Positions 1 through 61,066 of a stretch of DNA of 61,066 bases are shown here, in pieces. The stretch spans positions 1 through 61,066 of the forward strand of contig CAZQBL010000017.1 of assembly GCA_964592105.1 (NCBI GenBank). The letters run 5' to 3'. Source of the stretch: an uncultured Gammaproteobacteria bacterium. Lineage in GTDB: Bacteria; Patescibacteriota; Patescibacteriia; UBA10025; JAHIVO01. Numbering within the stretch: position 1 is the first letter of the stretch; each line of letters opens with the position of its first letter. Under the pieces are notes generated by a model. It made no database searches. It saw only the letters and a list, made by a program, of their open reading frames with translations, and was not told the DNA's origin. Made by a program: the position numbers and the translations under genes.

Positions 1-162
1 TATCTGTGACTGGCTTGTTGTGCTTTTCCACCCATAAATACCATTTAAACCGTAATTGTTTTGGATATTTTGCTACCATATGACACTTTCTTTTTTAATA
101 GTTAACATGTGTCACTATCCTACCAGAGAAGTGTCACCAGGTAATGTAAACTATTCAGTAAA

Positions 163-191
163 TTGATTTTTCTGCAAAAATATGCTATACT
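163..191 (+). promoter_or_regulatory. sigma70-type promoter (TTGATT-17-TATACT, extended -10 TG)
   Basis: TTGATT at 163-168, 17-nt spacer, TATACT at 186-191 preceded by TG; predicted start near G199. Confidence 0.6.
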
Positions 192-198
192 TAACTTT

Positions 199-370
199 GG
201 TGATCCGAACAAGCAATTGTTTGTAAGGATCCCAGCCCTCTTTTATAAGAGATAGGGCTCACCCCCACCATTTGTCTCGATTTTGAATTTAAACATCCCC
301 AATGAAAAATTGACAATAATCACCAATTTTTTGGCAGGGATAGCTGTGACAAATGGTGGGGGGTTTTCTA
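199..370 (+). ncRNA. candidate unknown structured small RNA (~170 nt)
   Basis: Begins 7 nt after the -10 box. GGTGA(199-203)/TCACC(259-263) closes two hairpins. CCCCCACCATTTGTC(262-276) pairs with GACAAATGGTGGGGG(348-362), followed by a U-rich tract. No credible ORF. Confidence 0.45.
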
Positions 371-371
371 T

Positions 372-399
372 TTGATCAATTTTTTTTATATGTTACAAT
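372..399 (+). promoter_or_regulatory. putative promoter for the SAM-I/metK leader (TTGATC-16-TACAAT, extended -10)
   Basis: TTGATC 372-377; TG at 391-392; TACAAT 394-399. Confidence 0.45.
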
Positions 400-427
400 A
401 ATTGTGTTCATCTACAAGATAACCAAA

Positions 428-613
428 TTATCAAGAGTGAGTATCAGGGAACGGCCCAATGACGCTCCGACAACCGACCTTCGCTTGTTTTCAACGAGTT
501 TTGGTCGGCAAGCCCCCCAAAAAGGCCTGCCGCCCGTAGCCTCGAGAGAAACGAGAGATGAAGAAACGGTGCCAAGTCCGACCGCCCACCTTAGTGTGGG
601 GGAAAGATAAGAG
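428..613 (+). ncRNA. SAM-I (S-box) riboswitch aptamer with enlarged P3
   Basis: Consensus elements TTATCAAGAG..GGGA.CGGCCC.ATGA..CTCCG(A)CAACC ... GGTGCCAA.TCC ... GAAAGATAAG, directly upstream of metK. Confidence 0.9.
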
Positions 614-629
614 GTTAGACTCTTCATAG

Positions 630-660
630 AATCTCTTATCTTTTAAGAGATTTTTTGTTT
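630..660 (+). terminator. riboswitch expression-platform terminator
   Basis: AATCTCTTA/TAAGAGATT stem plus U-tract; its 5' arm (CTCTTATCTTTT) can alternatively pair with AAAGATAAGAG of the P1 3' strand (antiterminator). Confidence 0.8.
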
Positions 661-673
661 AAATAATTAATAT

Positions 674-1825
674 ATGAGTGAACGAAAAAGATTGTTTACC
701 TCGGAATCAGTGACCGAGGGGCATCCAGATAAAATCTGCGACCAGATTTCGGATGCGGTTTATGACGAAATGCTAAAGCAGGACAAGAATTGCCATTCAG
801 CCGTGGAATGTTTTGTCACTACCGGCTTGGTGATCATCGGCGGCGAGGTCAAAACTACCTGCTATGTTGATATCCAGGATATTGTCCGTCGGACACTAAA
901 ACGCATCGGCTATGATAAGCCGGAGTACGGTTTTTGTTACAAGGACGTGGGTGTTATTTCCGTAATTCATGAGCAGTCATCTGACATTGCCCAGGGTGTC
1001 GATGGCACTGGGGAACGCAAAGAGCTGGGTGCCGGCGACCAGGGCTTGATGTTCGGTTATGCCTGTGATGAAACACCGGAATACATGCCTTTAACCATTT
1101 CCTTGGCTCATCGGTTGACTAGAAGGCTGGCTGAAGTTAGGAAGAAAGGCCAACTCCCTTATTTGCGGCCAGACGGTAAATCGCAAGTAACAGTGGAATA
1201 TGTAGATGACAAGCCGCACCGGATTGACACAGTGGTTATTGCCGCGCATCATTCAGAGGGCGTTGCCATGGATAAGCTTCGCGCGGACATTAAAGAGTAT
1301 GTCATCAAGCCGGTCTTGGGTGATTGGTATAATGATAAGATTAAATTTTTTATCAATGCTACCGGGCGTTTTGTCATCGGTGGGCCTCCTGGTGATACCG
1401 GCTTAACCGGCAGAAAAATAATCGTGGATACTTATGGCGGCGTGGGTGCTCATGGTGGTGGTTGCTTTTCCGGGAAAGACGTAACAAAAGTTGACCGTAG
1501 TGCTTCATACGCCGCGCGTTACATCACTAAAAATATCGTGGCGGCGGGCTTGGCAAAAAAATGCGAAATTCAGCTGGCCTATGCCATCGGCGTGGCCGAG
1601 CCGGTTTCAATCATGGTTAATACATTTGGCACTGGTACGCTGGAAAATGGCGATATTGAAGAGCTAGTCAAGAAGAACTTCCCGCTCAAGCCGGCGGACA
1701 TCATTGAGCAGCTGAATTTGCGGCAGCCCATTTATGAAAAGACCGCTGCCTATGGCCATTTTGGCCGGACGGACGTGGAGTTCCCCTGGGAAAAATTGGA
1801 TAAAGTGGAGGTATTGAAGAAGTAA
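674..1825 (+). CDS. metK: S-adenosylmethionine synthetase
   Basis: [36 protein letters not shown] motifs. Confidence 0.99.
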
Positions 1826-2133
1826 TGAGTGATTAGTAACAGGAATTTGTCCATTATGGTGTAGCCAAAACTACAGTCTGAAGTTTGTGATCCGGTGAGA
1901 TCAAGGCTCAAGCGCTACATTTAATTTACAAAAACCGTTGGCAATGAATGAGCAGTTTTTTACTTACAGGTAAAAATTTAATTTATCCATAAAACCTGTT
2001 AGTATCAACCTGCAATGCTTATGAATTTGATAATTTCAAAAAGATTTTGTAAAAATTATCCTTGTAATAGATTGTTATCGGATGTCATCTAAACATTGAT
2101 CATAAATACTTAATAATTAACATAATAACTCTT

Positions 2134-2499
2134 ATGAGAAAATTTCTTTACTGGACTCCGCGGATTTTGAGCATTGTCATGGTTTGCTTTATCTCCCTTT
2201 TTGCCCTGGATGTTTTTGAGGATGGCAAAACAGCATGGGCAATAGCCCTAGCGCTTATTATCCACCTGCTGCCTTCCATCGCAGCAATCATTATCATTAT
2301 TGTCGCTTGGAAAAGGGAACAAATCGGCGGCTGGCTTTTTGTAGCTCTCGGTTTTGGCTTATTATTCATCGGCCAATTTCAGCTGGCCACGATTTTGATT
2401 ATCATCCTGCCCACAGTAGTAATTGGTGTGATGTTCTTGGCGCACTATCATAAGTATATGAAAGTAACAAAAGGGTCTTCTGCGCCATCAGCTGGATGA
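2134..2499 (+). CDS. small multi-pass membrane protein, unknown function
   Basis: 121 aa, about four hydrophobic segments (WTPRILSI..FISLFALDVF..). Confidence 0.75.
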   Translation: MRKFLYWTPRILSIVMVCFISLFALDVFEDGKTAWAIALALIIHLLPSIAAIIIIIVAWKREQIGGWLFVALGFGLLFIGQFQLATILIIILPTVVIGVMFLAHYHKYMKVTKGSSAPSAG

Positions 2500-2821
2500 A
2501 GCGGTCATACGGGCCGTATGAAGGATAGTAAGAAGCAAGAGTTTCCGCCCGAGTCCGTTATTTTTTTGATTTTTTTGTGATTTGGGCAATATGTAAGCAG
2601 TAGAGCTTTTCCCGAGGAAGGTTTTTTATGGCCCAACAAAGAATATATTAGGAAGAATTTCCATATTTCGTGACGTTCCGCCCGGCTGGAGGAATTGTTC
2701 TGTTTTTTGAAGTTTATATTGAACTTTTTTAGGATTGACATTTTGGCTAAGTATGATGCTAAAATCGACGTATAAAATAGCATTTTGACATTTTTCAAAA
2801 CTACAAACAAAGGAGGATTTC

Positions 2822-3747
2822 ATGTTTTTTTATGTGGTAATTTGCGGCTTGCTTTTAATTTCAGCGGCGGCAGCCGAGGATATCGCCATCATTGATTATG
2901 TTGGCGATTTTGACACCGCCGGTCAGCATATTTATCAGATGTTGAACGGTCAACAGTACGATGTGTCATATTCCCATGTCTATTATTACATGCCTTGGAG
3001 AAATCCTTCGCTTTTAATCGTTTTTACAGCGGGTGGTGAATATGAGCTTAATCAGGAACAAGTATTCCAGATTGTCGAGCACCTGAGGGGCAGCGGATCA
3101 TTAATGCTTTTTGGCGACGGAGCGCATTGGCTATCTTTATACTGGTGTGGTACTGATATTGCCACGTCCGTTGTTTATCCAATTTCGGGCTTAACAGGTT
3201 CGGGTGCTTTAGAGGGATTTTATTCGCTCTGCGAAGAAATTAATTATAATAGTATCAGCGCCTGCCCCTCGTCGGCGGTGGAGCAGAGGTAATTTTATCC
3301 GGTAATAATAATATTTGCGTTTCAAGAGGAACTGTTTACCAGGACACTATTTATGACTACAAGATGGCTGTTTTCAGCGTTTATCCGATGCACATAAATT
3401 CACTGTCGCTGTTTTTTAACATGATGATCCAGAATTACTTTCGTATTTATCCGGTCCAGATTATCGGTGATGACACAAAATCACAGTCGGCTTCTTTCAC
3501 TAATTGTTATCCTAATCCGTTTAATAGCTCCGTCAGAATTATTTATTACGCCAGCAAATCCTGCCTTGGTTCGATAAAAATATACGATTTACTTGGTCGG
3601 GAGTTAATTACTTTGCATGCAGGTCAGTTTAATACAGACCAGAATGAATTCTGGTGGCGGGCGACAGACATGCCGTCGGGAGTATATTTCTATAAAATTA
3701 CCACTGATGGTTGTTCTGTCGCGAAAAAAATGTCTTTGGTAAGATGA
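2822..3747 (+). pseudogene. frameshifted secreted protein with T9SS/Por-type C-terminal (FlgD-Ig-like) sorting domain
   Basis: Strong SD (AAAGGAGG) and signal peptide. ORF 2822-3292 joins the frame of 3364-3747 by one -1 shift near the C4 run at 3265-3268. C-terminus YPNPFN..IYDLLGRE..MPSGVYFYK..KKMSLVR. Confidence 0.75.
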
Positions 3748-3759
3748 ACCTTACGTCTG

Positions 3760-3788
3760 GCATCCAGGTTTTTTCCTGGGTGCTTTTT
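3760..3788 (+). terminator. intrinsic terminator
   Basis: GCATCCAGG/CCTGGGTGC stem plus TTTTT. Confidence 0.65.
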
Positions 3789-4159
3789 GGTAGATATAAA
3801 TTAGTCGGGTATTATAAATCATAATGGAATCAAAAAGAGTAGAAATGGACCGGGTTTTCCTTTTTGCCTGGGAAACATTGATCAAGAATTTTTGGAATTT
3901 CATCGGGTTAGCGGTGGTTACGTCTCCGGTCTAGCTAGTCCGTGTACGTCTTTACCGGACTATGCGGGTCGAGCCGGTAACTATGGCCTTTCCTCCAACC
4001 GACAAACCTCAGCCAACATAATAGGAAAGTTTTTGACAGGGGTTGTTTTGAGGTAATTTACGATTACAAAACGTTATCGCCAATCCAGCTAAACATCTGG
4101 ATTTTTGCGTTTGTTTTTTGCCATTAATGCGATTATAATACCATTGAAAGGATTATTTT

Positions 4160-4561
4160 ATGCTCAAAAAATCGTTAATAATTTCTGCCTTTCTTTTTCT
4201 TTTAGTCGTGGTAGTTAGCGGTTGCGCTCATACGAACGCCAACAAAAATACGAATACTTTTTCGGCCGCGGATATTGTGACCGGCACGGCGGACGTGAAA
4301 ATAAAAGAGCAGACCGATAAGGATCTGGCTGTGATCAAAGCCAAAGAGCTGTGGCGCATTCAGTTTCAGATGGGGGCGGATCTATCCGCTGGCCCTTGTT
4401 TGTCCAATAGTGTTATTCCCGACTGGGTGGCGGACATTGCCCATAGCCCGCGGCAAAAAGTTGACGATAAACCGGAGAATCAGTGTTCGGCTTATCGCGA
4501 CGGCACGGCTCATCATTTTGTGGAGTTAGATCCGGATGGTAACTTAATCAGAGCGAAATGA
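4160..4561 (+). CDS. hypothetical lipoprotein
   Basis: Signal peptide with lipobox VSGC; Cys-containing periplasmic domain. Confidence 0.75.
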   Translation: MLKKSLIISAFLFLLVVVVSGCAHTNANKNTNTFSAADIVTGTADVKIKEQTDKDLAVIKAKELWRIQFQMGADLSAGPCLSNSVIPDWVADIAHSPRQKVDDKPENQCSAYRDGTAHHFVELDPDGNLIRAK

Positions 4562-4884
4562 TAAATTTGCCTCAATATATGATTTATGTTTACATCCACT
4601 ATCCGACATTAAAAGTAGCTAGGCGTATTTCAAAAATGCTTTTGCGTAAGCACCTTGTTGCTTGCGTCAATTTTTTTAAACAGGAAGATATGTATTGGTG
4701 GCAGGGGAAGATGGTCCATACTAAAGGTATCGTGACATTAGCCATTACTCAGAAAAAACATTATACAGCCATCGAGACACTAGTCAAAAAATATCATTTA
4801 TTTAAGGTACCGTGTATTATGGAATTGCCAATTGGACGGGCGCTGCCGGCGTATACCCGGTGGCTCAAAAAAGAAACATCATGA
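4558..4884 (+). CDS. cutA: CutA family divalent-cation tolerance protein (divergent)
   Basis: LVACVN, YWWQGK, H.FKVPCI motifs; ATGA overlap with upstream gene. Confidence 0.85.
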   Translation: MINLPQYMIYVYIHYPTLKVARRISKMLLRKHLVACVNFFKQEDMYWWQGKMVHTKGIVTLAITQKKHYTAIETLVKKYHLFKVPCIMELPIGRALPAYTRWLKKETS

Positions 4885-6158
4885 AAGCACTGCTCAAAAA
4901 AATAACCCCCAAATTTCTTATTAAATGTTATCATTTTACCCTGGCTAAACTGGGAGCCTGGCTATACGGCCATCCTTCGCAGAAGATGATTGTTATCGGC
5001 GTGACCGGCACCAAAGGCAAGTCCACCGTGGTTAATCTGGCTGCCAAAATTTTGGAGGGAGCTGGATATAAAGTAGGGCTAACTTCCACAATCGGCTTTA
5101 AAATTGCCGACAAGGAATGGGCGAACGACACCAAGCAAACAATGCAGGGCAGATTCCGGTTGCAGCAACTTTTATCTCAGATGGTAAAGGCCGGTTGTCG
5201 GTACGCGGTTATTGAAACTTCTTCAGAGGGTATTGCCCAGTACCGGCAAGTGGGCATTGACTATGATATAGCCGTGTTTACTAATTTGTCGCCCGAGCAC
5301 ATTGAGTCGCACGGCAGTTTTGAAAACTACAAACTGGCCAAAGCCAAATTATTTTCCGGCTTGCAATCTAGTTTTCATAAAACGATTGATAGCCGCCCAG
5401 TTAAAAAGATTATTATTGCCAATGCCGACGACAAACTGGCGGAATATTTTTTGCAATTTCCGGCTGATGAAAAAATTACCGTTAGTTTGCGTCCCAACGG
5501 CGGCACCCTTTGCGCGGCACAGATTATGGTCACCGATCACGGCACTAATTTTAAGGTGAATAACGAAAGTGTTCAGTTGCGCTTACTGGGTGAGTTCAAT
5601 GTGGTCAATGCCTTGCTGGCCCTGGCCGTGGGCCAATCGCAGGGGATTGAATTTTCCGTTATGAAAAAAACTTTGGAAAATGTCAGAAGTCTCCCGGGCC
5701 GGATGGAGGAAATAAAAAATAACAAGAGATTTCGAGTTTTTGTGGATTACGCGCATGAGCCTGCTTCGCTTGAAGCGGTTTATAAAACTGTAAAGAGTTT
5801 CCGACCAAATAAAATAATCGCCGTGCTCGGTTCGCAGGGTGGCGGCCGAGATAAAGCCAAGCGCCCGGTCCTGGGTAAGTTAGCCGGCCAATACGCTGAT
5901 TATGTTATCGTGACTAATGAAGATCCCTATGACGAAGATCCGCAGCAGATTATTGATGAAGTCGCTGGTGGTTCGCAGCAAGCGGTTGAAAAAATACTGG
6001 ATAGAAAAGAAGCCATTCAGAGAGCCCTGTCTCTGGCTCAGGCCGGCGATATAGTCATTATTACTGGTAAAGGCAGCGAGACGGTCATGGCTGTTGATGG
6101 TGGAAAAAAAATACCGTGGGACGATCGGGCGGTGGTGAGAAGTATATTAGGCAGTTAA
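4881..6158 (+). CDS. murE: UDP-N-acetylmuramyl-tripeptide synthetase (Mur ligase)
   Basis: GVTGTKGKST P-loop, IETSSEG, FTNLSPEHIE, VDYAH, NEDP, ITGKG; start moved to ATG 4881, which overlaps the cutA stop. Confidence 0.93.
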   Translation: MKALLKKITPKFLIKCYHFTLAKLGAWLYGHPSQKMIVIGVTGTKGKSTVVNLAAKILEGAGYKVGLTSTIGFKIADKEWANDTKQTMQGRFRLQQLLSQMVKAGCRYAVIETSSEGIAQYRQVGIDYDIAVFTNLSPEHIESHGSFENYKLAKAKLFSGLQSSFHKTIDSRPVKKIIIANADDKLAEYFLQFPADEKITVSLRPNGGTLCAAQIMVTDHGTNFKVNNESVQLRLLGEFNVVNALLALAVGQSQGIEFSVMKKTLENVRSLPGRMEEIKNNKRFRVFVDYAHEPASLEAVYKTVKSFRPNKIIAVLGSQGGGRDKAKRPVLGKLAGQYADYVIVTNEDPYDEDPQQIIDEVAGGSQQAVEKILDRKEAIQRALSLAQAGDIVIITGKGSETVMAVDGGKKIPWDDRAVVRSILGS

Positions 6159-6275
6159 TGGTTGTGGATAATATGTGGGTAGTAGCAGTCCATTTTTGAC
6201 CTGATTTTTGAATGTTTTTTTAAATTTGGCTATATTTAGCCAAAATAATAAATAAGCATTCAAGCCAAACAAAAC

Positions 6276-6304
6276 TTGACAGACTGTTTTTCATCTGTTA
6301 CACT
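6276..6304 (+). promoter_or_regulatory. rpoBC promoter (TTGACA-17-TACACT)
   Basis: Consensus -35 at 6276-6281 and -10 at 6299-6304. Confidence 0.65.
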
Positions 6305-6463
6305 CGTAATTACATAATATTCCTTAATATTTTGATTAAGGAAAACGTCTAAACATTCAATGACGTTGTAAAATCAATTATTTTAATGAGACATTAGGGC
6401 AGTGTTTTAATTTTTTCTCACTCTTCCTTTGAGGTAGTTTTTTTGGGAAGAGCGTTGTTTTTT

Positions 6464-9400
6464 ATGTTCAATTCGGAAAAAAAACGAATAGTTGAAAAAA
6501 ATCGAAAATTTTTCACCGACAGCCGTACGGCACTGAATATGCCGGACTTGATTGAAGTTCAAAAAACTTCATACCATTGGTTTCTGAAAGAAGGTCTAAA
6601 AGAATTATTTGAGGAAGTTTCGCCTATCCGTGATTTCATCGGCCGCGACCTGGAGCTGTATTTTTTGAATTATTATTTAGATGAACCGCGTTTCGACGAA
6701 CGCACAGCCAAAGCTAAAAATGTCTCTTTCGAAGCGCCGCTGCGAGTAGAGACTAAATTGGTTAACAAAAAAACCGGTGAAATAAAAGAGCAGGAAGTAT
6801 TTTTGGGTGATTTCCCTCTGATGACCGACCGTGGCACTTTTATTATTAATGGTATTGAGCGCGTAGTGGTCAGCCAGCTGATTAGATCGGCTGGCGCTTT
6901 TTTTACTTCCGAAATTATCCGCGGTCGCAGATTTTATGGCGCCAAGATTATTCCGAACCGCGGCGCCTGGCTGGAAATTGAAACCGACGCCAACAATGTT
7001 TTGTCGGTCAAAATAGATCGCAAAAGAAAAGTCGCCATCACCTCCTTGTTACGGGCTTTCGGCTTTAGCACCGATGAGCAGATCAGAGCGCTGTTTACTG
7101 ATGTTGACACCAATCCTGATAATCGCTATATCGAGTCTACTTTGGCCAAGGATGTGGCTAGGAATGAAGCCGAGGGCTTGCGCGAAGTCTACAAAAGAAT
7201 TAGACCAGGGGATTTGGCTACTACAGATAATGCCAGAGATTTAATTTATAAAATGTTTTTCAGTTTCGACCGCTATGATTTCGGGCGCGTCGGCCGCTAT
7301 AAATTGAACCAGCGCCTGGGATTAGATTTTCCCAACGACAAAGAACATCGCGTGCTGCAAAAAGAGGACTTGATCGCTATTATTAAGCAGGTAATCATCC
7401 TTAATAATGAACAGCGGGAAGCTGATGATATAGATCATTTGGGTAACAGGCGGGTTAGGGCTATTGGCGAACTGGTTCAGAATAAATTTAGAATTGGCTT
7501 AGCACGTATGGAGCGTATTATTAAAGACCGCATGAGCACTCTGGATATCAATACTTTGACCCCCAATCAACTGATTAACGCACGGCCGATTATCGGCGCC
7601 ATCAAGGAGTTTTTCATGTCCTCCCAACTTTCCCAATTTATGGATCAGACCAATCCTCTGGCTGAACTTGAACACAAGCGTCGTTTGTCAGCCATGGGTC
7701 CGGGCGGTCTTTCGCGCGAACGGGCCGGCTTCGACGTTCGTGACGTGCATCGTACCCACTACGGCCGAATTTGCCCAATTGCCACGCCCGAAGGACCTAA
7801 TATCGGTTTGGTCGGCCATCTGTCCTGTTATGCCCGGGTCAATGAATTCGGTTTTATCGAGACGCCTTTCCGCAAAGTTATACATGACGTGGAAAACAAA
7901 CCAGCCAAGACTGTCGGAGAGATTTCGCGAGTAGATATTCTTGATCCGTCCACCCAAGCTGTTTTGGTGAAAAGTGGCGAGATTATCACCGAAAATCTGG
8001 CTAAAAAATTAGCCGAACTTGATATTAAAACAATCCCGGTCAAGCCTCATGTCTCAAGAGAGATAGTTTACATGGACGCTTTTATTGAAGAGCATTATGT
8101 GACCACGGCAGCTACCACTCCTATAGACAAAGACGGTTATTTCATTGAGGAAAGAGTGGAAGTTCGTAAACATGGCGAGCCTACGTTTGATTACGTCTGG
8201 AAGGTGGATTATATGGATGTAGCTCCTTATCAGATTGTTAGTGTAACTACAGCCCTTATCCCTTTTTTGGAACATGATGACGCGGTCAGGGCTTTGATGG
8301 GCTCAAACATGCAACGTCAGTCAGTGCCTTGTATTAAGCCCCAGACGCCTTTGGTCGGTACCGGTGTGGAAACCGAAGCGGCTTGCGATTCCGGACAAGT
8401 GGTGATTAGTGAAGAGGATGGCAAGGTTACTTTTGTCGATGGTCAGGAAATTCAGGTTTTGGGTAAGAGTGGTAAACTGAGAAAATATTTATTGCAGAAA
8501 TTTGTGCGTTCTAATGCTTCGACCTGTATCAATCAGCATCCAATTGTCTCTTTGAATCAGGAAGTGAAAAAGGGTTCGGTGCTAGCCGATGGTCCTTCTA
8601 CCGACGGCGGTGAATTGGCCTTGGGCCAGAATGTGCTGGTCGCTTTCATGCCTTGGGAAGGCGGTAATTATGAAGACGCCATTCTTATTTCCGAGCGCTT
8701 GGTTCAGACCGATCGTTATACCTCCATACACATTGAGGATTATACGGTGGATGTGCGTGATACGAAATTGGGCCCTGAAGTAGTTACGCGCGATATCCCT
8801 AATATCGGCGAAGAAAAGCTAAAAGACTTGGACGAAGAGGGTATCGTCAGAATCGGCGCTGAGGTTTCCTCGGGCGATATTTTGGTGGGAAAAATTACGC
8901 CAAAAGGCGAGACTGAACTTTCGGCTGAGGAAAAATTACTTCGCGCTATCTTTGGCGAAAAAGCCAAGGACGTCAAAGACAGCTCGCTGTACCTAGAGCA
9001 TGGTGAACACGGTAAGGTGGTAGACATTAAAGTTTTTTCCCGTGAACAGGGTGATAAACTGGCTGCGGGCATCCTCAAGACCATCCAGGTTTCAGTGGCT
9101 CAGCTGCGCAAAATTCAGGTTGGCGACAAAATGGCCGGCCGCCACGGCAACAAAGGTGTGATTTCCAGGATCGTGGCGGTGGAAGATATGCCTTTTTTAG
9201 CTGACGGCACGCCGGTGGATATTATTTTGAATCCCTTGGGCGTGGCTTCGCGTATGAACATCGGTCAGATTTTAGAGACCCATTTGGGTTTGGCCGCCAA
9301 AACACTCGGCTATACCGTAGCCAGTCCGGCTTTGAATGGCGTGCCAGAGGATATAATTAGAGCCGAACTGAAAAAGGCTGGTTTTTCCAAAGACGGCAAG

Positions 9401-9865
9401 ATTGAGCTTCGTGACGGACGGACCGGCGAGGTTTTCCATAACAAAGTGACGGTCGGTTATATATATATGATGAAATTGAACCATATGGTTGAGGATAAAA
9501 TTCATATGCGCTCGATCGGCCCTTATTCCTTGGTGACTCAGCAGCCATTGGGCGGTAAAGCGCAATTCGGCGGCCAGAGATTCGGCGAAATGGAAGTCTG
9601 GGCGCTGGAGGCGTATGGCGCCGCTAATACTCTGCAGGAAATGTTGACGATAAAATCTGATGACGTACCCGGCCGCTCGCGTGCTTATGAGGCCATCATT
9701 AAAGGTGAACCCATCAAGAAACTGAATGTGCCCGAATCTTTTAACGTTCTGGTCCGCGAGCTGAAAGGTTTGTGTCTGGATGTGGAATTGATTAATGGCG
9801 CGCCGCACGAAGATTCAGAACAGAGAGGGCGTGAGAGTCAGTCTCCTAAAAAAGAGAAAAAATAA
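6464..9865 (+). CDS. rpoB: DNA-directed RNA polymerase beta subunit
   Basis: [29 protein letters not shown] and other motifs; ATG 6464 preferred over TTG 6443. Confidence 0.99.
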
Positions 9866-9867
9866 TT

Positions 9868-12800
9868 ATGATGATTGAGAATAATACTCCCACAGTTGAT
9901 TTTAAGGCCATCCGTCTCAAGCTGGCTTCCCCAGAAGAAATTCAGAGTTGGTCGCATGGGGAGGTTTTGAAGCCAGAGACTATTAATTACCGGACGCAAA
10001 AACCCGAGAAATCCGGACTTTTTGCCGAGGAAATTTTTGGTCCGACCAAGGACTGGGAGTGTTATTGCGGTAAATACAAGAAAGTGAGATACAAGGGCAT
10101 TGTTTGTGATAAATGCGGCGTGGAAGTGACGCGCAGTATTGTCAGACGTGAACGGCTGGGACATATTAAATTAGCCGCGCCAGTTTCGCATATCTGGTTT
10201 TTGCGCGGCGTGCCCTCCAAGATAGGTTTGGCCCTTGACCTATCTATTCAGGATTTGGAAAAAGTAATATATTTTGCTAATTTTATCATCACCAAGGTTG
10301 ACAGTGTTTTGCGCGATGAATCTTTGGCTCAAATTGACGCTGAATATCAATCTAAGAAAAAAAGCATTGAAGCGGAGTTCGCCAGGATCGCCAATGAAAT
10401 AAAACAGCGGCAAGTGGAACTTTTAGCTAATCAGAACGATGAAAAGAAAAGAGATGAAATTAAGCGGACTATCGAGGAGGAATTGACAGCAAACAGCGAA
10501 TCGCGAGACAAGAGGTTGAACGATCTTATGGAGGCGGTGGATTTGGCCAAAAAAGAGCTGAAGAACTTAAGGCCGATGCAGATAATCTCCGAACAAACTT
10601 ATCATGATTTATCTTTGAAATACGGCCACGTTTTCGAGGCAAACATCGGTGCCGAAGCCATCCGTCAGCTATTGGCAGAGATAAATCTTGATGACGAGAT
10701 AAAGAAATTGGAAGAGGATATATTAACTTCGCCGGAAAGTAAACAGCGAAGACTGGTACGCCGGCTGCGTTTATTTAAAAATTTTAAGATTAATAAAATC
10801 AGGCCAGAATGGATGGTTTTGACCGTTATTCCGGTTATTCCTCCTGATTTGCGACCCATGGTTCAGCTGGACGGCGGACGTTTTGCCGCCTCGGATTTAA
10901 ATGATTTATATCGCCGGGTCATTAATCGCAATAACCGCTTGAAACGACTGATTGAGCTGAATGCTCCGGAAGTTATCTGTCGTAATGAGAAGCGCATGCT
11001 ACAGGAAGCCGTGGACGCCTTGATTGATAACAACGCCCGTCACGGGAAAACTGTGACCGCTTCCACCGGCCAGAAGCGTATGCTCAAATCAATCGCCGAT
11101 ATTTTGAAAGGCAAGCAGGGCCGTTTCCGCCAAAACCTTTTAGGTAAGCGCGTGGACTACTCCGGACGATCGGTGATTGTAGTCGGTCCGCACCTGGCCA
11201 TGGATCAGTGTGGTCTGCCCAAACGCATGGCTTTAGAATTGTTCAAACCGTTCATCATCAGCCAGCTGATAAAAAGGGAATATGTTCACAATGTCCGTAG
11301 TGCCGGCAGATACATTGAAGCTGGCCACTCCGAGGTTTGGGATATTTTGGAAGAAATAACAAAAAACGCTCATGTTTTATTGAATCGCGCGCCTACTTTG
11401 CACCGTTTGGGCATTCAGGCTTTCCGGCCGGTATTGATAGAAGGTAAGGCTATTCAAATTCATCCTTTGGTTTGCCCGGCTTTTAATGCTGATTTTGACG
11501 GTGACCAAATGGCCGTTCATCTTCCTTTGACCGAGAATGCCAAAAAAGAAGCGGCTGAAATAATTGCTTCGGTTAAGAATCTTTTGAAACCGGCCACGGG
11601 TTCTCCGGTAATCACCCCCACGCAGGACATTGTTTTGGGTTGCTATTATTTGACATTGATGCGCGAAAAACCAACCGGATCACTTCGTGCTTTTTCAACT
11701 CCGGAAGAAGTTCTGACCGCTTTTCAGCTTGGTTATATTGCTATTCAGGATAAGATATTGGTAAGAATGCAAGGCAAAATTCTAGAGACGACAGCCGGGC
11801 GGATCATTTTTAACAGCGTTTTGTCAAATAAAAAGGCGGGGTTTATTAACGAGGTCGTGGATAAGAAGTCTTTATCAAAAATAGTTAGTAGCTATTTGGT
11901 AAAGTTTGGCAACGAGGAAACCGTGAAGTTATTGGATAGTATAAAGAAGATGTCGTTTCGATATCTGACCTACTCGGGTTTGAGCTGGGGCATGGGTGAT
12001 CTGGTTATCCCCAAAGATAAATATCAGATCATCAAGGCAGCAGAAAAACAGATCGACGAGATTACCTCTCATTTTGAGCAGGGTCTTTTAACCAACGAGG
12101 AAAGACACGCCAAAGTTATTGAGGTTTGGGCACAAGCTAAAGATAAAATCCAGAAAGCCAGTCGCGCCGCGCTGGATAAATACGGGCCGGTATTTTCCAT
12201 GATTGAGTCAGGGGCCCGTGGTTCTTGGGCCCAGACTACCCAGATGATGGGCATGAAGGGTTTAGTGACAAATCCAGCAGGTGATACTATTGAGTTGCCA
12301 GTCAAAGGTAGTTTCAAGGAAGGTTTTAATGTTTTGGAATATTTTATTTCTACCCACGGCGCCCGAAAGGGTTTGTCGGATACGGCCTTACGTACGGCAA
12401 ATGCCGGTTACTTGACCAGGCGTTTGGTGGATGTCTGTCAGGATATCATTGTCACTGAGCCGGATTGTCATGACACCGATGGTTTTTTTATCTCCCGGGC
12501 CGATAGTGAGCAAATGAACGAAGAATTTTCCGCGCGTCTGTTGGGTCGGGTGACGGTTGAGGATATCATTGACCCCAAAACCAAAAAAGTCTTGGTTAAA
12601 CACAATGAGTTAATTACCGAAGAAGTTTTGACGAAAATCGAATCGTCGGAGATTAATAAAGTACGCGTCCGTTCGGTGCTGTCCTGCAAGGCCCGTTGGG
12701 GCGTTTGTCAAAAGTGTTATGGTTATGATTTGGCTTTTAATAAATTGGTAAAGTTGGGCACGGCGGTGGGTATTATTGCCGCCCAAAGTATCGGTGAGCC

Positions 12801-13734
12801 AGGTACTCAGTTGACCATGCGTACTTTTCACACTGGTGGTGTGGCTGGTCAGGATATCACCCAAGGCTTGCCACGTGTCGAGGAGTTATTTGAGGCCCGA
12901 CCAGTTAGGCGACCGGCGGTAATTTCTAGTGTGACAGGTAAAGCAAGGGTGGTGGAGGAGACTAAAGGTGTTAAAAAAATTGTAATCACTTATCAGTCGT
13001 CGGAGGAACACGCTTATCCGTATAAAAAGAGTAAAAAAATTGAAATTAAGGTTAAGGAAGGCGATAAAGTCCAGGCCGGACAAACTCTTTTTACTGACAG
13101 CGGCACGGAAATAAAGTCAAAAACAGACGGGTATGTTAAATTAAAGACCGGACAGGTGTTGGTTGAGTCTGAAAAAGAGAAAAAACGCGAGTACATAATT
13201 CCGCCCGGTCAGATGATCTGGATAAAAGACGGGGACCTGGTTAACAAGGGCGACCAACTTACCGACGGCAGCTTGGATTTGCATCAATTATTTTATCTCA
13301 AGGGCCAAGAAGCGGTTCAACGATATATCATTAAGGAAATTCAGTATATCTATTCTTCCCAAGGTCAGAAGTTGAACGATAAACACATAGAAATCGTTGT
13401 CAAACAAATATTCTCCCGTATTTACGTGAAAGAACCTGGTGATTCTAATTTACTGTCCGGAGAAATCGTGGAAAAAACCAAGTTCATAGAGGTCAACGAG
13501 GAAATAAAGAAAAAAGGCGGTAAGCCGGCAGTGGGCGAGCAATTGCTTTTGGGCATCACCAAAGCATCTTTATCAATTGATAGCTTTTTGTCCGCGGCTT
13601 CTTTCCAAGAAACAGCCAGAGTTTTGATTGATGCGGCCGTCTCCGGCAAAGTGGATCACCTTCGTGGTTTAAAAGAAAATGTCATTATTGGTAAACTGAT
13701 TCCGGCTGGAACCGGTTTTCAAAAAAGCTATTAA
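9868..13734 (+). CDS. rpoC: DNA-directed RNA polymerase beta' subunit
   Basis: [12 protein letters not shown] catalytic motif, Zn-finger [18 protein letters not shown]. Confidence 0.99.
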
Positions 13735-13762
13735 AGTAGACGATTTCATCAATTTTTTTAAC

Positions 13763-13794
13763 CTCCCCGATAAATAATCAACGGGGAGTATTTT
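13763..13794 (+). terminator. intrinsic terminator after rpoC
   Basis: CTCCCCG/CGGGGAG stem plus TATTTT. Confidence 0.6.
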
Positions 13795-13838
13795 GAATTG
13801 ATTTTCGCGGTAAAAAATGTTAGAATACAGAGGGATTT

Positions 13839-16187
13839 ATGCTTAAAAAGACACAAAAAGAATTTCTCAAAAAATATAAAAGGGAAGCCAAACACGAAAT
13901 GACCGTTGATCAGGCCGCCTCGTCGGTGAGTCCGCGTCTCAAGCCCGAGACCAAAAATGGCATTGCCATAGTGGCAATGGTGGCTTTGACCGTAATTATT
14001 GTTTTAGGGCTTTTTGGCTGGGCGGGAGTGGTTGGTCAGTGGATTGAAAAGGGACTGACTTATCTTTTTGGTTGGGGTCGTTACAGCGTGCCCATAATTT
14101 TCATAATAATAATTTATTTATTTTCCAAACCCGGTCAGTACACTTTTCAATTGATCAATTATATCGGACTGGCTTTTTTGGTTTTGAGCTATTCCGGGCT
14201 TTTACATTTAGCTTTCGTGCCTCTCGATCAGATCATGACGGCCATAAAAAACGGTCATGGCGGAGGCTATCTGGGTCTGGCGCTTTTCTATCCTCTGGTC
14301 AAAGCCATGGGCCCTTGGGCCGCCGGAGTTATTTTGTTTGCTTTGCTCATAATTTCGTTTTTGGTTCTGTTTGATGTGTCGCTAAAGCGGCTTTCTACCA
14401 GTGGCAATATTTTTCGGAGAATTGTCGAGCGTTTTAGGGAGTTTTTTTACAAACTTAAGGTTAATATGGCAGCCACGCCCAGTCAACCAACCGCTGAGTC
14501 GGAGTCTGAAGCTCTGTCGGTGGATTTCGGAACTAAACCAGTTATGACCCAGGTCAGACCAGCCGACCACGAAGTTGTCAAACAGGGTCCAGAACGAAAA
14601 CCACCCGGACAAATGGCTATTTTTCCCCAAGCCAAAAAGCCTAAGCGAAAAATAGACATTCCTTTGGACCTACTGGAAACAAGCCACACCAAACCGACTA
14701 GTGGTGACATCGAGAGTAATAAGGAAAAAATATTCAGGACGCTGAAAAATTTCGGTATTGAGGTGGAGATGGGCGAGACCAAAGTCGGACCGACCGTCAC
14801 CCAATTCACTCTCAAGCCCATGGAGGGGGTTAAGCTTTCCCAAATTACTACTTTGAACAATGATTTGGCGCTGGCCTTGGCCGCTCATCCTATCCGTATT
14901 GAAGCACCTATACCTGGTCAGTCGCTGGTGGGTATTGAAGTGCCGAATAGAGCAGTGGCAGTGGTGAAGCTTAAGGAAATTTTGTCCAGCGATGAATTTA
15001 AAAAAAGAAAATCCAATTTGACCATTGCTTTGGGTAAAGACGTGGCTGGTCATTCCTGGGTGGCCGATCTGGATCCTATGCCTCATCTGTTGATTGCCGG
15101 CGCGACCGGCTCAGGCAAATCGGTCTGTCTTAATTCGGTGTTACTCAGCCTTCTGTATCAGAATTCTCCGGATGAATTAAAATTGATCTTGGTTGATCCT
15201 AAGCGCGTGGAGATGTCAATTTACAATGGTATACCCCATCTTTTGACTCCGGTGGTCAATGAAATAGATAAAACTATAAATGCTTTGCGCTGGGTAGTGG
15301 CGGAAATGGACAGGCGTTATCAATTACTATCCAAAACCGGTCATCGCAACATCCAGGCTTATAACCGCGTGAACGGCAATGATATGCCTTATTTGGTGGT
15401 AGCCATTGATGAATTAGCCGACCTCATGTCAGTGGCTGCCAATGAAGTTGAAGCGGCTATCATCCGTCTGGCTCAAATGGCCAGGGCAGTGGGCATTCAT
15501 TTGATCTTGGCCACTCAGCGTCCATCTGTGGACATTATTACTGGTTTAATTAAGGCTAATATTACCACTAGAATCGCTTTTTCCGTGGCTTCGTCCGTAG
15601 ATTCACGGACAATTTTGGATACCTCCGGCGCGGAGAAATTGCTGGGACGCGGAGATATGCTTTACATTTCTCCGCAAATTTCTAAGCCCAAGAGAATTCA
15701 GGGCGCATTTGTTAACGACCAGGAAATTGAGCGGGTGACTGGCTTTTTGAAAAGTAAGGGCCAACCCGAGTATCGCGAGGAAGTCACAGAAAAAGTTATC
15801 GATCGGACTTTAGTGGGCGGTTTTGAGGACATGGGCGATGATGCCTTGATCGGTCAGGCTAAAGAATTGGTCATCAAATCTGGCAAGGCCTCGGCTTCAT
15901 TGTTGCAACGACGTTTGCGGGTAGGTTATGCCCGAGCCGCTCGTTTACTGGACATCTTGGAAGAGCAAGGGGTAATCGGTCCTGGTGATGGCGCCAAGCC
16001 CAGAGAAATTTTAGTTTCCGGTGGAAGTTACAATTTATCATCTGAAGATGCGCCCGGAGCAAAAGATGATTTTGGAGATGACAATGAAGAGACGACAGGA
16101 CCAGAAGCAGATGATGCGAACAAAGGCGGCGAAGAAGGCGAAGAAACTGATCAGTCCCAGGCAGACGAGGAAGGCGGGTCTGTATGA
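13839..16187 (+). CDS. ftsK: FtsK/SpoIIIE DNA translocase
   Basis: N-terminal 4TM domain, HLLIAGATGSGKS, ATQRPSVD, gamma domain LQRRLRVGYARAARL. Confidence 0.97.
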   Translation: MLKKTQKEFLKKYKREAKHEMTVDQAASSVSPRLKPETKNGIAIVAMVALTVIIVLGLFGWAGVVGQWIEKGLTYLFGWGRYSVPIIFIIIIYLFSKPGQYTFQLINYIGLAFLVLSYSGLLHLAFVPLDQIMTAIKNGHGGGYLGLALFYPLVKAMGPWAAGVILFALLIISFLVLFDVSLKRLSTSGNIFRRIVERFREFFYKLKVNMAATPSQPTAESESEALSVDFGTKPVMTQVRPADHEVVKQGPERKPPGQMAIFPQAKKPKRKIDIPLDLLETSHTKPTSGDIESNKEKIFRTLKNFGIEVEMGETKVGPTVTQFTLKPMEGVKLSQITTLNNDLALALAAHPIRIEAPIPGQSLVGIEVPNRAVAVVKLKEILSSDEFKKRKSNLTIALGKDVAGHSWVADLDPMPHLLIAGATGSGKSVCLNSVLLSLLYQNSPDELKLILVDPKRVEMSIYNGIPHLLTPVVNEIDKTINALRWVVAEMDRRYQLLSKTGHRNIQAYNRVNGNDMPYLVVAIDELADLMSVAANEVEAAIIRLAQMARAVGIHLILATQRPSVDIITGLIKANITTRIAFSVASSVDSRTILDTSGAEKLLGRGDMLYISPQISKPKRIQGAFVNDQEIERVTGFLKSKGQPEYREEVTEKVIDRTLVGGFEDMGDDALIGQAKELVIKSGKASASLLQRRLRVGYARAARLLDILEEQGVIGPGDGAKPREILVSGGSYNLSSEDAPGAKDDFGDDNEETTGPEADDANKGGEEGEETDQSQADEEGGSV

Positions 16188-16861
16188 TCGATTTTAATGT
16201 TAAACGTTTGATGCGGACCAAGACCCTGGGCGAGCGTCTGAAAAAAGTCCGGGAGGAAGCTGGCTTGTCTCTGGAGGAGGCAGAAATTGGCACCCAAGTC
16301 AGACTGAAGTACTTGGAGGCTATCGAGAATGGGCAATATTCGATTTTGCCCGGACCGGTCTACATTGAAAACTTTTTGAGAAAATACGCAGCCTGGCTGG
16401 GAGTCAGCGAGGAATTCGTTATCGATGTTTACCGCCATAAGGAGCAGAAGGTTTTAAAAAAAGAATACCAGCCTGGTTTTTCTCGGCGCCTTCCCAGCGT
16501 GCCTAAATCTATCATCACCCCCAAAATGGTGAGAGTGGGAGCTATCGCCCTGGCGGTGGTCATGTGTTTGGCCTACGTTGGTTGGGAAGTAGCCAAGATT
16601 TTTTCACCACCGAAACTTTATTTAACCTCACCCGCGGAGGATATTACTGTTCAGGATCAGTCAATTGATATCTCCGGCTCCACCCAGCCAGAAGTCACAC
16701 TGACTATCAACGGTCAGCAAGTCTATCTGGACGTTAGTGGGAATTTCAACGAGACTATAAGCCTGAAAGAGGGCTTGAACGAAATTGTGGTTACGGCCAG
16801 TAAAAAAAGGAGTCGCTCGACCACAGTTGTTAGGCATATACTTTATGAAAAAGTAAAATAA
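16184..16861 (+). CDS. RodZ-like helix-turn-helix membrane protein with C-terminal Ig-like domain
   Basis: LGERLKKVREEAGLSLEE..YLEAIENG..LPGPVY..FLRKYA HTH, one TM, beta-rich C-terminus. Confidence 0.85.
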   Translation: MIDFNVKRLMRTKTLGERLKKVREEAGLSLEEAEIGTQVRLKYLEAIENGQYSILPGPVYIENFLRKYAAWLGVSEEFVIDVYRHKEQKVLKKEYQPGFSRRLPSVPKSIITPKMVRVGAIALAVVMCLAYVGWEVAKIFSPPKLYLTSPAEDITVQDQSIDISGSTQPEVTLTINGQQVYLDVSGNFNETISLKEGLNEIVVTASKKRSRSTTVVRHILYEKVK

Positions 16862-16889
16862 ATAATTAATAATTTAACGGGAAATTTAT

Positions 16890-17930
16890 ATGGTTAAACA
16901 AATTGAAAAGAAAGATGAACAGAGTGGTCGTTCTCAGGCCGCTTTGGAAGCCGTGGCTCAGATAAAAGAGCGATTTGGCGAGGGATCAATCATGCGTCTC
17001 GGAGAAGCAAAAAAAATTAAAGTTGAGGTTGTACCTACTGGTTGTTTGTCTTTGGATGTGGCCTTGGGGGTTGGTGGTGTGCCACGTGGACGCATCATAG
17101 AAGTTTATGGGCCAGAGGCTTCCGGCAAAACCACACTGACTCTGCATATATTGGCTGAAGTTCAAAAAAAGGGAGGCATTGCTGCGTTTGTGGATGCCGA
17201 GCACGCGCTTGATCCAGAGTACGCCAAAAAGATCGGCGTCAAAGTTGATGATTTGTTAATTTCTCAGCCCGATACCGGCGAACAATCGCTGGAAATCGTA
17301 GAGACCTTAGTACGTTCAAACGGTGTGGACGTCATCGTGGTTGATTCAGTAGCTGCCTTAACACCCAAAGCGGAAATTGAGGGCGAAATGGGCGATCAAC
17401 ACATGGGCTTGCAGGCTAGGCTGATGAGTCAGGCTTTGCGGAAATTGGCGGCCATCGTCAGTAAGACCAAAACCGTCGTAGTTTTCATAAATCAAACTCG
17501 TATGAAAATCGGTGTGTTTTTTGGTAATCCGGAGACTACGACCGGCGGCATGGCTTTGAAATTTTATTCTTCAGTCAGGATCGAGGTGCGACGAGCCGCC
17601 CAGATAAAAAAAGGCGAGGAAGTAATAGGTAACCGGACCAAAGTCAAGATAGTCAAGAATAAAGTGGCACCTCCGTTTCGCACCTGTGAATTTGATATTA
17701 TGTATAATGAAGGGATTTCAATTTCTGGCGATACGATTGACACCGGCGTTTTATACAAAGTAGTGAATAAGGTTGGCAATACATTTTCCTTTGGCGAAAA
17801 CAAACTCGGCGTGGGCCGGGAGGCCGCCAAACAATATCTCAAGGAAAATCCTAAATTAATGGCTGAAATAAGAAATAAAGTGTTTGAAGTAGTGGAACGA
17901 GGCGAAACTCAGGCCGTGTTGACCAAGTAA
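16890..17930 (+). CDS. recA: recombinase A
   Basis: [26 protein letters not shown]. Confidence 0.99.
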
Positions 17931-17945
17931 AAAATTAATTACACC

Positions 17946-17977
17946 AAAAATCCTCCTTAAAAAGCGGAGGATTTTTT
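17946..17977 (+). terminator. intrinsic terminator after recA
   Basis: AAAATCCTCC/GGAGGATTTT stem plus T-run. Confidence 0.75.
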
Positions 17978-18085
17978 AAATAAAAGTGTTTTGTTTGTCA
18001 AGGGTTGCGCGGAAATTGGTGGTTGTGTTATTATTGTTTAATTAATAAAAATAATAAAAAGATCTTTGTCATAAAGGAGGTAATC

Positions 18086-19162
18086 GTGGCTAGCACGATA
18101 ATCAACATTGCCGTCGATGCCATGAGCGGAGATATGGCGCCGGAAGCGCCAGTCCGCGGAGCGCTTCGGGCTTTGAAGGAATTCCCGGATGATTTCACTA
18201 TTACACTGATCGGTGATGAATATAAAATTCAGAGCGAACTGCAGCGGGCCATCGTCGCCTTACGCTACAGACATGATAAAGTCCGCGTCCGAATACATCC
18301 GGCTGATCAGGTTATTACCATGGATGACAATCCTTTATCCGTTATTCGTACCAAGAAGCATTCTTCAATGCATGTCGGCGTAGATTTATTGAATCGCGGT
18401 CAAGCCCAGGCTTTTGTCAGTGCCGGCAATACCGGAGTTCTTTTCCTGGTGGCCAATCATTTCCTGGGAACCGTGGAAGGCATGCGCCATCCGGCCCTGG
18501 CCGCTGTTTTTCCGACAATCGGGCCGTGTCCGTGTGTGGTACTTGACGTGGGTGCCAACAAGATATGTTCGGCTGAGGATTTAATTGGTTTTGCCCTGGT
18601 CGGTGAATTGTATGCCAATTCGGTGTTGGGAATAACTCGACCTCGTGTCGGTATCATGAGCTTTGGCAAAGAAGAAGGTAAGGGCACTGAAGCCATTAAT
18701 ACTGCTTGTGCGCGTCTGGTTTCACTATTTGATCGGCTATCCTTGCCGTTTATAGGTCGGGTTGAGGGCGACAGCATTCTCTCGGGTACGGTCGAGGTTG
18801 TCGTCTGCGATGGGCTGGTGGGCAATGTTATTCTTAAATTTGCCGAGACAATTTTTCCCACGCTGAAACAAGGCATCAAGGAGAAGATCCGGAGAAGCCC
18901 TTTTGGGAGCAGAATTTTTGCCCTTATCGGTGGGGCGTTGTTAAAGCCGACTATGGCGGCTTTGAAACACGATTTCGATTACGAGGAGTACGGCGGGGCG
19001 CCGCTTTTGGGTATTAACGGTGTGGTCATAAAGGCTCACGGTAAGTCATCGCCTAAAGCCGTGGCTAATGCCATTTGGAATGCTCGGCAGGCCGTAGCTA
19101 ACAAGATAAACGCAAAATTGGTGGCCAGACTGGCTTTGTTACAAAATGGACTTAACGGCTAA
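18086..19162 (+). CDS. plsX: phosphate acyltransferase PlsX
   Basis: IAVDAMSGD.AP, VSAGNTG, LDVGAN, VVVCDGLVGNVILK, GGAPLLGING.VIKAHGKS; GTG start 6 nt after AAGGAGG. Confidence 0.95.
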   Translation: MASTIINIAVDAMSGDMAPEAPVRGALRALKEFPDDFTITLIGDEYKIQSELQRAIVALRYRHDKVRVRIHPADQVITMDDNPLSVIRTKKHSSMHVGVDLLNRGQAQAFVSAGNTGVLFLVANHFLGTVEGMRHPALAAVFPTIGPCPCVVLDVGANKICSAEDLIGFALVGELYANSVLGITRPRVGIMSFGKEEGKGTEAINTACARLVSLFDRLSLPFIGRVEGDSILSGTVEVVVCDGLVGNVILKFAETIFPTLKQGIKEKIRRSPFGSRIFALIGGALLKPTMAALKHDFDYEEYGGAPLLGINGVVIKAHGKSSPKAVANAIWNARQAVANKINAKLVARLALLQNGLNG

Positions 19163-19180
19163 GCTCATTGATTTATTACA

Positions 19181-19215
19181 AAAAGGCGCCGGTGATTTGG
19201 TTCACTGGCGTTTTT
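19181..19215 (+). terminator. intrinsic terminator after plsX
   Basis: AAAAGGCGCCGGTGA/TCACTGGCGTTTTT. Confidence 0.7.
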
Positions 19216-19221
19216 AATTTT

Positions 19222-19360
19222 ATGAGAAGGAAGCCAAACGCTTTCTTCTCATCACTTGTCCTTCCGTCAAGGCATGCCTCGCCTCGGGATCCTGTTCACT
19301 AACTGCTGTCAGTTATGTCGGGCGCGGTTTGAGATCCGCAGACCCAGCGTGATTCAGGAG
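19222..19360. repeat. dispersed structured repeat, copy 1 (related to 56073-56169)
   Basis: ATGAGAAGG...CTTCTCATCACT 5' hairpin and GATTCAG near the 3' end shared with the copy after groEL. Confidence 0.55.
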
Positions 19361-19388
19361 AAAAAACTAAACTGTATTTGATCTTTGT

Positions 19389-20054
19389 TTATAGATACTT
19401 GATTGTTTGTGGCTTGATAATAGAAAGATTTTCAACAGCTAGAGCGGTTGTTTTAAGATATTTTTTGGCCGTATACGGCTGTTTTAAAGCCAGACATTTC
19501 ATGCCCGCGTTATGGGCGGCCCGAATACCGCTGATGGAGTCCTCGATGACCAGGATATTTTCCGGTTTTTCCTTCAAGAGCTCGGCGACTCGCAGGAAAA
19601 TATCGGGGTGCGGTTTGCCGAGCCTGACATCATCGGCGGAGACGACATGTTTGAAATACTTTTTTAAATTGAACTGCTTTAGTACGTAGTTAATTACTTG
19701 GTGGGGCGAAGAGGAGGCTAGAACAAGGGGATAGCCGGCCTTGTGTAATTTTTTTATAAACGGTATGGTGCCAGCTACTAGTCGTAGATTGTGTTTGAAC
19801 AAATTAAAAAGTATGTCCAAGCGATCATTGAGTATCTTTTGATACGAGTCGGGGATGTGGAATTTTTTTTTCAAGATATCGGTAATGTATTTTTGTTTTC
19901 GGCCGCGAAAATGTTGATTGATAAACTCCAGTGATTTTTTGTTATAGACAAAATCGATGCCCTTGGTGTGGAGATACATGGACAACATTTTTTGCCAGAG
20001 AGGCTCGGAGTCCACGATGACCCCATCCATGTCGAAAATTACAGCTTTTATCAT
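19389..20054 (-). CDS. HAD-superfamily phosphatase (beta-phosphoglucomutase-like)
   Basis: IFDMDGVIVDSE, LASSS, GKPHPDIF, VIEDSISGIRAA. Confidence 0.93.
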   Translation of the reverse strand: MIKAVIFDMDGVIVDSEPLWQKMLSMYLHTKGIDFVYNKKSLEFINQHFRGRKQKYITDILKKKFHIPDSYQKILNDRLDILFNLFKHNLRLVAGTIPFIKKLHKAGYPLVLASSSPHQVINYVLKQFNLKKYFKHVVSADDVRLGKPHPDIFLRVAELLKEKPENILVIEDSISGIRAAHNAGMKCLALKQPYTAKKYLKTTALAVENLSIIKPQTIKYL

Positions 20055-21403
20055 TAGGTAATGCTTTTTATGAATCCCACGACCTCCGCGTGCCGCTTTT
20101 TCATGATTTCTTCCGTGTCACCTTCGACGGTGATGCGCAGCAGAGGCTCGGTGTTCGACGGCCGGACGTTGACCCACCAGTCTTTGTATTCCACGGTCAA
20201 GCCGTCCAGTTCGTCCTGTCGGCCATCTCGGTATTTCTCTTTAACTTTGGCGATTACTCCTGGAATATCATTTACTTCTATGTTCGTTTCATCGGCCCGA
20301 GAATAAGGGTTTAGACCGGCAACTATTTCGGATAGCTTTTTATTGTGTTCGGAAATCAACATCAGCAAAATGACAAAGGCGATAAAGCCCGAGTCAGCAT
20401 AAAAATTGTCGCGAAACGAGTAATGGGCCGAAACTTCGCCGCCCATAATACCCTGGCCCTCGCGCATGGCTTTGGCGACATTTACGAATCCGACGGCGCT
20501 TCTTAAAGGTATGCCGCCCCATTCTTTGATGCGTTGAGGCACGGCCTTGCTACAGATGACATTATAGGCAATACCCATCCCCGGGTTGTGTTCGAGAAAA
20601 TATTTAGCTAAGACCATGAGAGTGGTGTCGGCCCTGATAAAATCGCCTTTTTCCGTAACGAAAAAAAGACGATCGGTATCTCCATCCATAATAACTCCAA
20701 AATCCGCTTTTTTTTCTTTGACCGTGGCGCAGATTTGTTTTTGAGATTCCGGCAATAGGGGGTTTGAGGGGTGAGCGGGAAAATTTCCGTCCAGTTCGAA
20801 ATTCAAGGGGATAAGTTCGCAAGGCAGGCGTTGGAAAAGCAGCGGCATTACCTGGCCGGCCATACCGTTGCCGGCATCCACGACTATTTTGAAGGGTTTT
20901 ATTTTTTTAACGTCGGCGAAAGTCATGACATGTTGAATAAATTCTTCCTGGACATCACGCTGGGCGACCAGCCCGGGTTTTTTGGCTGGCTTGAACACTT
21001 TTTCTTTGGTGAGGAATTCATAGAGTTCGGTACCCCTGACGTATTCTAGGCCTTGTTCTGCTTTTTTCATCATTTTGAAACCATTGTATTCTTTGGGGTT
21101 GTGCGAGGCGGTGACCATAATGCCGCTATCATAGTTGTATTTACCCACCGCAAAATAAACCTGGTCGATGGAAACAAGCCCCAAATCATCGACGTTGGCG
21201 CCTTGCGAAGTCAAGCCCTCGATTAATTTTTTGGTAAGTGAGGGTGAGCCGAGCCGCATATCCCTGCCTACTGCCACTTTTTTTGAGCGGGTTAGTTTGA
21301 CATAAGCCTGTCCAACCGCCAAGGCTATGTCTTCATTCAGATCAGTCGGGTATATTCCTCGGATATCGTACGATTTGAATATTTTTGGGTTAAACTCGTT
21401 CAT
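20054..21403 (-). CDS. manB: phosphomannomutase/phosphoglucomutase
   Basis: YDIRG, TASHNP, DGDTDR, GGEVSAH, RPSNTEP. Confidence 0.93.
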   Translation of the reverse strand: MNEFNPKIFKSYDIRGIYPTDLNEDIALAVGQAYVKLTRSKKVAVGRDMRLGSPSLTKKLIEGLTSQGANVDDLGLVSIDQVYFAVGKYNYDSGIMVTASHNPKEYNGFKMMKKAEQGLEYVRGTELYEFLTKEKVFKPAKKPGLVAQRDVQEEFIQHVMTFADVKKIKPFKIVVDAGNGMAGQVMPLLFQRLPCELIPLNFELDGNFPAHPSNPLLPESQKQICATVKEKKADFGVIMDGDTDRLFFVTEKGDFIRADTTLMVLAKYFLEHNPGMGIAYNVICSKAVPQRIKEWGGIPLRSAVGFVNVAKAMREGQGIMGGEVSAHYSFRDNFYADSGFIAFVILLMLISEHNKKLSEIVAGLNPYSRADETNIEVNDIPGVIAKVKEKYRDGRQDELDGLTVEYKDWWVNVRPSNTEPLLRITVEGDTEEIMKKRHAEVVGFIKSIT

Positions 21404-22566
21404 GGTTGTTTGATTATTGGTTTATTTTTTTCTTTAATATAATAGCCCACAGCGCCTAAAAACCAGACGATAGTAAGCAGACTGACGAACATACCGACAA
21501 AACGCAGATTGGAGATGATGAAAAGAATGATGGTGCCGAGGATCATTGCCCAAATTAGCGGTGGTTCTTTGGTCTGATTGTTTTTTTTTCCGCCCAGATG
21601 TTCCAGCAGCCAGAGGCCCAGTGCCGTTCCAGTAATGGTTAACTGGATATACAAGAGTATGACGAAAAGAGCGGTGGCGATCAGAGCCAGAGGTATGCCG
21701 ATGACGGTAATTGACAGAAGAATTATGATTACTGGCACGATTATCAGATATACACTTCCCCAAAGGATAACATGTCCGGGTTCTTCTGACATTCTGGCCG
21801 TGAGTTTTTTTGTAGTATTTTTGAAAACGCTTACCAGAAAGGTACCGACTAATAAAAGTCCGAAAAGACGGATAAGTCGGAAATAAATCCATGAGGATGA
21901 CAGGAATTTGGCTGAGCGTGTAAATTCTTTCGGGAGTTCTTTCCGCAGGGTTTGACCAAAGATCTTGGCGCCGTTATGCAAGGCGGCCTCACGACTGCCA
22001 GTATAGGTGAAATTGCCGTTTATTTTGGTTTTGGGCATGAGAGTGGCCAGCCCATTTTGTCCGAGTTGCAGTGTAGCATTAGTGCCTACGGTATTATTTA
22101 GCGTTATGACATGACCGAAGCCATAGATACTGCCGGCCACCGGCGCCTGGATTGAAATATTCATAGCGGCAAAAGAAAGGCTCCAACCGACACTGGCTTT
22201 GTCTGAAAGCGTGGCGGTCTGCGCGGCGATGTTCACGTTTTTGCCCACGGTATTGCTGAGATCTACAACCGAACCGATAACCCGGACATTGCCGGCGACC
22301 GGGCCGTTGATTATTATGGTTTGGCCGGCGGCCAAAACGTCTCCAGATATCGCGCCATTGATGGTGATGGTATTGCCTAGGGCGATAACATCACCCTTTA
22401 CATCCCCGTCAATAACTACTTGATAGGCATAACGCACGAAGTTGTCATTGACTGTTTCGCCCTTGGGTACCATACCCGTTTCCAGGTAATCAGTGTTGGC
22501 ATATGCAAGCAGCGGTCCACCTAAAGAAATCCCCATAATCGCTAAAAAAACTAACCCTTTTTTCAT
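21400..22566 (-). CDS. membrane protein with N-terminal bactofilin-like (polymer-forming) beta-helix repeats
   Basis: Signal peptide, repeated I.G.V.GDV.A.G..I.I.G units, about five C-terminal TM helices. Confidence 0.8.
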   Translation of the reverse strand: MKKGLVFLAIMGISLGGPLLAYANTDYLETGMVPKGETVNDNFVRYAYQVVIDGDVKGDVIALGNTITINGAISGDVLAAGQTIIINGPVAGNVRVIGSVVDLSNTVGKNVNIAAQTATLSDKASVGWSLSFAAMNISIQAPVAGSIYGFGHVITLNNTVGTNATLQLGQNGLATLMPKTKINGNFTYTGSREAALHNGAKIFGQTLRKELPKEFTRSAKFLSSSWIYFRLIRLFGLLLVGTFLVSVFKNTTKKLTARMSEEPGHVILWGSVYLIIVPVIIILLSITVIGIPLALIATALFVILLYIQLTITGTALGLWLLEHLGGKKNNQTKEPPLIWAMILGTIILFIISNLRFVGMFVSLLTIVWFLGAVGYYIKEKNKPIIKQP

Positions 22567-22618
22567 AATGCTAGAGTTAATGATATTGACTATAATTTAG
22601 CATTTTTGCAGATTTTTT

Positions 22619-23338
22619 TCAAGATTTACGAGCAATAGTGATTAGGTTGAATCCCGAGTACCAGTGGGCCAGTTGACCCTTAATCGTGTAATATTGTTTT
22701 TCCACTGTAAAGCCATTTTGTGCCAGTAATGTTCGTAATTCTCCAGGCCAAAATCCGTGGATATAGCGTTTATCGACTATGCGTCCCTGTCCATCTTTCC
22801 AGAGCTTCCAGAGGCTGCCAAAATCAATGGGGATTTGCTTAAAGATTTTTTTCAGTAAAATGCGGATATGAGCTGACCACCAGCGGGGAGTCCACAGGTT
22901 CCAATTTAATAAAATGAGGTACCCGTCTTTTTTGCAGACTCGTCGCATCTCCGTCAAAGCTTGTCGGCGTAATGTTTGGCCGGCTAGATGATGCAGGGTA
23001 GCTATGCAGAATATGATATTGAACTTTTCCTCCGGAAAAGGTAAGGTAGTGATATCGCTGAAGATAAATGTACGATCAGGATACTGTTTTTTAGCGATAG
23101 CAATTAAGGCCTTGCTAAAATCAATTCCAGTATAGCTAATTTTTTTATCCCTTAGCACGTCCAGTAGCCGGCCATTACCACACCCGGCGTCCAAAAGTGC
23201 ATCGCCATCATTGACGTATGACACGATATCACGGAATTCAGACCAGGGTAGGGAACGGGTAGAAGAAAATTGTTCGGCGATAGTGTCATAGGTTCGGCGA
23301 TTTGCCTCATTAAATTTTTTCGCTGTTTCATCTTTCAT
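22619..23338 (-). CDS. class I SAM methyltransferase, Trm9/ALKBH8-like
   Basis: YDTIAEQFSSTR..PW, LDAGCGNGR, IFCIATLHHL, RRQAL.EMRRV.K.DG...L.NW, RYIH.F...EL, which parallel the Trm9 motifs. Confidence 0.8.
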   Translation of the reverse strand: MKDETAKKFNEANRRTYDTIAEQFSSTRSLPWSEFRDIVSYVNDGDALLDAGCGNGRLLDVLRDKKISYTGIDFSKALIAIAKKQYPDRTFIFSDITTLPFPEEKFNIIFCIATLHHLAGQTLRRQALTEMRRVCKKDGYLILLNWNLWTPRWWSAHIRILLKKIFKQIPIDFGSLWKLWKDGQGRIVDKRYIHGFWPGELRTLLAQNGFTVEKQYYTIKGQLAHWYSGFNLITIARKS

Positions 23339-24946
23339 ATGCCTGATTTAATTTCAAAAAAATATATTCAGGATCTGGTAAAAGCGCGTCCCGAAACTGC
23401 TGAAGATTTGCGGCAAATTAAACGCATTCTAGCAACCAAGTATAAAGTTACAATCATTACCAACGCCCTCATCTTAAAGAAATATCGACAGTATTTCAAG
23501 GGCAGATTAGACGATCGTTTACTACGTTTACTGCGTAAGCGGGAGATTCGCACGCTGTCCGGTGTAGCTCCGGTGACAGTGCTGACTAAGCCGTATCCCT
23601 GCCCGGGACGGTGCGTTTATTGCCCGACGGAGGCACGTATGCCTAAAAGTTATATTGCCACCGAACCGGCAGCCCAGCGGGCGTTTTTACTGAAGTTTGA
23701 TCCGTATAAGCAGGTTAAGGCGCGCATTGAGACTTTGGAAGCCAATGGTCACAGTGCCGATAAAATTGAATTGATTGTTCTTGGCGGCACCTGGTCTTAT
23801 TATAAAAAAAAATACCAGACCTGGTTTATCAAAAGATGCTTTGAGGCAGCGAATGACCGGAAATCGAGGACATTGGTCCAAGCACAGAAGATTAATGAAA
23901 CGGCTAAGCATCGGATTATTGGTTTAACCCTGGAAACACGGCCGGACTATGTGACTGTGGACGAATTATGGCGGATGCGGGAGCTCGGCTGCACTCATGT
24001 ACAGATTGGAGTGCAAACCCTTGACCATGAGATTCTGGATTTGACCAAGCGTGACGATTCCATTATCAATGTCGGCCGGGCAACGATGCTGCTGCGGGAT
24101 TTTGGTTTTAAACTGACCTATCACCTCATGCCCGGATTACCGGGAGCGACGCCGCAAAAAGATTTAGCAACCTTTAAAAAAGTTTTTTCCGACCCGCGAT
24201 TTCAGCCTGATATGCTGAAAATCTACCCCTGCGTGGTGGTCAAGACCGCTTTACTGTACCAGTGGTATAAAGACGGCAGATATAAACCCTACGACGATAA
24301 AACACTGACTGATTTATTGATCAAAATCAAAAAATATATTCCGCCATATGTGAGGATTAATCGTTTGATTCGAGATATTTCTGGCGATGAAATTGTGGCC
24401 GGCAATATGATTACTAATCTGCGCCAACTGTTGCATGAGCGCGGTATAGTCTGTCATTGTATCCGTTGCCGGGAAGCACGTAAAGCGATTATTAAAGAAA
24501 ACGAAACGAAATTGGTGATGCGTGCTTACCGGGCTGGACGGGGCACAGAGCATTTTATCAGTTTTGAAAGCAAGGATAAAAAGAAATTGTATGCCTTTGT
24601 CCGCCTGCGTTTGCCGGACCGGAAAAAACGGAAATTGAGCACCATGAAAGTAATTCGGTTTTTTGATAAACAAGAAATCACCATGACTGGCAATGAGATG
24701 GCTTTTGATATTGATACGGCCTTGATCCGAGAATTGCATACCTATGGCGAATTGATTCCGGTGGGCTCAAAGAAAACGGCGGTACAACATGCTGGATTGG
24801 GAAAGAGATTGTTATTGGCAGCTGAGGATATTGCGCGAAAAAAAGGGTATAAAAAAATGGCGATAATTTCCGGGGTTGGAGTGAGGGAATATTATAAAAA
24901 ATTGGGCTACAGTTTGGAACGGAGCTATATGGTAAAGAGAATATAA
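23339..24946 (+). CDS. elp3: Elp3 family tRNA uridine(34) acetyltransferase (radical SAM + KAT)
   Basis: RTLSGVAPV, CPGRCVYC, GGTW, ETRPD, QIGVQ, HLMPGLPG, KIYP, RELHTYG, QHAGLG..LL..AE, ISGVGVREYY; ATG 23339. Confidence 0.95.
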   Translation: MPDLISKKYIQDLVKARPETAEDLRQIKRILATKYKVTIITNALILKKYRQYFKGRLDDRLLRLLRKREIRTLSGVAPVTVLTKPYPCPGRCVYCPTEARMPKSYIATEPAAQRAFLLKFDPYKQVKARIETLEANGHSADKIELIVLGGTWSYYKKKYQTWFIKRCFEAANDRKSRTLVQAQKINETAKHRIIGLTLETRPDYVTVDELWRMRELGCTHVQIGVQTLDHEILDLTKRDDSIINVGRATMLLRDFGFKLTYHLMPGLPGATPQKDLATFKKVFSDPRFQPDMLKIYPCVVVKTALLYQWYKDGRYKPYDDKTLTDLLIKIKKYIPPYVRINRLIRDISGDEIVAGNMITNLRQLLHERGIVCHCIRCREARKAIIKENETKLVMRAYRAGRGTEHFISFESKDKKKLYAFVRLRLPDRKKRKLSTMKVIRFFDKQEITMTGNEMAFDIDTALIRELHTYGELIPVGSKKTAVQHAGLGKRLLLAAEDIARKKGYKKMAIISGVGVREYYKKLGYSLERSYMVKRI

Positions 24947-25210
24947 TGAGAAAAGTTTTGTTTCTTATAAGTTTTACAATAAAATACGCTACTCCGTTAT
25001 AAAGCATAGATAGAAACGAACACAAGAATAGACAAATAGAATTCAAAAACAATGCCTTGAAAAGTAAATGCTTCATGCTTCGGGGAATTAAATGATGTGT
25101 TGTATGAATTATTCAAGAAAATAACAAAATCAGGTAAAAGATGCAAAATAGTTTTATTAATTAAAAAACCGTGAATAAAATTCATTAATGGTTTTTTTGT
25201 TCGGGCGCGA

Positions 25211-25758
25211 TCAGTCACAATTATTGTTGGCGTTTTTCCACTGTTTTTCGTGCCAAATGCGGAATTCAATCGGTTTCAGGCCATTTTCGATTTTCACATG
25301 GCCTTTGAAATCATCGTGGTATTTGGATTTTTTGACCTCAATGTTGGCTTCAAAAAAGTTGTCGCAAAAAACAGTTGGTAGGACAAACTTGGCATTGTCG
25401 GCATGGTCGGTTTTTCCCCAGCGTGTATAGTTGGACAGGCAGGTCCCCATGAGAGTTCTTCGCTAAACTTGTCTCTGACGTAGAAGGTTACACGGATTTT
25501 GGCATCCTTAACCGGCTGATTGAGAGCGTCATGGATGGTGACAAAGAAAGCGGTTTTGTCCGGCATTGATTCTGGATAGTCGTACTTCACTTCCGGACGC
25601 TTGTGTTCGCCCTGGCGTCTTTTCTGTTTGGACGTGAGGTTAGATTTTTCCTGAAAGTTATTTGATTGATAGTAGTTTTGGTTCGAACCTTCGCGGGTCA
25701 GGCAAGAAAAAGCCAGGCCGGCAACTATGATTCATAGAATAGAAAAACGTTTGAACAT
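25211..25758 (-). pseudogene. degenerate lipoprotein gene
   Basis: SD AAGGAAGAGGG, then MFKRFSIL*IIVAGLAFSC (TGA at codon 9, 25732-25734; lipobox); frameshift in the G-run near 25447-25450 joins ORFs 25294-25590 and 25211-25450. Confidence 0.7.
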
Positions 25759-26104
25759 CCCTCTTCCTTGATAATAGTTGATAAAAGGTTCAGAAAAGTT
25801 CAGTTCATTGTGTATTATTTAATAATATTGTCAACTCAACTCTCTATATAGTTAATTTTGTGGGCCGGGACGAGTCTTCAAATTATATATGATTAAAGAT
25901 TTTCTGTGATGCTTGCACTTGACAAGAATACATAATTGGTATAAAAGCATAAGTAGAGACAAAAATTGAATCATTAAATAAAAAAAGGAAAAAGGAGGAA
26001 AAAGGACTTTGAAAATTGGATTCTTGAAGATTTTTAGGTTTTTTGCTGTGCGTTAAGGAAGTAAGGAAGGAAGAAATGAAGAAAATAAAGGAAAGAGGTG
26101 ACAC

Positions 26105-28423
26105 ATGAAAAAGATTACATTATTAATGTTTGTAGGGCTGTTCATGTTGATCGGGTATATAGGCATAGCGGAGGCATTGGTTTTTACAAACAGTTGCCTT
26201 TGGACGGACATTTGGGACGTCGATGTAAGCGGGGACTACGCTTATTGCATCGGACCCTATGGTTTGCAGGTGTTGAATATTTCGAATCCTGCTTTCCCAA
26301 CGCTGGTGGCAAGGCTAATGTTGCAACAAACGCCTTTGCGGGTTGGTGGTTATAACTACCTGGTAGCCACTTTTGGTATAGATGTTGAAGGCACTAAAGC
26401 CTATGTGGCAAATTGGGACGGGAACGGTCATGGTACTTTACATATTATTGACGTTAGCGATCCTTCTCATCCCCAATTATTGTCTAGCCTTAAGCGCAAT
26501 CATTATGCCAGTGATATAAAAGTTGCTGGCGGGTATGCGTATGTGGCCCAGACATACAGCGGTTTGATGGTCTATAATGTCAGCAACCCTAGTTCGCCGG
26601 TAGTGGCGGGGAGTTACCCAACTCTTTATGCTCAAGGTGTAGCACTGACCGGAGAATATGCTTACGTAGCCGATGGCAGTACTGGACTGAAAATAATAAA
26701 CATTTCAAATCCCACCCAGCCGACACTAATTGGCAATTGTGATACACCGGATGAAGCCATCAAGGTTTGTGTCCAGGGTAATTTTGCCTATGTGGCCGAT
26801 AACCGTTCGGATGGACAAAGGGCCGGCTTACAGATAATTGACATTTCCATACCAACCGCGCCTGTTATAGTCGGTAGTTTAGACACAAGATTTAATGCTG
26901 TTGATGTAGCAGTATCGGGCAATTATTGTTATGTAGTGGATATATATGACAATCTTTTGATTGTTGATGTTACTAATCCTACGGCCCCGCGTCTAATTAC
27001 CACGTTTGATGAAGTCCCTAATGTTTCCTGCAGCATAGTGCTTTCGAGTAGCCATGCTTTTGTGGCGGGTGCCATGGGAGGCGGTTTGCAGATTATCAAT
27101 GTCACCAACCCGAGCATACCGTCTCTTGTTGGTTACTACGAAACTCCGGGCCAGATTAAAAGTGTGGCTTTTAAAGGACATTATGCTTATGTGACCGATG
27201 GTTTTCAAGGAGGATTAAGGATAGTGGATGTGGTAAATCCTTATCGTCCAGTTGAGGTAGGTGCTGTCAAAACGCCGGACCAAGCCAATGATATAGCGAT
27301 CTTCGGGCATTATGCTTTTATCGCTGACAGGTATTCTGGCGTACAGATTGTGGATATTAATGATTCTGAACATCCCTTGATTGTTAGTAGTGTGTTGATT
27401 CCTGGTAGCCAGTCTTGGGCATTTGGAGTGGCCGTTTTGGGTGATTATCTCTATGTCGGCGCAACTTCGAGAGGTTTACAGGTTATTAATATCTCAAATC
27501 CTCTAGAACCAACTTTGGCTGGTTATATAGAAACTCCTGGATTAGCGGGGCGTTTGGCGGTCAAGGATAGTTTGGCGTTCGTTACTTATTGGGGGGCACA
27601 GAAGGGACTATCGATAATTGATATAACAAATCCTTACGCCCCGACACTGGTTAATAACTATCCGACGTCCAGCGGTGCCTATGAAGTAGCCGTGGATGGT
27701 AATTATGTCTATTTAGGAGGTGATGATTTCGGCCTATTAATCCTTGATGTTTCAAGTCCCGCCTCACCGATTCTAGTAGGAACATACAACAACAATCAGC
27801 AGGATATTTGGGGTATAAAAGTGCAAGGAGATTCTCTTTTCATCTCGGATATTAGTAAAGGCCTGACAATTCTGGGTATAGCAGATCGCTCATCTCCTGT
27901 ACTGCTAGACACTATTAGCACCCGTGGCCAGGCATTTGATGTCGCCGTTGGTGGTAACTTTGTGTACGTGGCTGATTTATATGGGATGTCAATTTTTTCC
28001 TTTTGTCTAGACACTGATGGTGATGGAGTGTGCGATTCATTTGACAACTGTCCAATTACTTACAATCCCAATCAGTCTGATATAAACGGCAACGGCATCG
28101 GTGATGCCTGCGAATTGTACGCTTACCTGCCTGGCGACGCCAATATGTACGTGGGTATGTGGCCACCCGCAGTCACTAGTGCTGACGTTACGTACCTAGT
28201 AGGTTATTTCCGTGGTCTCAACTATCCGTGTCTCTTGGATACATTCTTCTGTACTGCCGACATTAATGGAGATTGTCATGTAAATGGCGCTGACGTTACT
28301 AGGCTGGTGAGATATTTCAAAGGATTAAACGGGATAACCCCATGTCCTAATTATCCATCGGCTTGGCCACCTTTGCCGGATGAAGCTCCGGCTGGTTGGC
28401 CTGATTGTGAAACTTCTCGTTAG
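26105..28423 (+). CDS. secreted LVIVD-repeat (beta-propeller) protein with thrombospondin type-3 repeats and C-terminal dockerin-like domain
   Basis: Signal peptide; about 14 repeats of V.V.G.YAYVAD...GL.IIDISNP..P..VG; DTDGDGVCDSFDNCP..NP.QSD.NGNGIGDAC; duplicated GDAN..ADVTYLVGYF / ADINGDCHVNGADVTRLVRYF. Confidence 0.9.
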   Translation: MKKITLLMFVGLFMLIGYIGIAEALVFTNSCLWTDIWDVDVSGDYAYCIGPYGLQVLNISNPAFPTLVARLMLQQTPLRVGGYNYLVATFGIDVEGTKAYVANWDGNGHGTLHIIDVSDPSHPQLLSSLKRNHYASDIKVAGGYAYVAQTYSGLMVYNVSNPSSPVVAGSYPTLYAQGVALTGEYAYVADGSTGLKIINISNPTQPTLIGNCDTPDEAIKVCVQGNFAYVADNRSDGQRAGLQIIDISIPTAPVIVGSLDTRFNAVDVAVSGNYCYVVDIYDNLLIVDVTNPTAPRLITTFDEVPNVSCSIVLSSSHAFVAGAMGGGLQIINVTNPSIPSLVGYYETPGQIKSVAFKGHYAYVTDGFQGGLRIVDVVNPYRPVEVGAVKTPDQANDIAIFGHYAFIADRYSGVQIVDINDSEHPLIVSSVLIPGSQSWAFGVAVLGDYLYVGATSRGLQVINISNPLEPTLAGYIETPGLAGRLAVKDSLAFVTYWGAQKGLSIIDITNPYAPTLVNNYPTSSGAYEVAVDGNYVYLGGDDFGLLILDVSSPASPILVGTYNNNQQDIWGIKVQGDSLFISDISKGLTILGIADRSSPVLLDTISTRGQAFDVAVGGNFVYVADLYGMSIFSFCLDTDGDGVCDSFDNCPITYNPNQSDINGNGIGDACELYAYLPGDANMYVGMWPPAVTSADVTYLVGYFRGLNYPCLLDTFFCTADINGDCHVNGADVTRLVRYFKGLNGITPCPNYPSAWPPLPDEAPAGWPDCETSR

Positions 28424-28445
28424 AGAATCAATAAAATTGAACATA

Positions 28446-28480
28446 CCCCCGGTTTTGAGGAAATCGGGGGCAATTTTTTA
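28446..28480 (+). terminator. intrinsic terminator
   Basis: CCCCCGGTTT/AAATCGGGGG stem plus T-rich tail. Confidence 0.6.
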
Positions 28481-28780
28481 TTTAAAATAAAGACATCTAA
28501 AAAAGAATTATTATAAGCCCTTGGTCTATTAACTAAACACAAGTCAAGGCCAATTTATCAAAAAGTCTAGAATGGGTATATATAATGTTATAATATATGT
28601 CTTGATATTTTTATTAGGTTAGTTTGACAAAAAATATCATTCATTATTCGTTCTGAGATATAAGGTTTGCAGAAAGTATTTAAATAATAATCTAATCTCC
28701 TACAATTATTAGGATCGCACCCTTCGAATTTTATGATGCGTGTTTTTGCTTCATTTTAATTTTTAACGTACAATAAAAAC

Positions 28781-30070
28781 ATGAAAATACTAAAACAACA
28801 AGACAAGGCCTTATACGAGGCTATGCTAAATGAACTAAAGCGACAGCAAGATGGTCTAGAGATGATTCCCTCAGAAAACTATGTTTCCGAAGCTGTTTTG
28901 GAGACACTCGGATCAGTTTTAACCAATAAGTATTCTGAAGGTTACCCGGGTAAGCGCTACTACGGAGGTAACCAATTTATTGATGTGGTGGAGAATCTGG
29001 CTTGCGAGCGGGCCAAGAAACTGTTTGGGGTGGAACACGCCAATGTCCAACCCTACTCTGGTTCCCCAGCCAATCAGGCAGTTTATTACGCTTTATTGGA
29101 GCCGGGGGATAAGGTCATGGGTTTGAGTTTGCCTCATGGCGGGCACCTAACACACGGCTGGAAGGTCAGTTTTTCCGGCCGGTATTATCATTCTGTGCCA
29201 TATGGCGTAGACAAAGAGACTCATCTAATTAATTATGACGAGGTCTTAGAAGTGGCTAAAAAAGAGAAACCGAAGCTGATCATTGCCGGGGCTACCGCCT
29301 ATCCGCGAGAGTTTGATTTTAAGGCTTTCGGTCAAATCGCTCACGAAGTCGGAGCTTACTTATTGACTGATATTGCCCATATCGCTGGTCTTATAATCGC
29401 TGGAGTACATCAGTCTCCGGTTGATTTTGCCGATGTAATTACAACAACGACCCATAAAACACTGCGGGGTCCCAGAGGCGCCATGATTTTGTGTCCTAAA
29501 AACGTCGACCGGCTCAAAGAGAAATATCATCCTGATACCAAATGGAATTTGTCTGAATTAATAGACCGAGCAGTGTTTCCGGGTTTGCAGGGCGGTCCGC
29601 ACAATCATCAGACTGCGGCTATTGCCGTGGCTCTGAAAGAGGCCTCCACTTCGGAATTCAAGCATTACGGTGAGCAGATAGTAAAAAACGCTAAAGCCCT
29701 GGCTAGTAAGCTTTTAGAGTACGGCTTCAGTTTAGTTACCGGCGGCACTGATAATCATTTGGTTTTGATTGATTTGACCAACAAGAACATCACTGGACAG
29801 GAAGCGGAAACAGTATTGGATGAAGTTGGCATAACGGTGAACAAGAATACGATTCCGTTTGATCCGCGTAAGCCGATGGATCCGTCAGGCATTCGCCTGG
29901 GCACCCCAGCTTTGACTACGCGGGGGTTCAAGGAGGAAGATATGGCCGTGGTGGCGGACCTGATCGCAAAAACGATTCATAACTTTAAGAAAGAATTGGT
30001 CAAGGAAGAAGTGAAGAAGAAGGTGAAAGAGTTGACCCGGAAACGCCCTATTTATACGGGGCTGATGTAA
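28781..30070 (+). CDS. glyA: serine hydroxymethyltransferase
   Basis: [46 protein letters not shown]. Confidence 0.99.
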
Positions 30071-30092
30071 ATAATTAAGGGAAGCGTTGTTT

Positions 30093-30304
30093 GTCATTGT
30101 GAGCTCAAGTGAAGCAATCTCTAAACTTTCATTTTTTTGTTACATTTTTGTTTCACCGCTTTTCTTGGTGGCAAGAAAAGCGGTGAGAAAATAATCGCCC
30201 CCATCTTTCTTTGTCATTCTAAGGAGTGCAGCGACGTGAGAATCTCATTACTCTTGGTAAGGGGATTGCCACGTCGCTCACATGCGTTCGTCCCTTGCAA
30301 TGAC
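30093..30304. repeat. cluster of REP-like palindromes
   Basis: GTCATTGTGAG..GAAGCAATCT half-unit; 14-bp perfect stem 30153-30186; GTCATT..GCGACGTG.GAATCTC..GATTGCCACGTCGC..GCAATGAC full unit 30213-30304. Confidence 0.7.
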
Positions 30305-30474
30305 AGGAGGGGCTTTATTAATAAAAAAACTGCCCCGAATGGTCGCGCACAGGTGACAGATAACGAGGTAAAATCTTTTTCATCTTTCATGCGGAGTGGT
30401 TCTTGAGAAGAAACTTTCAGTGTAATCTGAATGTCGGCAGCATTTTTGTAACTTGCTGTCGAGCCTCGGGTTGT

Positions 30475-30784
30475 TCACAGGCCCGGTTCCTGCAATTCAT
30501 TCTTCAGATCAGATGCGGAAGCGTTGAACAATTGAAGGATTCTCTTGAGAGTTGTTGGCCGCGCGATTGTCGAGCCGAGTAGATTTATAGTCCTCCGACA
30601 CCGTTCGTCCTGACAGTCAACTGAAAATAGTATGTACGCTCTGTTACCGGACAGGATGAACAACCGAGCGACACCGGAGGCGACTTCCCAGTCGTGCATC
30701 TCTGTGGAGTAACTCTGGGAGTCCGAGGGCAGCACCATATTCGGACACGCCAGCCTTCAGAGTGGGCCATTTTCGTTTGGCCAT
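30475..30784 (-). pseudogene. possible frameshifted hypothetical gene
   Basis: SD AAGGAGGA and ATG 30784 give a 46-aa ORF (stop 30644) overlapping an 87-aa ORF (30475-30738) in the +1 frame. Confidence 0.35.
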
Positions 30785-30851
30785 CAAATCCTCCTTTTTA
30801 TTTTCAGTAGATACTTATCAGTAGGTAATAGAGTATGATATCATACATTAT

Positions 30852-31700
30852 ATGAACAGCCAAGCCAAATTAATTAATGGCACAAAAATCGCCCAGGCGA
30901 TCAGGCAGGAATTAAAAGCGAAAGTCGCCCGATTAGCTGACAAGCCCGGGCTAGCTATTATTTTAGTCGGCAATGATGCGGGGTCGCACACATACGTAAA
31001 TCTTAAAGAAAAAGCCGCGGAAGAAGCGGGCATTCATTTTGAAAAAGACTATTATCCAGCGACAGTTAGTCAGGACATCATTTTGAAAAAAATAGCCGAA
31101 TTAAATAGCCGAAAAGATATTCACGGAATTTTGGTGCAGTTCCCCCTGCCTAAAGGTTTTGACGAAAACAAAATCGTAGCCGCCATTGATCCCGTCAAAG
31201 ACGTAGATGGTTTTCATCCGGATAATGTGCGATTACTGTTGGATAAAAAACCGCGTCTGATCCCCGGTTTGGCTTTGGGTATTATGCGTCTGATTGTTAG
31301 TACTGGCATAAATTTGTCGGGCCGGCAGGCAGCAATCCTGGCCAAGAGTGAAGTTTTTGCCAATCCTCTTAAACAATTGCTGGAGCAGAAAGGAGTCAGG
31401 GCGGTTTTTGTGACTCCGAGTTCAACAGATTTTATTGAGCGTTTAACACAGGCTGACGTCGTGGTGGTGGCAATCGGCCAGCCGCGTTTTTTAAAAGATA
31501 ATATGATTAAAGAAGGCGTAGTGGTCGTTGACGTCGGATATAACCGAGTGAACGATAAAGCTGTCGGAGACGTTGATTTTGAATCGGTCAGTCAGAAAGC
31601 GGGTTGGATTACGCCTGTGCCTGGCGGAGTGGGACCGATGACCGTGGCTATGCTTTTATCCAATGTTTTATTGGCTTATGATCTTCAAAAAGAGTCTTGA
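30852..31700 (+). CDS. folD: bifunctional methylenetetrahydrofolate dehydrogenase/cyclohydrolase
   Basis: YVNLK.KA, HGILVQFPLP, KDVDGFHP, VVDVG, TPVPGGVGPMTVAML. Confidence 0.97.
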   Translation: MNSQAKLINGTKIAQAIRQELKAKVARLADKPGLAIILVGNDAGSHTYVNLKEKAAEEAGIHFEKDYYPATVSQDIILKKIAELNSRKDIHGILVQFPLPKGFDENKIVAAIDPVKDVDGFHPDNVRLLLDKKPRLIPGLALGIMRLIVSTGINLSGRQAAILAKSEVFANPLKQLLEQKGVRAVFVTPSSTDFIERLTQADVVVVAIGQPRFLKDNMIKEGVVVVDVGYNRVNDKAVGDVDFESVSQKAGWITPVPGGVGPMTVAMLLSNVLLAYDLQKES

Positions 31701-32211
31701 TTTTTTTAAATTCTGCCCGGTCTGTGGGGCACGATTAGATTTAGTGAAGAGGCGCGACCGGCCGGTATTGAAGTGCCCGGCTTGTGGTTTTATTTTTTTT
31801 CAGAATTCTAAACCCACCGCTACAGCCTTTATTACTAATTCAAAAAGCCAGCTGTTGCTGGTTAAACGGGCCATTCAGCCAAAAAAGAATTGGTGGGATA
31901 TGCCCGGAGGATTTTTAGAGGAGGGCGAGGATCCATTGTCGGGTGTAAAGAGAGAGATAAAAGAAGAGCTCGGTCTGAGGCTTAAACAGATTCGATTGTT
32001 GGGTATTTATATTGATTCATATGCTCATGGTTATAAAATGTACACTTTAAATATCATCTATACCGCACGAATCGCGGTCGGGACCATAAAAGCCATGGAT
32101 GATGTCGGTTCAGCGCAGTGGTTTGATAAAAATAAAATTCCCTGGTCGCGTCTGGCTTTTCCAGGGTGGATGAGGCCGGCAATGCTTGATTGGCTGAAAT
32201 TCCATAAATAA
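31678..32211 (+). CDS. NUDIX hydrolase with N-terminal zinc ribbon
   Basis: CPVCG..CPACG; Nudix box GGFLEEGEDPLSGVKREIKEELG. Confidence 0.9.
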   Translation: MIFKKSLDFFKFCPVCGARLDLVKRRDRPVLKCPACGFIFFQNSKPTATAFITNSKSQLLLVKRAIQPKKNWWDMPGGFLEEGEDPLSGVKREIKEELGLRLKQIRLLGIYIDSYAHGYKMYTLNIIYTARIAVGTIKAMDDVGSAQWFDKNKIPWSRLAFPGWMRPAMLDWLKFHK

Positions 32212-32218
32212 ATTCAAA

Positions 32219-32253
32219 TAAAAAACCCGGGGTCCTTGGTTCCCGGGTTTTTT
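32219..32253. terminator. bidirectional intrinsic terminator
   Basis: AAAAAACCCGGG/CCCGGGTTTTTT between convergent genes. Confidence 0.8.
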
Positions 32254-32279
32254 ATTCGTTATTTTAGATTTTTGTGTTG

Positions 32280-33047
32280 CTATTGGGTAAGTTTGGCTCC
32301 GCCGGCTTTACGAGGATTGTAGCCGTTTTCTACCTCCTGGCCATCATTATAACTATCACCGTCGGTGTCGGGGTTTGTTTTATCAGTGCCGTACAGCTCT
32401 TCCTGAACATCGGTTAGACCATCGCCGTCGGTATCTAGAGTAGAAGCGTTGACGTTATTGTTGGAGTTAAGGTTAGCTGCCGTATTTTTATTGGAATTTG
32501 TGTTGTTGGTATTAGTATTAGCAGCGGCATTCACATTAGCATTAGTATTGGCGTTGTTGGTATTTTGATTAAAAATACTGTTTAGGTTCCTATTGAGGTT
32601 ATTGATATTGGTGTTAGTTGTGTTAGTATTGCCATTAGTTGTCGCATTAGTATTAGCAGCGGCATTCACATTAGCATTAGTATTGGCGTTGTTGGTATTT
32701 TGGATATAATTCAGGACCATAATAGCGCCGATAATCAGCAAAGCAATGATAGCGATTATGAGTATACCGATGATGACAATTCTTTTTTTGCCGCTTCGAG
32801 GGGGTTCTGGCGCAACCGGTCCGCCAGCTACGTTGATGTTGCGGGGAAAATTAACGGGTGGTTGTCCAGGCGCACTGCCTATGTCAGGCGTAGTGTTAAT
32901 CGGCGGCGGAATGGGACCGGCGCTTCTTGTGGGAGCGGTCGGGGCGCTTTGTCCTTGGTCCGGCTGAACTGGCCGCCAAGGCCCCCAGTCTTTTGGCTGA
33001 CTTTGTGGTTGATTTGGCTGAGTCGGGCGTTGCACGTTCTCAAACAT
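32280..33047 (-). CDS. single-pass surface protein: Pro-rich cytoplasmic N-terminus, TM, Asn/Thr/Ala low-complexity stalk, C-terminal Ca-binding DxDxDG repeats
   Basis: Translation; DTDGDGLTD..E..YGTD..NPDTDGDSY.DG.EV..GYNP. Confidence 0.85.
   Translation of the reverse strand: MFENVQRPTQPNQPQSQPKDWGPWRPVQPDQGQSAPTAPTRSAGPIPPPINTTPDIGSAPGQPPVNFPRNINVAGGPVAPEPPRSGKKRIVIIGILIIAIIALLIIGAIMVLNYIQNTNNANTNANVNAAANTNATTNGNTNTTNTNINNLNRNLNSIFNQNTNNANTNANVNAAANTNTNNTNSNKNTAANLNSNNNVNASTLDTDGDGLTDVQEELYGTDKTNPDTDGDSYNDGQEVENGYNPRKAGGAKLTQ
32511..32702. repeat. 57-bp exact direct repeat inside the Asn-rich stalk (32511-32567 and 32646-32702)
   Basis: ATTAGTATTAGCAGCGGCATTCACATTAGCATTAGTATTGGCGTTGTTGGTATTTTG occurs twice. 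Confidence 0.85.
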
Positions 33048-33087
33048 AGTATTTAACTTAATGATTGTTTATATTATTATACCATAT

Positions 33088-33813
33088 TTAGTTCGAGGTG
33101 CCCAAGAGGGCTAGGGTACAGGCGGCCACGGCCGCTGTTTCTGCTCGCAAAATCCGGTTGCCCAAGCTGACAATAATCACACTGTTTTTTTTAGCTGATC
33201 TGACTTCGTTTTCTGAAAATCCTCCTTCAGGGCCGATAAAAATGTGATACACATCAGTTGATTTGTTTAAGGTTTGAGCCAGAGGATTCGACCGGCTGTT
33301 TTCCCAAGCTAGGAGTTTTTGCCCGGGAGTGTTTTTGATTTGTTGCAAAGCTTCGGAAAACGATGCGGTTGGCAATAATTCGGCCGGCCGCAGTCCGCCG
33401 CACTGCTCCAGGCTTTCCGTGATGATTTTATGGTAGCGCTTTAGTTTGTTTTTTGATATTTCCCTGACTACGCAATTGTCGCTGATGATCGGCACGAAGG
33501 CAGACACTCCCAGCTCCATGCCTTTTTGCAAAATCCACTCAAATTTGTCGCTTTTGAGAAGTGATTGGTAGAGGATTACTTTTTTATGTGGTTCTCGGGA
33601 CGAAGTGCGGATTTCTAATATTGTTGTTTTGGCGGTTTCTTTTGTTATTTCTTTTAATATCACCTCATACTCGTATTGATTTGAGAAGACAATAAAGACG
33701 TCGTTTTTCTTCAGGCGAAGAGCGTCGGTAAGCTGATGGATTATTTCACGGTCAGTAATGGAAATGGTTCCTCCAGTCGGGATTATTTGGGATAAATAAA
33801 AACGGGGAAGCAT
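33088..33813 (-). CDS. rsmE: 16S rRNA m3U1498 methyltransferase
   Basis: KSDKFEWILQKGMELGV, EQCG, IFIGPEGGFS, LGNRILRAETA. Confidence 0.96.
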   Translation of the reverse strand: MLPRFYLSQIIPTGGTISITDREIIHQLTDALRLKKNDVFIVFSNQYEYEVILKEITKETAKTTILEIRTSSREPHKKVILYQSLLKSDKFEWILQKGMELGVSAFVPIISDNCVVREISKNKLKRYHKIITESLEQCGGLRPAELLPTASFSEALQQIKNTPGQKLLAWENSRSNPLAQTLNKSTDVYHIFIGPEGGFSENEVRSAKKNSVIIVSLGNRILRAETAAVAACTLALLGTSN

Positions 33814-34025
33814 GGGGTTATTATAGCACAGAGTATGTTTTTAGTTGTTGGTTGTTAGAAATTAGTTAGGAAGTAAGAGGTTAGTAATTAGATAAATGTC
33901 AAATTCCCAATTACTAATTTCTAATTAATGACCAATTTTTCAATGACTCATTAAGTTGATGCGATTCTGTAACATTTAATCTCTAGGGTTTCATTTTGTT
34001 GGCAAAATTGTTACAATAATGCCAT

Positions 34026-35066
34026 ATGAAAATCGGCATTGTGGGACTGCCCAACGTCGGCAAGTCCACTTTATTTAAAGCCATCACCAAAAAACAGGTA
34101 GATATTTCCAACTATCCGTTTTGTACTATTGAACCAAATGTGGGCGTTGTCGCGGTCCCTGATGATCGGCTACAGAAGTTGGCAGACGTAGCTCATTCGG
34201 CAAAAATAATTCCCGTGCCGGTGACCTTTGTGGATATTGCCGGTCTGGTTAAGGACGCGCACAAAGGTGAGGGATTGGGCAATCAGTTTCTGGCCAACAT
34301 CCGCGAAGTGGACGCCATTGTTCATATTGTCCGGGCTTTTACTAATAAAGATATAATGCATGTTCATAATTCGGTTGATCCGCAACGAGATTATGAAATT
34401 ATTACCACCGAATTAGCCTTAGCCGATTATCAAACCGTGTTAAAGCGATTAGAAGGACTGGAAGGCAAAGCGCGCTCCGGCGACAAGGCCAGTCAGCGGC
34501 TGTTGGCGTTTTTGAAAAAATTGGAAATGGAATTAGGCAAAGGTATTCCTGTCCGAAAGATTGTCTTAAACAAGGAAGAATTAGAATTGATGAAAGAATT
34601 GCAGCTGTTAACCGCCAAGCCTGAATTAGTTGTCTGGAATGTTGACGAAAAAAATATGCATAATACTCCTAAGGACATTTTACCAATTGCTGCGGCCATT
34701 GAGGCGGATTTAGCCGACATGTCGGATGAGGATGCTAAACAGTTTTTGACTGAACTTGGGTGGGCAGAGCCAGGCTTGAATCGGTTGATTAAAGCATCAT
34801 TCAAATTATTGGACCTCATTGCATTTTTTACTTCAGGAGAGAAAGAAACGCACGCTTGGGCAATTTCAAGGGGCTCAACTGCACCGCAAGCCGCTGGTAA
34901 GATTCACACTGATTTCGAGAAAAATTTCATCCGGGCGGAAATTATCAGTTGGAAAGATTTTATCGAGGCCGGCGGCGAACAAAACGCTAAGACTCGCGGA
35001 TTAATGCATCTGGAAGGCAAGGATTATATCGTCCAGGATGGGGACGTTGTCTACTTTCGTATTTGA
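34026..35066 (+). CDS. ychF: redox-regulated ATPase YchF (Obg family)
   Basis: GIVGLPNVGKSTLF, YPFCTIEPN, DIAGLV, AGKIHTDF, EGKDY.VQDGDV. Confidence 0.98.
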   Translation: MKIGIVGLPNVGKSTLFKAITKKQVDISNYPFCTIEPNVGVVAVPDDRLQKLADVAHSAKIIPVPVTFVDIAGLVKDAHKGEGLGNQFLANIREVDAIVHIVRAFTNKDIMHVHNSVDPQRDYEIITTELALADYQTVLKRLEGLEGKARSGDKASQRLLAFLKKLEMELGKGIPVRKIVLNKEELELMKELQLLTAKPELVVWNVDEKNMHNTPKDILPIAAAIEADLADMSDEDAKQFLTELGWAEPGLNRLIKASFKLLDLIAFFTSGEKETHAWAISRGSTAPQAAGKIHTDFEKNFIRAEIISWKDFIEAGGEQNAKTRGLMHLEGKDYIVQDGDVVYFRI

Positions 35067-35141
35067 TTGTGGATAAGTAATGATTTATAATTATTGTCAG
35101 AGCGCTTCTTTCACACATAAAACTTTTTAGAGGAGGTATTT

Positions 35142-35315
35142 TTGGCTAAAGAAGAGGGAAACAGAACCTCAAAAAAGTTCAAAAATAAACGAGTGGTGCT
35201 ACTTACCAATGTGAAAAACTCTGTTTTGAAAATGGTTAACGGTAAGCAAGGAGGTAGTAGCAGTGGTCACTTTCTTGGTTATAATTCTTTTAAATCAGTT
35301 GTAGAAAGGAGGTGA
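35142..35315 (+). CDS. candidate 57-aa basic small ORF ending in ...VERR*
   Basis: GAGGAGG SD 5 nt before TTG 35142; open to TGA 35313-35315; below the ORF-track cutoff. Confidence 0.35.
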   Translation: MAKEEGNRTSKKFKNKRVVLLTNVKNSVLKMVNGKQGGSSSGHFLGYNSFKSVVERR

Positions 35316-35402
35316 TCAGATATCTCCTTGGGGCTTGGGTCAAAGCCCAAAATTCATACTCCAAGGTTCTGAAAGGAGGCGATTAAGTTCAGTTGATAAT
35401 AT

Positions 35403-35430
35403 TAAAGCCGGTATTTGATTACCGGCTTTT
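35403..35430. terminator. bidirectional terminator
   Basis: AAAGCCGGTA/TACCGGCTTT stem at the convergence of the ychF unit and the methylase gene. Confidence 0.7.
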
Positions 35431-36663
35431 ATATTGAAAAACGAAAATTTCTCTTTCAACTTTTTGATCCGGACGGGAATAAATAAGCGAGCCGCGGGCG
35501 GTGGGTCCGATTTTAGCGAATAAGGAAATATTTTCCGGGAAAGGATTAATCCGGCTAAACCCCATTTTTTCCAGCCGTTCCAGAATTTTTAGCGCAAAAA
35601 TGCCATGGACAGTTTTAAATAGAGGAAAAACAAAAACCAGACGTCCGCCAGGCTTGATGATGCGCGCCAGCGTCTTGAAGGCAGCCAGATACAGTGTTTC
35701 CAGTTCCTGAACCAGACTAAGCATGTTGATAATACTGATATTTTTGCTAATGGTTGGCCCAAGAAATGGTTCGGTAACGACCAGATCGACAGATTGTTTT
35801 TCAAGCAAGGTATCCAGACTGCTGACATCAGCCGTGAAGACACGAGTTGGATTTTTGCTTATTTGTCTGTTTTTTTGAAGCCAATTCAGATTGGCGATAG
35901 TGTCTGCCACGGCTTTCTGACTGATATCGCTGCCAATGACGGTGTCAATATTCATCAGAAGCGCTTCCTGTAAAATTGTACCTGAGCCGCAAAAGGGGTC
36001 TAGTATAGTCAGGCCGGGTTTGGCTCCGCCCAGATTCAACATTATTTTTGCCAGTTTAGGCGGCAACATACCGGAACGGCTGTCACGCCTGGGTCGGCCG
36101 TAGTCCCGGCCGGAATAATCCTCGAAATCCTGGACAGCCACTGTCAGTCCCAGGTAAATGTCGGACAGTCCGCAGACCACAAGTATTTCCGCACCCTGGG
36201 TCAGTAGTTTGTTTTTTATCACTTGGACGCTGGACAACGCGTCGTCTTTGGCTACGATAAAGCGACTTTTTAGCCCGCTGCGTTGCCACTCTTTTTTTAA
36301 ATGCAGTCCTAGGCTGTTGAATTTTTTGCGCTCGTGCCGGACTAAATCGCCGTACAAACTGAAACCAAAAACGATCTTTCCCTCGGATTTTCGGCCAATT
36401 TCATCCTTTAAAGAAGGCGTAGTCAGAGATTGAATGAGCTCGCTCTGGCTTTTGTATGAATTGAATATTTTGCCGATTTTCACGCAGCCACCCAGTGCTT
36501 TCTGCCAGCTCACCGCGTCAATTTCCTGGTCAGTTTTGACAATCAGGGCTTGGCTGGTCAGGTCAATGGTTTTTAAATCAGTGGACACAGTGACCTGACG
36601 ATTGAATATCTCCGCCAGAGATAAAAGGGGTGTTCTGCCTAAAATAAAGCAATATTTAGCCAT
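35419..36663 (-). CDS. Trm11/TrmG10-like RNA amino-methyltransferase
   Basis: GMLPPKLAKIMLNL, ILDPFCGSGTIL.EA, GSDIS, VTEPFLG (N6/N2-MTase motif IV-like); start at ATG 36663. Confidence 0.8.
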   Translation of the reverse strand: MAKYCFILGRTPLLSLAEIFNRQVTVSTDLKTIDLTSQALIVKTDQEIDAVSWQKALGGCVKIGKIFNSYKSQSELIQSLTTPSLKDEIGRKSEGKIVFGFSLYGDLVRHERKKFNSLGLHLKKEWQRSGLKSRFIVAKDDALSSVQVIKNKLLTQGAEILVVCGLSDIYLGLTVAVQDFEDYSGRDYGRPRRDSRSGMLPPKLAKIMLNLGGAKPGLTILDPFCGSGTILQEALLMNIDTVIGSDISQKAVADTIANLNWLQKNRQISKNPTRVFTADVSSLDTLLEKQSVDLVVTEPFLGPTISKNISIINMLSLVQELETLYLAAFKTLARIIKPGGRLVFVFPLFKTVHGIFALKILERLEKMGFSRINPFPENISLFAKIGPTARGSLIYSRPDQKVEREIFVFQYKSR

Positions 36664-36938
36664 GCTCTTATTATATACTAAATGTAAATTTTCAGCTAAA
36701 AGTTGCATTGTTTTTTGGCTTATGATAAAATCTATTCGAATAAATATTTGACCTAAATATAGGCATATTTTTTCCGCTTTCGCCGAATTATTCACTACGA
36801 TGCCAAGGACAATTATTTTTTGCATGATAGAAAGTGGTGGATACCTACCGAAGCAACGGCGAAGGTGGGTTGGGGCGTCGGTGGTTTTCGCTGAGGCATC
36901 AATCAAAAAGAATTACATTTAATTAGAGCTCAATTCGT

Positions 36939-37436
36939 ATGCAGCATTATGAACTATTTTACATCGTTTCAGTAAAACTGACCGGTGATGAGCAAAAAGT
37001 TTTGTTGGACAAGATTTCTGGCTTAGTCAGCGTCATGGGCATGACTGTGACAGCCAATAAAGAGGTCGGCCGCAGGAAGTTGTCTTACCCTATAAAAAAG
37101 GAAATTCAAGGGAATTATTTTTTAATGGAATTTGATGGTGAACAATCGAAGCTCAAAAAATTAGAACGTGAGCTTAGATTAATACCCGATATTTTAAGAT
37201 TTTTGTTACTTAAAAAGCATGTAAAAACACAAGAAGAGATTGAGCGCGAGCAAAAAATTCGTGAAAAGATTGAGGGCAAGAAAAGAGAAGCCGAGCGCAT
37301 TGAGTTGGCCAAAGCCAAAGAAAAGGTGAGCGCGACTAAGAGCGAAACAGTTGAGAAAAAAAACGACGATAACAAAAAAATTAGTTTGGAGGACTTGGAT
37401 AAAAAACTGGATGATATATTGAAAGAAGAAGTCTAA
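36939..37436 (+). CDS. rpsF: 30S ribosomal protein S6 with charged C-terminal extension
   Basis: YELFYI, GRRKLSYPIKK..GNY, ILRFLL; first gene of rpsF-ssb-rpsR. Confidence 0.95.
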   Translation: MQHYELFYIVSVKLTGDEQKVLLDKISGLVSVMGMTVTANKEVGRRKLSYPIKKEIQGNYFLMEFDGEQSKLKKLERELRLIPDILRFLLLKKHVKTQEEIEREQKIREKIEGKKREAERIELAKAKEKVSATKSETVEKKNDDNKKISLEDLDKKLDDILKEEV

Positions 37437-37574
37437 GGTGGTTACTAATTAGTAATCTCTAACTACCCATCAAGCCCCATTGTTCAATGACTGAATGTTT
37501 TAATGAAAAGGTGGATACTGGATATTTATTCGTTAATTATAAATTAATTATTTGTCATTAGGGATTAGAAAGAT

Positions 37575-38006
37575 ATGAATCTTAACAAAGTAATGTTAAT
37601 AGGTAATGTCACCCGTGATCCAGAAGTCAGAACCACGCCCGGCGGTCAGAACGTAGCTTCATTTGGCGTAGCCACCAATCGACGCTGGAAAGATCAGTCG
37701 GGCCAGCAAAAAGATCAGGTCGAGTTTCATAATATTGTTGCCTGGAGAAGGCTGGCGGAAATCGTCGGTCAGTATCTCAAAAAAGGCAGCAAGGTTTATA
37801 TCGAAGGACGTTTACAGACCAGGAGCTGGGATGATAAGAGCGGCGTTAAACGCTATAAAACTGAGATTATTGCGGAGAATATGATTATGTTAGATAAGGC
37901 AGGAGACAGTCCGGTCAGCAGCGCGTCCGAATCCGGCAACGAAGGGGTTCAGCCAGAACCATTATCTCAGGAACCGGAAATAAACGTTGAGGATATACCT
38001 TTTTAA
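37575..38006 (+). CDS. ssb: single-stranded DNA-binding protein
   Basis: [35 protein letters not shown] tail. Confidence 0.98.
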
Positions 38007-38112
38007 TTTGTAAGCCGTCACGAATTTTATTCACGAATCACGTGAATTTTTATTAAATCATTACTAGTGCAAATTCGCGATTATAGATTAGTAGTAATAA
38101 ATTAAATACACT

Positions 38113-38331
38113 ATGCAAAAAGCCTCCAGCGATAAGAACTGTTATTTCTGTATAAATGGATTGAAGGAAATAGATTATAAAGAAACCCGAGTGCTGCAGA
38201 AGTTTCTGTCGTCTTACGCAAAAATATTGCCTCGCAAAAAAACCGGTATTTGCTCCAAACACCAACGCAAGCTGGCCACGGCCGTCAAACGGGCTCGCTT
38301 TATGGCGCTGATACCTTTTACAACACGATAA
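38113..38331 (+). CDS. rpsR: 30S ribosomal protein S18 (Zn-binding type)
   Basis: CYFC..IDYK..KILPRKKTGICSKHQR.LATAVKRARFMALIP. Confidence 0.97.
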   Translation: MQKASSDKNCYFCINGLKEIDYKETRVLQKFLSSYAKILPRKKTGICSKHQRKLATAVKRARFMALIPFTTR

Positions 38332-38493
38332 GCAATAATTATCGTTTTATGGTGTCGGTGCCTCTGGTCCCTATCGTTTAAAGTTTTAGTTTGCGTTTCC
38401 TTGCTTTGGCGACACTGACCAACGATATCGATACAAGCGGCGACAGCGTAAATACGGAACATCAACGATCATTTCAAAATAACAAATTAATTT

Positions 38494-39063
38494 ATGTTAT
38501 CCATCAATGATTTGAGGGCCGGCGCTTACTTAGTTTATAACGGCGACCCCTATGTTGTGCTTAAGCACAGTTTTATTAAAATGGCCCAGTCCAAAGGCAT
38601 CATGAGGACAACCATGAAGAATTTGAAGACCGGGCGGGTTCTTGAAGAAACTTTCAAAGGCCAGGAAAAATTAGAAGAGGCAGATATTAACCGGAGCAAG
38701 GCCAACTATCTTTACCAGGAGGGAGATCGGTTTTATTTTATGGACGCCGAAACCTATGATCAGTTTTTTGTAACCGGAGAACAATTGGGTAGGCAAAAAA
38801 ACTTTTTAAAAGAAAATTTGCCGGTTGATGTTTTAACTTACAACGGAGTTCCGATCAATATTGAATTGCCCAAAAAGGTCCAGCTAAAAGTAACCATGAC
38901 TGCTCCCGGCGTGCGCGGAGATACTGCTCAAGGTTCGGTTACCAAAAAAGCGACTTTGGAAACTGGCCTGATAGTTAATGTGCCATTATTTATCAAGCAG
39001 GACGAGATAATTGAGATTAATACCGAAACAGGTGAATACGTCGGTAAAGTGGCCTCAAAGTAA
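38494..39063 (+). CDS. efp: translation elongation factor P
   Basis: YFMD.ETYDQ, PGVRGDTA, ATLETG, VPLFI, NTETGEY; loop KMAQ. Confidence 0.96.
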   Translation: MLSINDLRAGAYLVYNGDPYVVLKHSFIKMAQSKGIMRTTMKNLKTGRVLEETFKGQEKLEEADINRSKANYLYQEGDRFYFMDAETYDQFFVTGEQLGRQKNFLKENLPVDVLTYNGVPINIELPKKVQLKVTMTAPGVRGDTAQGSVTKKATLETGLIVNVPLFIKQDEIIEINTETGEYVGKVASK

Positions 39064-39072
39064 TATAAAATA

Positions 39073-39110
39073 AATTAGCTCGCTTTTTGATAGCGAGCGA
39101 GCTTTTTTAT
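39073..39110 (+). terminator. intrinsic terminator after efp
   Basis: GCTCGCT/AGCGAGC stem plus T-run. Confidence 0.6.
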
Positions 39111-39469
39111 TTTGACGCCTAGTTTTGACGGGCTGTCTCAAGTTAAGCCAGGCCTGTTTCTTTTGTTCCTCAGTCGGGTTAGTGGGCCCAATGGTAAAAA
39201 GCTGGATATAATCTGGCCACAGCCAAAACCGTAAATGTCATAAACGAGTTTTACGGCCTTGAATGAGCATTAATGGGTCGGCCGTTATTGAGGAAATAGT
39301 GGATTTGTTTCGCCCCTGCTTTGTAGTCAATAATCAAAATAAGCCATACGATCCCCTTTTTGACTTATTGTTAATAGTTACCAATGTGCGTAACGGATTT
39401 ATAGCTCCGCCGCAAAACAATCTGGCTTGCTAAGAAGGGGAACTTTTTTCGCTATTTGATAATTATCAC

Positions 39470-40603
39470 TTAAACCAGTCCAATTTTCTTTTTGACCGTG
39501 GCTAAATTTTTTTGGGCCAGTGTTTGGGCTTTTTGGCTGCCTTTGGTCATGATATCCCAGACTTTGTCTGGTCGTTTCAGTAGCTCGGTACGTTTTTCCC
39601 GAAGCGATTTTAGTTGTGGAAAATCTATGATTTTATCCGCCAGAAGTTTTTTGTATTCAGAAAATTTCACCGAGCCTTCTTTGAGCGAGACGATGAATTT
39701 TTTTCTTTCGGTGTTTTCGGCAAAGATATACAGGAGCATGTAAAAGTTATACAGGGCCATAAATTTATAATACTTGGTTTGGCCCATTTCTTTTTCCAAA
39801 GTCGACAGATCTTTTTCCTTCCTGATTTCATGATGATTTGGTAATAAACCGTTAAACTCGGCAAATTCCTCGTGAATTTCTTTGGTGTGGGCGATGAATT
39901 CTTTGATAACATTTTTTTCGTCGCCAGTGACTGTGACCATAGATTTTATTTTCTTTTGAATTTCATCGGGCGTGTCAGCCAGAGCAATGTATGATTTCGG
40001 CCCCAGACTTTTGCTCATTTTTTTGGTTGGATCAGTTAGGGCCATTAGTTTCGGCGTGGGCGTGATTCTTTCCTTTGGTTCACTAAATGTCTGACCGTAT
40101 TTGTTATTGAAAGCTCTGGCGATTTCTCTGGCTAACTCCAGATGGGCGAATTGATCCTGCCCAACCGGTACTAGGTCAGCATTGTACAAAAGTATGTCCG
40201 CGGCCATTAATACTGGATAATCAAGCAAACCCATATTTAAATTGTTTTTGAATTGCTCGGCGCTGTCTTTGAATGTGGGTACGCGCTCCAGCCAGGAAAT
40301 GGGAGTAACGCAGTTGAGGATCCAGCAGAGTTCAGCGTGTTCCGGCACCCACGATTGGATCATCAGCGTGCTTTTTTCAGGATCGAGTCCGGCAGCCAGA
40401 AAGTCAACTGCGATTTCGAAAATATTGTTATTTAGTTCTTTGGCGTCCATACCCTCAGTCAGGGCATGATAATCAGCCACAGCAAAAATGCAATCATTGT
40501 CGGGATTGCTTTGCAGTTCCAGCCATGATTGGATAGCTCCAAAATAGTTGCCGATATGGAGTTGGCCCGAAGGTTTTATTCCCGAAAAAACAATGTGTTT
40601 CAT
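39470..40603 (-). CDS. trpS: tryptophanyl-tRNA synthetase
   Basis: SGIKPSGQLHIGNY, YPVLMAADIL, VPVGQDQ, KMSKS. Confidence 0.97.
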   Translation of the reverse strand: MKHIVFSGIKPSGQLHIGNYFGAIQSWLELQSNPDNDCIFAVADYHALTEGMDAKELNNNIFEIAVDFLAAGLDPEKSTLMIQSWVPEHAELCWILNCVTPISWLERVPTFKDSAEQFKNNLNMGLLDYPVLMAADILLYNADLVPVGQDQFAHLELAREIARAFNNKYGQTFSEPKERITPTPKLMALTDPTKKMSKSLGPKSYIALADTPDEIQKKIKSMVTVTGDEKNVIKEFIAHTKEIHEEFAEFNGLLPNHHEIRKEKDLSTLEKEMGQTKYYKFMALYNFYMLLYIFAENTERKKFIVSLKEGSVKFSEYKKLLADKIIDFPQLKSLREKRTELLKRPDKVWDIMTKGSQKAQTLAQKNLATVKKKIGLV

Positions 40604-40711
40604 ATGATTATTTTATTTATTGTATCATATTCTGCTTTTTATTACTATTTGTCAGGACAAATCAGCTCGGACATGAAAGGCCAGAGTTGGTTACATATTG
40701 ATTGTTTGGGA

Positions 40712-42424
40712 TTAGACTTCAATGATAACCGGCAATACCATCGGCCGACGCTCTGTTTTGCTGAAAAGAAATGATCCGATCACATCGCGTATTTTATTTT
40801 TGATGAATGTTTCGTCGGCAGAAGTGCGGGGGTCGCGATCCTTGAGTATTTTTTTCACTTTATCACGTGTTTGGTCGAGCAGTTTTTTGTTCTCCTTCAT
40901 GTAGATAAAACCGCGCGAGATAATGTCCGGCGAATTGATTAATTTTCCTGTTTCCGCGTCAATTTTGACGATGACCACAAACATACCGTCCTCGGCCAAC
41001 ATCTGACGGTCGCGCAGCACCACATGGGAAATATCACCAACGCCCAGACCATCAACCATAACGTAACTGGTGGGGACCTTTTGATTGGTTAAATGCGGGC
41101 GTCCGTGATCAAATTCAAGTACCGAGCCGTTGTCCAGGATAAAAATATTTTCTTTACGAAATCCTTCACGGATCGCTAGTTTTTCTGCTTCTTTCAGGAA
41201 GTAATGATTGGCGTAAACGGGTAGGAAATAATCTGGCTTAACTTGTTTAAGGACAGTCGCGATATCTTCTGCTGTTCCATGACCAGAGGAGTGGATATCC
41301 ATGATATCGCTATGAACTACATTATCACTCAAGCGATATAGATTATCCTTGAGGCGTTGGATAGTTCGTTCATTTCCGGGAATGATTGATGAAGAAAAAA
41401 CAATCGTGTCGCTTTTTTTGATTTGGACAAATCGATGCTGACCGTTAACAATACGTGATAATACAGCGTTGCCCTCACCCTGAGCTCCGGTACAGATGAC
41501 AATGATTTGTTTGTCGGGATATCGGTGAATTTTATCAATGGGAATAAGCGTTTCTTTTTTTACCTTGATATAGCCGAGCTGTTTAGCAACCTCGATGTTC
41601 ATTTTCATGCTATAACCGTCCAGTGCCACCTTTTTACCAATTTTTTCAGCAAATTCCAAAATTTGTTTGATTCGTTCTATTTGTGAGGAAAAGGTACCAA
41701 TGATAATGCGTCCCGGCGCCTGACTGATCAGTCGTTGCAGATTGTTATACATGACGCGTTCAGGCACTCGTTTATTAGTGTTGGTGGCACCTAGACTTTC
41801 CAACATCAAAATGGTCGGCCGTTTGAGTTTGGCCAGTTGGTGATACTGCACTTTGCGATGACTGACCGGATCTTCTTCATACGTCCAGTCACCGGGGTGT
41901 AAAACTGTGGCATGAGGCGTTTCGATTATGATGCCAATTGCATCCATAATTGAGTGGTCAACCGGAAAGAATTTGGTCAAAAATTTTCCCAGGCGGATGC
42001 GGTCGGTAATATTACGAATTATGATGGATCGCAATTGTTTGGCCGATCCTTTTTTATGGTCCTCAAGGCGATTTTTGAGTAGGGCCAGAGTCAGTGGTCG
42101 GCCGACCACCGGTGGATAACCAAGTTGCTCCAGTAATATTGGTGCCGCTCCGATATGATCAAGGTGACCGTGAGAAAAGATAACTGCCCGGATATTTTTT
42201 TCTTTACCTTTAAGATAACAGATGTTGGGAATAATATAATCAATGCCCGGCATGTCTTCCTCGGGAAACTGTACACCCATGTCTAAAATGATAATATCCT
42301 TGTGGTATTCGAAAACCGTCATATTGCGGCCAACCTCTTCCTGTCCGCCGAGCGGAATAATGCGCAGCAGGTTGGTTTTTTTGTTTGTTTCTTGGTCTCT
42401 TTTGATTTGTTTTTTTTGAATCAT
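40712..42424 (-). CDS. rnj: ribonuclease J
   Basis: PLGGQEEVGRNM, SHGHLDHIG, HSSGHG, PVYAN, RRPMVLPVI. Confidence 0.97.
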   Translation of the reverse strand: MIQKKQIKRDQETNKKTNLLRIIPLGGQEEVGRNMTVFEYHKDIIILDMGVQFPEEDMPGIDYIIPNICYLKGKEKNIRAVIFSHGHLDHIGAAPILLEQLGYPPVVGRPLTLALLKNRLEDHKKGSAKQLRSIIIRNITDRIRLGKFLTKFFPVDHSIMDAIGIIIETPHATVLHPGDWTYEEDPVSHRKVQYHQLAKLKRPTILMLESLGATNTNKRVPERVMYNNLQRLISQAPGRIIIGTFSSQIERIKQILEFAEKIGKKVALDGYSMKMNIEVAKQLGYIKVKKETLIPIDKIHRYPDKQIIVICTGAQGEGNAVLSRIVNGQHRFVQIKKSDTIVFSSSIIPGNERTIQRLKDNLYRLSDNVVHSDIMDIHSSGHGTAEDIATVLKQVKPDYFLPVYANHYFLKEAEKLAIREGFRKENIFILDNGSVLEFDHGRPHLTNQKVPTSYVMVDGLGVGDISHVVLRDRQMLAEDGMFVVIVKIDAETGKLINSPDIISRGFIYMKENKKLLDQTRDKVKKILKDRDPRTSADETFIKNKIRDVIGSFLFSKTERRPMVLPVIIEV

Positions 42425-42588
42425 ATTTTTTAATTTCTAAGAACGAAGCACGAATTCCAAAACAAATTCAAATGAATTAAATTCTAAATTCAAAACAAGA
42501 CTGCAACTTGAGAAGTTTTGAACATTTGAATTTTGAACATTAGATATTGTTTCGAGTTTCGATATTCGAATTTCGGATTTATTGAGAT

Positions 42589-42675
42589 TGGTGCCGGAGA
42601 GAGGACTTGAACCTCCAAGCCCTTGCGGGCACATGGCCCTGAACCATGCGTGTTTGCCAATTTCACCACTCCGGC
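42589..42675 (-). tRNA. tRNA-Leu (anticodon CAG), encoded CCA
   Basis: GCCGGAGTGGTGAAATTGGCAAACACG CATGG-TTCAGGG-CCATG long variable arm GGAGGTTCAAGTCCTCTCTCCGGCACCA. Confidence 0.97.
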
Positions 42676-42682
42676 ATGAAAA

Positions 42683-44515
42683 TTAATTCCAACCCAATTT
42701 AGTTTTAATATACCATTCCTCAATGCCATTGAAGCGATCGGAGGGAACGGTGATGCGTTCCTGGCTTATGCCTTTTATTTTTTCGTTGACGCCATAATCA
42801 TAAGTTGGGCTGTAGAGGAAGATAGCCGGTAATTCCTCGGCCAGAATGTTTTGGAAGTCAACATATTTTTTAGCGCGCTCGTCAGCGTTATTAAGTTGGC
42901 GCGCTTCCTCCAGAAGTTTATCCGCATCTTTGTTAAAGTAATTGGAAAGATTGAGGCCGCCAGAAAGGCTCTGGCTTGAATGCCAAAAAGGATAGGGGTC
43001 GGGGTCAGCCCCGACAATCTCGCCATAGAGAAAGGCTTCGTAGTTTCTTGGTTTTATAACTTCTTTATCGACACGACTGGTGTTCATGATGCGTAACTCT
43101 ATACTGGCTCCGATTTTTTCCCAGTTTTGTTTTAAAATATTAGCTGTTTTTATGTATTCCGGCTGATCTACCGTGGTCAATGAAAATTTGAATTCTAAAC
43201 CATTTTTCTGCCGGACAGTCCCGCCCTCGGGAATTTTCCAGCCGGCTTGTTCGAGAGTGTCAGCGGCTTTAGCCATATCGAATTCGTATTTTTTTACGTC
43301 GGGATTGAAACCAGGGAAGCCCTCTAAAATTGGAGAATTAGTGATGACGCCGTCGTTGTCAAGTACTTCCGCTAGAATCTGATTTTTGTCGGTAGCATAG
43401 GCCAGAGCCTCGCGCAATTCTTTGGTTTTTAAAAGTGAATTTTTTTGATTTAGAAAGACAGCAGTATATTGAGGCAAAAGAAGTTGATAAACTGTTATGT
43501 TGTCATTCTTTTTCAACGAATCTTTGAGATTTTTGGGAACGTAACTAGTTCCTTCAACTGAATTATTTTGTGCGGCGGTTACGGCTGCTTCAAAGCTTTC
43601 ATAAAACTTCAGAGTAATTTTATCAATATATGGTAGGTGGCCGTAATAATTTTCGTTTCTGGTTAGCATGTAAGTTTTTATGTTGCCGGAACGATCTTTG
43701 GTTAATTCTTTGAATAGATATGGTCCGGTACCGATAGGTTTGGTGTTGTATTCAGTCAGGCGGAAATTGGTAGCCGTTAAATCGTTCCAGAGATGAGCCG
43801 GCAGGATGCCGATAGTCAAGCTGGATAGAAATGGTGAAAACGGTTCATTCAGGTTGAATCTGACGGTAAAATCGTCAACCCTTTCAACGCTTACCCCTTT
43901 GAAACTGGAATAATATGGACTGTTGTATTCAGGATCTTTAATAGTTTCGTAAGTATAGACGATGTCATCAGCCATTAATTCGTTACCGTTGTGCCATTTA
44001 ACGTTGGGTCGTAAATATATCGTGTAAGTTTTGAGGTCCTCGGATATTTCATACCTTTCGGCTAGATCCGGCACTAATTCCAGTTGCTGATTGTAGGTAA
44101 AGAGCCCGGAGTAAATAAGCTTGCTTATATCACGATCTACGTCGCTTTGAGCTAAAACAGGATTAATATAGGCCGGTTGTCCAACCAAGGCTTCGGTATA
44201 GGCGCCACCGTTTTTTGGCAGATAGACGATATGTCTTTGGTAAAACCGGAAAGTAATAAAACCAAGACAAATAATGACTATCGTCAGCAAGGTTCTGATA
44301 ATAATTTTTTCTTTTTTGGACAGGTACTGCGGTAAATATTGTAGTTGTGGCCAGGAAGGAAAACGTTGCGTGGCCAAAGAAAAAACTAACTTCTTGTCCC
44401 AATCATTCTGTTCGGCTAAGACAGAAGGAGGTTTCACGGGTTTTACTTTGATAGGAAATTTTCGACGATAATAGGTGCTAACCCGTTCGAAGAATTGTTT
44501 TAGATAGTTTTTCAA
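42683..44515 (-). CDS. peptide/nickel ABC-type substrate-binding protein (SBP family 5) with N-terminal TM anchor
   Basis: LIYSGLF, PDLAE, WHNG..L.ADDI.YT, PIGTGPY, RNYEAFLYG, NLSNY.N..AD.LLEEAR, ELPAIFLY; TTG start uncertain. Confidence 0.9.
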   Translation of the reverse strand: MKNYLKQFFERVSTYYRRKFPIKVKPVKPPSVLAEQNDWDKKLVFSLATQRFPSWPQLQYLPQYLSKKEKIIIRTLLTIVIICLGFITFRFYQRHIVYLPKNGGAYTEALVGQPAYINPVLAQSDVDRDISKLIYSGLFTYNQQLELVPDLAERYEISEDLKTYTIYLRPNVKWHNGNELMADDIVYTYETIKDPEYNSPYYSSFKGVSVERVDDFTVRFNLNEPFSPFLSSLTIGILPAHLWNDLTATNFRLTEYNTKPIGTGPYLFKELTKDRSGNIKTYMLTRNENYYGHLPYIDKITLKFYESFEAAVTAAQNNSVEGTSYVPKNLKDSLKKNDNITVYQLLLPQYTAVFLNQKNSLLKTKELREALAYATDKNQILAEVLDNDGVITNSPILEGFPGFNPDVKKYEFDMAKAADTLEQAGWKIPEGGTVRQKNGLEFKFSLTTVDQPEYIKTANILKQNWEKIGASIELRIMNTSRVDKEVIKPRNYEAFLYGEIVGADPDPYPFWHSSQSLSGGLNLSNYFNKDADKLLEEARQLNNADERAKKYVDFQNILAEELPAIFLYSPTYDYGVNEKIKGISQERITVPSDRFNGIEEWYIKTKLGWN

Positions 44516-44534
44516 TTTAATTACCGTTTTTTTG

Positions 44535-44756
44535 TTATTGGCGGATTAGGATATTGGCGATGGCCACTCCCAGAAAAAGGACGCTTAAAATAATCGTCCC
44601 GACAAAGAGGGTTTTTTCGAATCCTCGTTTAGTTCGGTAGATATTACCTTGGCCGCCAAAAACCGTGGATAGTCCTGCTCCACGACTTTGGAGCAAGATA
44701 GCGGTAATCAGTAATACCGCTAAAACGATTTGGATGATGTTAAAGATATTTTCCAT
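44535..44756 (-). CDS. secG: preprotein translocase subunit SecG
   Basis: ILLQSRGAGLSTVFGG...RTKRGFEKTL, two TMs; ATG 44756. Confidence 0.93.
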   Translation of the reverse strand: MENIFNIIQIVLAVLLITAILLQSRGAGLSTVFGGQGNIYRTKRGFEKTLFVGTIILSVLFLGVAIANILIRQ

Positions 44757-44802
44757 AAATAAAAAAAGTAGTATTACTACGGCATAGTATAGACTACCAA
44801 AC

Positions 44803-44961
44803 TTAATGGCATTTGTCAACCGCACTTTTTTGGGCGATAATTCGCTGCAATTTTTTGACGTTCGCCCCAGAGATCACCATACGCGGCATACGTTTCCTTT
44901 CTCGCTTTTTATAATTTTTGGCCAAGTTGTTTTCTATCAATTCCAAGTTGAGATTTTTCAT
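44803..44961 (-). CDS. 52-aa basic small protein, unknown function
   Basis: MKNLNLELIENNLAKNYKKRERKRMPRMVISGANVKKLQRIIAQKSAVDKCH; ATG overlaps the uvrC stop (ATGA). Confidence 0.55.
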   Translation of the reverse strand: MKNLNLELIENNLAKNYKKRERKRMPRMVISGANVKKLQRIIAQKSAVDKCH

Positions 44962-46715
44962 AATTTTTCTTTTATCTGGCGAGCTAATTTAATCCCTACT
45001 AATTTAGTCAGCTCCGCTTCGGTGGCTTGGCTAGCGCCCAGAGCCGACCCAAAATTCTTAATCAATAGTTTTTTTGTTTTTGGCCCCAAGCCAGGAATAT
45101 CATCAAGGACCGAACGCTTGAGGGATTTTTGGTGTATTTTTCTGTAGAAAGCTATGGCAAAACGATGAGCTTCATCCCGCAAGCGTTCGATTAAAAACAG
45201 CGCCGGGGAATTGGCTGGAAAGTTAAGTGAGCTTTTTTTGCCGGGCAAATAGATATCTTCCTGTTTTTTGGCCAGGGCGGCCACAGCGACATTTTTGGGA
45301 ATATGAGGTAGGGCGGAATTCAGCTGCCCTTTGCCGCCGTCCAGAATGACTAAGTCGGGTTTGGGCCAGGCGGTTTTTTTATCTGCCGATTCTCCAATTC
45401 TAGCGAACCTTCTTTTGATCACTTCGGCCATCATCGCGGTATCGTTGGCACCCGTGACGGTTTTTATTTTGAATTTACGGTACCATTTTTTATTCGGTTG
45501 GCCATCAATGAAAACAATCATCGAGGCAACCGCCTTGGCACCCTGAATGTTAGAAATGTCGAAAACCTCGATACGTCTGGGCCAATTACTCATGCCCAGG
45601 TATTTTTGAAATTGTTTCAGGGCGGACGTGATTTGGGCCTCGTTTTTCTGCCAGGAAGCTTGGGCTTGATTCAAAAAGGCTGCGGCGTTTTCTCGGCCCA
45701 ATTCCAGGTACTGACGTTTGAATCCTTTTTGGGCGGTAAATATTTTCAGCTTGAAAGTTTTTTCCAAAAGATGTTTATCCGGAAGTTCTGTGGGTACAAT
45801 AATCTGTCGGGGTACGTCCGTAGCCCGCGGATAGTATTGCTCAATAAAAGCTTGAATAATGGTCGCATCATTTTGCTCGGCAATGTTTTTTAGTAGGAAA
45901 TTCTGTTTGTTGATGAGAGCTCCCCGTCTGACGTTAAAAACATTAATGGCTCCGTGGGTTTCGTCGCGAGCTAAGCTTATAATATCCTGATTTTCCCCGC
46001 GCAAGGATATTATTTTTTGCTTTTCGGCGATTTTGGTGAGCTGGTTAATTTTATCCCGAAGAACGGCGGCCTGTTCATACTTTTTTTCGGAACTGGCCTT
46101 AATCATGCGGTCTTTTAGTTCAGTGATAATATCCCCCAATTGACCTTTTAAGAATTGGATAATTCTATTGATATTTTGACGGTATTCTTGGGCATCGGTC
46201 GGGCCGAATAATTGCGGGTAGCGTGTCAGTAAGTTTCGCAGGTGTTGGGTTGAGGTGTTTTTCGGGAAATTTCGATGAGGAAAAAGTTTGCGTAAGTAAT
46301 GGAGCGTTTCCCGAACGGCCCCGGCCGAAGCTGAGGGTCCGAAATACTTGGCTTTGTCTTGACTGATATTTCTAACGGTGAAGACTCTGGGAAATTTTTC
46401 ATCAACCGTAATTTTGATATACTGGAAATTTTTGTCGTCTTTCAGATCGATATTGTATGGCGGTTGGTTTTTCTTGATCAAGTTTGATTCAAGTAACAAA
46501 GCTTCTGTTTCCGAAGAGGTGATAATGAATTCAATTTTTTTTATTTTTTCGACCATCAACAGCTTATGCGGTGTCAAAGAAGACGATTGGTGAAAATAAG
46601 AGCTGACGCGGTTTTTCAAGTTTTTAGCTTTACCGATATACAAAATGTCTTCTTCTTTATCTTTAAAGATGTAGACGCCGGGTTTTGAGGGAATGTGTTG
46701 CAAATTAATTTTCAT
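44958..46715 (-). CDS. uvrC: excinuclease ABC subunit C
   Basis: GIY-YIG PGVYIF..LYIGKAKNL, IEVFDISN, DGGKGQL, RDEAHRFA, HhH IPGLG. Confidence 0.98.
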   Translation of the reverse strand: MKINLQHIPSKPGVYIFKDKEEDILYIGKAKNLKNRVSSYFHQSSSLTPHKLLMVEKIKKIEFIITSSETEALLLESNLIKKNQPPYNIDLKDDKNFQYIKITVDEKFPRVFTVRNISQDKAKYFGPSASAGAVRETLHYLRKLFPHRNFPKNTSTQHLRNLLTRYPQLFGPTDAQEYRQNINRIIQFLKGQLGDIITELKDRMIKASSEKKYEQAAVLRDKINQLTKIAEKQKIISLRGENQDIISLARDETHGAINVFNVRRGALINKQNFLLKNIAEQNDATIIQAFIEQYYPRATDVPRQIIVPTELPDKHLLEKTFKLKIFTAQKGFKRQYLELGRENAAAFLNQAQASWQKNEAQITSALKQFQKYLGMSNWPRRIEVFDISNIQGAKAVASMIVFIDGQPNKKWYRKFKIKTVTGANDTAMMAEVIKRRFARIGESADKKTAWPKPDLVILDGGKGQLNSALPHIPKNVAVAALAKKQEDIYLPGKKSSLNFPANSPALFLIERLRDEAHRFAIAFYRKIHQKSLKRSVLDDIPGLGPKTKKLLIKNFGSALGASQATEAELTKLVGIKLARQIKEKL

Positions 46716-46872
46716 GGCTCAACCAAATTATAGCACAGCGGGCTTAAAAAGCGGGGTTTTTAGATATGGTGTTTGATATCTCATATATCATATATATTAC
46801 ATATTGCCTAGCCAACATCGTCACCCTCTAGACCGTTAAACCGTAGCCCCAAAGCGTTAACTGTACAGGGAG

Positions 46873-46901
46873 TTGACCCGTATTGACAGAGGGTGTATAA
46901 T
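46873..46901 (+). promoter_or_regulatory. uvrA promoter (TTGACC-17-TATAAT)
   Basis: Consensus boxes; followed by a 12-bp hairpin TCTTTTGGCGTT/AACGCCAAAAGA. Confidence 0.6.
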
Positions 46902-47028
46902 GAGCTTCGCATCTTTTGGCGTTTTTTGATGTTTAAATATAACGCCAAAAGAACCCTCGCGTTCATAGCTTGGGAATAAAAGTATTGTTGCGAGTAGTTA
47001 GGCCTTTTTATGTGGATAATCATTTTCC

Positions 47029-49884
47029 ATGAAAACAAACGCAAAAAATAACCCCAATAAGATAATAATTCGTGGCGCACGGGTCCATAATCTGAAAAAT
47101 GTTGATGTGGACATCCCGCGCGATAAACTGGTGGTGATGAGCGGTATTTCCGGTTCGGGCAAGTCATCGCTAGCTTTTGATACGATTTACGCCGAGGGGC
47201 AGCGCCGTTACGTGGAATCGTTATCAGCCTATGCTCGTCAGTTTTTGGGACTCATGGATAAGCCGGACGTGGATTTAATCGAGGGTTTATCACCGGCCAT
47301 TTCCATAGATCAGAAATCAACTTCCCACAATCCACGTTCAACCGTGGGTACGGTTACGGAAATTTATGATTATCTCCGCTTGCTTTTTGCCCGGGTGGGA
47401 AAACCTCATTGTCCCAATTGTGGCCGGCCGGTGGCCAAGCAAACCCTCGATCAGATATCGGCCAAGATAATGTCAATGCCGCAGGAAACTCAGTTCATCA
47501 TTTTGGCGCCGGTTATCAAAGATCAGAAAGGCGAACACAAGAACGTTATAGTTGAGGTTCGTAAAGCCGGTTATGTCCGGGTGCGCTTTGACGGCGTGAT
47601 TTATTCGATTGAAGAAGCTGAAGATTTGAGAGTGGACAAGCAAAAAAAACATACGGTGGATGTGGTGGTAGACCGTTTGACTAATAATAAAGAATTGGAC
47701 AAGAAGCGTTTGATCGAATCATTAGAAACGGCCTTGGATTTGGGCGATGGCTTGGTTATTGTCCAGCGGCAGGATACAGGTACTGATCTTCTTTTTTCCC
47801 AGCATTTTGCCTGTCCGCACTGCGATATAAACTTACCGCCGATAGAGCCGAGAAATTTTTCTTTTAATAGCCCCCACGGTGCCTGCCCGGAATGTACGGG
47901 TCTGGGTACCAAGTTGGAAATAACACCCGAGCTGGTCATTCCCAATAGACGCTTGACTATTGCTGAGGGCGCTATCCGTCCCTGGGCCAGAACTTTGGCT
48001 AATCAGGCTTGGTATGTTAGGTTTTTGCGTAAAGTAGCCGAAGCCAATGGCTTTTCCATTGATGTACCGGTGGAGAAGTTGAGCAAAAAACATTTAGATA
48101 TCGTTCTTTACGGCTCCGGGACAAAGGAGTATTCCATGGAATATTCCAGCGACCGGTTTGAAGGTGATTTGACCAGAAATTTTGAAGGCGTAATTCCCAA
48201 CCTGATGCGCCGCTACAAGGAAACGCAGTCGGATTATATCCGTTCGGAAATCGAAAAATACATGCGCGTTCTTATCTGTCCGGTGTGCAAAGGCAAGCGC
48301 TTGAAACCGGAAGCCCTGGCGGTGACCGTGGCCGATAAATCTATCGCTGATATTGCGGCCATGACTGTGGAACAGGCCAAACATTTTTTTACCTACCTCA
48401 CTTTTTTGTCGGAAAAAGAAAAAACCATCGCTAAACAAATTCTGAAAGAAATCAATGCTCGCCTGACCTTCCTACACAATGTCGGATTGGATTATTTATC
48501 TTTGGATCGGACGGCCTCTACTCTGGCTGGCGGTGAGGCGCAGCGTATTCGTTTGGCCACGCAAATCGGATCTTCGTTGGTCGGTGTGGTTTACATCCTG
48601 GACGAACCCTCCATCGGTTTGCATCAGCGTGATAATGAAAAATTAATAGCCACTTTGAAAACCCTGCGTGACTTGGGTAACACTGTCATTGTAGTGGAAC
48701 ACGATGAGGGCACTATTTTGGCTTCTGATTATATTGTTGACATCGGGCCTGGTGCCGGTGACCATGGCGGCAAAATCGTGGCCGTGGGCACGCCGCAGGA
48801 AATCATGAGAAACAGAAATTCTCTGACGGGTAAATATCTGGCCGGTAAACTGTCCATACCCACGCCCCAGCAATACCGCCAGGGCAACGGCAAATTTATC
48901 GTGATCAGGGGGGCGGCCGAATTCAATCTTAAAAATATTGACGTTAAAATTCCCTTGGCTAAGTTGGTCTGTATCACCGGTGTCTCCGGGTCGGGCAAGT
49001 CTACACTTATGATCGATATTCTGGCCAAGGCCCTGGCTCAGAGGTTTTATCAGGCCAAAGACATGCCCGGCAAACATCAGCGCATTGATGGTCTGGAACA
49101 TTTGGATAAAGTCATTAATATTGATCAGTCGCCCATTGGCCGTACGCCGCGTTCTAATCCGGCCACCTATACCGGCCTTTTTACTTACATCAGAGATTTG
49201 TTCACCCAGGTTCCGGAGGCTAAGATTCGTGGTTATGGGCCAGGGCGGTTCAGTTTCAACGTAGTTGGCGGGCGATGCGAGGCTTGCCAGGGCGATGGTT
49301 TGGTGAAAATCGAGATGAATTTTCTGCCGGATGTCTATGTGGAATGCGAGGAGTGCAAAGGCAAGCGTTATAGTCCGCAGATTTTGGAAATTCATTACAA
49401 GGACAAAAATATCTCCGACATTTTGAGTATGACGGTGGAAGAGGCCATGGAGTTTTTTAAGAACCTGCCGGCCATCTACAACAAACTGCAGACATTGTAC
49501 GAAGTAGGCTTGGGCTATATTCATTTGGGACAATCCGCCACCACTCTTTCGGGTGGCGAAGCCCAGCGCATCAAGCTGGCCACGGAACTGTCCCGCCGTG
49601 CTACCGGCCGAACCTTATATATTCTGGATGAACCCACTACTGGGCTTCATTTTGATGACGTTAAACGATTGTTGCACGTTTTAAATCAGTTAGTTGATAA
49701 AGGTAATACGGTTTTGGTTATAGAGCATAATTTGGACGTCATCAAAAGCGCGGATTGGATCATTGATCTCGGACCCGAAGGCGGGGACAAAGGTGGCGAA
49801 ATAGTGGCCGAAGGCACGCCGCGCGAGGTGGCTAAAGTCAAAAAAAGTTATACAGGGCAGTTTTTGAAGAAAATGTTGAAGTAA
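47029..49884 (+). CDS. uvrA: excinuclease ABC subunit A
   Basis: Two ABC modules ([24 protein letters not shown]), Zn fingers. Confidence 0.99.
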
Positions 49885-49947
49885 GAATTGTTAGAGGAGC
49901 AATTGGAGCGTGAGATTAAGAGGTGGGGAGGAGATAGATAATTAGTT

Positions 49948-50433
49948 ATGAGTACGATATTGTGTGGCGGGCAACCAATGTTGTTTTTTATTTTTTTGGT
50001 GCATAATGTAAATAGGATTGTTAATGAGAGAAAGGCACTGTCTATAATAGGCAATAATAACAATGACAAAATTTACAGCACCCGAAACACTTTAAGAATC
50101 ACTAAAGATATAGATGTGTATTCAAAGGAAGCGACTGCGATTGTTGTTACCAAAGTGTTGAAAGGTGATGTAAAAATTGATTCCGAAATAAAGATTCTTC
50201 AATGGGACGGTGAATTAGACGGTCAAGTTCAGACAGCTGAGGGCGCCATAAAATACGTAGAGGGTCAGAAAAATTTGTTATTTCTTGGTACTGATGAAAT
50301 CGGTAATTGGGGAGTTTTTGCCGGAGATTGGGGTCAGTACCCGATTGATGAAAATAACATGGTCAAAGATTTTAATGACAAAACTGTCAGTTTCGCCGAT
50401 TTTGAGAACGCCATCCTCGAGCCTATTAAGTAA
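49948..50433 (+). CDS. hypothetical protein, probably an N-terminally truncated secreted protein
   Basis: Coding-like C-terminal two-thirds (KVLKGD..I.ILQ..G..YVEG..LLFL); poor N-terminus and no SD. Confidence 0.5.
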   Translation: MSTILCGGQPMLFFIFLVHNVNRIVNERKALSIIGNNNNDKIYSTRNTLRITKDIDVYSKEATAIVVTKVLKGDVKIDSEIKILQWDGELDGQVQTAEGAIKYVEGQKNLLFLGTDEIGNWGVFAGDWGQYPIDENNMVKDFNDKTVSFADFENAILEPIK

Positions 50434-50444
50434 AGTCGTAATTC

Positions 50445-50483
50445 AAAAGGCCAAAAGAAATTTGTATCGAGTAGGCCTTTTTT
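50445..50483. terminator. bidirectional terminator
   Basis: AAAAGGCC/GGCCTTTT. Confidence 0.5.
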
Positions 50484-50533
50484 GTTTCATAAAAAAAGCT
50501 GCCCTGAGTTTATCGAAGGCGGCTTGCGCGTTT

Positions 50534-51440
50534 TTAATTGGTCAAAAAAGTTGTATCCAAGATGTTTTCCTGAACCTCATAGTCTTTTCAGGGCTTGGGG
50601 AGCATGTCTTCCAGTTTCTAGTTCTTTTTTACCTTCTCAATGTCCCTGGAGAGTTGGTATTTACCATCGGCGCCATACTCCTCGCCAGTGATCGGTTCGA
50701 CGTGAATGAATATCATCTGGGCGACCCGGCGCCCCACGACCAACGGCATCCATTTATACTTGGAACTGTTGGCGAACTCCATGGTCCAGCGGTTGAAAAA
50801 TCCGATATTTTCCTCGCCGGCGCATTATTTGCAGACATCCATGAAGTAGCGACCCATGGTGGAGCGGGCTTTCATGTGGCTGGTAATGATGCCGTAATGG
50901 CCGCCGACGTACTCAATGGTATGGCCAAGGACCGTACCGCCCGGCGAAATGGGGATGACCAGGTCGTGCGGTGAAATGTTGGCCAGTTGGTCAAATTCGT
51001 AATTGTTCTTTTTCAGCCAGATGCGGAATGGTTGAGCGACTTGGACATCTCCCCAAGCCTGCTCCACATCTTCAGGATCGTAGATATTGAAAATCGTTTT
51101 GTCGCCCGAGGGGTTCTGCTCGGCGTAATAGTATTGTCCCGGCCGGACATCATATGTAGTCATGTACAAGTTCCAGGGATTAAACGGCTCAATGACGATA
51201 TTGTCCAGTTCACGGTGGCAGACAATAGCGGTATTGGACAGATTGGCCCGGCCAAAAAGCGCGGCTTTTTCCGCATCGCTCAACTTGCTTATTAGCGTTG
51301 GCGGGAAATCCTTCCCAAAAAATTTTCACCAGTTCAGGGGCTGGCGTTTCCATTAGGACCTGCTTGATCTGATCTTTTAATTTCATCGACATCATCTGTT
51401 TTTTTAATTTAATGAACAATTTATTAAGCCACTTAAACAA
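50534..51440 (-). pseudogene. dcd: dCTP deaminase pseudogene
   Basis: NIVIEPFN, YDVR, LGHTIEYVGG, MKARSTMGR, VCK*CAG, NRWTME, PLVVGRRVAQMIF, GKYQ; in-frame stops at 50825-27 (TAA), 50618-20 (TAG), 50588-90 (TGA); frameshift near 51290. Confidence 0.85.
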
Positions 51441-51504
51441 ATTGGTCGATTGTTTTTAAAACAACTAAATTATCTTTAATTACCGAGGTAAAAAGGCTAT
51501 AATT

Positions 51505-52428
51505 ATGGGCATGACACCCCTGGAAAAATCCATTCTCTCGACTATCAGTTATTTTGATATTTTTGACTTTCCGTTGACTTTCATGGAGATCTGGAAATGG
51601 CTGTGGTTTGATCGTGAACCGCAGGTTTTTCGCCTGGATGAAATTCGAGAGAGTCTGGAGAAGAGCGGATATTTGCAAAAACGTCTTGGAGCGCAAGGTG
51701 GTTTTTATTTTTTAAGGGGACGAGAGGAAATTATTCAAACGCGTCTTGAGCGGTACAGCCTGGCTGAGCTCAAATATCACAAAGCCAAACAAATGATTCG
51801 CTGGTTGCGTTGGTTGCCTTTTGTTAGGATGATCGGTGTCTGCAATACTTTGGCTTTTAATAATAGCCGCCAGGATGCAGACATTGATTTGTTCATTATC
51901 ACCAAGAGACGACGGGTCTGGCAAACCAGATTCTGGGTGACTGGCTGGCTTAAGGTTTTGGGGCTTCGTCCTCGGCCCGATCGAACCCGTGATCGGTTGT
52001 GCGCTTCATTTTTTGTTGATGAGGATCATCTGGATTTGCACGAGTTGGCTATTGCCGACGATATTTATCTGCCGTACTGGATTACGCAGGTAGTGCCGGT
52101 TTATGATGAAGGAGTCTATGATCGATTCATCGCCGCAAACCAGTGGGTTCGTAAACTCATCCCAAATAGTATTCCGGTCATGCCAACTAAGCGTCGCCAG
52201 GTACGGCGGCTGGGTTGGAGCAAGAAGGTGATTAACAGAAAATTTTCTTTGTGGCCAGAGATTATTTTTAGAAAATATCAACTGGCGATAATGCCTGATA
52301 ATTTAAAAAGCAAGATCGGTTTTGGCAGCCAGGTGGTGGTGCAGGACGGGATATTGAAATTTCATGATAATGATCGCCGAGCTCTATTTTTGAAAAGGTG
52401 GCGGGAACGGATGAGTAAGTATCAATAA
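51505..52428 (+). CDS. conserved hypothetical protein with Pol-beta-type nucleotidyltransferase motif
   Basis: RMIGVCNTLAFNNSRQDADIDLFII (hG[G/S]x9-13DhDh-like); N-terminal YFDIFDFPLT..EI helix-turn-helix-like segment. Confidence 0.75.
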   Translation: MGMTPLEKSILSTISYFDIFDFPLTFMEIWKWLWFDREPQVFRLDEIRESLEKSGYLQKRLGAQGGFYFLRGREEIIQTRLERYSLAELKYHKAKQMIRWLRWLPFVRMIGVCNTLAFNNSRQDADIDLFIITKRRRVWQTRFWVTGWLKVLGLRPRPDRTRDRLCASFFVDEDHLDLHELAIADDIYLPYWITQVVPVYDEGVYDRFIAANQWVRKLIPNSIPVMPTKRRQVRRLGWSKKVINRKFSLWPEIIFRKYQLAIMPDNLKSKIGFGSQVVVQDGILKFHDNDRRALFLKRWRERMSKYQ

Positions 52429-52586
52429 AAAAAGGAAATTAATTTTTCGTTGTCGTCATACGTTGTCGGTTTTGTTGTTCGTATCGGTATCGTCTGTGGG
52501 CCTTGTTTTTTTCAGTCTTATAATGACACCGTTTGACGATACGGGCCGCGATAACTACGCCGACTAACAATAACTAGTTAGTAAAA

Positions 52587-53969
52587 ATGAATATACATAA
52601 ATATTTAAATAAAGCGATTGAATATTTTTTTTACCTGTTTGTTGTCCTTTTGCCGTGGCAAACGCGGTGGATCTGGCACCAGGGGTATATCAACGGCGGA
52701 TTGTGGGAATATGGGACCTTCAGTGTTTATATTACTGACTTTTTGTTTTTGGTAATTTTATTTTTATCGTTTTTTCTGAAAAACAGATCAGGTCAGAAAA
52801 TTGGAATTTTCGGTCCCTACTTGTACGGTTTTTTTCTGGTTTGTTTTACTTCAATTTTTTGGACCGTTAATAAAGACGTGTCTTGGTATTTCATCGGTCG
52901 GTTATTACAGGCCTTGCTACTCGTTTGGATTGTTGTTCGCGTGAACGTGAAATGGTCGGCCTTGGCTGTGTTTTTTATACTGTCCGGCGTGGTCCAGGCC
53001 GGCCTGGGTATCTATCAATTTTTTTCCCAGCAAGTTACGGCCAATAAGTGGTTGGGACTGGCGGCGCATGCACCTGATGTTTTAGGGGATTTCGTGGTTC
53101 AGACAGCGTCAGGAAGATTTTTACGGGCTTACGGCAGTTTGCCCTCGCCGAATATCTTGGGAGGATTTTTGGTGGTTTGTTTGGTTTTTTTGATCTGCTT
53201 GATTTTTTATGTCTATGCCCACCATCCGGTCCGGCTCTGGAAGGTAATTGCCATGGCCACCGCCTTTGTTGTAATTTTTCAGGGATTGATTTTCACTTTT
53301 TCCCGTTCGGCTTGGTTGGCGCTGGGCTCAGCTTTAATCAGTATGTTGATAATGTTTTTGTGGCAAGGCGATCGACTCCGCCTGCAAGTTTTGACTAGGG
53401 TCGTAGTCTGGATTGGTTTGATAATTGTTTTTTCCGTAGTTTTGGTGCCCGATGTTTGGCAGACGCGTCTAGCCGGCAGCGGCCGTTTGGAAAATAAATC
53501 GGTGGAAGAACGGGGCAGCGGCATCGGCAATTCGCTAGAAATAATTTCCCAAAATTGGACTCATGGCACGGGTCTTGGCACATATACTCAGGCCCTCCGA
53601 GATTTTTTACCAAACCGAAAGTCCTGGGAGTATCAGCCAGTTCATCTGGTGTACTTGCTGGTGGCTGGCGAGATCGGCTTGTTCGGAGCGGCCTTGCTGC
53701 TTTTGATTATTTTTGAGTTTTTTCGTAAAACACTCAGCAGGTTTAAAAACCGTCACAGAAGTTTTGTGAGTGAGGGGTTTTTGGCAACCAGTTTTTCTTT
53801 TTTAGCTCTATTGGTTGTTTCATTATTCGATCATTACCTGTGGAGTCTGGCTTTTGGCCTAATTTTATTTTGGCTGATGTTTGGCTTATGGGTACGGCAA
53901 TGGTTGGAGGAGGGTCATGCAGGTTTAATAAATGTTCTTGTGGATAAGTTGTTTCATCGAGAGTCTTGA
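52587..53969 (+). CDS. O-antigen ligase (Wzy_C) family membrane protein
   Basis: About 12 TMs; RAYGSLPSPNILGGFL, FTFSRSAW, ERG, GTGLG.Y, PVH.VYLL..GEIGLFG, LFDHY. Confidence 0.9.
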   Translation: MNIHKYLNKAIEYFFYLFVVLLPWQTRWIWHQGYINGGLWEYGTFSVYITDFLFLVILFLSFFLKNRSGQKIGIFGPYLYGFFLVCFTSIFWTVNKDVSWYFIGRLLQALLLVWIVVRVNVKWSALAVFFILSGVVQAGLGIYQFFSQQVTANKWLGLAAHAPDVLGDFVVQTASGRFLRAYGSLPSPNILGGFLVVCLVFLICLIFYVYAHHPVRLWKVIAMATAFVVIFQGLIFTFSRSAWLALGSALISMLIMFLWQGDRLRLQVLTRVVVWIGLIIVFSVVLVPDVWQTRLAGSGRLENKSVEERGSGIGNSLEIISQNWTHGTGLGTYTQALRDFLPNRKSWEYQPVHLVYLLVAGEIGLFGAALLLLIIFEFFRKTLSRFKNRHRSFVSEGFLATSFSFLALLVVSLFDHYLWSLAFGLILFWLMFGLWVRQWLEEGHAGLINVLVDKLFHRES

Positions 53970-54006
53970 CCTATTTTCGTGGCTAATATAAAATAAGTAA
54001 TGCAGA

Positions 54007-54033
54007 TTAGCACTCTCATATTTAGAGTGCTAA
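54007..54033. promoter_or_regulatory. CIRCE element (HrcA operator)
   Basis: TTAGCACTC-N9-GAGTGCTAA, perfect, upstream of groES. Confidence 0.97.
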
Positions 54034-54076
54034 TTTAAGCCAAAAATTTAAATAATAATTAACTTGTGGATAACTT

Positions 54077-54352
54077 ATGAAACTTAAACCATTAGGCGAT
54101 CGTATTATCGTCAAGGCAGTCACCCAAGAAGAGGTGACCAAATCCGGCATTATCATTCCAGACACGGTAGAAAAAGAAAAAAAAGAAGAAGGAGAAATCG
54201 TGGCCGTCGGCGACGGCGAAAAAGTAAAAAAACTCGGTCTAAAATCAGGCGACCGGGTAATTTTCGGTAAGTACTCCGGCGAGGAAGTGAAGATTGATGA
54301 AGTGGAGTACAAAGTTTTGAAAGAGGAAGATGTATTAGCGAAGATTGAATAA
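54077..54352 (+). CDS. groES: co-chaperonin GroES
   Basis: LKPLGDRI, TKSGIIIPDT, GEIVAVG, KYSGEEVK. Confidence 0.98.
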   Translation: MKLKPLGDRIIVKAVTQEEVTKSGIIIPDTVEKEKKEEGEIVAVGDGEKVKKLGLKSGDRVIFGKYSGEEVKIDEVEYKVLKEEDVLAKIE

Positions 54353-54411
54353 CCGTCGCGAATCTTATTTTCACGAATTTCGCGAATTAAAATTGCGCAA
54401 TAAATTATTAA

Positions 54412-56067
<1,656 letters not shown>

Positions 56068-56072
56068 GCCCT

Positions 56073-56169
56073 ATGAGAAGGCAACCTACGGTTTCCTTCT
56101 CATCACTCATTCTTCCCTGAGTGGAGTCGTTCGGTCGACGTGAAGTCGTCCCTCGCGATGATTCAGAAG
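56073..56169. repeat. dispersed structured repeat, copy 2 (related to 19222-19360)
   Basis: ATGAGAAGG..CCTTCTCATCACT...GATTCAGAAG. Confidence 0.55.
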
Positions 56170-56364
56170 TAAAGCCCATGAGACCCGTGAGCTCGCGATG
56201 ATTAGAAATTAGTTTTTATTGATTGGTAATTTGAGTCCGAGCGTACCCTTTAGGGTGCGCTCCAATCAATCAGTTCGCAAGGTTTAATAATTATATCAGT
56301 TGTTCCTTTTAGATATAAAACAAGACCCGTTTCTCAAAAAGAAGCGGGTTTTGTGATGGTAAAG

Positions 56365-56541
56365 TTAACGAATACCAAAGGTGCCAAAAGACCATGAGGC
56401 AATGTCTTTAAGTCCGCCTGAAAGGATTCCCCGCACTAGCATAACCACAATGAAAGCAATTCCGAGCCAGGAGCCAACTTTTGCATAGATTAGGGCTTCA
56501 TGATTGATTCGTTGTTTGGGCAGTGTCACTTGTGCCTCCAT
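56365..56541 (-). CDS. 58-aa single-pass membrane microprotein
   Basis: MEAQVTLPKQRINHEALIYAKVGSWLGIAFIVVMLVRGILSGGLKDIASWSFGTFGIR; below the ORF-track cutoff. Confidence 0.5.
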   Translation of the reverse strand: MEAQVTLPKQRINHEALIYAKVGSWLGIAFIVVMLVRGILSGGLKDIASWSFGTFGIR

Positions 56542-56943
56542 GTTTAAGTTGCGATTTAGTTTAGTTAAACTTAGTTTATTTTGTGATGTTTGTTAAGATG
56601 CTTGTCCGCTTTTCTGCTCGTCCAGAAAAGCGGCTGAAAAGAGACGTCGTCCTACTTCGTAGTCATGAAAATTGGGTTTATTGTCGCTTTTAACCCAAAC
56701 TCGCCGCGGCCGGCTCCGTATATTAGAATGCGGAGCGAGCGGAATAAAATCTCACCAGAGAAGCGAAACCACTCTGATTCGCCACGATTTTACCACGATT
56801 ACTCTGCGAAGGGCGGCTTGTTTAGGTAAGAAGAGTGTCTTTTTTTGAAGTAGGAATAAGTAGTTTTGTTGTGGTTGTCAAGGGCGCCAATTTGCCGTAT
56901 ACTAAATAATGAATATTAGTGATAATTGTTAACAGGTGAGTTT

Positions 56944-57420
56944 ATGGCAGAGCAGTTTGAGGCACAAATGAATGACGCGACAAGACCGGATTCGCTGATT
57001 GCCGGCAAGGATATTGTCTTTTATTGGAAAGCTAGTCGGTTGTTTATTATCTTGTTGGTTATTTTGGAAATTATTAATGTAGTTTTAAACCGTATACCTT
57101 ACGGCACTTGGCTGGCAGTGGCTTTGGTCTCCGTGCTTTTTACTTGGTGGTTGCTGAGGCGCTTTCGAGTAAAGTTAGGCGTGGTTATAGTTGCCAATGT
57201 TATTTTTGGTTTATGTTCCGGATTATTGATGGCCATTTTCGAGATTATCTGGCTGCATCAATGGTGGTATGCTCTAAATTTGATCCGGCGGCCGATTTTA
57301 TTGGCTGTGACCGCGGCTATTATCGCGGGATTTTTTTATCTTATTTTTCAGGGAATTATAAATAAGAATAAAATTAGTGAGCCGAAAGGAGGTGGGATTT
57401 ATGGAGGAAATAAAACCTAA
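56944..57420 (+). CDS. multi-pass membrane protein, unknown function
   Basis: Four hydrophobic helices; promoter TTGTCA-17-TATACT upstream. Confidence 0.75.
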   Translation: MAEQFEAQMNDATRPDSLIAGKDIVFYWKASRLFIILLVILEIINVVLNRIPYGTWLAVALVSVLFTWWLLRRFRVKLGVVIVANVIFGLCSGLLMAIFEIIWLHQWWYALNLIRRPILLAVTAAIIAGFFYLIFQGIINKNKISEPKGGGIYGGNKT

Positions 57421-57718
57421 GCCGGGCAGTTCGGATAGTAATCTAATGGCCGCCCTGTCTTATATCTGGATAGTCAGCGTTATCATGCTGGTTCTCAAGA
57501 AGGACGATGAATTTATTAAATTTCATGCCAAACAAGCAACAGTGCTGTTTATTTTGTCAGTGGCCGCAATGATTTTATCGCCGATACTGTTTCCGATTGG
57601 TTTAATCGTCTGGCTTTTTGTGATTGTGATGTGCATTTTGGGCTTCATTAAAGCTCTAGGCGGAGATCGTTACAAGCTCTGGTTGATTGGTGATTTGGCC
57701 GAGAAGATCAAGATATAG
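57401..57718 (+). CDS. DUF4870-like small membrane protein
   Basis: AALSYIW..S...L.LKKDD.FIKFHAKQA..L; SD GAAAGGAGG before ATG 57401. Confidence 0.85.
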   Translation: MEEIKPKPGSSDSNLMAALSYIWIVSVIMLVLKKDDEFIKFHAKQATVLFILSVAAMILSPILFPIGLIVWLFVIVMCILGFIKALGGDRYKLWLIGDLAEKIKI

Positions 57719-57750
57719 CTTTATTACTGTAAAATAGGAAAAATTATTTT

Positions 57751-57780
57751 AAGGCTCGAAATTTTTATTTCGAGCTTTTT
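57751..57780 (+). terminator. intrinsic terminator
   Basis: AAGGCTCGAAAT/ATTTCGAGCTTT stem plus T-run. Confidence 0.7.
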
Positions 57781-57979
57781 GATTTATGAGAAGACAAATG
57801 AGGGTTTTTTGTTTCACCAACAAACAAGCTCTTTTCGTCGCTCGCCTTGCCTATAGGGTTGTACCCAGGTGCGAATTTAATTATAGTTAATTACACTAAA
57901 ATTATCCGACCGATGTGTTTTTGTAACATATATGTTATAATAAATACCGTCTAAAAAGTATTCTTTTAATTCATTCATT

Positions 57980-60361
57980 ATGTCGACCCAAAAACAAAAA
58001 AAACATATCGTCTGGTTTAAGGAACTGGGCATTAAAGACGTGCCTTTGGTTGGCGGAAAAAATGCCAGTTTAGGAGAAATGTATCGAATGCTCGATACAA
58101 AAGGCGTCAATGTACCAAACGGCTTTGCGGTGACCGCTATTGCTTATCATTATTTTTTGGAAAAAGCGGGAATCAAAAAAGAAATTAGGCGGATATTGTC
58201 GGATTTGAATACTCGCAACATGAAAAATTTGTCCGACCGGGGTGCTCGGGTGCGCCAGACCATTCTCCGTGCCAAACTGCCCCTGGATCTGCAGGAAGAA
58301 ATTGCCAATGCCTATCAACTCATGGAAAAGGAGTACGGCAAGAATTGCGATGTAGCAGTCAGGTCAAGTGCCACGGCTGAAGATTTACCTGATGCCTCGT
58401 TTGCTGGCCAGCAGGAGACCTACCTGGATATCCGCGGAACGCAAAAACTGATAGAGGCTTGTAAAAAATGTTTTGCCTCATTATTTACCAATCGAGCAAT
58501 TTCTTATCGCGAAGATAAGGGCTTTGATCATTTCAAAATAGGTTTATCCATCGGGGTACAGAAGATGGTTCGATCTGATAAGGCCTGTTCAGGCGTGATG
58601 TTTTCCATAGATACGGAAACCGGTTTTCGCAATGCGGTTTTGATCAATGGGGCTTGGGGTTTGGGCGAGAATATCGTCCAAGGTACGGTTACCCCGGATG
58701 AATTTTATGTGTTTAAGCCGACACTCAAGACGCATAAACCCATCTTGACCAAGAAACTCGGGGCCAAAGAGGTAAAAATGATATATGCCTCCGGCCCAAA
58801 ACCGACCAAGAATATTCCGACTACGGATCAGGAAAAAAATTCGTATGTTTTGTCGGACAAAGAAATTTTACAATTAGCCAAATGGGCGGTGATTATTGAG
58901 GAGCATTACAAAAAGCCCATGGATATGGAGTGGGCTAAAGATGGGTTGACCGACAAGTTATATATTGTTCAGGCCCGTCCGGAGACTGTGCAATCGCGGC
59001 GTGACGTGACAGTGCTGGAAGAATATATTTTGGGTAAACGCGGAAAAGTTATTGTGACTGGTTCGCCAGTCGCGGCAAAAGTCGGAACTGGACAGGCGCA
59101 CATAATTTTAGACGCCAAGCAGATTGGGCAATTTAAAAAAGGTGAAGTGCTAGTGACTGATATGACTGACCCAGATTGGGAGCCGATTATGAAAATCGCC
59201 TCGGCGATTGTGACAAATCGGGGCGGTCGGACCTGTCACGCGGCCATTATTTCCCGGGAGTTAGGCATTCCCTGCATTGTGGGCACGGGTAATGCCACTC
59301 GGAAAATAAAAACTGGCAAAAATGTGACTGTTTCCTGTGTTGAGGGCGAAAAAGGTTTCGTCTACGAAGGAATTTTGCCATATAAGGTTAAAAAAACTAA
59401 TTTAAAGAACCTCAAGCGGCCACGGACAAAAATTATGATGAATGTCGGTACGCCGGAACAGGCTTTTGCCGAGAGCTTTATTCCCAATGACGGGGTTGGC
59501 TTGGCCCGCATGGAATTTATCATCATGAGTTATATCAAGATCCATCCCCTGGCCCTAATCAATTATCCGCATTTAAAGGATAAAAAAGCAATCAGGAACA
59601 TCAAGAAGATAACCAAACTATACAAAGACAAGAAGCAGTTTTTTGTGGATCAGTTAGCTTCAGGCGTGGCCATGATCGCCGCTGCTTATTATCCCAAGGA
59701 CGTAATTTTGCGCTTCTCGGATTTCAAGACTAATGAGTATGCTAATTTAATTGGTGGAGCTGAGTTCGAACCAAAAGAAGATAATCCCATGATCGGTTGG
59801 CGCGGGGCCTCGCGGTATTATGATAATAATTACCGGGCTGGATTTGCCCTGGAGTGCCAAGCCATTAAGAAAGTTCGCGATGAAATGGGTCTAACGAATT
59901 TGAAAGTAATGATTCCATTCTGCCGGACTATCAAAGAGGGGAAACAGGTTATCGCTGAGATGGCTAAAAATGGTTTGCGTCAGCACGAACGGGGGTTGGA
60001 GGTCTATGTGATGTGCGAGATACCTTCAAATGTTGTACTGGCTAAAGAATTTTCCAAGATATTTGATGGTTTTTCTATCGGTTCAAATGATTTAACCCAG
60101 TTGACTCTTGGTGTAGATCGCGATTCCGAACTGGTTGCTCATATTTACGACGAACGTAATGAAGCAGTCAAAACATTGTTGCGCCAAGTGATTCGGACGG
60201 CCAAACAATATAAACGCAAAATCGGTATTTGCGGTCAGGCGCCGTCCGACTATCCCGATTTTGCCCAGTTTCTGGCCCGAGAAAAAATAGACAGTATCTC
60301 TTTGAATCCTGATACTGTCATTAAAACTACATTGGCTATTTTAAAAGCTGAAAAGAAATAA
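57980..60361 (+). CDS. ppsA: phosphoenolpyruvate synthase (pyruvate, water dikinase)
   Basis: VGGKNASLGEM, AVRSSATAEDLPDASFAGQQET, GGRTCHAAI, GWRGASRY, SIGSNDLTQ. Confidence 0.98.
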   Translation: MSTQKQKKHIVWFKELGIKDVPLVGGKNASLGEMYRMLDTKGVNVPNGFAVTAIAYHYFLEKAGIKKEIRRILSDLNTRNMKNLSDRGARVRQTILRAKLPLDLQEEIANAYQLMEKEYGKNCDVAVRSSATAEDLPDASFAGQQETYLDIRGTQKLIEACKKCFASLFTNRAISYREDKGFDHFKIGLSIGVQKMVRSDKACSGVMFSIDTETGFRNAVLINGAWGLGENIVQGTVTPDEFYVFKPTLKTHKPILTKKLGAKEVKMIYASGPKPTKNIPTTDQEKNSYVLSDKEILQLAKWAVIIEEHYKKPMDMEWAKDGLTDKLYIVQARPETVQSRRDVTVLEEYILGKRGKVIVTGSPVAAKVGTGQAHIILDAKQIGQFKKGEVLVTDMTDPDWEPIMKIASAIVTNRGGRTCHAAIISRELGIPCIVGTGNATRKIKTGKNVTVSCVEGEKGFVYEGILPYKVKKTNLKNLKRPRTKIMMNVGTPEQAFAESFIPNDGVGLARMEFIIMSYIKIHPLALINYPHLKDKKAIRNIKKITKLYKDKKQFFVDQLASGVAMIAAAYYPKDVILRFSDFKTNEYANLIGGAEFEPKEDNPMIGWRGASRYYDNNYRAGFALECQAIKKVRDEMGLTNLKVMIPFCRTIKEGKQVIAEMAKNGLRQHERGLEVYVMCEIPSNVVLAKEFSKIFDGFSIGSNDLTQLTLGVDRDSELVAHIYDERNEAVKTLLRQVIRTAKQYKRKIGICGQAPSDYPDFAQFLAREKIDSISLNPDTVIKTTLAILKAEKK

Positions 60362-60380
60362 TCCAATTCTTAAAGAATAT

Positions 60381-60413
60381 AAAAAAGGCGATCTCAGGGG
60401 AGGCCGCCTTTTT
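60381..60413 (+). terminator. intrinsic terminator after ppsA
   Basis: AAAAGGCG/CGCCTTTT. Confidence 0.65.
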
Positions 60414-61016
60414 GAGGACAGGAACGCAAATCGGCAGAATTCAAGCGTTAATAACAGGGTGATTATTGATAGGTCAGGGGCATTAGTCGGTTTCGGCGGT
60501 TTTGGATTTTAATTCAGAAGGGTTAGTTATGTCGGCAATTCGTTTCCAAATCAAAATACAAAAAGTTATGGGTTATTAGCTGAGCCTTATTGTTAGTTTA
60601 TCAAGCGATGGAGGTAGCCGTGCGTTAACCGTTCCGTCATTCGGATTTCCCGAAAAGTCAGGGATGTGAAAAAAATGTGTGTTTCCGGAGAGCAGGGGCC
60701 TTTGATAACCGCCAAAATAATCAGATTTGGCAAAGTTAAAAAGACGTGTTATCATTTCACTTCTACTCGCGCCTTAACAAGCTAATAGAAGTTGTCAAGG
60801 GGGGCCGGATCTATTGAGAGTAAAATTACCGATGATAACTCTTTTCTTTTGACTTACAAAATGTTGTGATATACTGATTTTAAGATCATTTTTTAAATTT
60901 TCTTTCTCTTATGGTTACCAGCCAAAAAAAGATTGCTTTTTTGTTCTAATTTCGCCGGCTTCTTTAGAAGGGGTTGGTTTGGTGTTTAGTGATATAAAAA
61001 ACATTTGATTTTTTAT

Positions 61017-61066
61017 GGAGAGGTCGCATAGTGGCCGAGTGCGTCTGCTTGGAGAGCAGATAAGCC
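61017..61066 (+). tRNA. tRNA-Ser (anticodon GGA), truncated by the window end
   Basis: GGAGAGGTCGCATAGTGGCCGAGTGCG TCTGC-TTGGAGA-GCAGA. Confidence 0.9.

Follow-up and report, generated by a model that had tools for sequence, protein, structure and literature searches.

In an uncultured member of the Patescibacteria, a SAM-I riboswitch and the metK gene are preceded on the same strand by a segment that carries a promoter and a terminator-like hairpin of its own. The locus thus raises the question whether this segment encodes an independent small RNA (sRNA) or a switch that acts in tandem with SAM-I, the two readings that the first-pass annotation had left side by side. To our knowledge, very few ncRNAs other than the universal ones have been described in the Patescibacteria (candidate phyla radiation, CPR), and such genes are almost unexplored. 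The host lineage is uncultured and has genomes of approximately 1 Mb, in which non-coding DNA that has been retained is likely to matter. The literature on SRP RNA and structured RNAs in CPR, Patescibacteria and Kerfeldbacteria provided nothing relevant, and in the literature searched we found no such RNA reported for the lineage.

The DNA analysed, referred to as the window, is a stretch of 61,066 nucleotides that constitutes the start of contig C17 in a genome of 1.03 Mb and 26 contigs. We report that a discrete small-RNA gene is predicted on the + strand of the window at 163-373, and we consider it probable (roughly 0.6) that this is a stand-alone trans-acting sRNA gene. Comparative analysis of related genomes provides insight into its promoter, fold, conservation and position next to the riboswitch, and into how these features bear on its possible role.

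Gene anatomy and transcription signals

The features of the region are as follows (window coordinates).

1-158, - strand: end of an IS-like repeat, with a transposase-like ORF from about 79 that is cut off by the contig start
163-191, + strand: predicted sRNA promoter P1, TTGATT (163-168), 17-nt spacer and extended -10 element TGc-TATACT (183-191)
199-233, + strand: hairpin HP1, outer stem GGUGAUCC (199-206)/GGAUCCC (227-233) with U201 bulged
234-259, + strand: hairpin HP2, pyrimidine-rich 5' strand AGCCCUCU paired with purine-rich 3' strand AGAUAGGGCU
262-362, + strand: hairpin HP3, long predicted terminator hairpin with a perfect 15-bp basal stem (262-276/348-362)
363-373, + strand: U-tract G-UUUU-C-U-A-UUU, predicted 3' end of the sRNA
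372-399, + strand: predicted promoter P2 of the SAM-I/metK unit, TTGATC (372-377), 16-nt spacer and TGt-TACAAT (-10 element 394-399)
425-613, + strand: SAM-I aptamer (RF00162, 36.8 bits, E = 1.3e-6) with an 84-nt insertion in P3
about 609-660, + strand: predicted SAM-I terminator, downstream of the aptamer
674-1825, + strand: metK, the ORF that follows the SAM-I terminator

In P1 the TG dinucleotide is located at 183-184 and the -10 element TATACT at 186-191, and transcription is predicted to start at approximately T198/G199, in agreement with the start at G199 proposed in the first-pass annotation. The layout TTGAYTTT...TGnTAtAcT, ending 7-8 nt before GGUGAUCC, was found in 19/19 members of the RNA family for which upstream sequence was available, and protein genes elsewhere in the same genome are preceded by promoters that are near-identical to P1. 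Judged by these sequences, P1 is of the organism's standard strong promoter type. Upstream of P1, the IS-like repeat ends 5 nt before the -35 element; window positions 1-158 are 99.4% identical to G000:C14:474-630, where they correspond to the 5' end of a transposase-like ORF (MVAKYPKQLRFKWYLWVEKHNKPVTD...), and the IS copy probably caused the contig break.

Folding of 199-372 gave three consecutive hairpins, HP1 (199-233), HP2 (234-259) and HP3 (262-362), with a minimum free energy for the + strand of -67.6 kcal/mol and a z-score of -6.75 relative to dinucleotide shuffles (-4.7 for the - strand), i.e. the fold of the + strand is far stronger than expected by chance. Within HP1, a 2x2 purine internal loop (G207 A208 / A225 A226) separates the outer stem from an inner stem (209-214/219-224), which is capped by the loop AAUU and not by GCAA as had been suggested. 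The 5' part was originally drawn as a three-way junction, which had to be revised: its closing helix, GGUGA (199-203)/UCACC (259-263), is specific to the window's genus and has no counterpart elsewhere, whereas family-wide the 5' end GGUGAUCC pairs with GGAUCCC (227-233) to form the bulged hairpin HP1. The hairpin AGCCCU/AGGGCU of the same proposal is present at 234-259, as HP2.

The 15-bp stem 262-276/348-362, previously taken together with the following U residues for a terminator, is indeed perfect and is followed by G-UUUU-C-U-A-UUU, and this arrangement is conserved among the members. On sequence criteria, HP3 would thus be an intrinsic (Rho-independent) terminator, since in the window the basal stem CCCCCACC.../...GGUGGGGG leads directly into GUUUUCUAUUU, and the relatives have AAAGCCCGYACC...GGURCGGGCUUUU at this place; in all members the 3' end consists of a GC-rich stem and a U run. 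An A-rich stretch precedes the terminator stem in most other genera but not in the window. A simple terminator scanner missed HP3 because it was limited to loops of 8 nt. The predicted product is approximately 170 nt long in the window and approximately 122-141 nt in other genera. HP3 of the window includes a lineage-specific extension with the helices 295-299/337-341 and 303-312/324-333. The alternative pairing proposed earlier between TTGGTGAT (197-204) and ATCACCAA (319-326) involves this extension; the complementarity is literally there, but it is not a conserved structure, and L088, which is the closest relative, no longer has it (ACCATCAA).

Conservation and phylogenetic range

A BLAST search with 150-420 against 17 genomes of the same GTDB family identified P1 and the first 50-60 nt of the RNA in other genera at 75-87% identity, and the loci found in this way share the three-hairpin layout throughout. 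The relatives identified in a pattern scan of GTDB species genomes fall among Patescibacteria MAGs, and one genome of the window's family has been deposited under the name Candidatus Kerfeldbacteria (CP181398.1). A covariance model, R1, built from the RNAalifold alignment of nine relatives with the window left out, detected a single locus per genome in 14/17 family genomes, representing 12/12 genera. The window copy, which was absent from the training set, scored 65 bits against R1 (E = 3e-16). Six further distinct full-length members were obtained from a metagenome pattern scan, among them L088, which shares the long HP3 and, to judge from its sequence, evidently represents an organism closely related to that of the window.

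Outside the family, R1 had no match in five genomes of the order's two sister families. The broadened model R2 gave no credible match in a class sample of 151 genomes (approximately 90 families), the single match having 25.8 bits, and with filters off it detected no copy upstream of SAM-I in 13 other families, nor in the family genomes G009 and G010 or the sister-family genome G018. G009 and G010 belong to one genus and are complete or near-complete, and their congener G008 has a divergent copy; the RNA is therefore dispensable in these two. As judged by these sequence searches the RNA is restricted to a single family of ultra-small Patescibacteria and is not indispensable within it.

Covariation within the three hairpins

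Following the suggestion that conservation and covariation be examined in relatives, we found the region to be conserved and strongly covarying among 20 sequences. These 20 distinct sequences of 122-172 nt constitute alignment A5, which is model-guided (i.e., fitted to the model) and whose members are all from one family and therefore not independent; on these terms, standard pairs occupy 94.9% of 827 helix cells, and double (compensatory) changes occur in 26/42 pairs. When the 3' partners were slid by 1-3 columns as a control, pairing dropped to 38-52% and double changes were found in 7-9 pairs, and none of 500 column shuffles matched the observed A5 values. An independent MAFFT/RNAalifold analysis of nine relatives without the window recovered HP1, HP2 and HP3 with 14 compensatory pairs, in agreement with A5. 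Since G:U/U:G cells (107) exceed A:C/C:A cells (21) in A5, the + strand is the strand that folds as RNA.

The three hairpins differ in how they vary. HP1 has 13 pairs with 98.1% of the cells paired and double changes in five; its outer stem, GGUGAUCC/GGAUCCC, is nearly invariant, with pairing kept in 20/20 sequences, and it covaries in two of these, L050 (GAUGAUCC/GGAUCUC) and L052 (GGUGGUC/GGACC). Informative substitutions are few in HP1, the sequence of both strands being strongly conserved. Its 2x2 loop consists mostly of purines across members (GA or AA opposite AA, GA or, rarely, GC), and its tetraloop is variable except for the last U. For HP2, in which a CCUCU-like strand pairs with an AGRGG-like strand, the corresponding values are seven pairs, 84.3% of the cells paired and double changes in four. 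In HP3 the two helices of the family model comprise 22 pairs, 17 with double changes. Across the family HP3 is a long, nearly continuous helix with a GC-rich base (AAAGCCCGYACC.../...GGURCGGGC) followed by UUUU, and its apex is the least conserved part. It spans approximately 55-75 nt in other genera, while the window and L088 have approximately 45 extra nt, and L088 retains the pairing of this extension through G:U changes. Taken over the whole RNA, conserved positions lie in the helices and the purine internal loop, and terminal loops vary.

Comparison with known RNA families and partners

The window and 17 related loci were searched against Rfam 15 (4227 families) at the gathering score and at E ≤ 10. 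Nothing was found in 163-373 at the gathering score, and at E ≤ 10 this interval gave noise only (RT-1, miRNA and snoRNA models); in a permissive scan of 1-720 the sole credible match was SAM-I at 425-613, and 13 related loci gave SAM-I and tRNA only. The view that this RNA belongs to none of 6S RNA, SRP RNA, tmRNA or the known riboswitches thus holds at the level of Rfam, with no family matching even at E ≤ 10. The RT-1 match at 289-382 on the - strand, which might have pointed to a retron or RT-1 RNA, reached 23.3 bits against a gathering score of 106.4 (E = 0.099) and is restricted to the window-specific extension of HP3; we regard it as a chance match. The tmRNA was found elsewhere in the genome, on contig C7.

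SRP RNA was a serious candidate because neither this genome nor any of the 17 genomes of the family, single-contig ones among them, has a detectable copy (RF00169, RF01854). The RNA is a poor SRP RNA, its HP3 apex, the position expected for the loops that bind Ffh, being variable and lacking both the GNAR loop and the AGCA motif, and a motif scan gave no convincing site. On the protein side, the Ffh M domain (PF02978) was found in 0/17 family genomes, and the SRP54-type GTPase (PF00448) was above cut-off in 0/22 genomes of the order, 0/41 of the class sample and 0/61 of the phylum sample; TIGR00959, the full-length Ffh model, gave only matches at the level of the P-loop, and the DTAGR motif was absent from every ORF of the genome. 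Hence no partner for an SRP RNA was detected. Either Ffh and FtsY have been broadly lost in Patescibacteria or the first-look filter has a blind spot, the searches having had no positive control within the phylum. With respect to 6S RNA (RF00013), the genome contains no match to the model, and the three independent hairpins leave the 5' and 3' ends unpaired.

Other modes of action were considered. A CsrA-sequestering sRNA of the CsrB/RsmZ type was rejected because the genome lacks CsrA (no match to PF02599); both GGA motifs of the RNA are also placed inside stems. The 5' octamer GGUGAUCC is exactly complementary to the 3' tail of 16S rRNA (GGAUCACCUCCUUUCU), which is probably a coincidence: the octamer is not over-represented in the genome (26 copies, 32 expected), and the variant in L050 is compensated within HP1 and not towards the rRNA. 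An antisense action on the neighbouring SAM-I/metK leader received no support from RNAduplex predictions in 13 genomes (z from -0.5 to 1.1). Finally, a perfect 15-nt complement of sRNA segment 213-227 is located at G000:C13:62403-62417, in an 821-aa ORF for an HsdM-like N6-adenine DNA methyltransferase (NPPF motif); its BLAST E-value of 0.13 is at chance level, and segment 213-227 varies between genera.

The SAM-I riboswitch and metK

The aptamer at 425-613 is the only SAM-I match in the genome. Owing to the 84-nt insertion in P3 its score of 36.8 bits is below the Rfam gathering score of 44.4, and it is therefore missed by standard annotation. In 13/13 related loci that extend far enough, SAM-I is positioned downstream of the sRNA on the same strand, at a distance of 52-1271 nt. 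The spacing is 52-87 nt in five genera, and where it is larger there are hairpin-rich insertions or whole genes between the two; G004, G007 and G015 have an intervening gene, which in G007 and G015 is on the opposite strand. In most genomes the gene under control of the riboswitch is metK, and in G016 it is an MTHFR-like gene. The upstream neighbours of the sRNA vary by genus (pckA-like, glmU-like, ispH). That these change while the downstream link to SAM-I persists hints at a functional tie to the methionine/SAM unit.

A second promoter at 372-399, which the first-pass annotation suspected of serving metK separately, was recovered here as P2 with TTGATC, a 16-nt spacer, TG and TACAAT. A strong promoter of this kind (score 9-12 of 12) is present in 16/16 SAM-I leaders examined, comprising 15 from the window's family, among them the RNA-less G009 and G010, and one from the sister-family genome G018. 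From the end of its -10 element to the aptamer there are 21-26 nt in the window's family and 15 nt in G018. With its own promoter at each leader, the riboswitch unit is therefore independent of transcription from P1.

Some further observations were made in this neighbourhood. In several genera (L039, L040, L042, L046 and L078) hairpin elements with the pattern UAUGAGGG...CCCUCAUC, in many cases with GCCUCGGGACC...CCCG.AGGCUCGGCA behind them, are inserted ahead of the SAM-I promoter, in the 20-120 nt that follow the sRNA terminator; from their sequences they look like small dispersed (MITE-like) elements, which would explain the variable spacing. In G018 a different segment of approximately 165 nt (L077:1270-1445) is located directly upstream of the SAM-I promoter. 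It has a consensus promoter and a strong terminator at its ends (GCGCAGGAAUC...GAUUCCUGCGCUUUUU) and no match to R2 or Rfam, which makes it a possible analogue of the sRNA at the corresponding site, unrelated to it. In G009 and G010 (L075:1360-1440 and L076:1270-1350) a tiny and very basic ORF (e.g. MNKKGKVAQKKHRRKKGKKVASIRYR) separates ispH from the SAM-I unit, and an ORF of the same type is found directly before the sRNA promoter in G008 (L052, about 1380-1455); it may be a small gene of ribosomal-protein-like type.

Discussion

What chiefly speaks for an independent sRNA and against a tandem switch is that every SAM-I leader has a promoter of its own, and of the two readings proposed at the outset it is the former that the evidence favours. 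We propose that RNA polymerase would start at P1 (163-191), at about G199, and stop at the U-tract at approximately 364-373, giving a transcript with the short hairpins HP1 and HP2 followed by the long GC-based HP3; such RNAs would accumulate as species of 120-170 nt. The sRNA would constitute a transcription unit apart from the SAM-I riboswitch and metK, which would fire from P2. It would most likely act in trans as a folded recognition module, in which a protein or another RNA would probably make contact with the HP1 helix GGUGAUCC/GGAUCCC and its tandem-purine loop, and in which HP3 would serve both as intrinsic terminator and as stabilising 3' hairpin. The invariant helix and purine loop of HP1 suggest that it is the folded element that is recognised and not a linear seed, since conservation resides in helices and internal loop while terminal loops vary. 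Synteny is the reason for suggesting a role tied to methionine/SAM metabolism, given the persistent position beside the only SAM riboswitch detected. Two findings do not sit easily with a trans-acting sRNA: its co-orientation with and constant proximity to SAM-I in 13/13 loci would also fit a role in cis, and G009 and G010, two complete genomes of this family, lack the RNA.

The same proximity recommends the view of the segment as a cis element of the metK unit, with HP1 and HP2 as the sensor (either a new riboswitch or an attenuator that binds a protein), HP3 as a regulated terminator and P1 read-through operating in tandem with SAM-I. The segment is on the same strand and upstream of SAM-I at all 13 testable loci, with 52-87 nt between them in five genera, the downstream link is kept while the upstream neighbours (pckA-like, glmU-like, ispH) differ, and the GGUG at the 5' end and that in the HP3 3' strand could be rivals for pairing with CACC in the HP3 5' strand. 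However, a strong separate promoter intervenes before SAM-I in the 15 family leaders and in G018, whether or not the RNA is present, and genes intervene in G004, G007 and G015, two of them on the opposite strand. The GGUG:CACC antiterminator candidate amounts to just 4-7 bp and is uncompensated in L050 and L044, although such variants are few, and the 5' change in L050 is instead compensated within HP1. Nor is the 197-204/319-326 pairing preserved in L088, conserved positions are found in stems and not in junctions or loops, and no Rfam riboswitch matches. We therefore regard a cis element as unlikely. Less likely still is that the RNA is a dedicated methionine/SAM regulator of a new type, for example a sensor RNA whose folded HP1-HP2 part binds a metabolite or protein and which acts in trans or in cis; if true, it would, together with the adjacent SAM-I, add a second independent control input for metK in minimal, host-dependent bacteria.

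It could also be argued that the RNA product has no function and that the promoter-terminator cassette insulates SAM-I/metK from upstream read-through or is what remains of a decayed leader. In several genomes the U-tract does reach right up to the -35 element of P2 (TTTTTTTATTGACA in G001, TTTTTATTGACA in G008), and G009 and G010 do without the RNA, but an insulator needs no promoter and yet a consensus promoter is present in all members; likewise, termination does not require HP1 and HP2, and yet both are conserved with compensatory changes, and a decaying remnant would not hold 94.9% pairing over 12 genera. This makes a functionless cassette improbable. We consider a highly diverged SRP/4.5S RNA or 6S RNA that escaped the Rfam models to be very improbable: the failure to find SRP RNA or 6S RNA in the genome (SRP RNA in 0/17 family genomes) and a layout of two 5' hairpins and one long hairpin, loosely recalling Alu and S domains, are outweighed by the lack of a detectable Ffh M domain in the family and of an SRP54-type GTPase in the order, class and phylum samples, by an HP3 apex that is least conserved and without GNAR loop and AGCA motif, by the unpaired ends in the case of 6S RNA, and by the absence of the RNA from two complete family genomes. 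A MITE that landed beside the IS, with the 15-bp inverted repeat 262-276/348-362 as its terminal repeats, is scarcely credible; the inverted repeat is perfect and the IS-like repeat ends at window position 158, but the 15-bp arms give self-matches only in the 1.03-Mb genome, so that the element is present in a single copy, and the genome yielded no additional copies with flanking target-site duplications. Moreover, the hairpin is orthologous in 12 genera, where it occupies the same position in the RNA and carries compensatory changes, and its U-tract end resembles an intrinsic terminator.

For the stand-alone sRNA that we favour, the family is now defined by a consensus structure, the A5 alignment (20 sequences) and the models R1 and R2, which can be used for annotation and for searches of metatranscriptomes, and its fixed position by the only detected SAM riboswitch offers a concrete, testable hypothesis. 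Should it be merely an ordinary lineage-specific sRNA, its value would be mainly in improved annotation.

With the neighbouring SAM-I (S-box, RF00162) the sRNA shares the intergenic region, the strand and the type of promoter/terminator architecture. It differs in that 199-373 has no match to the SAM clan at E ≤ 10 and consists of three simple hairpins, whereas SAM-I is a four-way junction with a pseudoknot. Tandem riboswitches on methionine/SAM genes, such as SAM-I and AdoCbl on metE of Bacillus clausii, likewise have two structured RNAs in series, each with its own terminator. Here, in contrast, a conserved strong promoter and sometimes whole genes are situated between the elements, and neither a conserved switching helix nor a known aptamer fold was found.

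Among stand-alone bacterial sRNAs, 6S RNA and CsrB/RsmZ are examples of structured RNAs that bind protein. Unlike 6S RNA, the metK-adjacent sRNA has no 5'/3' closing stem and no central bubble; unlike CsrB/RsmZ it has no GGA motifs in loops, and its genome has no CsrA; and unlike base-pairing sRNAs it has no evident single-stranded conserved seed. With no Rfam family and no paper found to describe it, it represents a new RNA family of an ordinary kind, that of the stand-alone structured bacterial sRNA. As in other stand-alone trans-acting sRNAs with a sigma-70 promoter and an intrinsic terminator, a promoter is followed by a structured RNA of 120-170 nt and a GC-rich hairpin with a U-tract, and, like these, the gene is present in a single copy and restricted to a lineage, with helices that are kept by compensatory changes.

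Follow-up and report, generated by a model that had tools for sequence, protein, structure and literature searches.

The closest described relatives of the element discussed here are the SAM-I or S-box riboswitches (Rfam family RF00162), as examples of which we take the leaders of Bacillus subtilis metK and yitJ and the metF aptamer of T. tengcongensis (PDB 2GIS). In solved SAM-I structures (PDB 2GIS) the distal end of the P3 arm points away from the SAM pocket. A second point of comparison comes from Barrick and Breaker (2007; Genome Biol 8:R239, PMC2258182), who described as 'variable insertions' the long, non-conserved stem-loops found at tolerated sites of riboswitches and reported that such insertions cause genuine but low-scoring matches to covariance models.

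The DNA analysed here is a stretch of 61,066 nt (the window) from the genome of an ultra-small bacterium of the Patescibacteria. We consider it quite probable that positions 428-660 of the window form a working SAM-I switch which represses metK by termination, and that the 92 nt found in its P3 arm are a lineage-specific, tolerated expansion. The original prediction for this DNA had listed all the SAM-I core motifs along with a terminator and antiterminator, and every one of them was found where it had been placed. Its broader proposal, that of a SAM-I element controlling metK by termination, is supported by the covariance model match, a compensated pseudoknot, the expression platform and the gene context.

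The SAM-I aptamer and its expression platform

A search of region 380-700 with relaxed filters matches RF00162 to 425-613 (+), with model positions 1-108 all aligned and a score of 36.8 bits (E = 5.9e-7, or 4.6e-7 when the 1.04-Mb genome is searched as a whole). This is the sole credible SAM-I match in the genome, metK being the only SAM-I target there. The Rfam gathering score for the family is 44.4 bits, an operational cut-off and not a structural feature, and a default scan overlooks the riboswitch because its score lies below that value. As had been anticipated for searches with covariance models, the element is absent at the gathering threshold and recovered only with relaxed settings: the default Rfam scan of the 61-kb window returns a tRNA only. 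This tRNA, of 84 nt and with a long variable arm, lies at 42592-42675 (-), and its anticodon loop, read by eye, makes it a tRNA-Leu (CAG). The features of the locus are as follows.

372-399 (+): predicted sigma-70-type promoter, with -35 TTGATC at 372-377, a 16-nt spacer containing TG, and -10 TACAAT at 394-399
428-432 (+): 5' strand of P1, UUAUC, pairing with GAUAA at 606-610 over 5 bp, the three outer model pairs being non-standard (RF00162 alignment)
437-468 (+): P2, kink-turn region and P2 loop, the loop bases C452-G454 lying in the pseudoknot (RF00162 alignment)
469-475 (+): 5' strand of the P3 base, GACA-A-CC (RF00162 alignment)
476-567 (+): 92-nt P3 expansion (folding, covariation with the relatives G006 and G013, single copy)
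568-573 (+): 3' strand of the P3 base, GGUGCC (RF00162 alignment)
578-580 (+): J3/4, CCG, pseudoknot partner of CGG at 452-454
582-602 (+): P4 hairpin, with C582-G602, C583-G601 and 585-589/596-600 (RF00162 alignment, folding)
603-616 (+): 5' strand of the predicted antiterminator, AAAGAUAAGAGGUU, which holds the P1 3' strand GAUAA (606-610) and makes 14 bp with 630-643
628-660 (+): predicted intrinsic terminator, with an AU-rich stem 628-638/644-654 and loop 639-643, running into UUUUUUGUUU at 651-660
674-1825 (+): metK, S-adenosylmethionine synthetase of 383 aa (open reading frame; three S-AdoMet_synt Pfam domains, E = 1e-40 to 1e-68)

Two open reading frames that overlap the element, of 85 aa (353-610, +) and 71 aa (412-627, -), are considered spurious, the former because it starts upstream of the predicted promoter.

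The four-way junction of the family is present, made up of a P1 of 5 bp, P2, the P3 base (469-475/568-573) and P4, and folding of 425-665 gives z = -3.46, with none of 200 shuffles as good. The P3 base is formed by the pairs G469-C573, C471-G571, A472-U570, C474-G569 and C475-G568, with a mismatch A470·C572 and A473 bulged; beyond it the RF00162 alignment places 84 nt in the P3 loop, compared with nine in the consensus. Positions lining the SAM pocket match the model consensus (UUAUCAAGAG, CAAC, GGUGC and AAAGAUAA); in the 2GIS structure these positions are the U's of P1, the G of J1/2, the A-U and C-G pairs of P3 and the bulged A. The pseudoknot between the P2 loop and J3/4 provides an independent test, since a covariance model cannot represent it. 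In the window it consists of CGG/CCG at the same offset as the CUGG/CCAG of relatives, with one pair compensated (U-A to C-G) and one lost, and across the family it covaries as CUGG/CCAG, CCGAG/CUCGG, CCAAG/CUUGG, CUUGA/UCAAG, UCUGA/UCAGA and UUGG/CCAA.

Two parts of the aptamer depart from the usual sequence. The 5' strand of the kink-turn, GUAUCA-GGG against GCCGA-GGG in relatives, contains two extra nucleotides and has C in place of the usual G, which would make the second sheared pair A·C and not A·G; the 3' strand has the standard sequence, AAUGAC. This variant (window 439-449) is common to the host genome (G000) and G005 (L018), while G008 has CACCA-GGG. In P3 the mismatch noted originally is confirmed, in that the 5' strand reads CGACAACC, not CGGCAACC, and so sets A470 opposite C572, a pair corresponding to A43·C59 in T. 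tengcongensis numbering. The combination GACAAC...GGUGCC with the A·C occurs in eight aptamers from three families of the class, with compensation to A-U in G079, and the A·C occurs once among 61 other metK leaders, mostly from Firmicutes. Its recurrence in three families, along with the compensated A-U of G079, marks it as a tolerated, lineage-enriched state, possibly in the form of an A+·C wobble. Either this mismatch, which adjoins the pairs of the SAM pocket, or the atypical kink-turn strand could weaken binding.

It is the insert, the short P1, the atypical kink-turn strand and A470·C572 together that bring the score below the Rfam threshold. The NC marks of the alignment show that P1 (three pairs), P4 (two pairs), the kink-turn strand and the A·C mismatch also cost score, and the window has the lowest score in the host's family, 36.8 bits as against 44.4-69.3. 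Scores in the family drop with insert length, yet not for insert length alone: the homologous long-insert aptamers of G006 (97 nt) and G013 (100 nt) reach 51.6 and 44.4 bits, respectively, and are thus at or above the threshold. The 44.4 bits of G013 can be set against the 58.6 bits of the near-isogenic G015, with a 50-nt insert, a comparison which is a natural stand-in for removal of the insert. Very roughly, this pair suggests a loss of about 0.3 bit per inserted nucleotide, which would account for the shortfall of the window relative to 44.4 bits. Judged by its structure, the element is a SAM-I riboswitch in which only the Rfam cut-off is not reached; its kink-turn is atypical, and binding of SAM is predicted.

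The promoter has nine of 12 matches to the consensus and an extended -10 TG; it is a consensus match only, and would start transcription about 20 nt upstream of P1. Just upstream of it (window 163-370) there is a long inverted repeat of CCCCCACCATTTGT, at about 262-276, with ACAAATGGTGGGGGG, at about 348-362, followed by T's. Downstream, metK starts 61 nt past the aptamer. The fold of 598-646, which contains the antiterminator, has a predicted energy of -15.8 kcal/mol (-15.3 for the 14-bp duplex), and that of the terminator is -10.6 to -11.9 kcal/mol, with z = -4.98. The antiterminator (-15.8 kcal/mol) is therefore predicted to be more stable than the terminator (-10.6), and it shares GAUAAGAG with P1. 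A simple terminator scan made no call at 628-660, missing the terminator because its stem has just two G-C pairs. A terminator arm of CUCUUAUC type, complementary to GAUAAGAG, recurs in nearly all members of the family.

The layout is that of a textbook S-box OFF switch, from whose anatomy SAM binding, the switching steps and termination can be predicted. With SAM bound, P1 (428-432/606-610) would hold GAUAA; the terminator (628-654 and the U run) would then form and transcription would stop before metK. When SAM is absent, 603-616 would instead pair with 630-643 in the 14-bp antiterminator and metK would be transcribed.

The 92-nt expansion of P3

The expansion occupies 476-567, exactly the 92 nt first described, between CAACC, which ends at 475, and GGTGCC, which starts at 568. 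Taken alone it folds with z = -3.59, only one of 200 shuffles being as good, and two models can be drawn for it. In the first, there are three local hairpins: H1 at 474-508 (inner stem 484-487/495-498), H2 at 509-514/524-529 and H3 at 541-544/552-555. In the second, a single rod is formed by 479-491/548-563 and 495-504/534-544, with H2 at its tip (loop 515-523). In either form, self-folding of the insert would reunite the two strands of the P3 base.

Homologous inserts of 97 and 100 nt are present in G006 and G013, which are independent assemblies, and show compensatory changes; common to all three are a 5' segment CCNNCCUNCGCUU, a GGNNGG segment and a tail AACGG. The rod is the ViennaRNA prediction in all three homologues (-33.7 kcal/mol in the window, with pair probabilities mostly >0.8-0.9), and has compensated positions at insert bases 14, 16 and 17. 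The three local hairpins of the window come to -27.1 kcal/mol. When the three sequences are aligned, however, the local hairpins have 86% of cells paired and six pairs changed on both sides, a number reached by two of 500 shuffles, compared with 73.7% of cells and five such pairs, reached by 104 of 500 shuffles, for the rod. H1 is 100% paired in this alignment, having CCGACC/GGUCGG in the window and CCAUCC/GGAUGG in the relatives, with two compensated pairs in the outer stem and one in the inner.

For the three hairpins of the original prediction the evidence is divided. Their arms lie where they had been placed (CGACC 475-479 with GGTCG 503-507, GGCAAGCC 507-514 with GGCCTGCC 524-531, and CTCG 541-544 with CGAG 552-555) and they are the better supported comparatively, but the rod is favoured thermodynamically; the comparison involves three sequences, two of them near-identical in H1, which are too few to decide, and both structures were built on the sequence of the window, which gives them an advantage. 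H1 takes up C474 and C475, whose partners in the canonical P3 are G568 and G569, and strand exchange between the two would thus be possible. Together with the existence of two exclusive folds, this means that the insert may influence folding of the aptamer. Equally, the pattern CUUG..CGAG..CUCG..CGAG looks like that of a duplicated hairpin, and duplication alone would yield both folds.

Database searches with the insert yielded little. BLAST against its own genome finds the insert itself only, in a single copy, and against 400 genomes of the class produces short, chance-level matches without new homologues; a mobile-repeat origin was rejected on the grounds that no further copies are found in either set. 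No other Rfam family was found within 476-567 at E up to 10, except for a chance-level match to Twister-P5 (16.3 bits, E = 0.44), and the insert was rejected as a second aptamer for lack of any Rfam match. MetK-guided scans of genome and metagenome collections revealed no new long-insert leaders; four of the records so obtained (L034, L035, L037 and L114) duplicate G020, G002 and G013, and a fifth (L033) is the metK of G006.

Distribution in the Patescibacteria and alternative explanations

A SAM-I match is present in 15 of the 16 other genomes of the host's family and in all four genomes of a neighbouring family. In an even sample of the class there are matches in 34 of 151 genomes, 14 of these 34 reaching the gathering score. 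Each of the family leaders examined lies directly before metK, with the exception of that in G006. In this genome, the closest relative, the riboswitch (L022:1501-1695) precedes an open reading frame of 320 aa (L022:1760-2719) with weak similarity to MTHFR/MetF (22.8 bits, slightly short of the cut-off of 24). Its metK (L033:1501-2649) lies about 3.2 kb downstream of the riboswitch, and the arrangement may be a metF-...-metK operon. The closest MetK proteins come from metagenome-assembled genomes (MAGs) of the Patescibacteria group, and some homologues are named Candidatus Kerfeldbacteria. In the MetK tree the protein of G020, a genome assigned to another family (f2), is placed next to those of G000/G006 and G002, with about 90% identity, while the MetK proteins of the congeneric G002 and G013 are only about 74% alike, a pattern that may reflect exchange of a metK cassette between lineages. 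The lineage had originally been characterized as one with few described riboswitches; this agrees with our literature search, which found no report of native SAM riboswitches in Patescibacteria/CPR.

Measured from anchor to anchor, P3 lengths in the family are 13, 24, 26, 26, 27, 38, 39, 43, 48, 50, 59, about 60, 87, 94 (the window), 97 and 100 nt. Those parsed in other families of the first sample of relatives are 16-41 nt, and the 14 SAM-I aptamers of a Bacilli genome have total lengths of 104-122 nt. Other metK leaders, parsed by regular expression, have a P3 of 7-28 nt, which is a rough baseline only since the screen caught 30 of 160. Long P3 expansions do occur in other families of the class (f45 and f31), with lengths of 97 and 109 nt, but they are unrelated to that of the window and unlike it in sequence and shape: the 97-nt P3 of G126 is Y-shaped and closed by CCCGCCC/GGGCGGG, and the 109-nt P3 of G114 is a rod. 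Within the family, G004 also has a P3 rod, of 87 nt.

Placing these lengths on the MetK tree is instructive. The long-insert genomes G000 and G006 are sisters (support 97/96), and the P3 arms of their next neighbours measure 18 and 26 nt. A very close sister pair (support 99/99) is formed by G013, with 100 nt, and G015, with 50 nt; their aptamer cores are almost identical and their inserts differ by indels of 13, 31 and 6 nt, with the remnant in G015 folding at only -2.1 kcal/mol. The core is thus strongly constrained and the insert is not. The comparison of insert conservation proposed at the outset thus has a divided outcome: there are homologous inserts of 97-100 nt with compensatory changes in G006 and G013 but, on the other hand, the insert is halved in G015 and P3 varies from 13 to 100 nt in the family.

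A different P3 design is seen in six members of the family (L007, L023, L021, L004 and L006, each from 1501, and L205). Directly after CAAC there is a mini-hairpin with a GAA triloop and a covarying stem (CGC/GCG, UGC/GCA, CAC/GUG, CUCC/GGAG), then a YCCUGA...UCAGGR hairpin like the normal upper P3 stem of other families. The two hairpins suggest a branched P3. L205 is the second of two SAM-I riboswitches in G012 (G012:C1:826568-826736, -); it is 169 nt long, and its P3 insert of about 80 nt has three hairpins, including one with a U-rich loop, CCUCCUC...GAGGAA. Separately, a hairpin of CCCGC...GCGGG type is inserted in the P2/kink-turn region of SAM-I aptamers from other families of the class, L030 (G036), L028 (G049), L206 (G079) and L207 (G140), and is not found in the window.

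Our best reading of the insert is as a lineage-specific 'variable insertion' at a tolerated site, with no second sensing module. Being tolerated and fast-evolving, it is most likely neutral or a mere modulator of folding, and the 92-nt expansion probably leaves the working of the riboswitch unchanged. A caveat to neutrality is that inserts of about 95-100 nt with compensated stems exist in three genera, with sequence conservation of the 5' part (CCNNCCUNCGCUU), and this conservation exceeds that of pure junk. It is the same homologous inserts, of 94-100 nt, that give some weight to an alternative we consider unlikely, namely that the insert is a functional module, be it a timer or switch of co-transcriptional folding, a platform for protein or RNA, or a second sensor tuning the SAM response. 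H1 is completely paired and compensated, the six two-sided changes of the local model being matched in two of 500 shuffles, the 5' segment is conserved, all three inserts can adopt the two exclusive folds, local hairpins or rod, and H1 overlaps two C residues of the canonical P3. In the timer version, H1 would first sequester C474/C475 and then exchange strands with G568/G569. Yet these are three sequences only, two of them near-identical in H1, and they sit at the end of an almost continuous range of P3 lengths, from 13 to 100 nt, in a family where the sister species G015 retains the core but only half of the insert and little of its folding energy. Furthermore, the nearest MetK relatives of G000/G006 have a short P3 (18 and 26 nt), the long inserts of other families are unrelated in sequence and shape, no known RNA family matches the insert, and the X/X'/X/X' pattern (CUUG..CGAG..CUCG..CGAG) is that expected from hairpin duplication, which by itself gives two folds. 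The second module entertained in the original prediction is thus disfavoured, given the lack of another Rfam family, the spread of P3 from 13 to 100 nt and the half-length, barely folding insert of G015. More specifically, the P3 expansion of G000, G006 and G013 could be a selected folding device in which, as transcription proceeds, H1 would tie up the two C's of P3, so that the SAM pocket could close only after strand exchange with G568/G569 or refolding of the insert into the rod; we regard this as quite improbable. If true, the insert would determine the time window or SAM threshold at which the riboswitch acts in a slow-growing episymbiont, and would provide a naturally occurring case of an aptamer arm with inbuilt kinetic tuning. 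More generally, an effect of the insert on folding kinetics ranges, in our view, from unlikely to quite improbable.

Two further explanations concern the integrity of the element as a whole. In one, which we judge very improbable, the riboswitch is decaying: with its P3 insert, A·C mismatch, P1 of 5 bp and changed kink-turn, it would have lost SAM sensing and be left as no more than a constitutive attenuator or a read-through leader. This would fit with a score of 36.8 bits, the lowest in a family whose other members have 44.4-69.3, three non-standard outer pairs in P1, a pseudoknot of 3 bp instead of 4 and a genome reduced to 1.04 Mb. However, the positions lining the pocket are intact (UUAUCAAGAG, CAAC, GGUGC and AAAGAUAA), the pseudoknot change is compensated, and the antiterminator is a perfect 14-bp match to the arm of an intact terminator, a state that would not be expected to survive decay. 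The A·C, too, is found in eight related aptamers of three families, the same position being compensated to A-U in G079, and metK is the sole SAM-I target in a genome 15 of whose 16 relatives retain the element. In the other, which is extremely improbable, the 92 nt would stem from misassembly or from the recent insertion of a mobile repeat (MITE) and would not belong to the evolved structure of the RNA. MAG assemblies can indeed be chimeric, but the insert is single-copy in its genome, no copies were found among 400 genomes of the class, homologous inserts lie at the same position in two independent MAGs (G006 and G013), and the insert sits exactly between the two P3 strands and folds on itself.

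Comparison with described systems

These results indicate that Patescibacteria/CPR genomes use the classical SAM-I riboswitch on metK. Default Rfam annotation under-counts SAM-I in this lineage because the peripheral arms are often expanded. The P3 arms of 13 to 100 nt, set on an almost constant core, form a natural series that offers a ready test of how much peripheral RNA a four-way-junction aptamer tolerates, and of any effect that such expansions have on co-transcriptional folding. The window leaves the understanding of the SAM-I mechanism as it was.

When compared with the SAM-I/S-box riboswitches (RF00162; the metK and yitJ leaders of B. subtilis), the window is alike in its P1-P4 architecture, in the presence of all 108 model positions and in core sequence, in the pseudoknot of the P2 loop with J3/4 and in its place upstream of metK. 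It also has the same OFF platform of terminator and antiterminator, with the 3' strand of P1 shared with the antiterminator. In contrast, its P3 carries 92 nt where the usual tip is of about 6-25 nt, A·C replaces the normal G43-C59 pair, P1 is limited to 5 bp, two extra nucleotides and a C for the usual G are found in the kink-turn strand, and the score is below the Rfam gathering threshold. With the 'variable insertions' (PMC2258182) it has in common an insert that is long, poorly conserved, located at a tolerated peripheral site and folded into stable stem-loops, and a match to the covariance model that is genuine but low in score. It differs from them in that the expansion is recurrent here, both within a single family of Patescibacteria, where it spans 13-100 nt, and in further families of the same class, and in that one version of it has been kept, with compensatory changes, in three genera.

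Follow-up and report, generated by a model that had tools for sequence, protein, structure and literature searches.

In eukaryotes, mcm5U34 and mcm5s2U34 are formed by Elongator, with Elp3, and by Trm9-Trm112 (ALKBH8-TRMT112 in animals), and both catalytic proteins of this pathway are represented in the gene pair described here. In archaea, Elp3 stands alone without the other Elongator subunits, possesses Zn-binding cysteines and is encoded in a cluster with Trm9, as is the case for the pair. Such a cluster of Elp3 and Trm9 genes in Sulfolobus solfataricus is credited to Grosjean (2008) in passages of PMC6144793 and PMC5372719. Haloferax volcanii contains (m)cm5U and an active Trm9-Trm112, HVO_1032-Trm112 (PMC6144793, PMC5372719). 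Archaeal Trm9 acts together with Trm112 (PMC6144793). The present pair comes from a bacterial host. The formation of cm5U34 has been demonstrated only for the archaeal MinElp3 and eukaryotic Elongator (PMC7663514).

Among bacteria, field reviews limit Elp3 to Dehalococcoides, and the sole structurally studied bacterial Elp3 is DmcElp3 from Dehalococcoides mccartyi (PDB 5L7J, 6IA6). According to PMC5372719, no bacterial counterparts of the methyltransferases that depend on Trm112, among them Trm9, are detectable, and PMC7663514 sees no evidence of bacterial xcm5U derivatives. The bacterial MnmE/MnmG pathway, which with MnmC or MnmM yields xm5U34, acts on the same target as Elp3 and Trm9, the C5 side chain on U34 of split-codon-box tRNAs (PMC7663514). 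However, its enzymes, cofactors (GTP, FAD, methylene-THF and glycine) and product (cmnm5U/mnm5U) are unrelated to those of the Elp3/Trm9 pathway. In Gram-negative bacteria, the class I methyltransferase CmoM (SmtA) converts cmo5U to mcmo5U by esterifying the carboxyl of the U34 side chain. The pathway upstream of CmoM consists of CmoA/CmoB, unlike the Elp3 partner of the enzyme considered below.

Organization of the locus

The window, which is the whole stretch of 61,066 nt that was analysed, contains a complete Elp3 gene and a Trm9-like methyltransferase gene arranged head to head, so that the two are transcribed divergently (Table 1). The source of the pair is a hot-spring Patescibacteria genome. 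The first-pass annotation had given the coordinates of both genes exactly and was silent on their orientation. The start codons abut with no base between them. This arrangement occurs in 13 of the 34 species-level loci that could be evaluated, and in several others the genes are 2-5 nt apart. The ORF lister had proposed a longer form of Elp3 beginning at a TTG at 23270. This start was rejected because it would create a 69-nt overlap with the methyltransferase gene and because the alignments with homologues begin at the ATG at 23339.

A scan of positions 22300-26200 for sigma-70 promoters and terminators returned counts at or below the shuffled expectation. Two promoter-like sites lie within the 5' end of the Elp3 gene and face the methyltransferase gene, and neither is significant. 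An Rfam search of the window found only a tRNA-Leu. No RNA evidence for transcription starts at the junction was found, as the only sequencing runs containing the sequence were three of hot-spring metagenome DNA.

Table 1. Positions of the Elp3 and Trm9-like methyltransferase genes and of their principal motifs in the window.
Feature	Coordinates	Strand	Description
Trm9-like class I SAM methyltransferase gene	22619..23338	-	239 aa; predicted to form the methyl ester (cm5U34 to mcm5U34)
GFNLITIA	22631..22654	-	Residues 229-236; N231 opens the last beta-strand; probable counterpart of ScTrm9 N271
W146, W180 and KRYIHGF	22751..22912	-	W146 (ScW145), W180 (ScW168), residues 190-196 with R191 (ScR241); from alignments
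IATLHH	22988..23005	-	Residues 112-117; H116/H117 correspond to ScTrm9 H115/H116
SAM-binding motif I LDAGCGNGR and acidic D73 in GIDFS	23114..23194	-	Residues 49-57; D73 corresponds to ScTrm9 D72; from sequence and alignment
N-terminal Trm9 signature YDTIAEQFSSTRSLPW	23243..23290	-	FSxTRxxPW-type; residues 17-32; Y17 corresponds to ScTrm9 Y18, R28 to ScTrm9 R29
Junction CAT/ATG	23336..23341	.	Start codons of the divergent genes abut, 0 intergenic bases; from sequence
Elp3 gene	23339..24946	+	535 aa; radical-SAM and KAT/GNAT domains; predicted tRNA U34 cm5U synthase
Elp3 basic N-terminal extension	23339..23536	+	Residues 1-66; 17 K/R versus 7 D/E
Radical-SAM [4Fe-4S] cysteine motif CPGRCVYC	23600..23623	+	CxxxCxxC; residues 88-95; aligns with DmcElp3 CPGKCIYC
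CHCIRC	24452..24469	+	Residues 372-377; three Zn-binding cysteines; aligns with DmcElp3 CRCIRC
KAT acetyl-CoA motif QHAGLGKRL	24785..24811	+	Q/RxxGxG type; residues 483-491; aligns with DmcElp3 QHRGLGRKL

The Elp3 protein

The window Elp3 matches the NCBIfam model TIGR01211 (ELP3) with 525.7 bits, the cutoff being 350, over positions 5-522 of the 522 in the model. Pfam recognizes the Radical_SAM, Radical_SAM_C and Acetyltransf_1 domains, the last at residues 482-524. Together with the motifs in Table 1, this full-length match bears out the earlier description of a complete Elp3 with a radical-SAM CxxxCxxC motif and a KAT domain. The best match in the PDB is DmcElp3 (5L7J, E 7e-121), and the archaeal and eukaryotic Elp3 chains in the PDB match with E values of 1e-120 to 1e-87. 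The cysteine motif that binds Zn is typical of bacterial and archaeal Elp3 (PMC6367351).

The proteins differ at the N-terminus, where DmcElp3 is without the basic extension of about 66 residues found in the window Elp3. Thus, the alignment with DmcElp3 begins at residue 67, whereas that with mouse and human Elp3 begins at residue 11. In archaeal and eukaryotic Elp3 the N-terminal extension is involved in tRNA binding (Lin et al., 2019, PMC6367351). Like the eukaryotic protein, therefore, the window Elp3 combines the radical-SAM domain, the KAT domain and a basic N-terminus, although no Elp1, Elp2 or Elp4-6 was seen.

Affinity of the methyltransferase to Trm9

General domain libraries say little about the methyltransferase. 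Pfam assigns it only to the generic Methyltransf_11, and Pfam and NCBIfam together gave only generic or below-cutoff matches; neither library seems to include a Trm9 model. Comparisons were made with fungal Trm9 references, namely a fungal Trm9 profile and the structure of Yarrowia Trm9. When a profile of the bacterial family was searched against the PDB, the top match was Yarrowia Trm9 (5CM2_Z, 89.3 bits, profile positions 25-219), in an alignment that spans both the N-terminal TR..PW and the C-terminal RYxH motifs, while the runner-up (67.8 bits) covers the Rossmann core only. In the opposite direction, the fungal Trm9 profile scores the window methyltransferase at 88.8 bits, and the best methyltransferase other than Trm9 in the whole PDB at 41.3 bits. 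Profile-profile alignment of the family with Trm9 by hhalign gave a probability of 99.95% and an E value of 5.3e-38 over 192 columns. Structural comparison does not discriminate. A Foldseek search of the PDB with the AF2 model of the window protein (pLDDT 91.7) matched numerous class I methyltransferases, with Trm9 in fifth place although its target-normalised TM-score, 0.83, is the highest; this search was counted neither for nor against the Trm9 assignment.

Judged from its sequence, the methyltransferase is Trm9-like and not a generic enzyme. The concern that it might group with unrelated methyltransferases was not substantiated, with the profile comparisons favouring Trm9 in both directions and the catalytic residues being kept. 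Automatic names given to members of the family include 'UbiE', and the JGI pipeline calls one of them TRM9.

These searches also bear on whether the enzyme could be CmoM-like, esterifying cmo5U (5-carboxymethoxyuridine) supplied by CmoA/CmoB rather than the product of Elp3. The chemistry would be the same, the methyl esterification of a carboxyl on the U34 side chain, and some members of the family have weak precomputed matches to PF08003, a CmoB-type model. However, Trm9 comes first among the 60 PDB profile matches listed and none of these is a chain named CmoM or SmtA, neither cmoA nor cmoB turned up in the window or the annotated flanks, and the partner gene encodes Elp3. A CmoM-like role is thus highly improbable.

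Active-site residues

Mutagenesis of yeast Trm9 has identified eight residues whose replacement inactivates the enzyme (PMC4678810), and six of these are conserved in the window methyltransferase. R29, D72, H116, W145, W168 and R241 (yeast numbering) are invariant or nearly so in the bacterial and fungal proteins. Of the remaining two, Y243 is not conserved and N271 only probably so. All of the methyltransferase motifs quoted in the first-pass annotation, YDTIAEQFSSTRSLPW, LDAGCGNGR, IATLHH and KRYIHGF, are present. In yeast Trm9, R29 binds the carboxylate, and the R29A substitution removes 95% of the activity (PMC4678810); its counterpart R28 is invariant in Patescibacteria, Dehalococcoidia and fungi. 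H116 is likewise essential in the yeast enzyme (PMC4678810).

The position of Y243, the tyrosine of the yeast RYYH motif, is occupied by I193 in the window protein. Across the family this position varies among I, L, V and Y, Y being the residue of the Dehalococcoidia proteins and of the type-2 proteins of Patescibacteria. In yeast, the Y243A mutant retains about 10% of activity. A type-2 subgroup carries I at the position of ScH115. N271 of yeast Trm9 functions in uracil recognition, and N231 is its probable counterpart in the bacterial protein. N231 occurs in every one of the 21 family members compared and lies in a strand predicted at residues 231-238 of the AF2 model, although HMMER and MAFFT leave it unaligned with N222 of YlTrm9.

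Differences from the eukaryotic enzyme extend to the surface that contacts Trm112. Of the contact positions of Trm9, the hydrophobic V59 and F78 give way to polar or charged residues in the bacterial proteins; F116 is retained, and D117 is either N or D. A crude regular expression for Trm112-like small ORFs (L..CPxC..L), applied to 1.7 Mb of loci, returned four unrelated matches and nothing consistent, and in this crude scan no Trm112 gene was linked to the pair, a difference from the eukaryotic pathway, as is the head-to-head pairing of the genes. Independence from Trm112 is only hinted at for the bacterial enzyme, and the altered contact positions V59 and F78 are what would suggest it.

Conservation of the gene pair

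The methyltransferase family is large: it counts no fewer than 539 species-level loci and, when clustered at 50% identity, 1,145 clusters (E <=1e-30). Linkage was evaluated in the 80 best species-level Patescibacteria genomes carrying the methyltransferase, using a flank of at most 10 kb per match; 74 of these loci were testable. In 57 of the 80, the Elp3 gene is no more than 6 kb from the methyltransferase gene. In 47 it is adjacent and divergent, as in the window; in two it lies 0.7-3.4 kb away, and in eight it belongs to a co-directional cluster and is located 4-6 kb upstream. Elp3 was absent from the fetched flank in 17 of the 74 testable loci. The linkage spans many classes of Patescibacteria. 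By comparison, the other genes neighbouring the pair in the window occur near the methyltransferase in 0-19 of the 80 loci, and the examined loci share no third gene that is conserved alongside the pair.

An independent search that started from DmcElp3 found a Trm9-like gene beside Elp3 in 49 of 61 testable Dehalococcoidia-type loci, including that of D. mccartyi itself, the source of the Elp3 in PDB 5L7J. There, the Trm9-like neighbour (L087:7283-7954) is divergent from Elp3, as in the window, although the spacer is about 45 nt rather than 0 nt. The Dehalococcoidia methyltransferases form a more distant branch, for which the Patescibacteria profile gives scores of 77-113 bits. The pairing occurs far more often than chance would allow. 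Moreover, it does not represent mere synteny among close relatives, and that reading was rejected because the other neighbours are not conserved and because the pair recurs in Dehalococcoidia. The linkage, whose lack of conservation would have spoken against the earlier proposal, holds in Patescibacteria and Dehalococcoidia, that is, in two phyla.

An alternative is that the methyltransferase has a target of another kind, for instance a small molecule, a protein or a different site in RNA, and that its place beside Elp3 reflects nothing more than common regulation or synteny handed down by descent. Consistent with this, the Pfam and NCBIfam assignments go no further than a generic class I methyltransferase, 'UbiE' is among the automatic names, and many methyltransferases are equally similar by Foldseek. 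On the other hand, the score with the Trm9-specific profile is twice the background across the PDB, the catalytic residues of Trm9 are kept, and the adjacency persists in two phyla while the flanking genes differ. An unrelated substrate is for these reasons quite unlikely.

A predicted two-step modification of U34

The preferred reading is that the divergent pair forms a two-step module for the tRNA wobble uridine in which Elp3 produces cm5U34 and the Trm9-like enzyme converts it to mcm5U34, a reading to which we assign a probability of roughly 0.7. The first-pass annotation had proposed a two-step wobble-uridine pathway of the archaeal/eukaryotic type, and homology, the catalytic residues and the conserved linkage lend support to it. 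The analysis shows both identities by homology, the conservation of the catalytic residues and the linkage in two phyla, and from these we infer the chemistry, the substrate tRNAs and the end product as follows. Elp3 would hold the tRNA through its basic N-terminus, and its [4Fe-4S] cluster would cleave SAM to give the 5'-deoxyadenosyl radical. The KAT domain would take the acetyl unit from acetyl-CoA, with the outcome being a carboxymethyl group on C5 of U34, or cm5U34. The Trm9-like methyltransferase would then use SAM to methyl-esterify the carboxyl of cm5U34, producing mcm5U34. In this second step, R28 and H117 may place the carboxylate, W146 may stack on the base and N231 may read the uracil. 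The mcm5U34 product may be further thiolated to mcm5s2U.

Several observations weigh against the mcm5U34 reading. Neither cm5U nor mcm5U has been reported from any bacterium, and DmcElp3 is only weakly active in vitro (PMC7663514). ScY243 is replaced by I193, and the counterpart of ScN271 is inferred and unaligned. In addition, Foldseek is non-discriminating, the Pfam and NCBIfam calls are generic, and Elp3 is missing from the flank in the 17 testable loci noted above. Nevertheless, an mcm5U34 pathway probably exists in bacteria.

It is also conceivable that both enzymes act on U34 and that the end product is something other than mcm5U. The ester could be transient, leading to ncm5U, mchm5U or a derivative specific to bacteria, or a different Elp3-derived side chain could be methylated. 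The order of the steps leading to mcm5U and ncm5U is itself under debate in yeast (PMC3110198). Both I193, in place of a tyrosine contacting the substrate region, and the I at the ScH115 position of the type-2 subgroup suggest an altered substrate geometry. However, R28, H117 and R191, which position the carboxylate, are invariant, and no additional gene travels with the pair. A product other than mcm5U is therefore considered unlikely.

The mcm5U34 reading may be carried further, to the proposal that a self-sufficient, Trm112-independent Trm9, encoded head to head with its Elp3, equips a large part of the Patescibacteria and Dehalococcoidia with a complete mcm5(s2)U34 pathway of the archaeal/eukaryotic type that replaces MnmEG, and that the abutting starts enforce joint expression. 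This wider proposal is tentative and rather doubtful. No mnmE, mnmG or mnmA gene was found within the 61-kb window, a result that says little for the whole genome.

Implications for bacterial Elp3

No paper describing the bacterial Elp3/Trm9-like pair was found in the literature, which agrees with the earlier remark that the gene pair is not known to have been characterised in bacteria, and a search for CPR/Patescibacteria together with Elp3, Trm9, MnmE or MnmG found nothing relevant. The pair is a new bacterial member of an already known pathway. It reveals a large bacterial Trm9-like family whose close linkage to Elp3 extends over two phyla, one of them containing the organism from which the reference structure of bacterial Elp3 was obtained and in which the linkage is likewise present. 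Because Elp3 has a Trm9-like partner, there is a direct prediction for the product of bacterial Elp3 in vivo, namely mcm5U34. For mechanistic studies, the pair also provides forms of both enzymes that are small, monomeric and possibly free of partners, with the Patescibacteria Elp3 retaining the tRNA-binding N-terminus that is missing in DmcElp3. More broadly, the finding bears on the exchange of wobble-uridine pathways between the domains of life and on what makes up a minimal translation apparatus in ultra-small bacteria.

The Elp3 and methyltransferase genes

The first-pass annotation had proposed that Elp3 and an adjoining Trm9-like methyltransferase form a candidate mcm5U34 tRNA-modification module. 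The interval it named holds exactly two genes, both confirmed, which encode Elp3 and a class I SAM methyltransferase. The Elp3 start was taken as 23339 because homologues align from this ATG and because, in many genomes, the homologous ATG abuts the methyltransferase start in frame; a longer Elp3 from a TTG at 23270, offered by the ORF lister, was dropped on the same alignment. The exact CAT/ATG junction recurs in 13 of 34 evaluable species, with spacers of 2-5 nt in several more (0-nt spacers, at the methyltransferase start: L007-L012, L014, L015, L018, L026, L030, L034, L056), and the flanking sequence is very AT-rich. With a 0-nt spacer, promoters and translation-initiation signals must therefore lie within the opening codons of the partner gene, unless leaderless mRNAs are made. 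As an anatomical feature, this head-to-head junction offers neither promoters nor ribosome-binding sites any space between the genes.

Features of the window and of related loci (positions in the window unless another locus or protein residues are indicated)
Feature	Position	Strand	Remarks
Methyltransferase gene	22619-23338	-	239 aa
Junction CAT/ATG	23336-23341	divergent genes	+ strand ...TTTCAT/ATGCCT...; abutting start codons, 0-nt spacer
Elp3 gene	23339-24946	+	535 aa
Radical-SAM cysteines	Elp3 residues 88-95		CPGRCVYC
Zn cysteines	Elp3 residues 372-377		CHCIRC, typical of bacterial and archaeal Elp3
Acetyl-CoA motif	Elp3 residues 483-491		QHAGLGKRL
Region downstream of Elp3	24947-26104		1.16 kb, G+C about 0.40, no convincing gene
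LVIVD-repeat gene	26105-28423		772 aa, ten repeats
SHMT (GlyA) and FolD	28781-31700		downstream of Elp3, beyond LVIVD-repeat gene
SAM synthetase MetK	674-1825	+	
RsmE-type RNA methyltransferase	33088-33813	-	
UPF0020/RlmKL-like methyltransferase	35419-36906	-	495 aa
ORF antisense to whole GroEL gene	54408-55847	-	479 aa, no family match
GroEL gene	54430-56067	+	
Co-directional cluster	L085:137-7123		also L048, L082, L081, L055, L033, L040, L073
Co-directional-cluster methyltransferase	L085:6001-6699		
D. mccartyi Trm9-like methyltransferase gene	L087:7283-7954	-	about 45 nt upstream of Elp3 (from L087:8001), divergent

Elp3 matches NCBIfam TIGR01211 end to end (525.7 bits; curated cutoff 350) and Pfam Radical_SAM, Radical_SAM_C and Acetyltransf_1. 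Its closest solved relatives are the bacterial Elp3 of Dehalococcoides mccartyi (DmcElp3, 5L7J; E 7e-121) and archaeal MinElp3 (E 4e-120), followed by mouse, human and yeast Elp3 (E 1e-90 to 1e-87). The window protein aligns with mammalian Elp3 from residue 11, whereas its alignment to DmcElp3 begins at residue 67, leaving unmatched a 66-residue N-terminus that contains 17 Lys/Arg. A basic N-terminus is required for tRNA binding by archaeal and eukaryotic Elp3, and the weak activity of DmcElp3 has been attributed to its short N-terminus (PMC6367351, PMC7663514).

Several other features of the window were recorded. Small ORFs in the region downstream of Elp3 have no Pfam match, and the stretch has no Rfam match or notable repeats. 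The LVIVD-repeat protein (beta-propeller type; Pfam 377.7 bits) probably sits at the cell surface; its C-terminal region, rich in Cys and Asp, is similar to calcium-binding or dockerin-like modules. The ORF antisense to GroEL is almost certainly a shadow ORF. The window also carries three RNA-modification or SAM-related genes, those for MetK and the RsmE-type and RlmKL-like enzymes.

Trm9 affinity of the methyltransferase

For the window methyltransferase the only Pfam match is the generic Methyltransf_11 domain, and all NCBIfam models stay below their cutoffs. In a single-sequence PDB search the best match was Yarrowia lipolytica Trm9 (YlTrm9; 5CM2 chain Z), merely level with an uncharacterised methyltransferase. 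A profile of 20 homologues (34-54% identity, nearly all 228-243 aa) placed Trm9 clearly at the top of the PDB (89.3 bits, E 1.9e-24, profile positions 25-219), in an alignment that takes in the N-terminal TR..PW and C-terminal RYxH motifs; the second chain reached 67.8 bits over the Rossmann core only. In the reverse test, YlTrm9 was rebuilt from the PDB alignment and used to collect fungal orthologues. An HMM from 25 of these gave 88.8 bits (E 5.9e-26) for the window protein and 50-124 bits (median 88.8) across the Patescibacteria family, as against at most 41.3 bits for every non-Trm9 chain when the profile of the same 25 sequences was run against the whole PDB. Profile-profile comparison of the two families gave a probability of 99.95% (E 5.3e-38, 192 columns), and the JGI pipeline had independently named one family member 'tRNA (uracil-5-)-methyltransferase TRM9'. 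The AF2 model is of high confidence (pLDDT 91.7), and Foldseek with this model is non-discriminating: Trm9 ranks fifth among dozens of class I methyltransferases of equal similarity.

Alanine at R29, D72, H116, W145, W168, R241, Y243 or N271 inactivates yeast Trm9 (Létoquart et al., 2015; PMC4678810). These positions were followed in an alignment of the window protein, two other Patescibacteria proteins, one 'type-2' protein (a Patescibacteria subgroup with I at the yeast H115 position), two Dehalococcoidia proteins and four fungal Trm9s. The equivalence of N231 to N271 is probable, though no alignment program places it so.

Yeast Trm9 residues and their counterparts in the window methyltransferase
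Yeast Trm9	Window	Conservation in the mixed alignment
Y18	Y17	conserved; proposed carboxylate contact
R29	R28	invariant
D72	D73	invariant
H116	H117	invariant
W145	W146	invariant
W168	W180	invariant
R241	R191	invariant
Y243	I193	not conserved in window; Y in type-2 and Dehalococcoidia proteins
N271	N231 (probable)	N231 invariant, first residue of last beta-strand

Linkage in Patescibacteria and Dehalococcoidia

Four homologues inspected on long contigs each have a divergent Elp3-type gene at a distance of 0-5 nt, and one of these loci has entirely different outer flanks. With each GTDB species represented by a single genome, a scan returned at least 539 loci encoding methyltransferase relatives, and linkage was counted in the best 80 (32-51% identity). 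These span many Patescibacteria classes, including Kerfeld-, Falkow-, Parcu-, Portnoy-, Magasanik-, Peregrini-, Gracili-, Berkel- and Gribaldobacteria and Minisyncoccia; family matches with E of 1e-30 or better fall into 1,145 clusters at 50% identity. Elp3 is near the methyltransferase in 57/80 loci: adjacent and divergent in 47, divergent at 0.7-3.4 kb in two, and 4-6 kb upstream in eight, within a co-directional cluster Elp3-SHMT-FolD-RecQ-methyltransferase-thioredoxin. Ten loci have the same RecQ-methyltransferase cluster and no Elp3 in the fetched flank, seven have neither Elp3 nor the shared cluster there, and six are too short to judge. As a synteny control, other neighbours of the window methyltransferase were counted in the 80 loci, and these recur in only 0-19: SHMT and FolD (19 each), a DUF8173 membrane protein (13), PGM (10), HAD (9), PlsX (4), RecA (3), and the LVIVD protein and NUDIX (0). 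The conserved linkage on which the earlier proposal depended is therefore present.

The co-directional cluster is thus a second arrangement conserved in other Patescibacteria, and the Elp3/SHMT/FolD neighbourhood recurs, since SHMT and FolD also follow Elp3 in the window. Its methyltransferases (matches ending near query residue 216) constitute a subgroup with a shorter C-terminus and Ile (I118) for yeast H115, and keep the RYYH tyrosine. Several MAGs in which the pair or cluster is of the Patescibacteria type bear the label Gammaproteobacteria, Pirellulales, Omnitrophota or Actinomycetota (L026, L028, L036, L049, L053, L058, L059, L062, L073, L074, L080, L081, L085); these look like mis-binning or mis-assignment rather than true occurrence outside Patescibacteria.

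Linkage was also found outside this phylum. DmcElp3, rebuilt from the PDB alignment, was used to scan metagenome contigs and returned 80 loci whose Elp3 is 63-100% identical to it; one is a 100% match and so D. mccartyi itself. With the Patescibacteria methyltransferase HMM, 49 of the 80 showed an ORF scoring 77-113 bits. In the 61 loci whose upstream flank measures 900 nt or more, the methyltransferase is divergent and adjacent in 40, nearby in nine and absent in 12, that is, beside Elp3 in 49/61. The D. mccartyi protein has the R, HH, W, W, RYY and N motifs, and the fungal Trm9 HMM gives Dehalococcoidia methyltransferases 54-82 bits, which still exceeds the PDB background of 41 bits. The pair thus covers two distant bacterial phyla, and the module reaches the organism that serves as reference for bacterial Elp3. 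In the searchable literature nothing was found on the methyltransferase gene beside D. mccartyi Elp3.

Proposed pathway and significance

Elp3 and Trm9 constitute the standard eukaryotic mcm5U route; cm5U formation in vitro is established for archaeal Elp3, both (m)cm5U and an active Trm9-Trm112 are known from Haloferax, and Sulfolobus clusters the two genes (PMC6144793, PMC5372719, PMC7663514). Following established family chemistry, Elp3 would add cm5 to U34 from SAM and acetyl-CoA, and the Trm9-like enzyme would convert cm5U34 to mcm5U34 by SAM-dependent methylation of the carboxyl. This product, the tRNAs that serve as substrates and any thiolation that follows are putative. The homology, catalytic residues and linkage demonstrated here support the core of the first-pass reading, a two-step Elp3/Trm9 pair, and identify it as a bacterial example of an already known pathway of two enzymes rather than a system of a new kind. 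Genes for mnmE, mnmG and mnmA are absent from the window (61 kb of a 106.5-kb hot-spring metagenome contig).

Trm112 buries V59, F78, V102, A110, P112 and F116 of YlTrm9. In the bacterial proteins the V59 position is A, N, K or R and the F78 position S, N or E, while F116 is retained and the D117 position is N or D. Exposed polar residues at two core contacts may fit a stand-alone enzyme, which is only a hint, and no small ORF resembling Trm112 turned up beside any of the pairs in a crude motif scan.

Published accounts place Elp3 in Dehalococcoides, with no xcm5U evidence there (PMC7663514), and in 'numerous bacteria' (PMC13315578), and report that bacterial homologues of the Trm112-partner methyltransferases could not be detected (PMC5372719). 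In the searchable literature we found no report tying Elp3 or Trm9 to Patescibacteria/CPR and no description of a bacterial Trm9 partner, although the 2016 DmcElp3 paper may mention one. The interest of the pair lies in the breadth of the family, in its place beside the structurally characterised DmcElp3 and, if the hint holds, in the probable absence of a Trm112 partner. It also opens direct and cheap experiments.

Follow-up and report, generated by a model that had tools for sequence, protein, structure and literature searches.

The gene at positions 26105..28423 of the window, by which we mean the whole 61,066-nucleotide stretch of DNA analysed here, most plausibly encodes a secreted, fast-evolving adhesin-type protein of a Patescibacteria (CPR) bacterium, with a transferred C-terminal tail as its docking end; we give this overall explanation a probability of roughly 0.55. 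It would describe an intact, selectively maintained CPR surface protein whose docking end belongs to a rare family that serves elsewhere as a secretome tag in a few Zixibacteria. The tail would be the constant end, holding the protein non-covalently to a cell-envelope receptor recognised by the tag family, and the propellers the diversifying end, a variable recognition face contacting the other surface. We infer the docking function and the disulfides of the tail from sequence and structural model. The features on which this reading draws are listed below with their coordinates in the window, their strand and the basis of each assignment.

3364..3747, strand not given: T9SS type A sorting domain (TIGR04183, 52.1 bits against a cut-off of 23)
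25211..25728, minus strand: frameshifted remnant of a small gene, marking a conserved 'segment B' (blastn; tblastn in two overlapping frames)
26105..28423, plus strand: whole gene, LVIVD double propeller, TSP3 and predicted dockerin-fold module (ORF list, Pfam, identical protein cluster P0001)
26105..26176, plus strand: Sec-type signal peptide, residues 1-24, MKK, hydrophobic core and AEA/L (read from the translation)
26207..28006, plus strand: 14 LVIVD repeats, residues ~35-634, the hypervariable and putative binding part (Pfam, model, Foldseek, comparison with contig L001)
28010..28114, plus strand: TSP3-type calcium-binding linker, residues 636-670, one and a half units (motif, Pfam TSP_3 below cut-off)
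28118..28420, plus strand: predicted C-terminal dockerin-fold module of the WPP...GWPxCE subtype, residues 672-772 (tail HMM, AF2 model, Foldseek)
28133..28216, plus strand: dockerin segment 1, residues 677-704, GDANMYVGMWPPAVTSADVTYLVGYFRG (alignments, helix in the model)
28256..28324, plus strand: dockerin segment 2, residues 718-740, ADINGDCHVNGADVTRLVRYFKG (Pfam stretch 718-739, HMM alignment to 4fl4, helix)
28325..28420, plus strand: Pro/Trp/Cys-rich extension, residues 741-772, ending …CPNYPSAWPPLPDEAPAGWPDCETSR (conserved residues in alignments)
28446..28480, plus strand: terminator-like hairpin (consensus scan, pattern match only)

The ORF runs from ATG to stop and encodes 772 amino acids, its coordinates including the stop codon. 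The original prediction of an intact ORF with a signal peptide, about 14 LVIVD repeats and TSP3 calcium-binding repeats was borne out in each of these elements, the ORF being present exactly as claimed. Inspection of the N-terminus, MKKITLLMFVGLFMLIGYIGIAEA/L, suggests a Sec signal peptide, and the model places an N-terminal helix at residues 2-25. Membership in the LVIVD family (PF08309) is defined by tandem repeats of ~42 residues above the Pfam gathering cut-off, and the protein scored 377.7 bits (E=7e-116; cut-off 20.2) in 14 stretches. AlphaFold predicts 56 strands forming 14 four-stranded blades, with pLDDT mostly >90 over residues 35-634, and the repeats are modelled as two tandem seven-bladed beta-propellers. 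Double seven-bladed propellers were also the best Foldseek matches of this propeller body; PorZ-like and DDB1-like tandem propellers (5m11, 8buq) have the predicted architecture in common, and PorZ, a bacterial surface protein, likewise carries two propellers and a C-terminal domain, a generic fold likeness at 10-13% identity and a TM of about 0.5 that justifies no functional inference. One full and one half TSP3 unit, DTDGDGVCDSFDNCPITYNPNQSDINGNGIGDACE, can be read at residues 636-670, where it conforms to the Asp-rich motif DxDxDGxxDxxDNCP...NxxQxDxDxDGxGDxC; Pfam TSP_3 (PF02412) reached 17.8 bits in a single stretch (636-657), under its gathering cut-off of 25, and NCBIfam returned partial matches to MtsC and Omp28_seleno over the linker. 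The orthologue P0002 has one TSP3 unit more than the window protein, and there Pfam detects TSP_3. Reading of the 772-aa sequence revealed no TM helix, lipobox or LPXTG. The terminator-like hairpin, with an 11-bp stem, 6 G-C pairs and a T-run, begins 23 nt past the stop codon. A search for transcripts of the gene turned up no RNA run.

The predicted 'duplicated dockerin-like tail' was right in being dockerin-like and in its duplicated motif, but not in the sense of two modules: the model and Foldseek show a single module with two loop-helix segments, and a reading as two dockerins was therefore rejected. In segment 1 the calcium loop is non-canonical: it is 17 residues long, is expanded by a WPP insertion of 5 residues and lacks the Asp of position 5. 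It is followed by helix 1 (tail residues 22-31 in the AF2 model). Segment 2 has a canonical 12-residue DxNxDxxxxxxD loop (DINGDCHVNGAD) followed by helix 2 (tail residues 57-67 in the same model). The extension, residues 741-772, is family-specific and absent from canonical dockerins; its conserved residues in the alignments are C76, W83, P87, P91, W94, P95 and C97 (tail numbering). Pfam Dockerin_1 (PF00404) scored 14.9 bits against a cut-off of 22.9, in one stretch only (residues 718-739), while a tail profile searched against PDB sequences retrieved dockerins almost exclusively (best 4fl4, E=0.0095). The AF2 model of the tail (pLDDT 81, pTM 0.71) matched cellulosomal dockerins in 24 of 26 Foldseek hits against the PDB, 21 dockerin matches having a probability of 0.85-0.99, with a TM on target of about 0.5-0.8 for single-module targets and alignments spanning 54-81 columns of the 101-residue model. 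On this model the tail has the three-dimensional fold of a dockerin, and it is probably stabilised by calcium and disulfides. Type I cellulosomal dockerins (PF00404; 4fl4, 2mte, 5nrk, 2ccl) share with it the two loop-helix segments, the canonical 12-residue second calcium loop with its helix and the C-terminal position on secreted cargo, and the predicted fold superposes. In contrast to them, the tail has the WPP insertion in its first loop, four Cys and a Pro/Trp/Cys extension of ~30 residues ending in GWPxCE, and no cohesin partner, scaffoldin or carbohydrate-active cargo of the tail family came up in the sequence scanned.

We define this WPP...GWPxCE tail family here, as it has no Pfam or NCBIfam model. 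Its members are ~100 residues long and combine a WPP insert in calcium loop 1 with four conserved Cys and the CPDYPPAW...GWPxCE extension. The family is rare, with 323 proteins at E<=1e-30 among 1.84 billion representative proteins and an estimated size of about 320-600 cluster representatives, most of them unnamed metagenomic proteins; Dockerin_1 misses the tail in 10 of 10 members scanned. Named genomes with this subtype are almost exclusively a few Zixibacteria-type MAGs. Using two peptide patterns, we confirmed 200 tail stretches in species-representative genomes, the best 80 of which came from two Zixibacteria MAGs, one unclassified MAG and one short contig labelled Ignavibacteria, with no CPR genome among these 80. 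Tails like that of P0002 would escape these patterns, which are biased toward the Zixibacteria consensus, and the number of CPR carriers may therefore be underestimated. Named family members and best genome matches agree with the statement in the original prediction that this Cys/Trp/Pro-rich dockerin variant is typical of Zixibacteria; a literature search found no publication combining Zixibacteria with dockerin. Tail-only matches carried sample IDs other than that of the window's run.

In each Zixibacteria-type genome, dozens of different secreted proteins end in the tail, and the tail-rich MAGs have at least 70, at least 28 and at least 19 copies. In 77 loci with 115 tail copies, the distance to the stop codon is 0-20 aa for nearly all copies, and the ORFs that carry them range from 186 to >1450 aa; the family-wide median is 3 residues after the last WPxC, and the window tail ends 3 residues ahead of its stop. 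The cargo carries diverse Pfam domains, including proteases, beta-helix proteins and propellers, and TSP3 units often precede the tail, as in P0460, where Pfam detects TSP_3 and the TSP3-to-tail junction is the same as in the window protein. T9SS CTDs (TIGR04183) resemble the tail in being extreme C-terminal tags of ~100 aa on dozens of unrelated secreted proteins per genome, but they are Ig-like beta-sandwiches, in contrast to the predicted dockerin-type two-helix calcium module. Two home-lineage proteins, P0352 and P0357, carry an ordinary dockerin tail and a WPP...GWPxCE module side by side, and the two are therefore distinct kinds of tail. Ordinary dockerin-like tails of uncultured FCB-type bacteria (GDxNxDGxINxxDVVYLINYLFKGGPxP, twice; non-cellulosomal) occur in LVIVD(+TSP3)+dockerin proteins (P0030, P0060, L079, L081) that share the overall layout with signal peptide of the window protein. 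Unlike the window tail, these pass Pfam Dockerin_1 and are devoid of the WPP insertion, the Cys set and the GWPxCE extension, and their propellers are at most 37% identical to those of the window. Whatever the host may prove to be, the subfamily defined here is missed by current Pfam and NCBIfam models, behaves as a secretome-wide C-terminal tag and raises the question of its docking partner in Zixibacteria.

The gene itself sits in a CPR genome, as originally proposed for an episymbiont-type organism. The window's RpoB is 80-83% identical to that of MAGs labelled Patescibacteria or Kerfeldbacteria, and among its best 120 matches the named ones all belong to Patescibacteria lineages (74-83% identity), apart from two labelled 'bacterium'; RpoB thus assigns the window to Patescibacteria, with Kerfeldbacteria-labelled MAGs as the nearest named relatives. 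The gene lies between an Elp3-like gene and glyA, and the only full-length relative found is in a related CPR genome with the same neighbours: contig L001, from landfill leachate, the window being from hot springs. Flanking proteins are 84-94% identical between window and L001 and the LVIVD-tail proteins 55%; nucleotide identity falls from 82-90% in the flanks to ~65% inside the gene, and in the propeller part 50-residue windows are 42-72% identical. The insertion point of the gene also differs. Segment B, upstream of the LVIVD gene in the window and downstream of it in L001, holds a gene that is frameshifted in the window and intact (171 aa) in L001. Judged from these comparisons, the locus is recombining and hypervariable. 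A scan of metagenome contigs with the two-sequence alignment yielded only LVIVD proteins of at most 36% identity and no new CPR orthologue, recovering neither the window nor L001; the two tails read from it, L079 and L081, end in ordinary dockerins.

Against this variability stands a conserved tail. An HMM built without CPR sequences scored 145.3 bits for the window tail and 144.6 bits for that of L001, and across 118 copies its median is 164 and its 5th percentile 108, which places 145 bits at the 25th percentile. The window retains 37 and L001 36 of the 38 columns conserved at >=90% in the family, and the conserved family residues (PGDANM, WPP, DVTYLV, four Cys and GWPxC) are present in the window tail; of the 59 variable columns, by comparison, 36 have different residues in the two CPR tails (Fisher p=7e-8). 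By sequence, both CPR tails are consensus-like family members in which substitutions avoid the conserved columns, and the gene has the profile of a fast-evolving secreted protein with a constant tail and a variable remainder. Most of what is conserved serves the fold, namely Ca ligands, helix core, Cys and Pro/Trp, and the retention of these positions shows that the fold has been kept but not that the ligand is still the same.

Where the receptor of such a docking end would reside is a matter on which we lean slightly toward a neighbouring (host) cell with the tag system over the CPR cell. Tentatively, and at odds clearly below even, the CPR protein may copy the secretome tag of its host and be captured on a Zixibacteria-type envelope, where it would bridge to or mark the host, the shared tail then pointing to the host lineage. 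This would suit a tail family otherwise restricted to Zixibacteria-type genomes that each tag dozens of proteins, the consensus-like state of the CPR tails, the lack of a cohesin-like partner in the CPR sequence scanned (window and L001) and a second FCB-type element, the T9SS sorting domain, in the same window. A precedent is found in the cultured CPR epibiont Southlakia epibionticum, a Saccharibacterium, in which dockerin-domain and other adhesins are essential, among them the dockerin-domain envelope protein SEML1_0315, required for epibiotic growth (PMC10633639). SEML1_0315, implicated in host interaction, resembles the window protein as a CPR surface protein with a dockerin-type domain, a likeness by description and not by sequence, since it belongs to another CPR class and has Actinomyces as host. 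We know of no claim that its dockerin originated in the host lineage, and a literature search found no publication linking CPR to Zixibacteria hosts. Against capture by a host tag system stand the habitat of CBFDEC, the sole tail-rich genome with a traceable one (marine or subsurface sediment, not hot springs; Gpa_9 gave no match in an index of sequencing runs), and the conservation of the tail, which fold-level constraint alone could explain. Moreover, docking on the host alone would not by itself keep the CPR cell in place; for that, the propellers would need to bind the surface of the CPR cell. We consider it rather unlikely that the tail is an address label for an envelope receptor specific to one Zixibacteria lineage and that the CPR bacterium took over this host tag for adhesin capture, and we treat host identity and docking onto cohesin-bearing cells, both suggested in the original prediction, as hypotheses. 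To our knowledge, hosts are unknown for nearly all CPR members and no general sequence-based host prediction exists. Should the tail bind an envelope receptor of Zixibacteria, it would name a candidate host lineage; were the takeover of a host tag true, shared lineage-specific C-terminal tags would offer sequence-only host prediction for uncultured CPR, and the T9SS sorting-domain fragment would be another sign of that donor group.

Doubtful, in our estimation, is the opposite orientation, in which the tail attaches the protein to the CPR envelope through a receptor of its own genome and the propellers reach out to a host, a substrate or a mineral. Dockerins in all experimentally characterised systems known to us attach proteins to scaffoldins or to the surface of the cell that makes them; the sequence shows no alternative anchor, and the fast-evolving part of the protein is the propellers, as expected of an outward-facing end. 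Yet neither the 61-kb window nor L001 offered a cohesin or other candidate receptor, the tail is single-copy whereas such systems usually serve several cargo proteins, and the CPR bacterium would also have had to acquire the receptor. The check for self cohesins that had been proposed was negative as far as it went: Pfam on selected ORFs of the window, a 61-kb part of the CPR genome, and jackhmmer with a single query (the P0049 cohesin region) against a 790-kb six-frame translation found none, both being weak tests. A cohesin-like stretch in P0352, a visual impression, was rejected because Pfam gave it no support. The protein also differs from components of cellulosome-type complexes, its cargo being a binding propeller and not an enzyme, and neither a CAZyme nor a scaffoldin with cohesins occurred in the window ORFs scanned. 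If the tail does anchor to the CPR cell itself, the gene would represent an ordinary domain transfer into a variable surface protein.

Returning to the transferred docking end, the tail is likely foreign and of Zixibacteria-type origin, because Zixibacteria-type MAGs carry many copies each and the window and L001 a single one apiece; it is from this copy-number asymmetry that we infer the direction of transfer. As the subtype otherwise forms a shared C-terminus in a few Zixibacteria-type genomes, the TSP3-tail block most likely entered the CPR lineage by horizontal transfer, where it would have been fused to an LVIVD propeller or have arrived with one; since then the gene would have been kept in its recombining, hypervariable locus. 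Capture of a host or neighbour surface module, as first suggested, is supported in part, by the likely foreign tail, but not as a recent capture of the whole gene, given that the landfill CPR contig has it between the same neighbours. Transfer of the whole gene from Zixibacteria was considered and is unsupported: the LVIVD propeller occurs in 0 of 178 tail-family proteins and in 0 of the 115 copies in 77 loci, one unrelated neighbouring gene excepted. The gene's GC3 is 0.40 against 0.48±0.03, and base composition is uninformative about origin because the candidate donors share the window's GC of ~44%.

That no transfer into CPR took place, the module being old in both lineages, having passed from CPR to Zixibacteria or having reached both from a third, unsampled lineage, we judge unlikely. 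Such histories gain some room from a neighbour-joining tree of 148 tails, in which the CPR tails were exclusive sisters in 5 of 100 bootstraps and which cannot tell one acquisition from several, as well as from the bias of the scan patterns, the many unnamed family members and the occurrence of LVIVD with ordinary dockerins in many uncultured bacteria. They are opposed by the concentration of subtype copies and cargo diversity in a few Zixibacteria-type genomes, by the single copy in CPR sequence and by the named relatives of tail or propeller, none of which is CPR.

It is very unlikely that the tail is functionless baggage, a Zixibacteria sorting or secretion signal persisting as an inert remnant in a CPR protein in which only the propellers matter. 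Its strict C-terminal position on diverse cargo does resemble that of sorting domains such as T9SS CTDs, and a probably non-functional T9SS CTD fragment lies in the same window. This fragment had been predicted in a gene at 2822; a real T9SS sorting domain is indeed nearby, but it is located in the next ORF, 3364..3747, and ORF 2822..3292 has no Pfam or NCBIfam family match. We know of no T9SS machinery in CPR cells. An inert remnant would, however, hardly keep 36-37 of 38 conserved positions in both CPR alleles despite 45% overall divergence, with substitutions avoiding those columns; the ORF is intact with its own terminator-like hairpin, and the predicted fold is that of a binding module, the dockerin, and not of an Ig-like CTD.

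A gene mis-joined to the CPR contig or derived from a contaminating organism, to which a break of the independent (Logan) assembly within the gene at 26440-26469, unequal depth on its two sides (58 versus 73) and the lowest GC3 among the window's long genes might point, is effectively refuted, as each junction of the gene with its flanks falls within a single contig of that assembly, free of mismatches, and the second assembly, from another habitat, has the same CPR neighbours around the gene, which together exclude the chimera that the original prediction had asked to be checked. Identical fragments were present in two further hot-spring runs.

The LVIVD gene (26105..28423, forward strand) encodes a secreted protein that joins a variable double propeller to a conserved dockerin-fold C-terminus, here called the tail, which belongs to a tag family that is not native to CPR bacteria. 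The reading frame spans 772 aa, in agreement with the original prediction of an intact surface-protein gene, and a terminator-like hairpin lies 3' of its stop codon. By eye, the N-terminus looks like a Sec signal peptide (MKK, a hydrophobic core and AEA/L). Pfam counts 14 LVIVD repeats (E=7e-116), matching the roughly 14 predicted, and a full-length AlphaFold model built with 35 homologues places 56 beta-strands in residues 35-634, mostly with pLDDT >90. The best structural matches of this model are tandem seven-bladed propeller pairs such as DDB1, UTP WD40 pairs and PorZ. The proposed TSP3 repeats are plain by eye as one and a half calcium-binding units in residues 636-670, but at 17.8 bits they fall below the Pfam cut-off of 25. 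Residues 629-736 (27989..28312), the TSP3-plus-dockerin region, align with the last 107 positions of NCBIfam NF045500 (Omp28-related selenoprotein; E=1e-12, far below the family cut-off); that curated family thus ends in a TSP3-dockerin block of similar kind.

The tail, the C-terminal ~100 aa of a WPP...GWPxCE subtype, is a dockerin by its modelled fold and not by the Pfam sequence criterion, which it fails (14.9 bits, cut-off 22.9). Searched with a profile built from the tail plus 40 relatives, PDB sequences gave almost exclusively dockerins (best 4fl4, E=0.0095). The AlphaFold model of the tail (pLDDT 81, pTM 0.71) consists of two helices with a loop before each, and cellulosomal dockerins accounted for 24 of its 26 Foldseek matches (probability up to 0.99, TM on target 0.6-0.8). 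Loop 2 (DINGDCHVNGAD) is canonical, loop 1 carries a five-residue WPP insertion, and the second helix is followed by a ~30-residue Pro/Trp/Cys-rich extension with a terminal GWPxCE, an extension that solved dockerins lack. The tail family conserves four cysteines, which would form two disulfides. A duplicated dockerin-like tail had been proposed; two related segments are indeed present in the last ~100 residues, but they make up a single module, and the duplicated reading was rejected.

A search with the tail alone returned matches of 50-64% identity, the named ones only from candidate division Zixibacteria. Scanning GTDB genomes, one for each species, confirmed 200 tail stretches, of which the best 80 fell in the Zixibacteria MAGs Gpa_9 and CAXXKA, in CBFDEC (an unclassified MAG) and in a short contig labelled Ignavibacteria, with no Patescibacteria among them; the scan used two peptide patterns, and since the tail of P0002, the LVIVD orthologue on a landfill CPR contig, matches neither, the count of CPR carriers may be too low. 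When 1.84 billion representatives were searched exhaustively with a profile, only 323 proteins passed E<=1e-30 and 601 passed E<=1e-10, the few named ones again being Zixibacteria. The statement in the original prediction that this Cys/Trp/Pro-rich dockerin variant is typical of Zixibacteria is therefore correct.

Fetched flanks contained 115 tail copies, nearly all 0-20 residues before the stop codon, in ORFs of 186 to >1450 aa and often in adjoining genes. Counted as lower bounds, three MAGs carry at least 70, at least 28 and at least 19 copies. The cargo is diverse and includes beta-helix, CarboxypepD_reg, SBBP and PQQ propellers and FG-GAP repeats, as well as papain-type and subtilisin-like proteases. 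The Pfam dockerin model detected the tail in 0 of 10 scanned family proteins, and neither Pfam nor NCBIfam has a model for the subtype. Judged from its sequences, the tail subtype is rare and lineage-restricted and forms a C-terminal tag across the secretome. Some proteins of the home lineage (P0352, P0356, P0357, P0359) bear between two and four WPP-type tails, in part at internal positions, along with an ordinary Pfam-positive Dockerin_1, with both module types in one protein. The nearest tail matches are Zixibacteria proteins of ~195 aa (P0136, P0138, P0139, P0141 and L094 3919..4503) in which a signal peptide and a short 'YxIDWYVIGSGGG...GTIGQP...GFW' domain precede the tail and nothing else is present.

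Scored with a tail HMM built without CPR sequences and referred to 118 genuine copies, the two CPR tails reach 145 bits each, the 25th percentile of the 118, and retain 37 and 36 of the 38 columns conserved at >=90% in the family. They differ from each other at 3 of the 38 conserved columns versus 36 of the 59 variable ones (Fisher p=7e-8), a pattern that shows purifying selection on the predicted tail fold. The conserved positions are mostly structural, so that the same ligand as in Zixibacteria does not follow from their conservation. Both CPR tails have a Zixibacteria-type copy closer to them (0.67, 0.69) than they are to one another (0.60), but the tail tree does not resolve the branching.

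RpoB (6443..9865) is 80-83% identical to that of MAGs labelled Patescibacteria group or Candidatus Kerfeldbacteria, and the named matches in its top 120 are all from CPR lineages except two labelled only 'bacterium'. The remaining genes of the window are housekeeping genes (metK, Mur ligase, rpoBC, ftsK, recA, plsX, glyA, folD, parts of uvrABC, groEL), and its DNA is present in three hot-spring metagenomes. No LVIVD propeller was found in 178 tail-family proteins or 115 locus copies, and the one near a tail locus belongs to an unrelated neighbouring gene. Uncultured bacteria outside the CPR commonly combine LVIVD propellers with an ordinary dockerin tail, in some cases with TSP3 units as well (P0030, P0060, L079, L081). 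The nearest non-orthologous propeller relatives are at most 42% identical (one match 44%, over less of the protein), with no CPR-named organism among them. In the tail-family protein P0460 a TSP3 array runs into the tail through the same junction as in the LVIVD protein, and in several top tail matches half a TSP3 unit still precedes the tail. Read most economically, the LVIVD protein would be a mosaic of a Zixibacteria-type TSP3-tail block and an LVIVD double propeller, put together in the CPR lineage itself or in a donor not yet sampled.

P0002 (56% identity), the only full-length relative, lies on the 16-kb contig L001 from a landfill leachate well, which shares with the window the neighbours plsX, HAD, PGM, DUF8173, methyltransferase, Elp3-like radical-SAM and SHMT. 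Between the two, flanking proteins are 84-94% identical and flanking DNA 82-90%, against 55% for the LVIVD protein and ~65% for its gene, which is alignable only in part. In the window, a conserved segment of 690 nt precedes the LVIVD gene, within a 1.16-kb 'intergenic' stretch; in L001 this segment is downstream of the LVIVD gene. It contains a small gene:

25211..25728, minus strand: frameshifted copy of the small gene, in two overlapping frames
L001 13101..13616, minus strand: intact 171-aa version of the same gene

Segments A and B, both conserved, adjoin each other in the window (24982..25835) and in L001 enclose the LVIVD gene (9601..9780 and 13042..13724); the insertion points of this gene thus differ between genomes whose flanking genes are ~90% identical. 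The divergence of the gene, the moved 690-nt segment and the frameshifted small gene mark the locus as hypervariable and rearranging, which is what diversifying selection or allele replacement would be expected to produce at a surface-protein gene. The Elp3-like protein (23270..24946, plus strand; radical SAM, Radical_SAM_C and GNAT acetyltransferase) is 91% conserved in L001. Beside the locus, a SAM-dependent methyltransferase (22619..23338, minus strand) is 52.5% identical to its L001 counterpart, all other neighbours being at 84-94%, and on this comparison is a second apparently fast-diverging or replaced gene in the neighbourhood.

The tail would act as a calcium- and disulfide-stabilised docking module that holds the protein on an envelope receptor; the propellers would present a diversifying recognition face. 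Epibiotic growth of a cultured Saccharibacterium requires a dockerin-domain protein (PMC10633639), a precedent for a role in cell-cell contact. The suggestion in the original prediction that the tail could dock on a Zixibacteria-type partner cell is an attractive hypothesis, since only that group otherwise carries the tag and the CPR sequence, which covers only 61 kb of the genome, shows no partner for it. However, no cohesin or receptor for the tail is known from any lineage, and the traceable tail-rich genome comes from marine or subsurface sediment; self-anchoring of the tail on the CPR cell is about as likely. The original observation is confirmed and its interpretation partly supported; the analysis describes a dockerin subfamily outside cellulosomes that also occurs across a phylum boundary, in a surface protein of a CPR bacterium. 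The LVIVD protein offers a specific and cheap experimental test of the CPR-host hypothesis, in which the host link is so far hypothesis only.

A chimeric assembly, which had been named as an objection, is rejected, as Logan, an independent assembly of the window's own run, covers both gene-flank junctions with no mismatch and L001 has the same neighbours; recent capture is rejected by the presence of P0002 between those neighbours in a landfill CPR contig. Logan's only break is a 30-nt overlap within the LVIVD gene (26440..26469, depths 58 vs 73), which suggests strain-level variation or a repeat-induced branch.

A second feature of FCB type lies near the start of the window:

3364..3747, plus strand: T9SS type A sorting domain (TIGR04183, 52.1 bits against a cut-off of 23) in the C-terminal 75 of 127 aa
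2822..3292, plus strand: upstream 156-aa ORF with a signal-peptide-like start, in another frame

A T9SS sorting-domain gene had been placed at 2822; the domain is found nearby, but it sits in the ORF 3364..3747, which has no signal peptide and no cargo domain, and 2822..3292 has no family match. By sequence, the two ORFs look like a broken FCB-type secreted-protein gene in a CPR genome, which is not known to carry a T9SS. Elsewhere in the window, a 254-aa protein (32280..33047, minus strand) has a bacterial TSP3 repeat at 23.8 bits against the Pfam cut-off of 25 and weak NCBIfam similarity to the myxobacterial cell-cohesion and gliding proteins MtsD and CglD, and may be another calcium-binding surface protein.

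What the first reader, a model, noticed from the sequence alone, without database searches (positions are those of the whole stretch)
35130..35400. SD-dense segment with a 15-nt perfect complement of the 16S 3' tail and no start codon
Seen: four AGGAGG sites in about 250 nt after ychF. A 57-aa ORF ends in GTAGAAAGGAGGTGA, and AGAAAGGAGGTGATC (35303-35317) is the exact complement of a common 16S end (GAUCACCUCCUUUCU). No start codon follows at a usable distance. Instead there is a cis anti-SD (ATCTCCTT, 35322-35329), a nested hairpin (CCTTGG/CCAAGG), and a further SD held in a loop closed by CTGAA/TTCAG. Inference: in a genome whose core genes mostly lack SDs, this could be a 30S-binding, decoy or RNA-stabilising element, or a toxin-antitoxin-like locus.
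Basis: partly seen in the sequence, partly recalled or inferred. Interest (0 to 1): 0.6.

Follow-up and report, generated by a model that had tools for sequence, protein, structure and literature searches.

The report
Small mRNA with ribosome-docking super-site
The flagged stretch is the back half of a small, unannotated messenger RNA kept just after the ychF gene across a whole class of ultra-small (CPR) bacteria. Its coding part ends at the strongest match to the ribosome's mRNA-docking tail in the genome, so it probably holds ribosomes there rather than starting a normal gene.

Summary
The four AGGAGG sites are real. TAGAAAGGAGGTGATC (35302-35317) is a 16-nt perfect complement of this genome's own 16S 3' end. 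It is the longest and strongest such site in the genome (-28 kcal/mol), and no canonical start codon follows it.

It is not a free-standing decoy RNA. It belongs to a self-contained unit of about 330 nt (promoter 35063-35091, terminator 35404-35430). The same unit follows ychF in 14 of 16 genomes of the same family and in at least 8 families of the class, including Ca. Kerfeldbacteria.

The layout is conserved:
- SD1 and a small basic protein (ORF A), mostly with a non-AUG start.
- SD2 and a coupled mini-ORF B.
- Both frames stop at or inside the super-SD (11-18 pairs in all 31 copies).
- Then usually AUAUC, a hairpin with covariation, often a fourth SD, and a terminator.

The genome is otherwise SD-poor, yet rpsU (bS21) also has a strong SD.

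Best reading: an rreB-like ribosome-tethering small mRNA. Binding and function are untested. The toxin-antitoxin and pure-sponge readings are not supported.

The scan flagged the same family earlier on another genome (e1-2071929).

The parts
35063..35091 (+). Promoter-like site: TTGATT, 17-nt spacer, TATAAT. The -35 box overlaps the ychF stop codon.
   Evidence: 10 of 12 matches. A TATAAT/TATACT box at the same place after ychF in relatives. Not mapped experimentally.
35131..35136 (+). SD1 (AGGAGG), 5 nt before the TTG start of ORF A
   Evidence: predicted duplex with the 16S tail -13.5 kcal/mol
35142..35315 (+). ORF A: 57-aa basic small protein with a TTG start. Its TGA stop is the TGA inside the super-SD.
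   Evidence: Family alignment with motif C-K..G-D.R.N-H-L-L.R. Profile hit on G000 at E 1.8e-8. Synonymous changes and an in-frame indel between close pairs. This copy is the most divergent of the family.
35247..35255 (+). SD2 (CAAGGAGGT) inside ORF A, 8 nt before the GTG of ORF B
   Evidence: -13.9 kcal/mol. SD2 is at the equivalent place in relatives, where the ORF A stop usually overlaps the ORF B start (ATGA, TAATG, GTGA).
35263..35304 (+). ORF B: 13 codons (MVTFLVIILLNQL) in the +1 frame. Its TAG stop forms the first three bases of the 16-nt complement.
   Evidence: In relatives it is 8-24 codons and the peptide is not conserved. The stop lies 0-4 nt before GGAGG, or is the TGA inside GGAGGTGATC.
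35263..35278 (+). Upstream mimic of the 16S tail (GTGGTCACTTTCTTGG) that can pair with the super-SD
   Evidence: Duplex -16.7 kcal/mol, z -4.3 against shuffles. Used in the full-length minimum-energy fold. A significant upstream partner occurs in only 5 of 31 copies, so it is not a universal feature.
35302..35317 (+). Super-SD (SD3): TAGAAAGGAGGTGATC, a 16-nt perfect complement of the host 16S 3' end
   Evidence: All 31 copies in the class have 11-18 contiguous Watson-Crick or G.U pairs. Variants GGGGG and GGTGGTC are A-to-G changes that keep pairing through G.U.
35320..35329 (+). ATATC motif (35320-35324) and cis anti-SD TATCTCCTT (35321-35329)
   Evidence: T54, T56 and C57 are invariant or nearly so in the 22-sequence alignment. 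The local fold pairs AAGGAGGUG with UAUCUCCUU. AUA lies 7 nt and AUC 9 nt after GGAGG.
35322..35372 (+). Possible ORF C: AUC start, 16 codons, TGA stop directly before SD4. Not conserved.
   Evidence: In relatives the frames opened by AUC or AUA run 1-95 codons with no shared peptide. Translation is unproven.
35326..35366 (+). Nested hairpins: outer CCTTGG/CCAAGG, inner GGGCTT/AAGCCC (35331-35348)
   Evidence: Ten other genomes (8 families) have a hairpin with loop CUAAYYC at the same relative place: 95% of cells paired, 4 of 6 pairs with compensatory changes, 0 of 500 shuffles as good. This copy has a different loop.
35371..35379 (+). SD4 (GAAAGGAGG, then C, then GAT), followed by ATT AAG TTC
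   Evidence: -20.3 kcal/mol. Relatives have GGAGGTGRTTAWSTTC 60-140 nt after SD3. Only very short or variable frames follow.
35404..35430 (+). Intrinsic terminator hairpin (AAAGCCGGTA / TACCGGCTTT) with a T run. Bidirectional; it overlaps the stop of the convergent methyltransferase gene.
   Evidence: Every related locus ends in a comparable GC hairpin plus T run. The simple scan did not list it, because its stem has few G-C pairs.

Best explanation
The segment is the 3' half of a conserved, independently transcribed small mRNA of about 330 nt. It lies between ychF and a convergent methyltransferase gene.

Shown from sequence and comparison:
- The RNA encodes a small basic protein (ORF A) behind a strong SD and a weak, mostly non-AUG start.
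- A second strong SD inside the end of ORF A drives a translationally coupled mini-ORF B. Its peptide is free to vary, but its frame and stop are kept.
- Both frames end at or inside a 16-nt complement of the 16S 3' tail.
- After that come AUAUC at start-codon distance, a cis anti-SD and structured hairpins, often a fourth SD, and a terminator.

Inferred mechanism:
- The super-SD is a docking site for the free 16S tail.
- Ribosomes finishing ORF A or B unfold the local pairing and stop right at the site. The 30S subunit, or a free 30S, is then captured by an unusually long SD-antiSD helix.
- The P site then faces a near-cognate AUA or AUC and a hairpin lies just downstream. The complex is therefore held with little or no productive initiation.
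- This matches what was shown experimentally for the 17-nt SD of the alphaproteobacterial small mRNA rreB.
- The likely outcome is ribosome-dependent control of this mRNA's own translation or stability. Occupancy of the site would report how many 30S subunits have an accessible tail.

Such control is plausible here because the genome hardly uses SDs, yet keeps strong ones on rpsU (bS21) and a few stress genes.
For: 1. The transcript unit has a promoter-like site and a terminator. The plus strand folds better than shuffles (z -4.2).
2. The same layout follows ychF in 14 of 16 same-family genomes, although YchF is only about 55% identical.
3. It also occurs in G017 (another family of the order) and G147 (another family of the class).
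4. In a sample of 401 genomes of the class, the pattern GGRGGTGRTC N0-3 WTATC gave 30 hits against 8 for the reversed control. Fifteen of the 30 lie within 1.2 kb downstream of ychF on the same strand, in 8 families. About 0.02 would be expected by chance.
5. None of 190 genomes of other classes has a ychF-linked copy.
6. ORF A is coding. It has a conserved motif, equal lengths, 5-9 synonymous codon changes per close pair and a 3-nt indel. Profile hits fall only at this locus.
7. By my reading of the loci, ORF A starts with AUG in 5 of 26 copies, against 76% AUG for crude gene starts in this genome.
8. ORF A and ORF B are coupled through overlapping stop and start codons.
9. An upstream frame stops 0-4 nt before GGAGG, or at the internal TGA, in 27 of 31 copies.
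10. The super-SD has 11-18 contiguous pairs in all 31 copies. The 16S tails were verified in the host and four relatives.
11. In G000 it is the strongest site in the genome.
12. Substitutions in the core are A-to-G changes, which keep G.U pairing on the plus-strand RNA.
13. A hairpin downstream shows covariation.
14. Precedent: rreB has a 17-nt SD and a GUG start, co-sediments with 30S, is weakly translated, and its stability depends on the start codon (PMC5711450).
15. Context: the genome is SD-poor. rpsU has SDs of -16.5 to -20.8 kcal/mol in G000 and four relatives, as in Bacteroidia, where strong SDs are read by bS21-less ribosomes (PMC9976891).
Against: - There is no expression, end-mapping or binding data. 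No RNA run holds this DNA.
- AUAUC is absent in about 5 of 31 copies.
- A significant cis partner for the super-SD occurs in only a minority of copies.
- SD4 is missing in several lineages.
- The hairpins used for the covariation count were picked by eye from 10 of 31 copies. The G000 hairpin differs in its loop.
- The G000 copy of ORF A is the most divergent and is extended.
- For rreB itself the biological function is unknown, and overexpression gave no phenotype. The analogy explains binding, not purpose.
- A very long SD could simply be an efficient reinitiation site.
Confidence: 0.55

Rival explanations
1. Ordinary polycistronic small-gene operon. SD3 and SD4 are just very good ribosome-binding sites for further tiny ORFs that start at AUC, AUA or AUU and are reached by termination-reinitiation. 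The long complementarity has no function beyond efficient coupling.
For: Stop codons sit next to the following SD three times in G000: ORF A and ORF B before SD3, and the AUC frame's TGA before SD4. ORF A itself uses AUC, AUU or ACG starts in some genomes, so near-cognate starts are used at this locus. AUC or AUA lies at a normal spacing in most copies. A second SD-dense locus in this genome (C15:10000-10450) is a plain cluster of small genes.
Against: Frames after SD3 run 1-95 codons with no conserved peptide, length or stop position. Three copies read AUC followed directly by a stop. About 5 copies have no AUAUC. Complementarity of 11-18 nt is far beyond what coupling needs, and in rreB it inhibited translation. 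A conserved hairpin begins 3-8 nt after the putative start.
Confidence: 0.2
2. A stabiliser of the STAB-SD type. 30S bound at the super-SD blocks 5'-to-3' decay by RNase J and protects the structured 3' part, which accumulates as a 3'-derived small RNA.
For: An SD without a usable start is the definition of STAB-SD (Agaisse and Lereclus 1996, from my own knowledge). RNase J is encoded in this genome. The region downstream of the site is structured and carries a covarying hairpin.
Against: The site lies about 200 nt from the predicted 5' end and behind two translated ORFs, not in a 5' leader. The 3' part is short (about 100 nt), variable in length and sequence, and matches no RNA family. The stops of ORF A and ORF B are positioned precisely at the site, which a stabiliser does not require.
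Confidence: 0.08
3. A pure 30S sponge or decoy RNA. The transcript exists to titrate 30S subunits, or their free tails, and the ORFs are incidental.
For: There are four strong SDs in 250 nt, including the strongest site in the genome. The scan has noted analogous protein-less RNAs in phages (leads only).
Against: ORF A is conserved as a protein, and ORF B keeps its frame and stop. One small RNA is unlikely to titrate ribosomes. Overexpression of rreB did not affect growth.
Confidence: 0.07
4. The functional strand is the minus strand. Read-through from the convergent methyltransferase gene would make an RNA that carries copies of the 16S tail (anti-SD mimics), which could mask the SDs of the few SD-led mRNAs.
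For: The minus strand reads GATCACCTCCTTTCTA, identical to the 16S end. The terminator is bidirectional.
Against: The conserved promoter, ORF A and the T run are on the plus strand. The minus strand folds less well (z -2.8 against -4.2). G-U pairs in the covarying hairpin and A-to-G variants in the core would be C-A mismatches on the minus strand.
Confidence: 0.02
5. A type I toxin-antitoxin locus. The hydrophobic mini-peptide ORF B would be the toxin, with its ribosome-binding site controlled by cis pairing.
For: In G000 ORF B reads MVTFLVIILLNQL. SD-antiSD hairpins resemble toxin mRNA folds.
Against: Thirteen residues cannot span a membrane. ORF B in relatives is polar or basic and unconserved, for example MKGTSSFGIMHTNNRT and MAQNSRWTLVV. 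No antisense promoter or RNA is evident. The locus is single-copy and syntenic, not mobile.
Confidence: 0.02

Closest known systems
rreB / rreR small mRNAs of Alphaproteobacteria (Hahn et al. 2016, RNA Biol 14:1353, PMC5711450)
   Same: A stand-alone small transcript with its own promoter and terminator. It has 16-17 nt of perfect complementarity to the 16S 3' end, covering bases on both sides of AGGAGG. It has a non-AUG start and part of the SD is held in a hairpin. The arrangement is conserved while the function is unknown. For rreB, 30S binding and weak translation were shown experimentally.
   Different: There is no sequence homology, and the phylum differs (Patescibacteria). Here the super-SD sits at the end of two upstream translated ORFs whose stops abut it, not at the 5' end before the only sORF. 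No canonical start follows and no conserved peptide follows. Extra SDs (SD1, SD2, SD4) are present, along with a conserved AUAUC and a CUAAYYC hairpin. The locus is fixed next to ychF. Binding is untested.
Extended SD of rpsU (bS21) and bS21-less specialised ribosomes in Bacteroidia (McNutt et al. 2023, PMC9976891)
   Same: An SD-poor genome with an intact anti-SD. Exceptionally strong SDs (below -13 kcal/mol) are reserved for very few mRNAs. rpsU of this genome and of four relatives has such an SD.
   Different: The element does not encode bS21. Occlusion of the 16S tail has not been shown in Patescibacteria. Here the strongest site has no gene behind it.
STAB-SD mRNA stabiliser of Bacillus thuringiensis cry3A (Agaisse and Lereclus 1996; from my own knowledge)
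   Same: An SD-like sequence without an associated start codon, thought to act by binding the 30S subunit. RNase J is present in the host.
   Different: STAB-SD lies near the 5' end of a long leader and protects the downstream coding mRNA. Here the site is behind the coding part and before a short structured tail.
Translational coupling by termination-reinitiation (for example overlapping ATGA junctions in operons; textbook knowledge)
   Same: The ORF A to ORF B junction is a classical overlap with the SD inside the upstream gene. Stops abut SD3, and in G000 also SD4.
   Different: The third and fourth units have no canonical start and no conserved product.

Membership tests
rreB/rreR-type small mRNA | At least 16 nt of perfect complementarity to the host 16S 3' end, spanning both sides of AGGAGG | tested here: met
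   16 nt against the host tail found on C1. Relatives have 11-18 contiguous pairs when G.U is counted.
rreB/rreR-type small mRNA | Stand-alone small transcript with its own promoter and terminator | tested here: inconclusive
   Promoter-like site and terminator hairpin are predicted and conserved in position. There is no transcript data.
rreB/rreR-type small mRNA | A conserved sORF starts directly behind the extended SD (GUG in rreB, with its first base inside the complement) | tested here: not met
   No ATG, GTG or TTG at usable spacing. The AUC/AUA frames are not conserved in length or sequence. The conserved ORFs lie upstream of the site.
rreB/rreR-type small mRNA | Sequence or structure homology to the alphaproteobacterial family | tested here: not met
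   No Rfam family matches, even at E up to 10. The host lineage is different.
rreB/rreR-type small mRNA | Preferential association with 30S subunits, and weak translation | not testable with these tools
   Needs sedimentation, toeprinting or reporter assays.
STAB-SD stabiliser | SD-like element in the 5' untranslated leader, upstream of the protected coding region | tested here: not met
   The site lies about 200 nt from the predicted start and downstream of ORF A and ORF B.
STAB-SD stabiliser | The host has a 5'-to-3' exonuclease (RNase J) | tested here: met
   TIGR00649 hit of 494 bits at window 40721-42364.
rpsU-type extended-SD autoregulation (Bacteroidia model) | SD-poor genome with an intact anti-SD, and rpsU with an SD below -13 kcal/mol | tested here: met
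   (SD use near background). rpsU SDs are -16.5 to -20.8 kcal/mol in 5 of 7 copies examined.
rpsU-type extended-SD autoregulation (Bacteroidia model) | The regulated mRNA encodes bS21 | tested here: not met
   ORF A has no Pfam or NCBIfam match. rpsU lies elsewhere, on contig C7.
Type I toxin-antitoxin | Conserved hydrophobic toxin peptide long enough to span a membrane, plus an antisense RNA | tested here: not met
   ORF B is 8-24 aa, unconserved and often polar. No antisense unit is evident.
CsrA/Rsm-type protein sponge RNA | A CsrA-family protein is encoded by the host | tested here: not met
   No PF02599 match in a genome rated 100% complete.

The most novel reading that the evidence does not exclude
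This class of Patescibacteria, like Bacteroidia, may keep the 16S tail hidden in most ribosomes. That would explain why SDs are almost absent while rpsU carries a very strong one. On this reading, the mRNA downstream of ychF is a second dedicated client and sensor of the minority of 30S subunits with a free tail. Strong SDs combined with weak, IF3-discriminated starts (UUG, AUC, AUU, ACG), plus a terminal super-SD trap, would make its output depend on the supply of free-tail 30S and on IF3. It sits next to ychF, and in E. coli YchF binds the small subunit and IF3 and tunes leaderless translation (PMC8138138). The small basic ORF A protein could then be a ribosome-associated factor.
Probability: 0.15. 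Interest if true: 0.85.

Novelty: new variant of a known kind. Interest (0 to 1): 0.6.

Why it matters
Extremely long SDs that bind ribosomes without driving normal translation are known from a single experimentally studied case (rreB), and its purpose is still unknown. Here an independent example with a different architecture is conserved across a whole class of uncultivated, SD-poor bacteria with tiny genomes. It is always placed beside the ribosome-associated ATPase gene ychF.

It gives a compact 330-nt RNA that can be tested in vitro. The questions it could answer are how terminating or free 30S subunits are captured, and whether CPR ribosomes hide their anti-SD as Bacteroidia do. It could also show what a genome that barely uses SDs still needs the 16S tail for.

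It also adds an unannotated small-protein family. Only 3 of 1.84 billion representative proteins match it, all with miscalled starts.

Tried and rejected
- **Rfam.** Nothing at gathering thresholds over the whole window, and nothing meaningful at E up to 10 over 34900-35600.
- **Similarity searches for the element.** A DNA search and a single-protein search in 40 relatives found nothing. The family is too diverged, and only synteny and a profile revealed it.
- **Word-based homology search for the 57-aa ORF.** No candidates.
- **Function of ORF A.** Pfam, NCBIfam and the ESM Atlas gave no lead.
- **Exact 29-mer scan of genome contigs.** No hit; the window's own genome is left out of that collection.
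- **Sequencing runs.** No RNA holder is listed. Four DNA runs hold the stretch or part of it, and contigs from three hot-spring runs were identical over the element, so they gave no strain variation to analyse.
- **Leaderless genes.** I looked for a peak of -10 boxes just before start codons and saw none, so I make no claim about leaderless mRNAs.
- **Universal cis anti-SD.** Only 5 of 31 copies have a significant upstream partner and 4 of 31 a significant downstream partner. I dropped this as a defining feature.
- **ORF C ending at SD4 as a rule.** True in G000 but not consistent elsewhere.
- **Extension of the complement into 16S helix 45 or the spacer.** Considered and rejected: in G000 the match stops at both ends.
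- **CsrA sponge.** No CsrA gene found.
- **Literature.** Searches on extended SDs and on CPR plus Shine-Dalgarno found no description of this element.
Full report
**1. What is in the sequence**

The flagged stretch lies between ychF (34026-35066, plus strand; YchF-GTPase_C and MMR_HSR1 domains) and a convergent RMKL-like methyltransferase gene that ends at 35419. rsmE lies upstream and rpsF (bS6) downstream.

- AGGAGG lies at 35131, 35249, 35307 and 35374.
- A 57-aa ORF (35142-35315) ends in AGG AGG TGA.
- AGAAAGGAGGTGATC lies at 35303-35317.
- ATCTCCTT follows, and the CCTTGG/CCAAGG and CTGAA/TTCAG repeats are present.

The window is contig C17 of a 1.03-Mb genome in 26 contigs, rated 100% complete. 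Earlier notes of this scan describe it as a hot-spring Patescibacteria (CPR) genome.

**2. Is it the host's own 16S tail, and is it more than chance?**

The 16S gene is split across contig ends. I found its 3' end on contig C1 as ...GGATCACCTCCTTTCTAAGGAG. The window site therefore matches the host tail over 16 nt (TAGAAAGGAGGTGATC, 35302-35317).

- It is the longest perfect complement in the genome apart from the rDNA itself. The next sites are 14, 12, 12 and 11 nt long, and most of these precede ordinary genes with ATG 5-13 nt away.
- Its predicted duplex with the tail is -28.0 kcal/mol, also the best in the genome. SD1, SD2 and SD4 give -13.5, -13.9 and -20.3 kcal/mol.
- About 5e-4 such 16-mers are expected by chance in this genome.
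- AGGAGG occurs 357 times on both strands. Four on one strand within 260 nt occurs only here and at C15:10019, which is a plain cluster of small genes.

On a crude set of 755 well-bounded starts, 8% have a duplex of -8 kcal/mol or better, against 4% of random sites. At -6 kcal/mol the figures are 12.6% against 11.6%. ychF, rpsF and rsmE have no SD.

**3. Conservation reveals a transcription unit, not a stray motif**

DNA and single-protein searches in relatives found nothing. Looking at what follows ychF did. YchF is only about 55% identical across the family, yet 14 of 16 genomes have the same layout. G005 has a gene inserted in between, and G013 has the unit on another contig.

The layout is:
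- a -35/-10 promoter directly after ychF;
- a GGAGG with a small ORF;
- a second GGAGG with a mini-ORF;
- a conserved GGAGGTGATC(C);
- hairpins;
- usually a second GGAGGTGRTTAWSTTC;
- an intrinsic terminator and the convergent methyltransferase gene.

In G000 the promoter-like site is TTGATT, 17 nt, TATAAT at 35063-35091. The terminator is at 35404-35430. The predicted RNA of about 335 nt folds better than shuffles (z -4.2 on the plus strand, -2.8 on the minus strand).

A profile of ORF A found the unit after ychF in G017 (another family of the order) and G147 (another family of the class).

I then searched a sample of 401 genomes of the class with the pattern GGRGGTGRTC N0-3 WTATC.
- It gave 30 hits, against 8 for the reversed control.
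- Fifteen of the 30 lie within 1.2 kb downstream of ychF on the same strand, in 8 families.
- About five more are the same kind of intergenic element, without ychF in the 1.5-kb flank.
- About ten lie inside genes, which fits the control.
- Two ychF-linked loci come from records named Candidatus Kerfeldbacteria.
- In 190 genomes of other classes of the phylum, none of 10 hits was ychF-linked. Two look like similar modules in another context.

**4. Anatomy**

*ORF A.* It is a real gene.
- The 42-57-aa basic peptides share C-K..G-D.R.N-H-L-L.R, and often K-G-G near the end.
- Close pairs have equal lengths, 5-9 synonymous changes in conserved codons, and one 3-nt indel.
- The profile hits only this locus in each genome.
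- It is essentially unannotated. Against 1.84 billion representative proteins only three true hits appeared, all with miscalled starts. No family matches.
- By my reading of the loci, its start is UUG in 13 copies, AUC in 4, AUU in 1, ACG in 1, GUG in 2 and AUG in 5 of 26. In this genome 76% of crude gene starts are AUG. The rule is therefore a strong SD with a weak start.

*ORF B.*
- It starts at SD2, which lies inside the end of ORF A. Its start usually overlaps the ORF A stop (ATGA, TAATG, GTGA), which is classical coupling.
- Its peptide (8-24 aa) is not conserved, but its frame is kept. G103 and G152 differ by an in-frame 9-nt indel.

*The stops.* In 27 of 31 copies an upstream open frame stops 0-4 nt before the core GGAGG, or at the TGA inside GGAGGTGATC. 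In G000 both happen. ORF B ends with the TAG that forms the first three bases of the complement, and ORF A ends at the internal TGA.

*The super-SD.*
- All 31 copies can form 11-18 contiguous Watson-Crick or G.U pairs with GGAUCACCUCCUUUCUA.
- I verified that tail in four relatives.
- The variants seen (GGGGG, GGTGGTC) are A-to-G changes that keep pairing through G.U. This argues for selection on pairing by the plus-strand RNA.

*After the core.*
- Most copies read (N1-3)ATATC. In a 22-sequence alignment, 10 columns in the core and this motif are invariant. AUA lies 6-7 nt and AUC 8-9 nt after GGAGG. Four copies have a small hairpin inserted in between.
- The frames opened by AUC or AUA run 1-95 codons and share nothing. 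Three copies read AUC directly followed by a stop. The motif is therefore conserved at the RNA level, not for a protein.
- A hairpin follows, with loop CUAAYYC in ten genomes of 8 families. On these, 95% of cells pair, 4 of 6 pairs show compensatory changes, and 0 of 500 shuffles do as well. I chose these hairpins by eye, so the count is biased upward.
- In G000 the equivalent is GGGCTT/AAGCCC nested in CCTTGG/CCAAGG.

*Cis partners of the super-SD.* They exist in G000: upstream GTGGTCACTTTCTTGG (z -4.3) and downstream TATCTCCTT. They are not universal.

**5. How it most likely works**

*Shown:* the layout, its conservation, the coding status of ORF A, the coupling geometry, and the complementarity.

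*Inferred:* ribosomes translating ORF A and ORF B open the local structure and terminate exactly at the super-SD. The 30S subunit, or a free one, is then held by an unusually long helix with the 16S tail. It faces a near-cognate AUA or AUC and a downstream hairpin, so initiation is poor.

This is what was measured for rreB of Bradyrhizobium. That RNA has a 17-nt complement and a GUG start, localises to the 30S fraction, and is weakly translated. [quoted passage not shown]

The purpose is open here, as it is for rreB. I favour ribosome-dependent self-control of this small mRNA.

**6. Context that makes it more interesting**

- In this SD-poor genome, the few strong SDs belong to hsp20, an MscS-like membrane protein, a radical-SAM/SPASM gene and two unknown genes. 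rpsU also has one.
- The rpsU leader reads AGGAGGTGA, then 8 nt, then UUG (-16.5 kcal/mol). rpsU of four relatives has -17 to -21 kcal/mol, mostly with GUG.
- That is the signature described for Bacteroidia. There the tail is buried by bS21, bS18 and bS6, and strong SDs are read by ribosomes lacking bS21 (PMC9976891).
- infC appears to start with AUU, as in E. coli, so start discrimination by IF3 is probably active.
- E. coli YchF contacts the small subunit and IF3 (PMC8138138).

None of this proves a link, but it defines the most novel reading.

**7. Alternatives**

- A plain chain of coupled mini-genes is possible (0.2). It does not explain the length of the complement, the unconserved frames or the hairpin.
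- A STAB-SD-like stabiliser does not fit the position of the site, although RNase J is present.
- A pure sponge ignores the conserved coding part.
- A minus-strand anti-SD mimic is contradicted by the promoter, ORF A and the G-U pairs.
- A type I toxin is contradicted by ORF B's length and variability.
- A CsrA sponge is excluded by the lack of a csrA gene.

**8. Novelty**

I found no description of this element in Rfam or in the literature searches. The scan flagged the same family earlier after ychF on another genome (e1-2071929), and that follow-up reached a similar reading.

New in this report:
- the class-wide distribution;
- the stop-at-SD geometry;
- the AUAUC motif and the covarying hairpin;
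- the wobble-preserving variants of the core;
- the ranking of the site within its genome;
- the rpsU parallel.

I file it as a new variant of the rreB kind. It works alike, but it is not a member of that family: the defining sORF behind the SD and any homology are missing.

Noticed in passing
G000 contig C7, about 151602-151650 (minus strand; locus L114); also L117, L118, L119, L120: rpsU (bS21) carries an exceptionally strong SD (AGGAGGTGA or similar, -16.5 to -20.8 kcal/mol) and mostly GUG or UUG starts, in this SD-poor genome and in four relatives of the class. This is the signature of bS21 autoregulation through tail-exposed ribosomes described for Bacteroidia. I found no report of it for Patescibacteria.
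   Followed up: partly
window 35009-35050 (last ~42 nt of ychF); locus L041 (G005); loci L081 and L066: Laying metagenome contigs showed that the 3' end of ychF recurs, with about 6 mismatches, in unrelated contigs. Depth there is much higher (149-654 against 56 or less for the host contig), with unlike flanks on both sides. In G005 a 289-aa gene sits between ychF and the element, and a second copy of the ychF tail (...QDGDVIYFRI*) precedes the element. G152 and G274 also have insertions there.
   Followed up: partly
G000 contig C15:10000-10450 (locus L101): This is the only other locus in the genome with four AGGAGG sites in 260 nt. It is a run of small ORFs, each behind a strong SD, after a TTGACA/TATAAT promoter and next to a divergent gene. 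It may be a mobile or phage-like small-gene cluster.
   Followed up: no
G000 contig C7:103296 (locus L112): infC (IF3) has no ATG, GTG or TTG before the conserved N-terminus. The frame opens with ATT AGC AAA AAT..., so it probably uses an AUU start as in E. coli. No SD precedes it.
   Followed up: partly
G000 C8:18012 (hsp20), C15:32502 (MscS-like), C26:3767 (radical SAM/SPASM), C14:28664 and C5:5983 (no family): The strongest SDs in front of real genes in this SD-poor genome belong to stress or accessory genes rather than housekeeping genes.
   Followed up: partly
loci L086 (a MAG labelled Eubacteriales), L104 and L105 (other Patescibacteria classes), L077 (G229): A minimal version of the module occurs elsewhere, away from ychF. 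An ORF stops at or in GGAGGTGATCC, then comes (N)ATATCT, then directly a hairpin or terminator. Three copies read AUC followed by a stop codon (a start-stop pair).
   Followed up: no
G000 C13:22 and C8:540: The identical 24-mer AGAAGAGAAGGGAGGTGACAGCGT lies near two contig ends. This suggests a repeat, or that the two contigs overlap.
   Followed up: no
locus L088 (record labelled uncultured Gammaproteobacteria): Over the ~480 bases compared (element and flanks), this record is identical to the locus of G199, a genome placed in the same Patescibacteria class. The public label is probably wrong.
   Followed up: no
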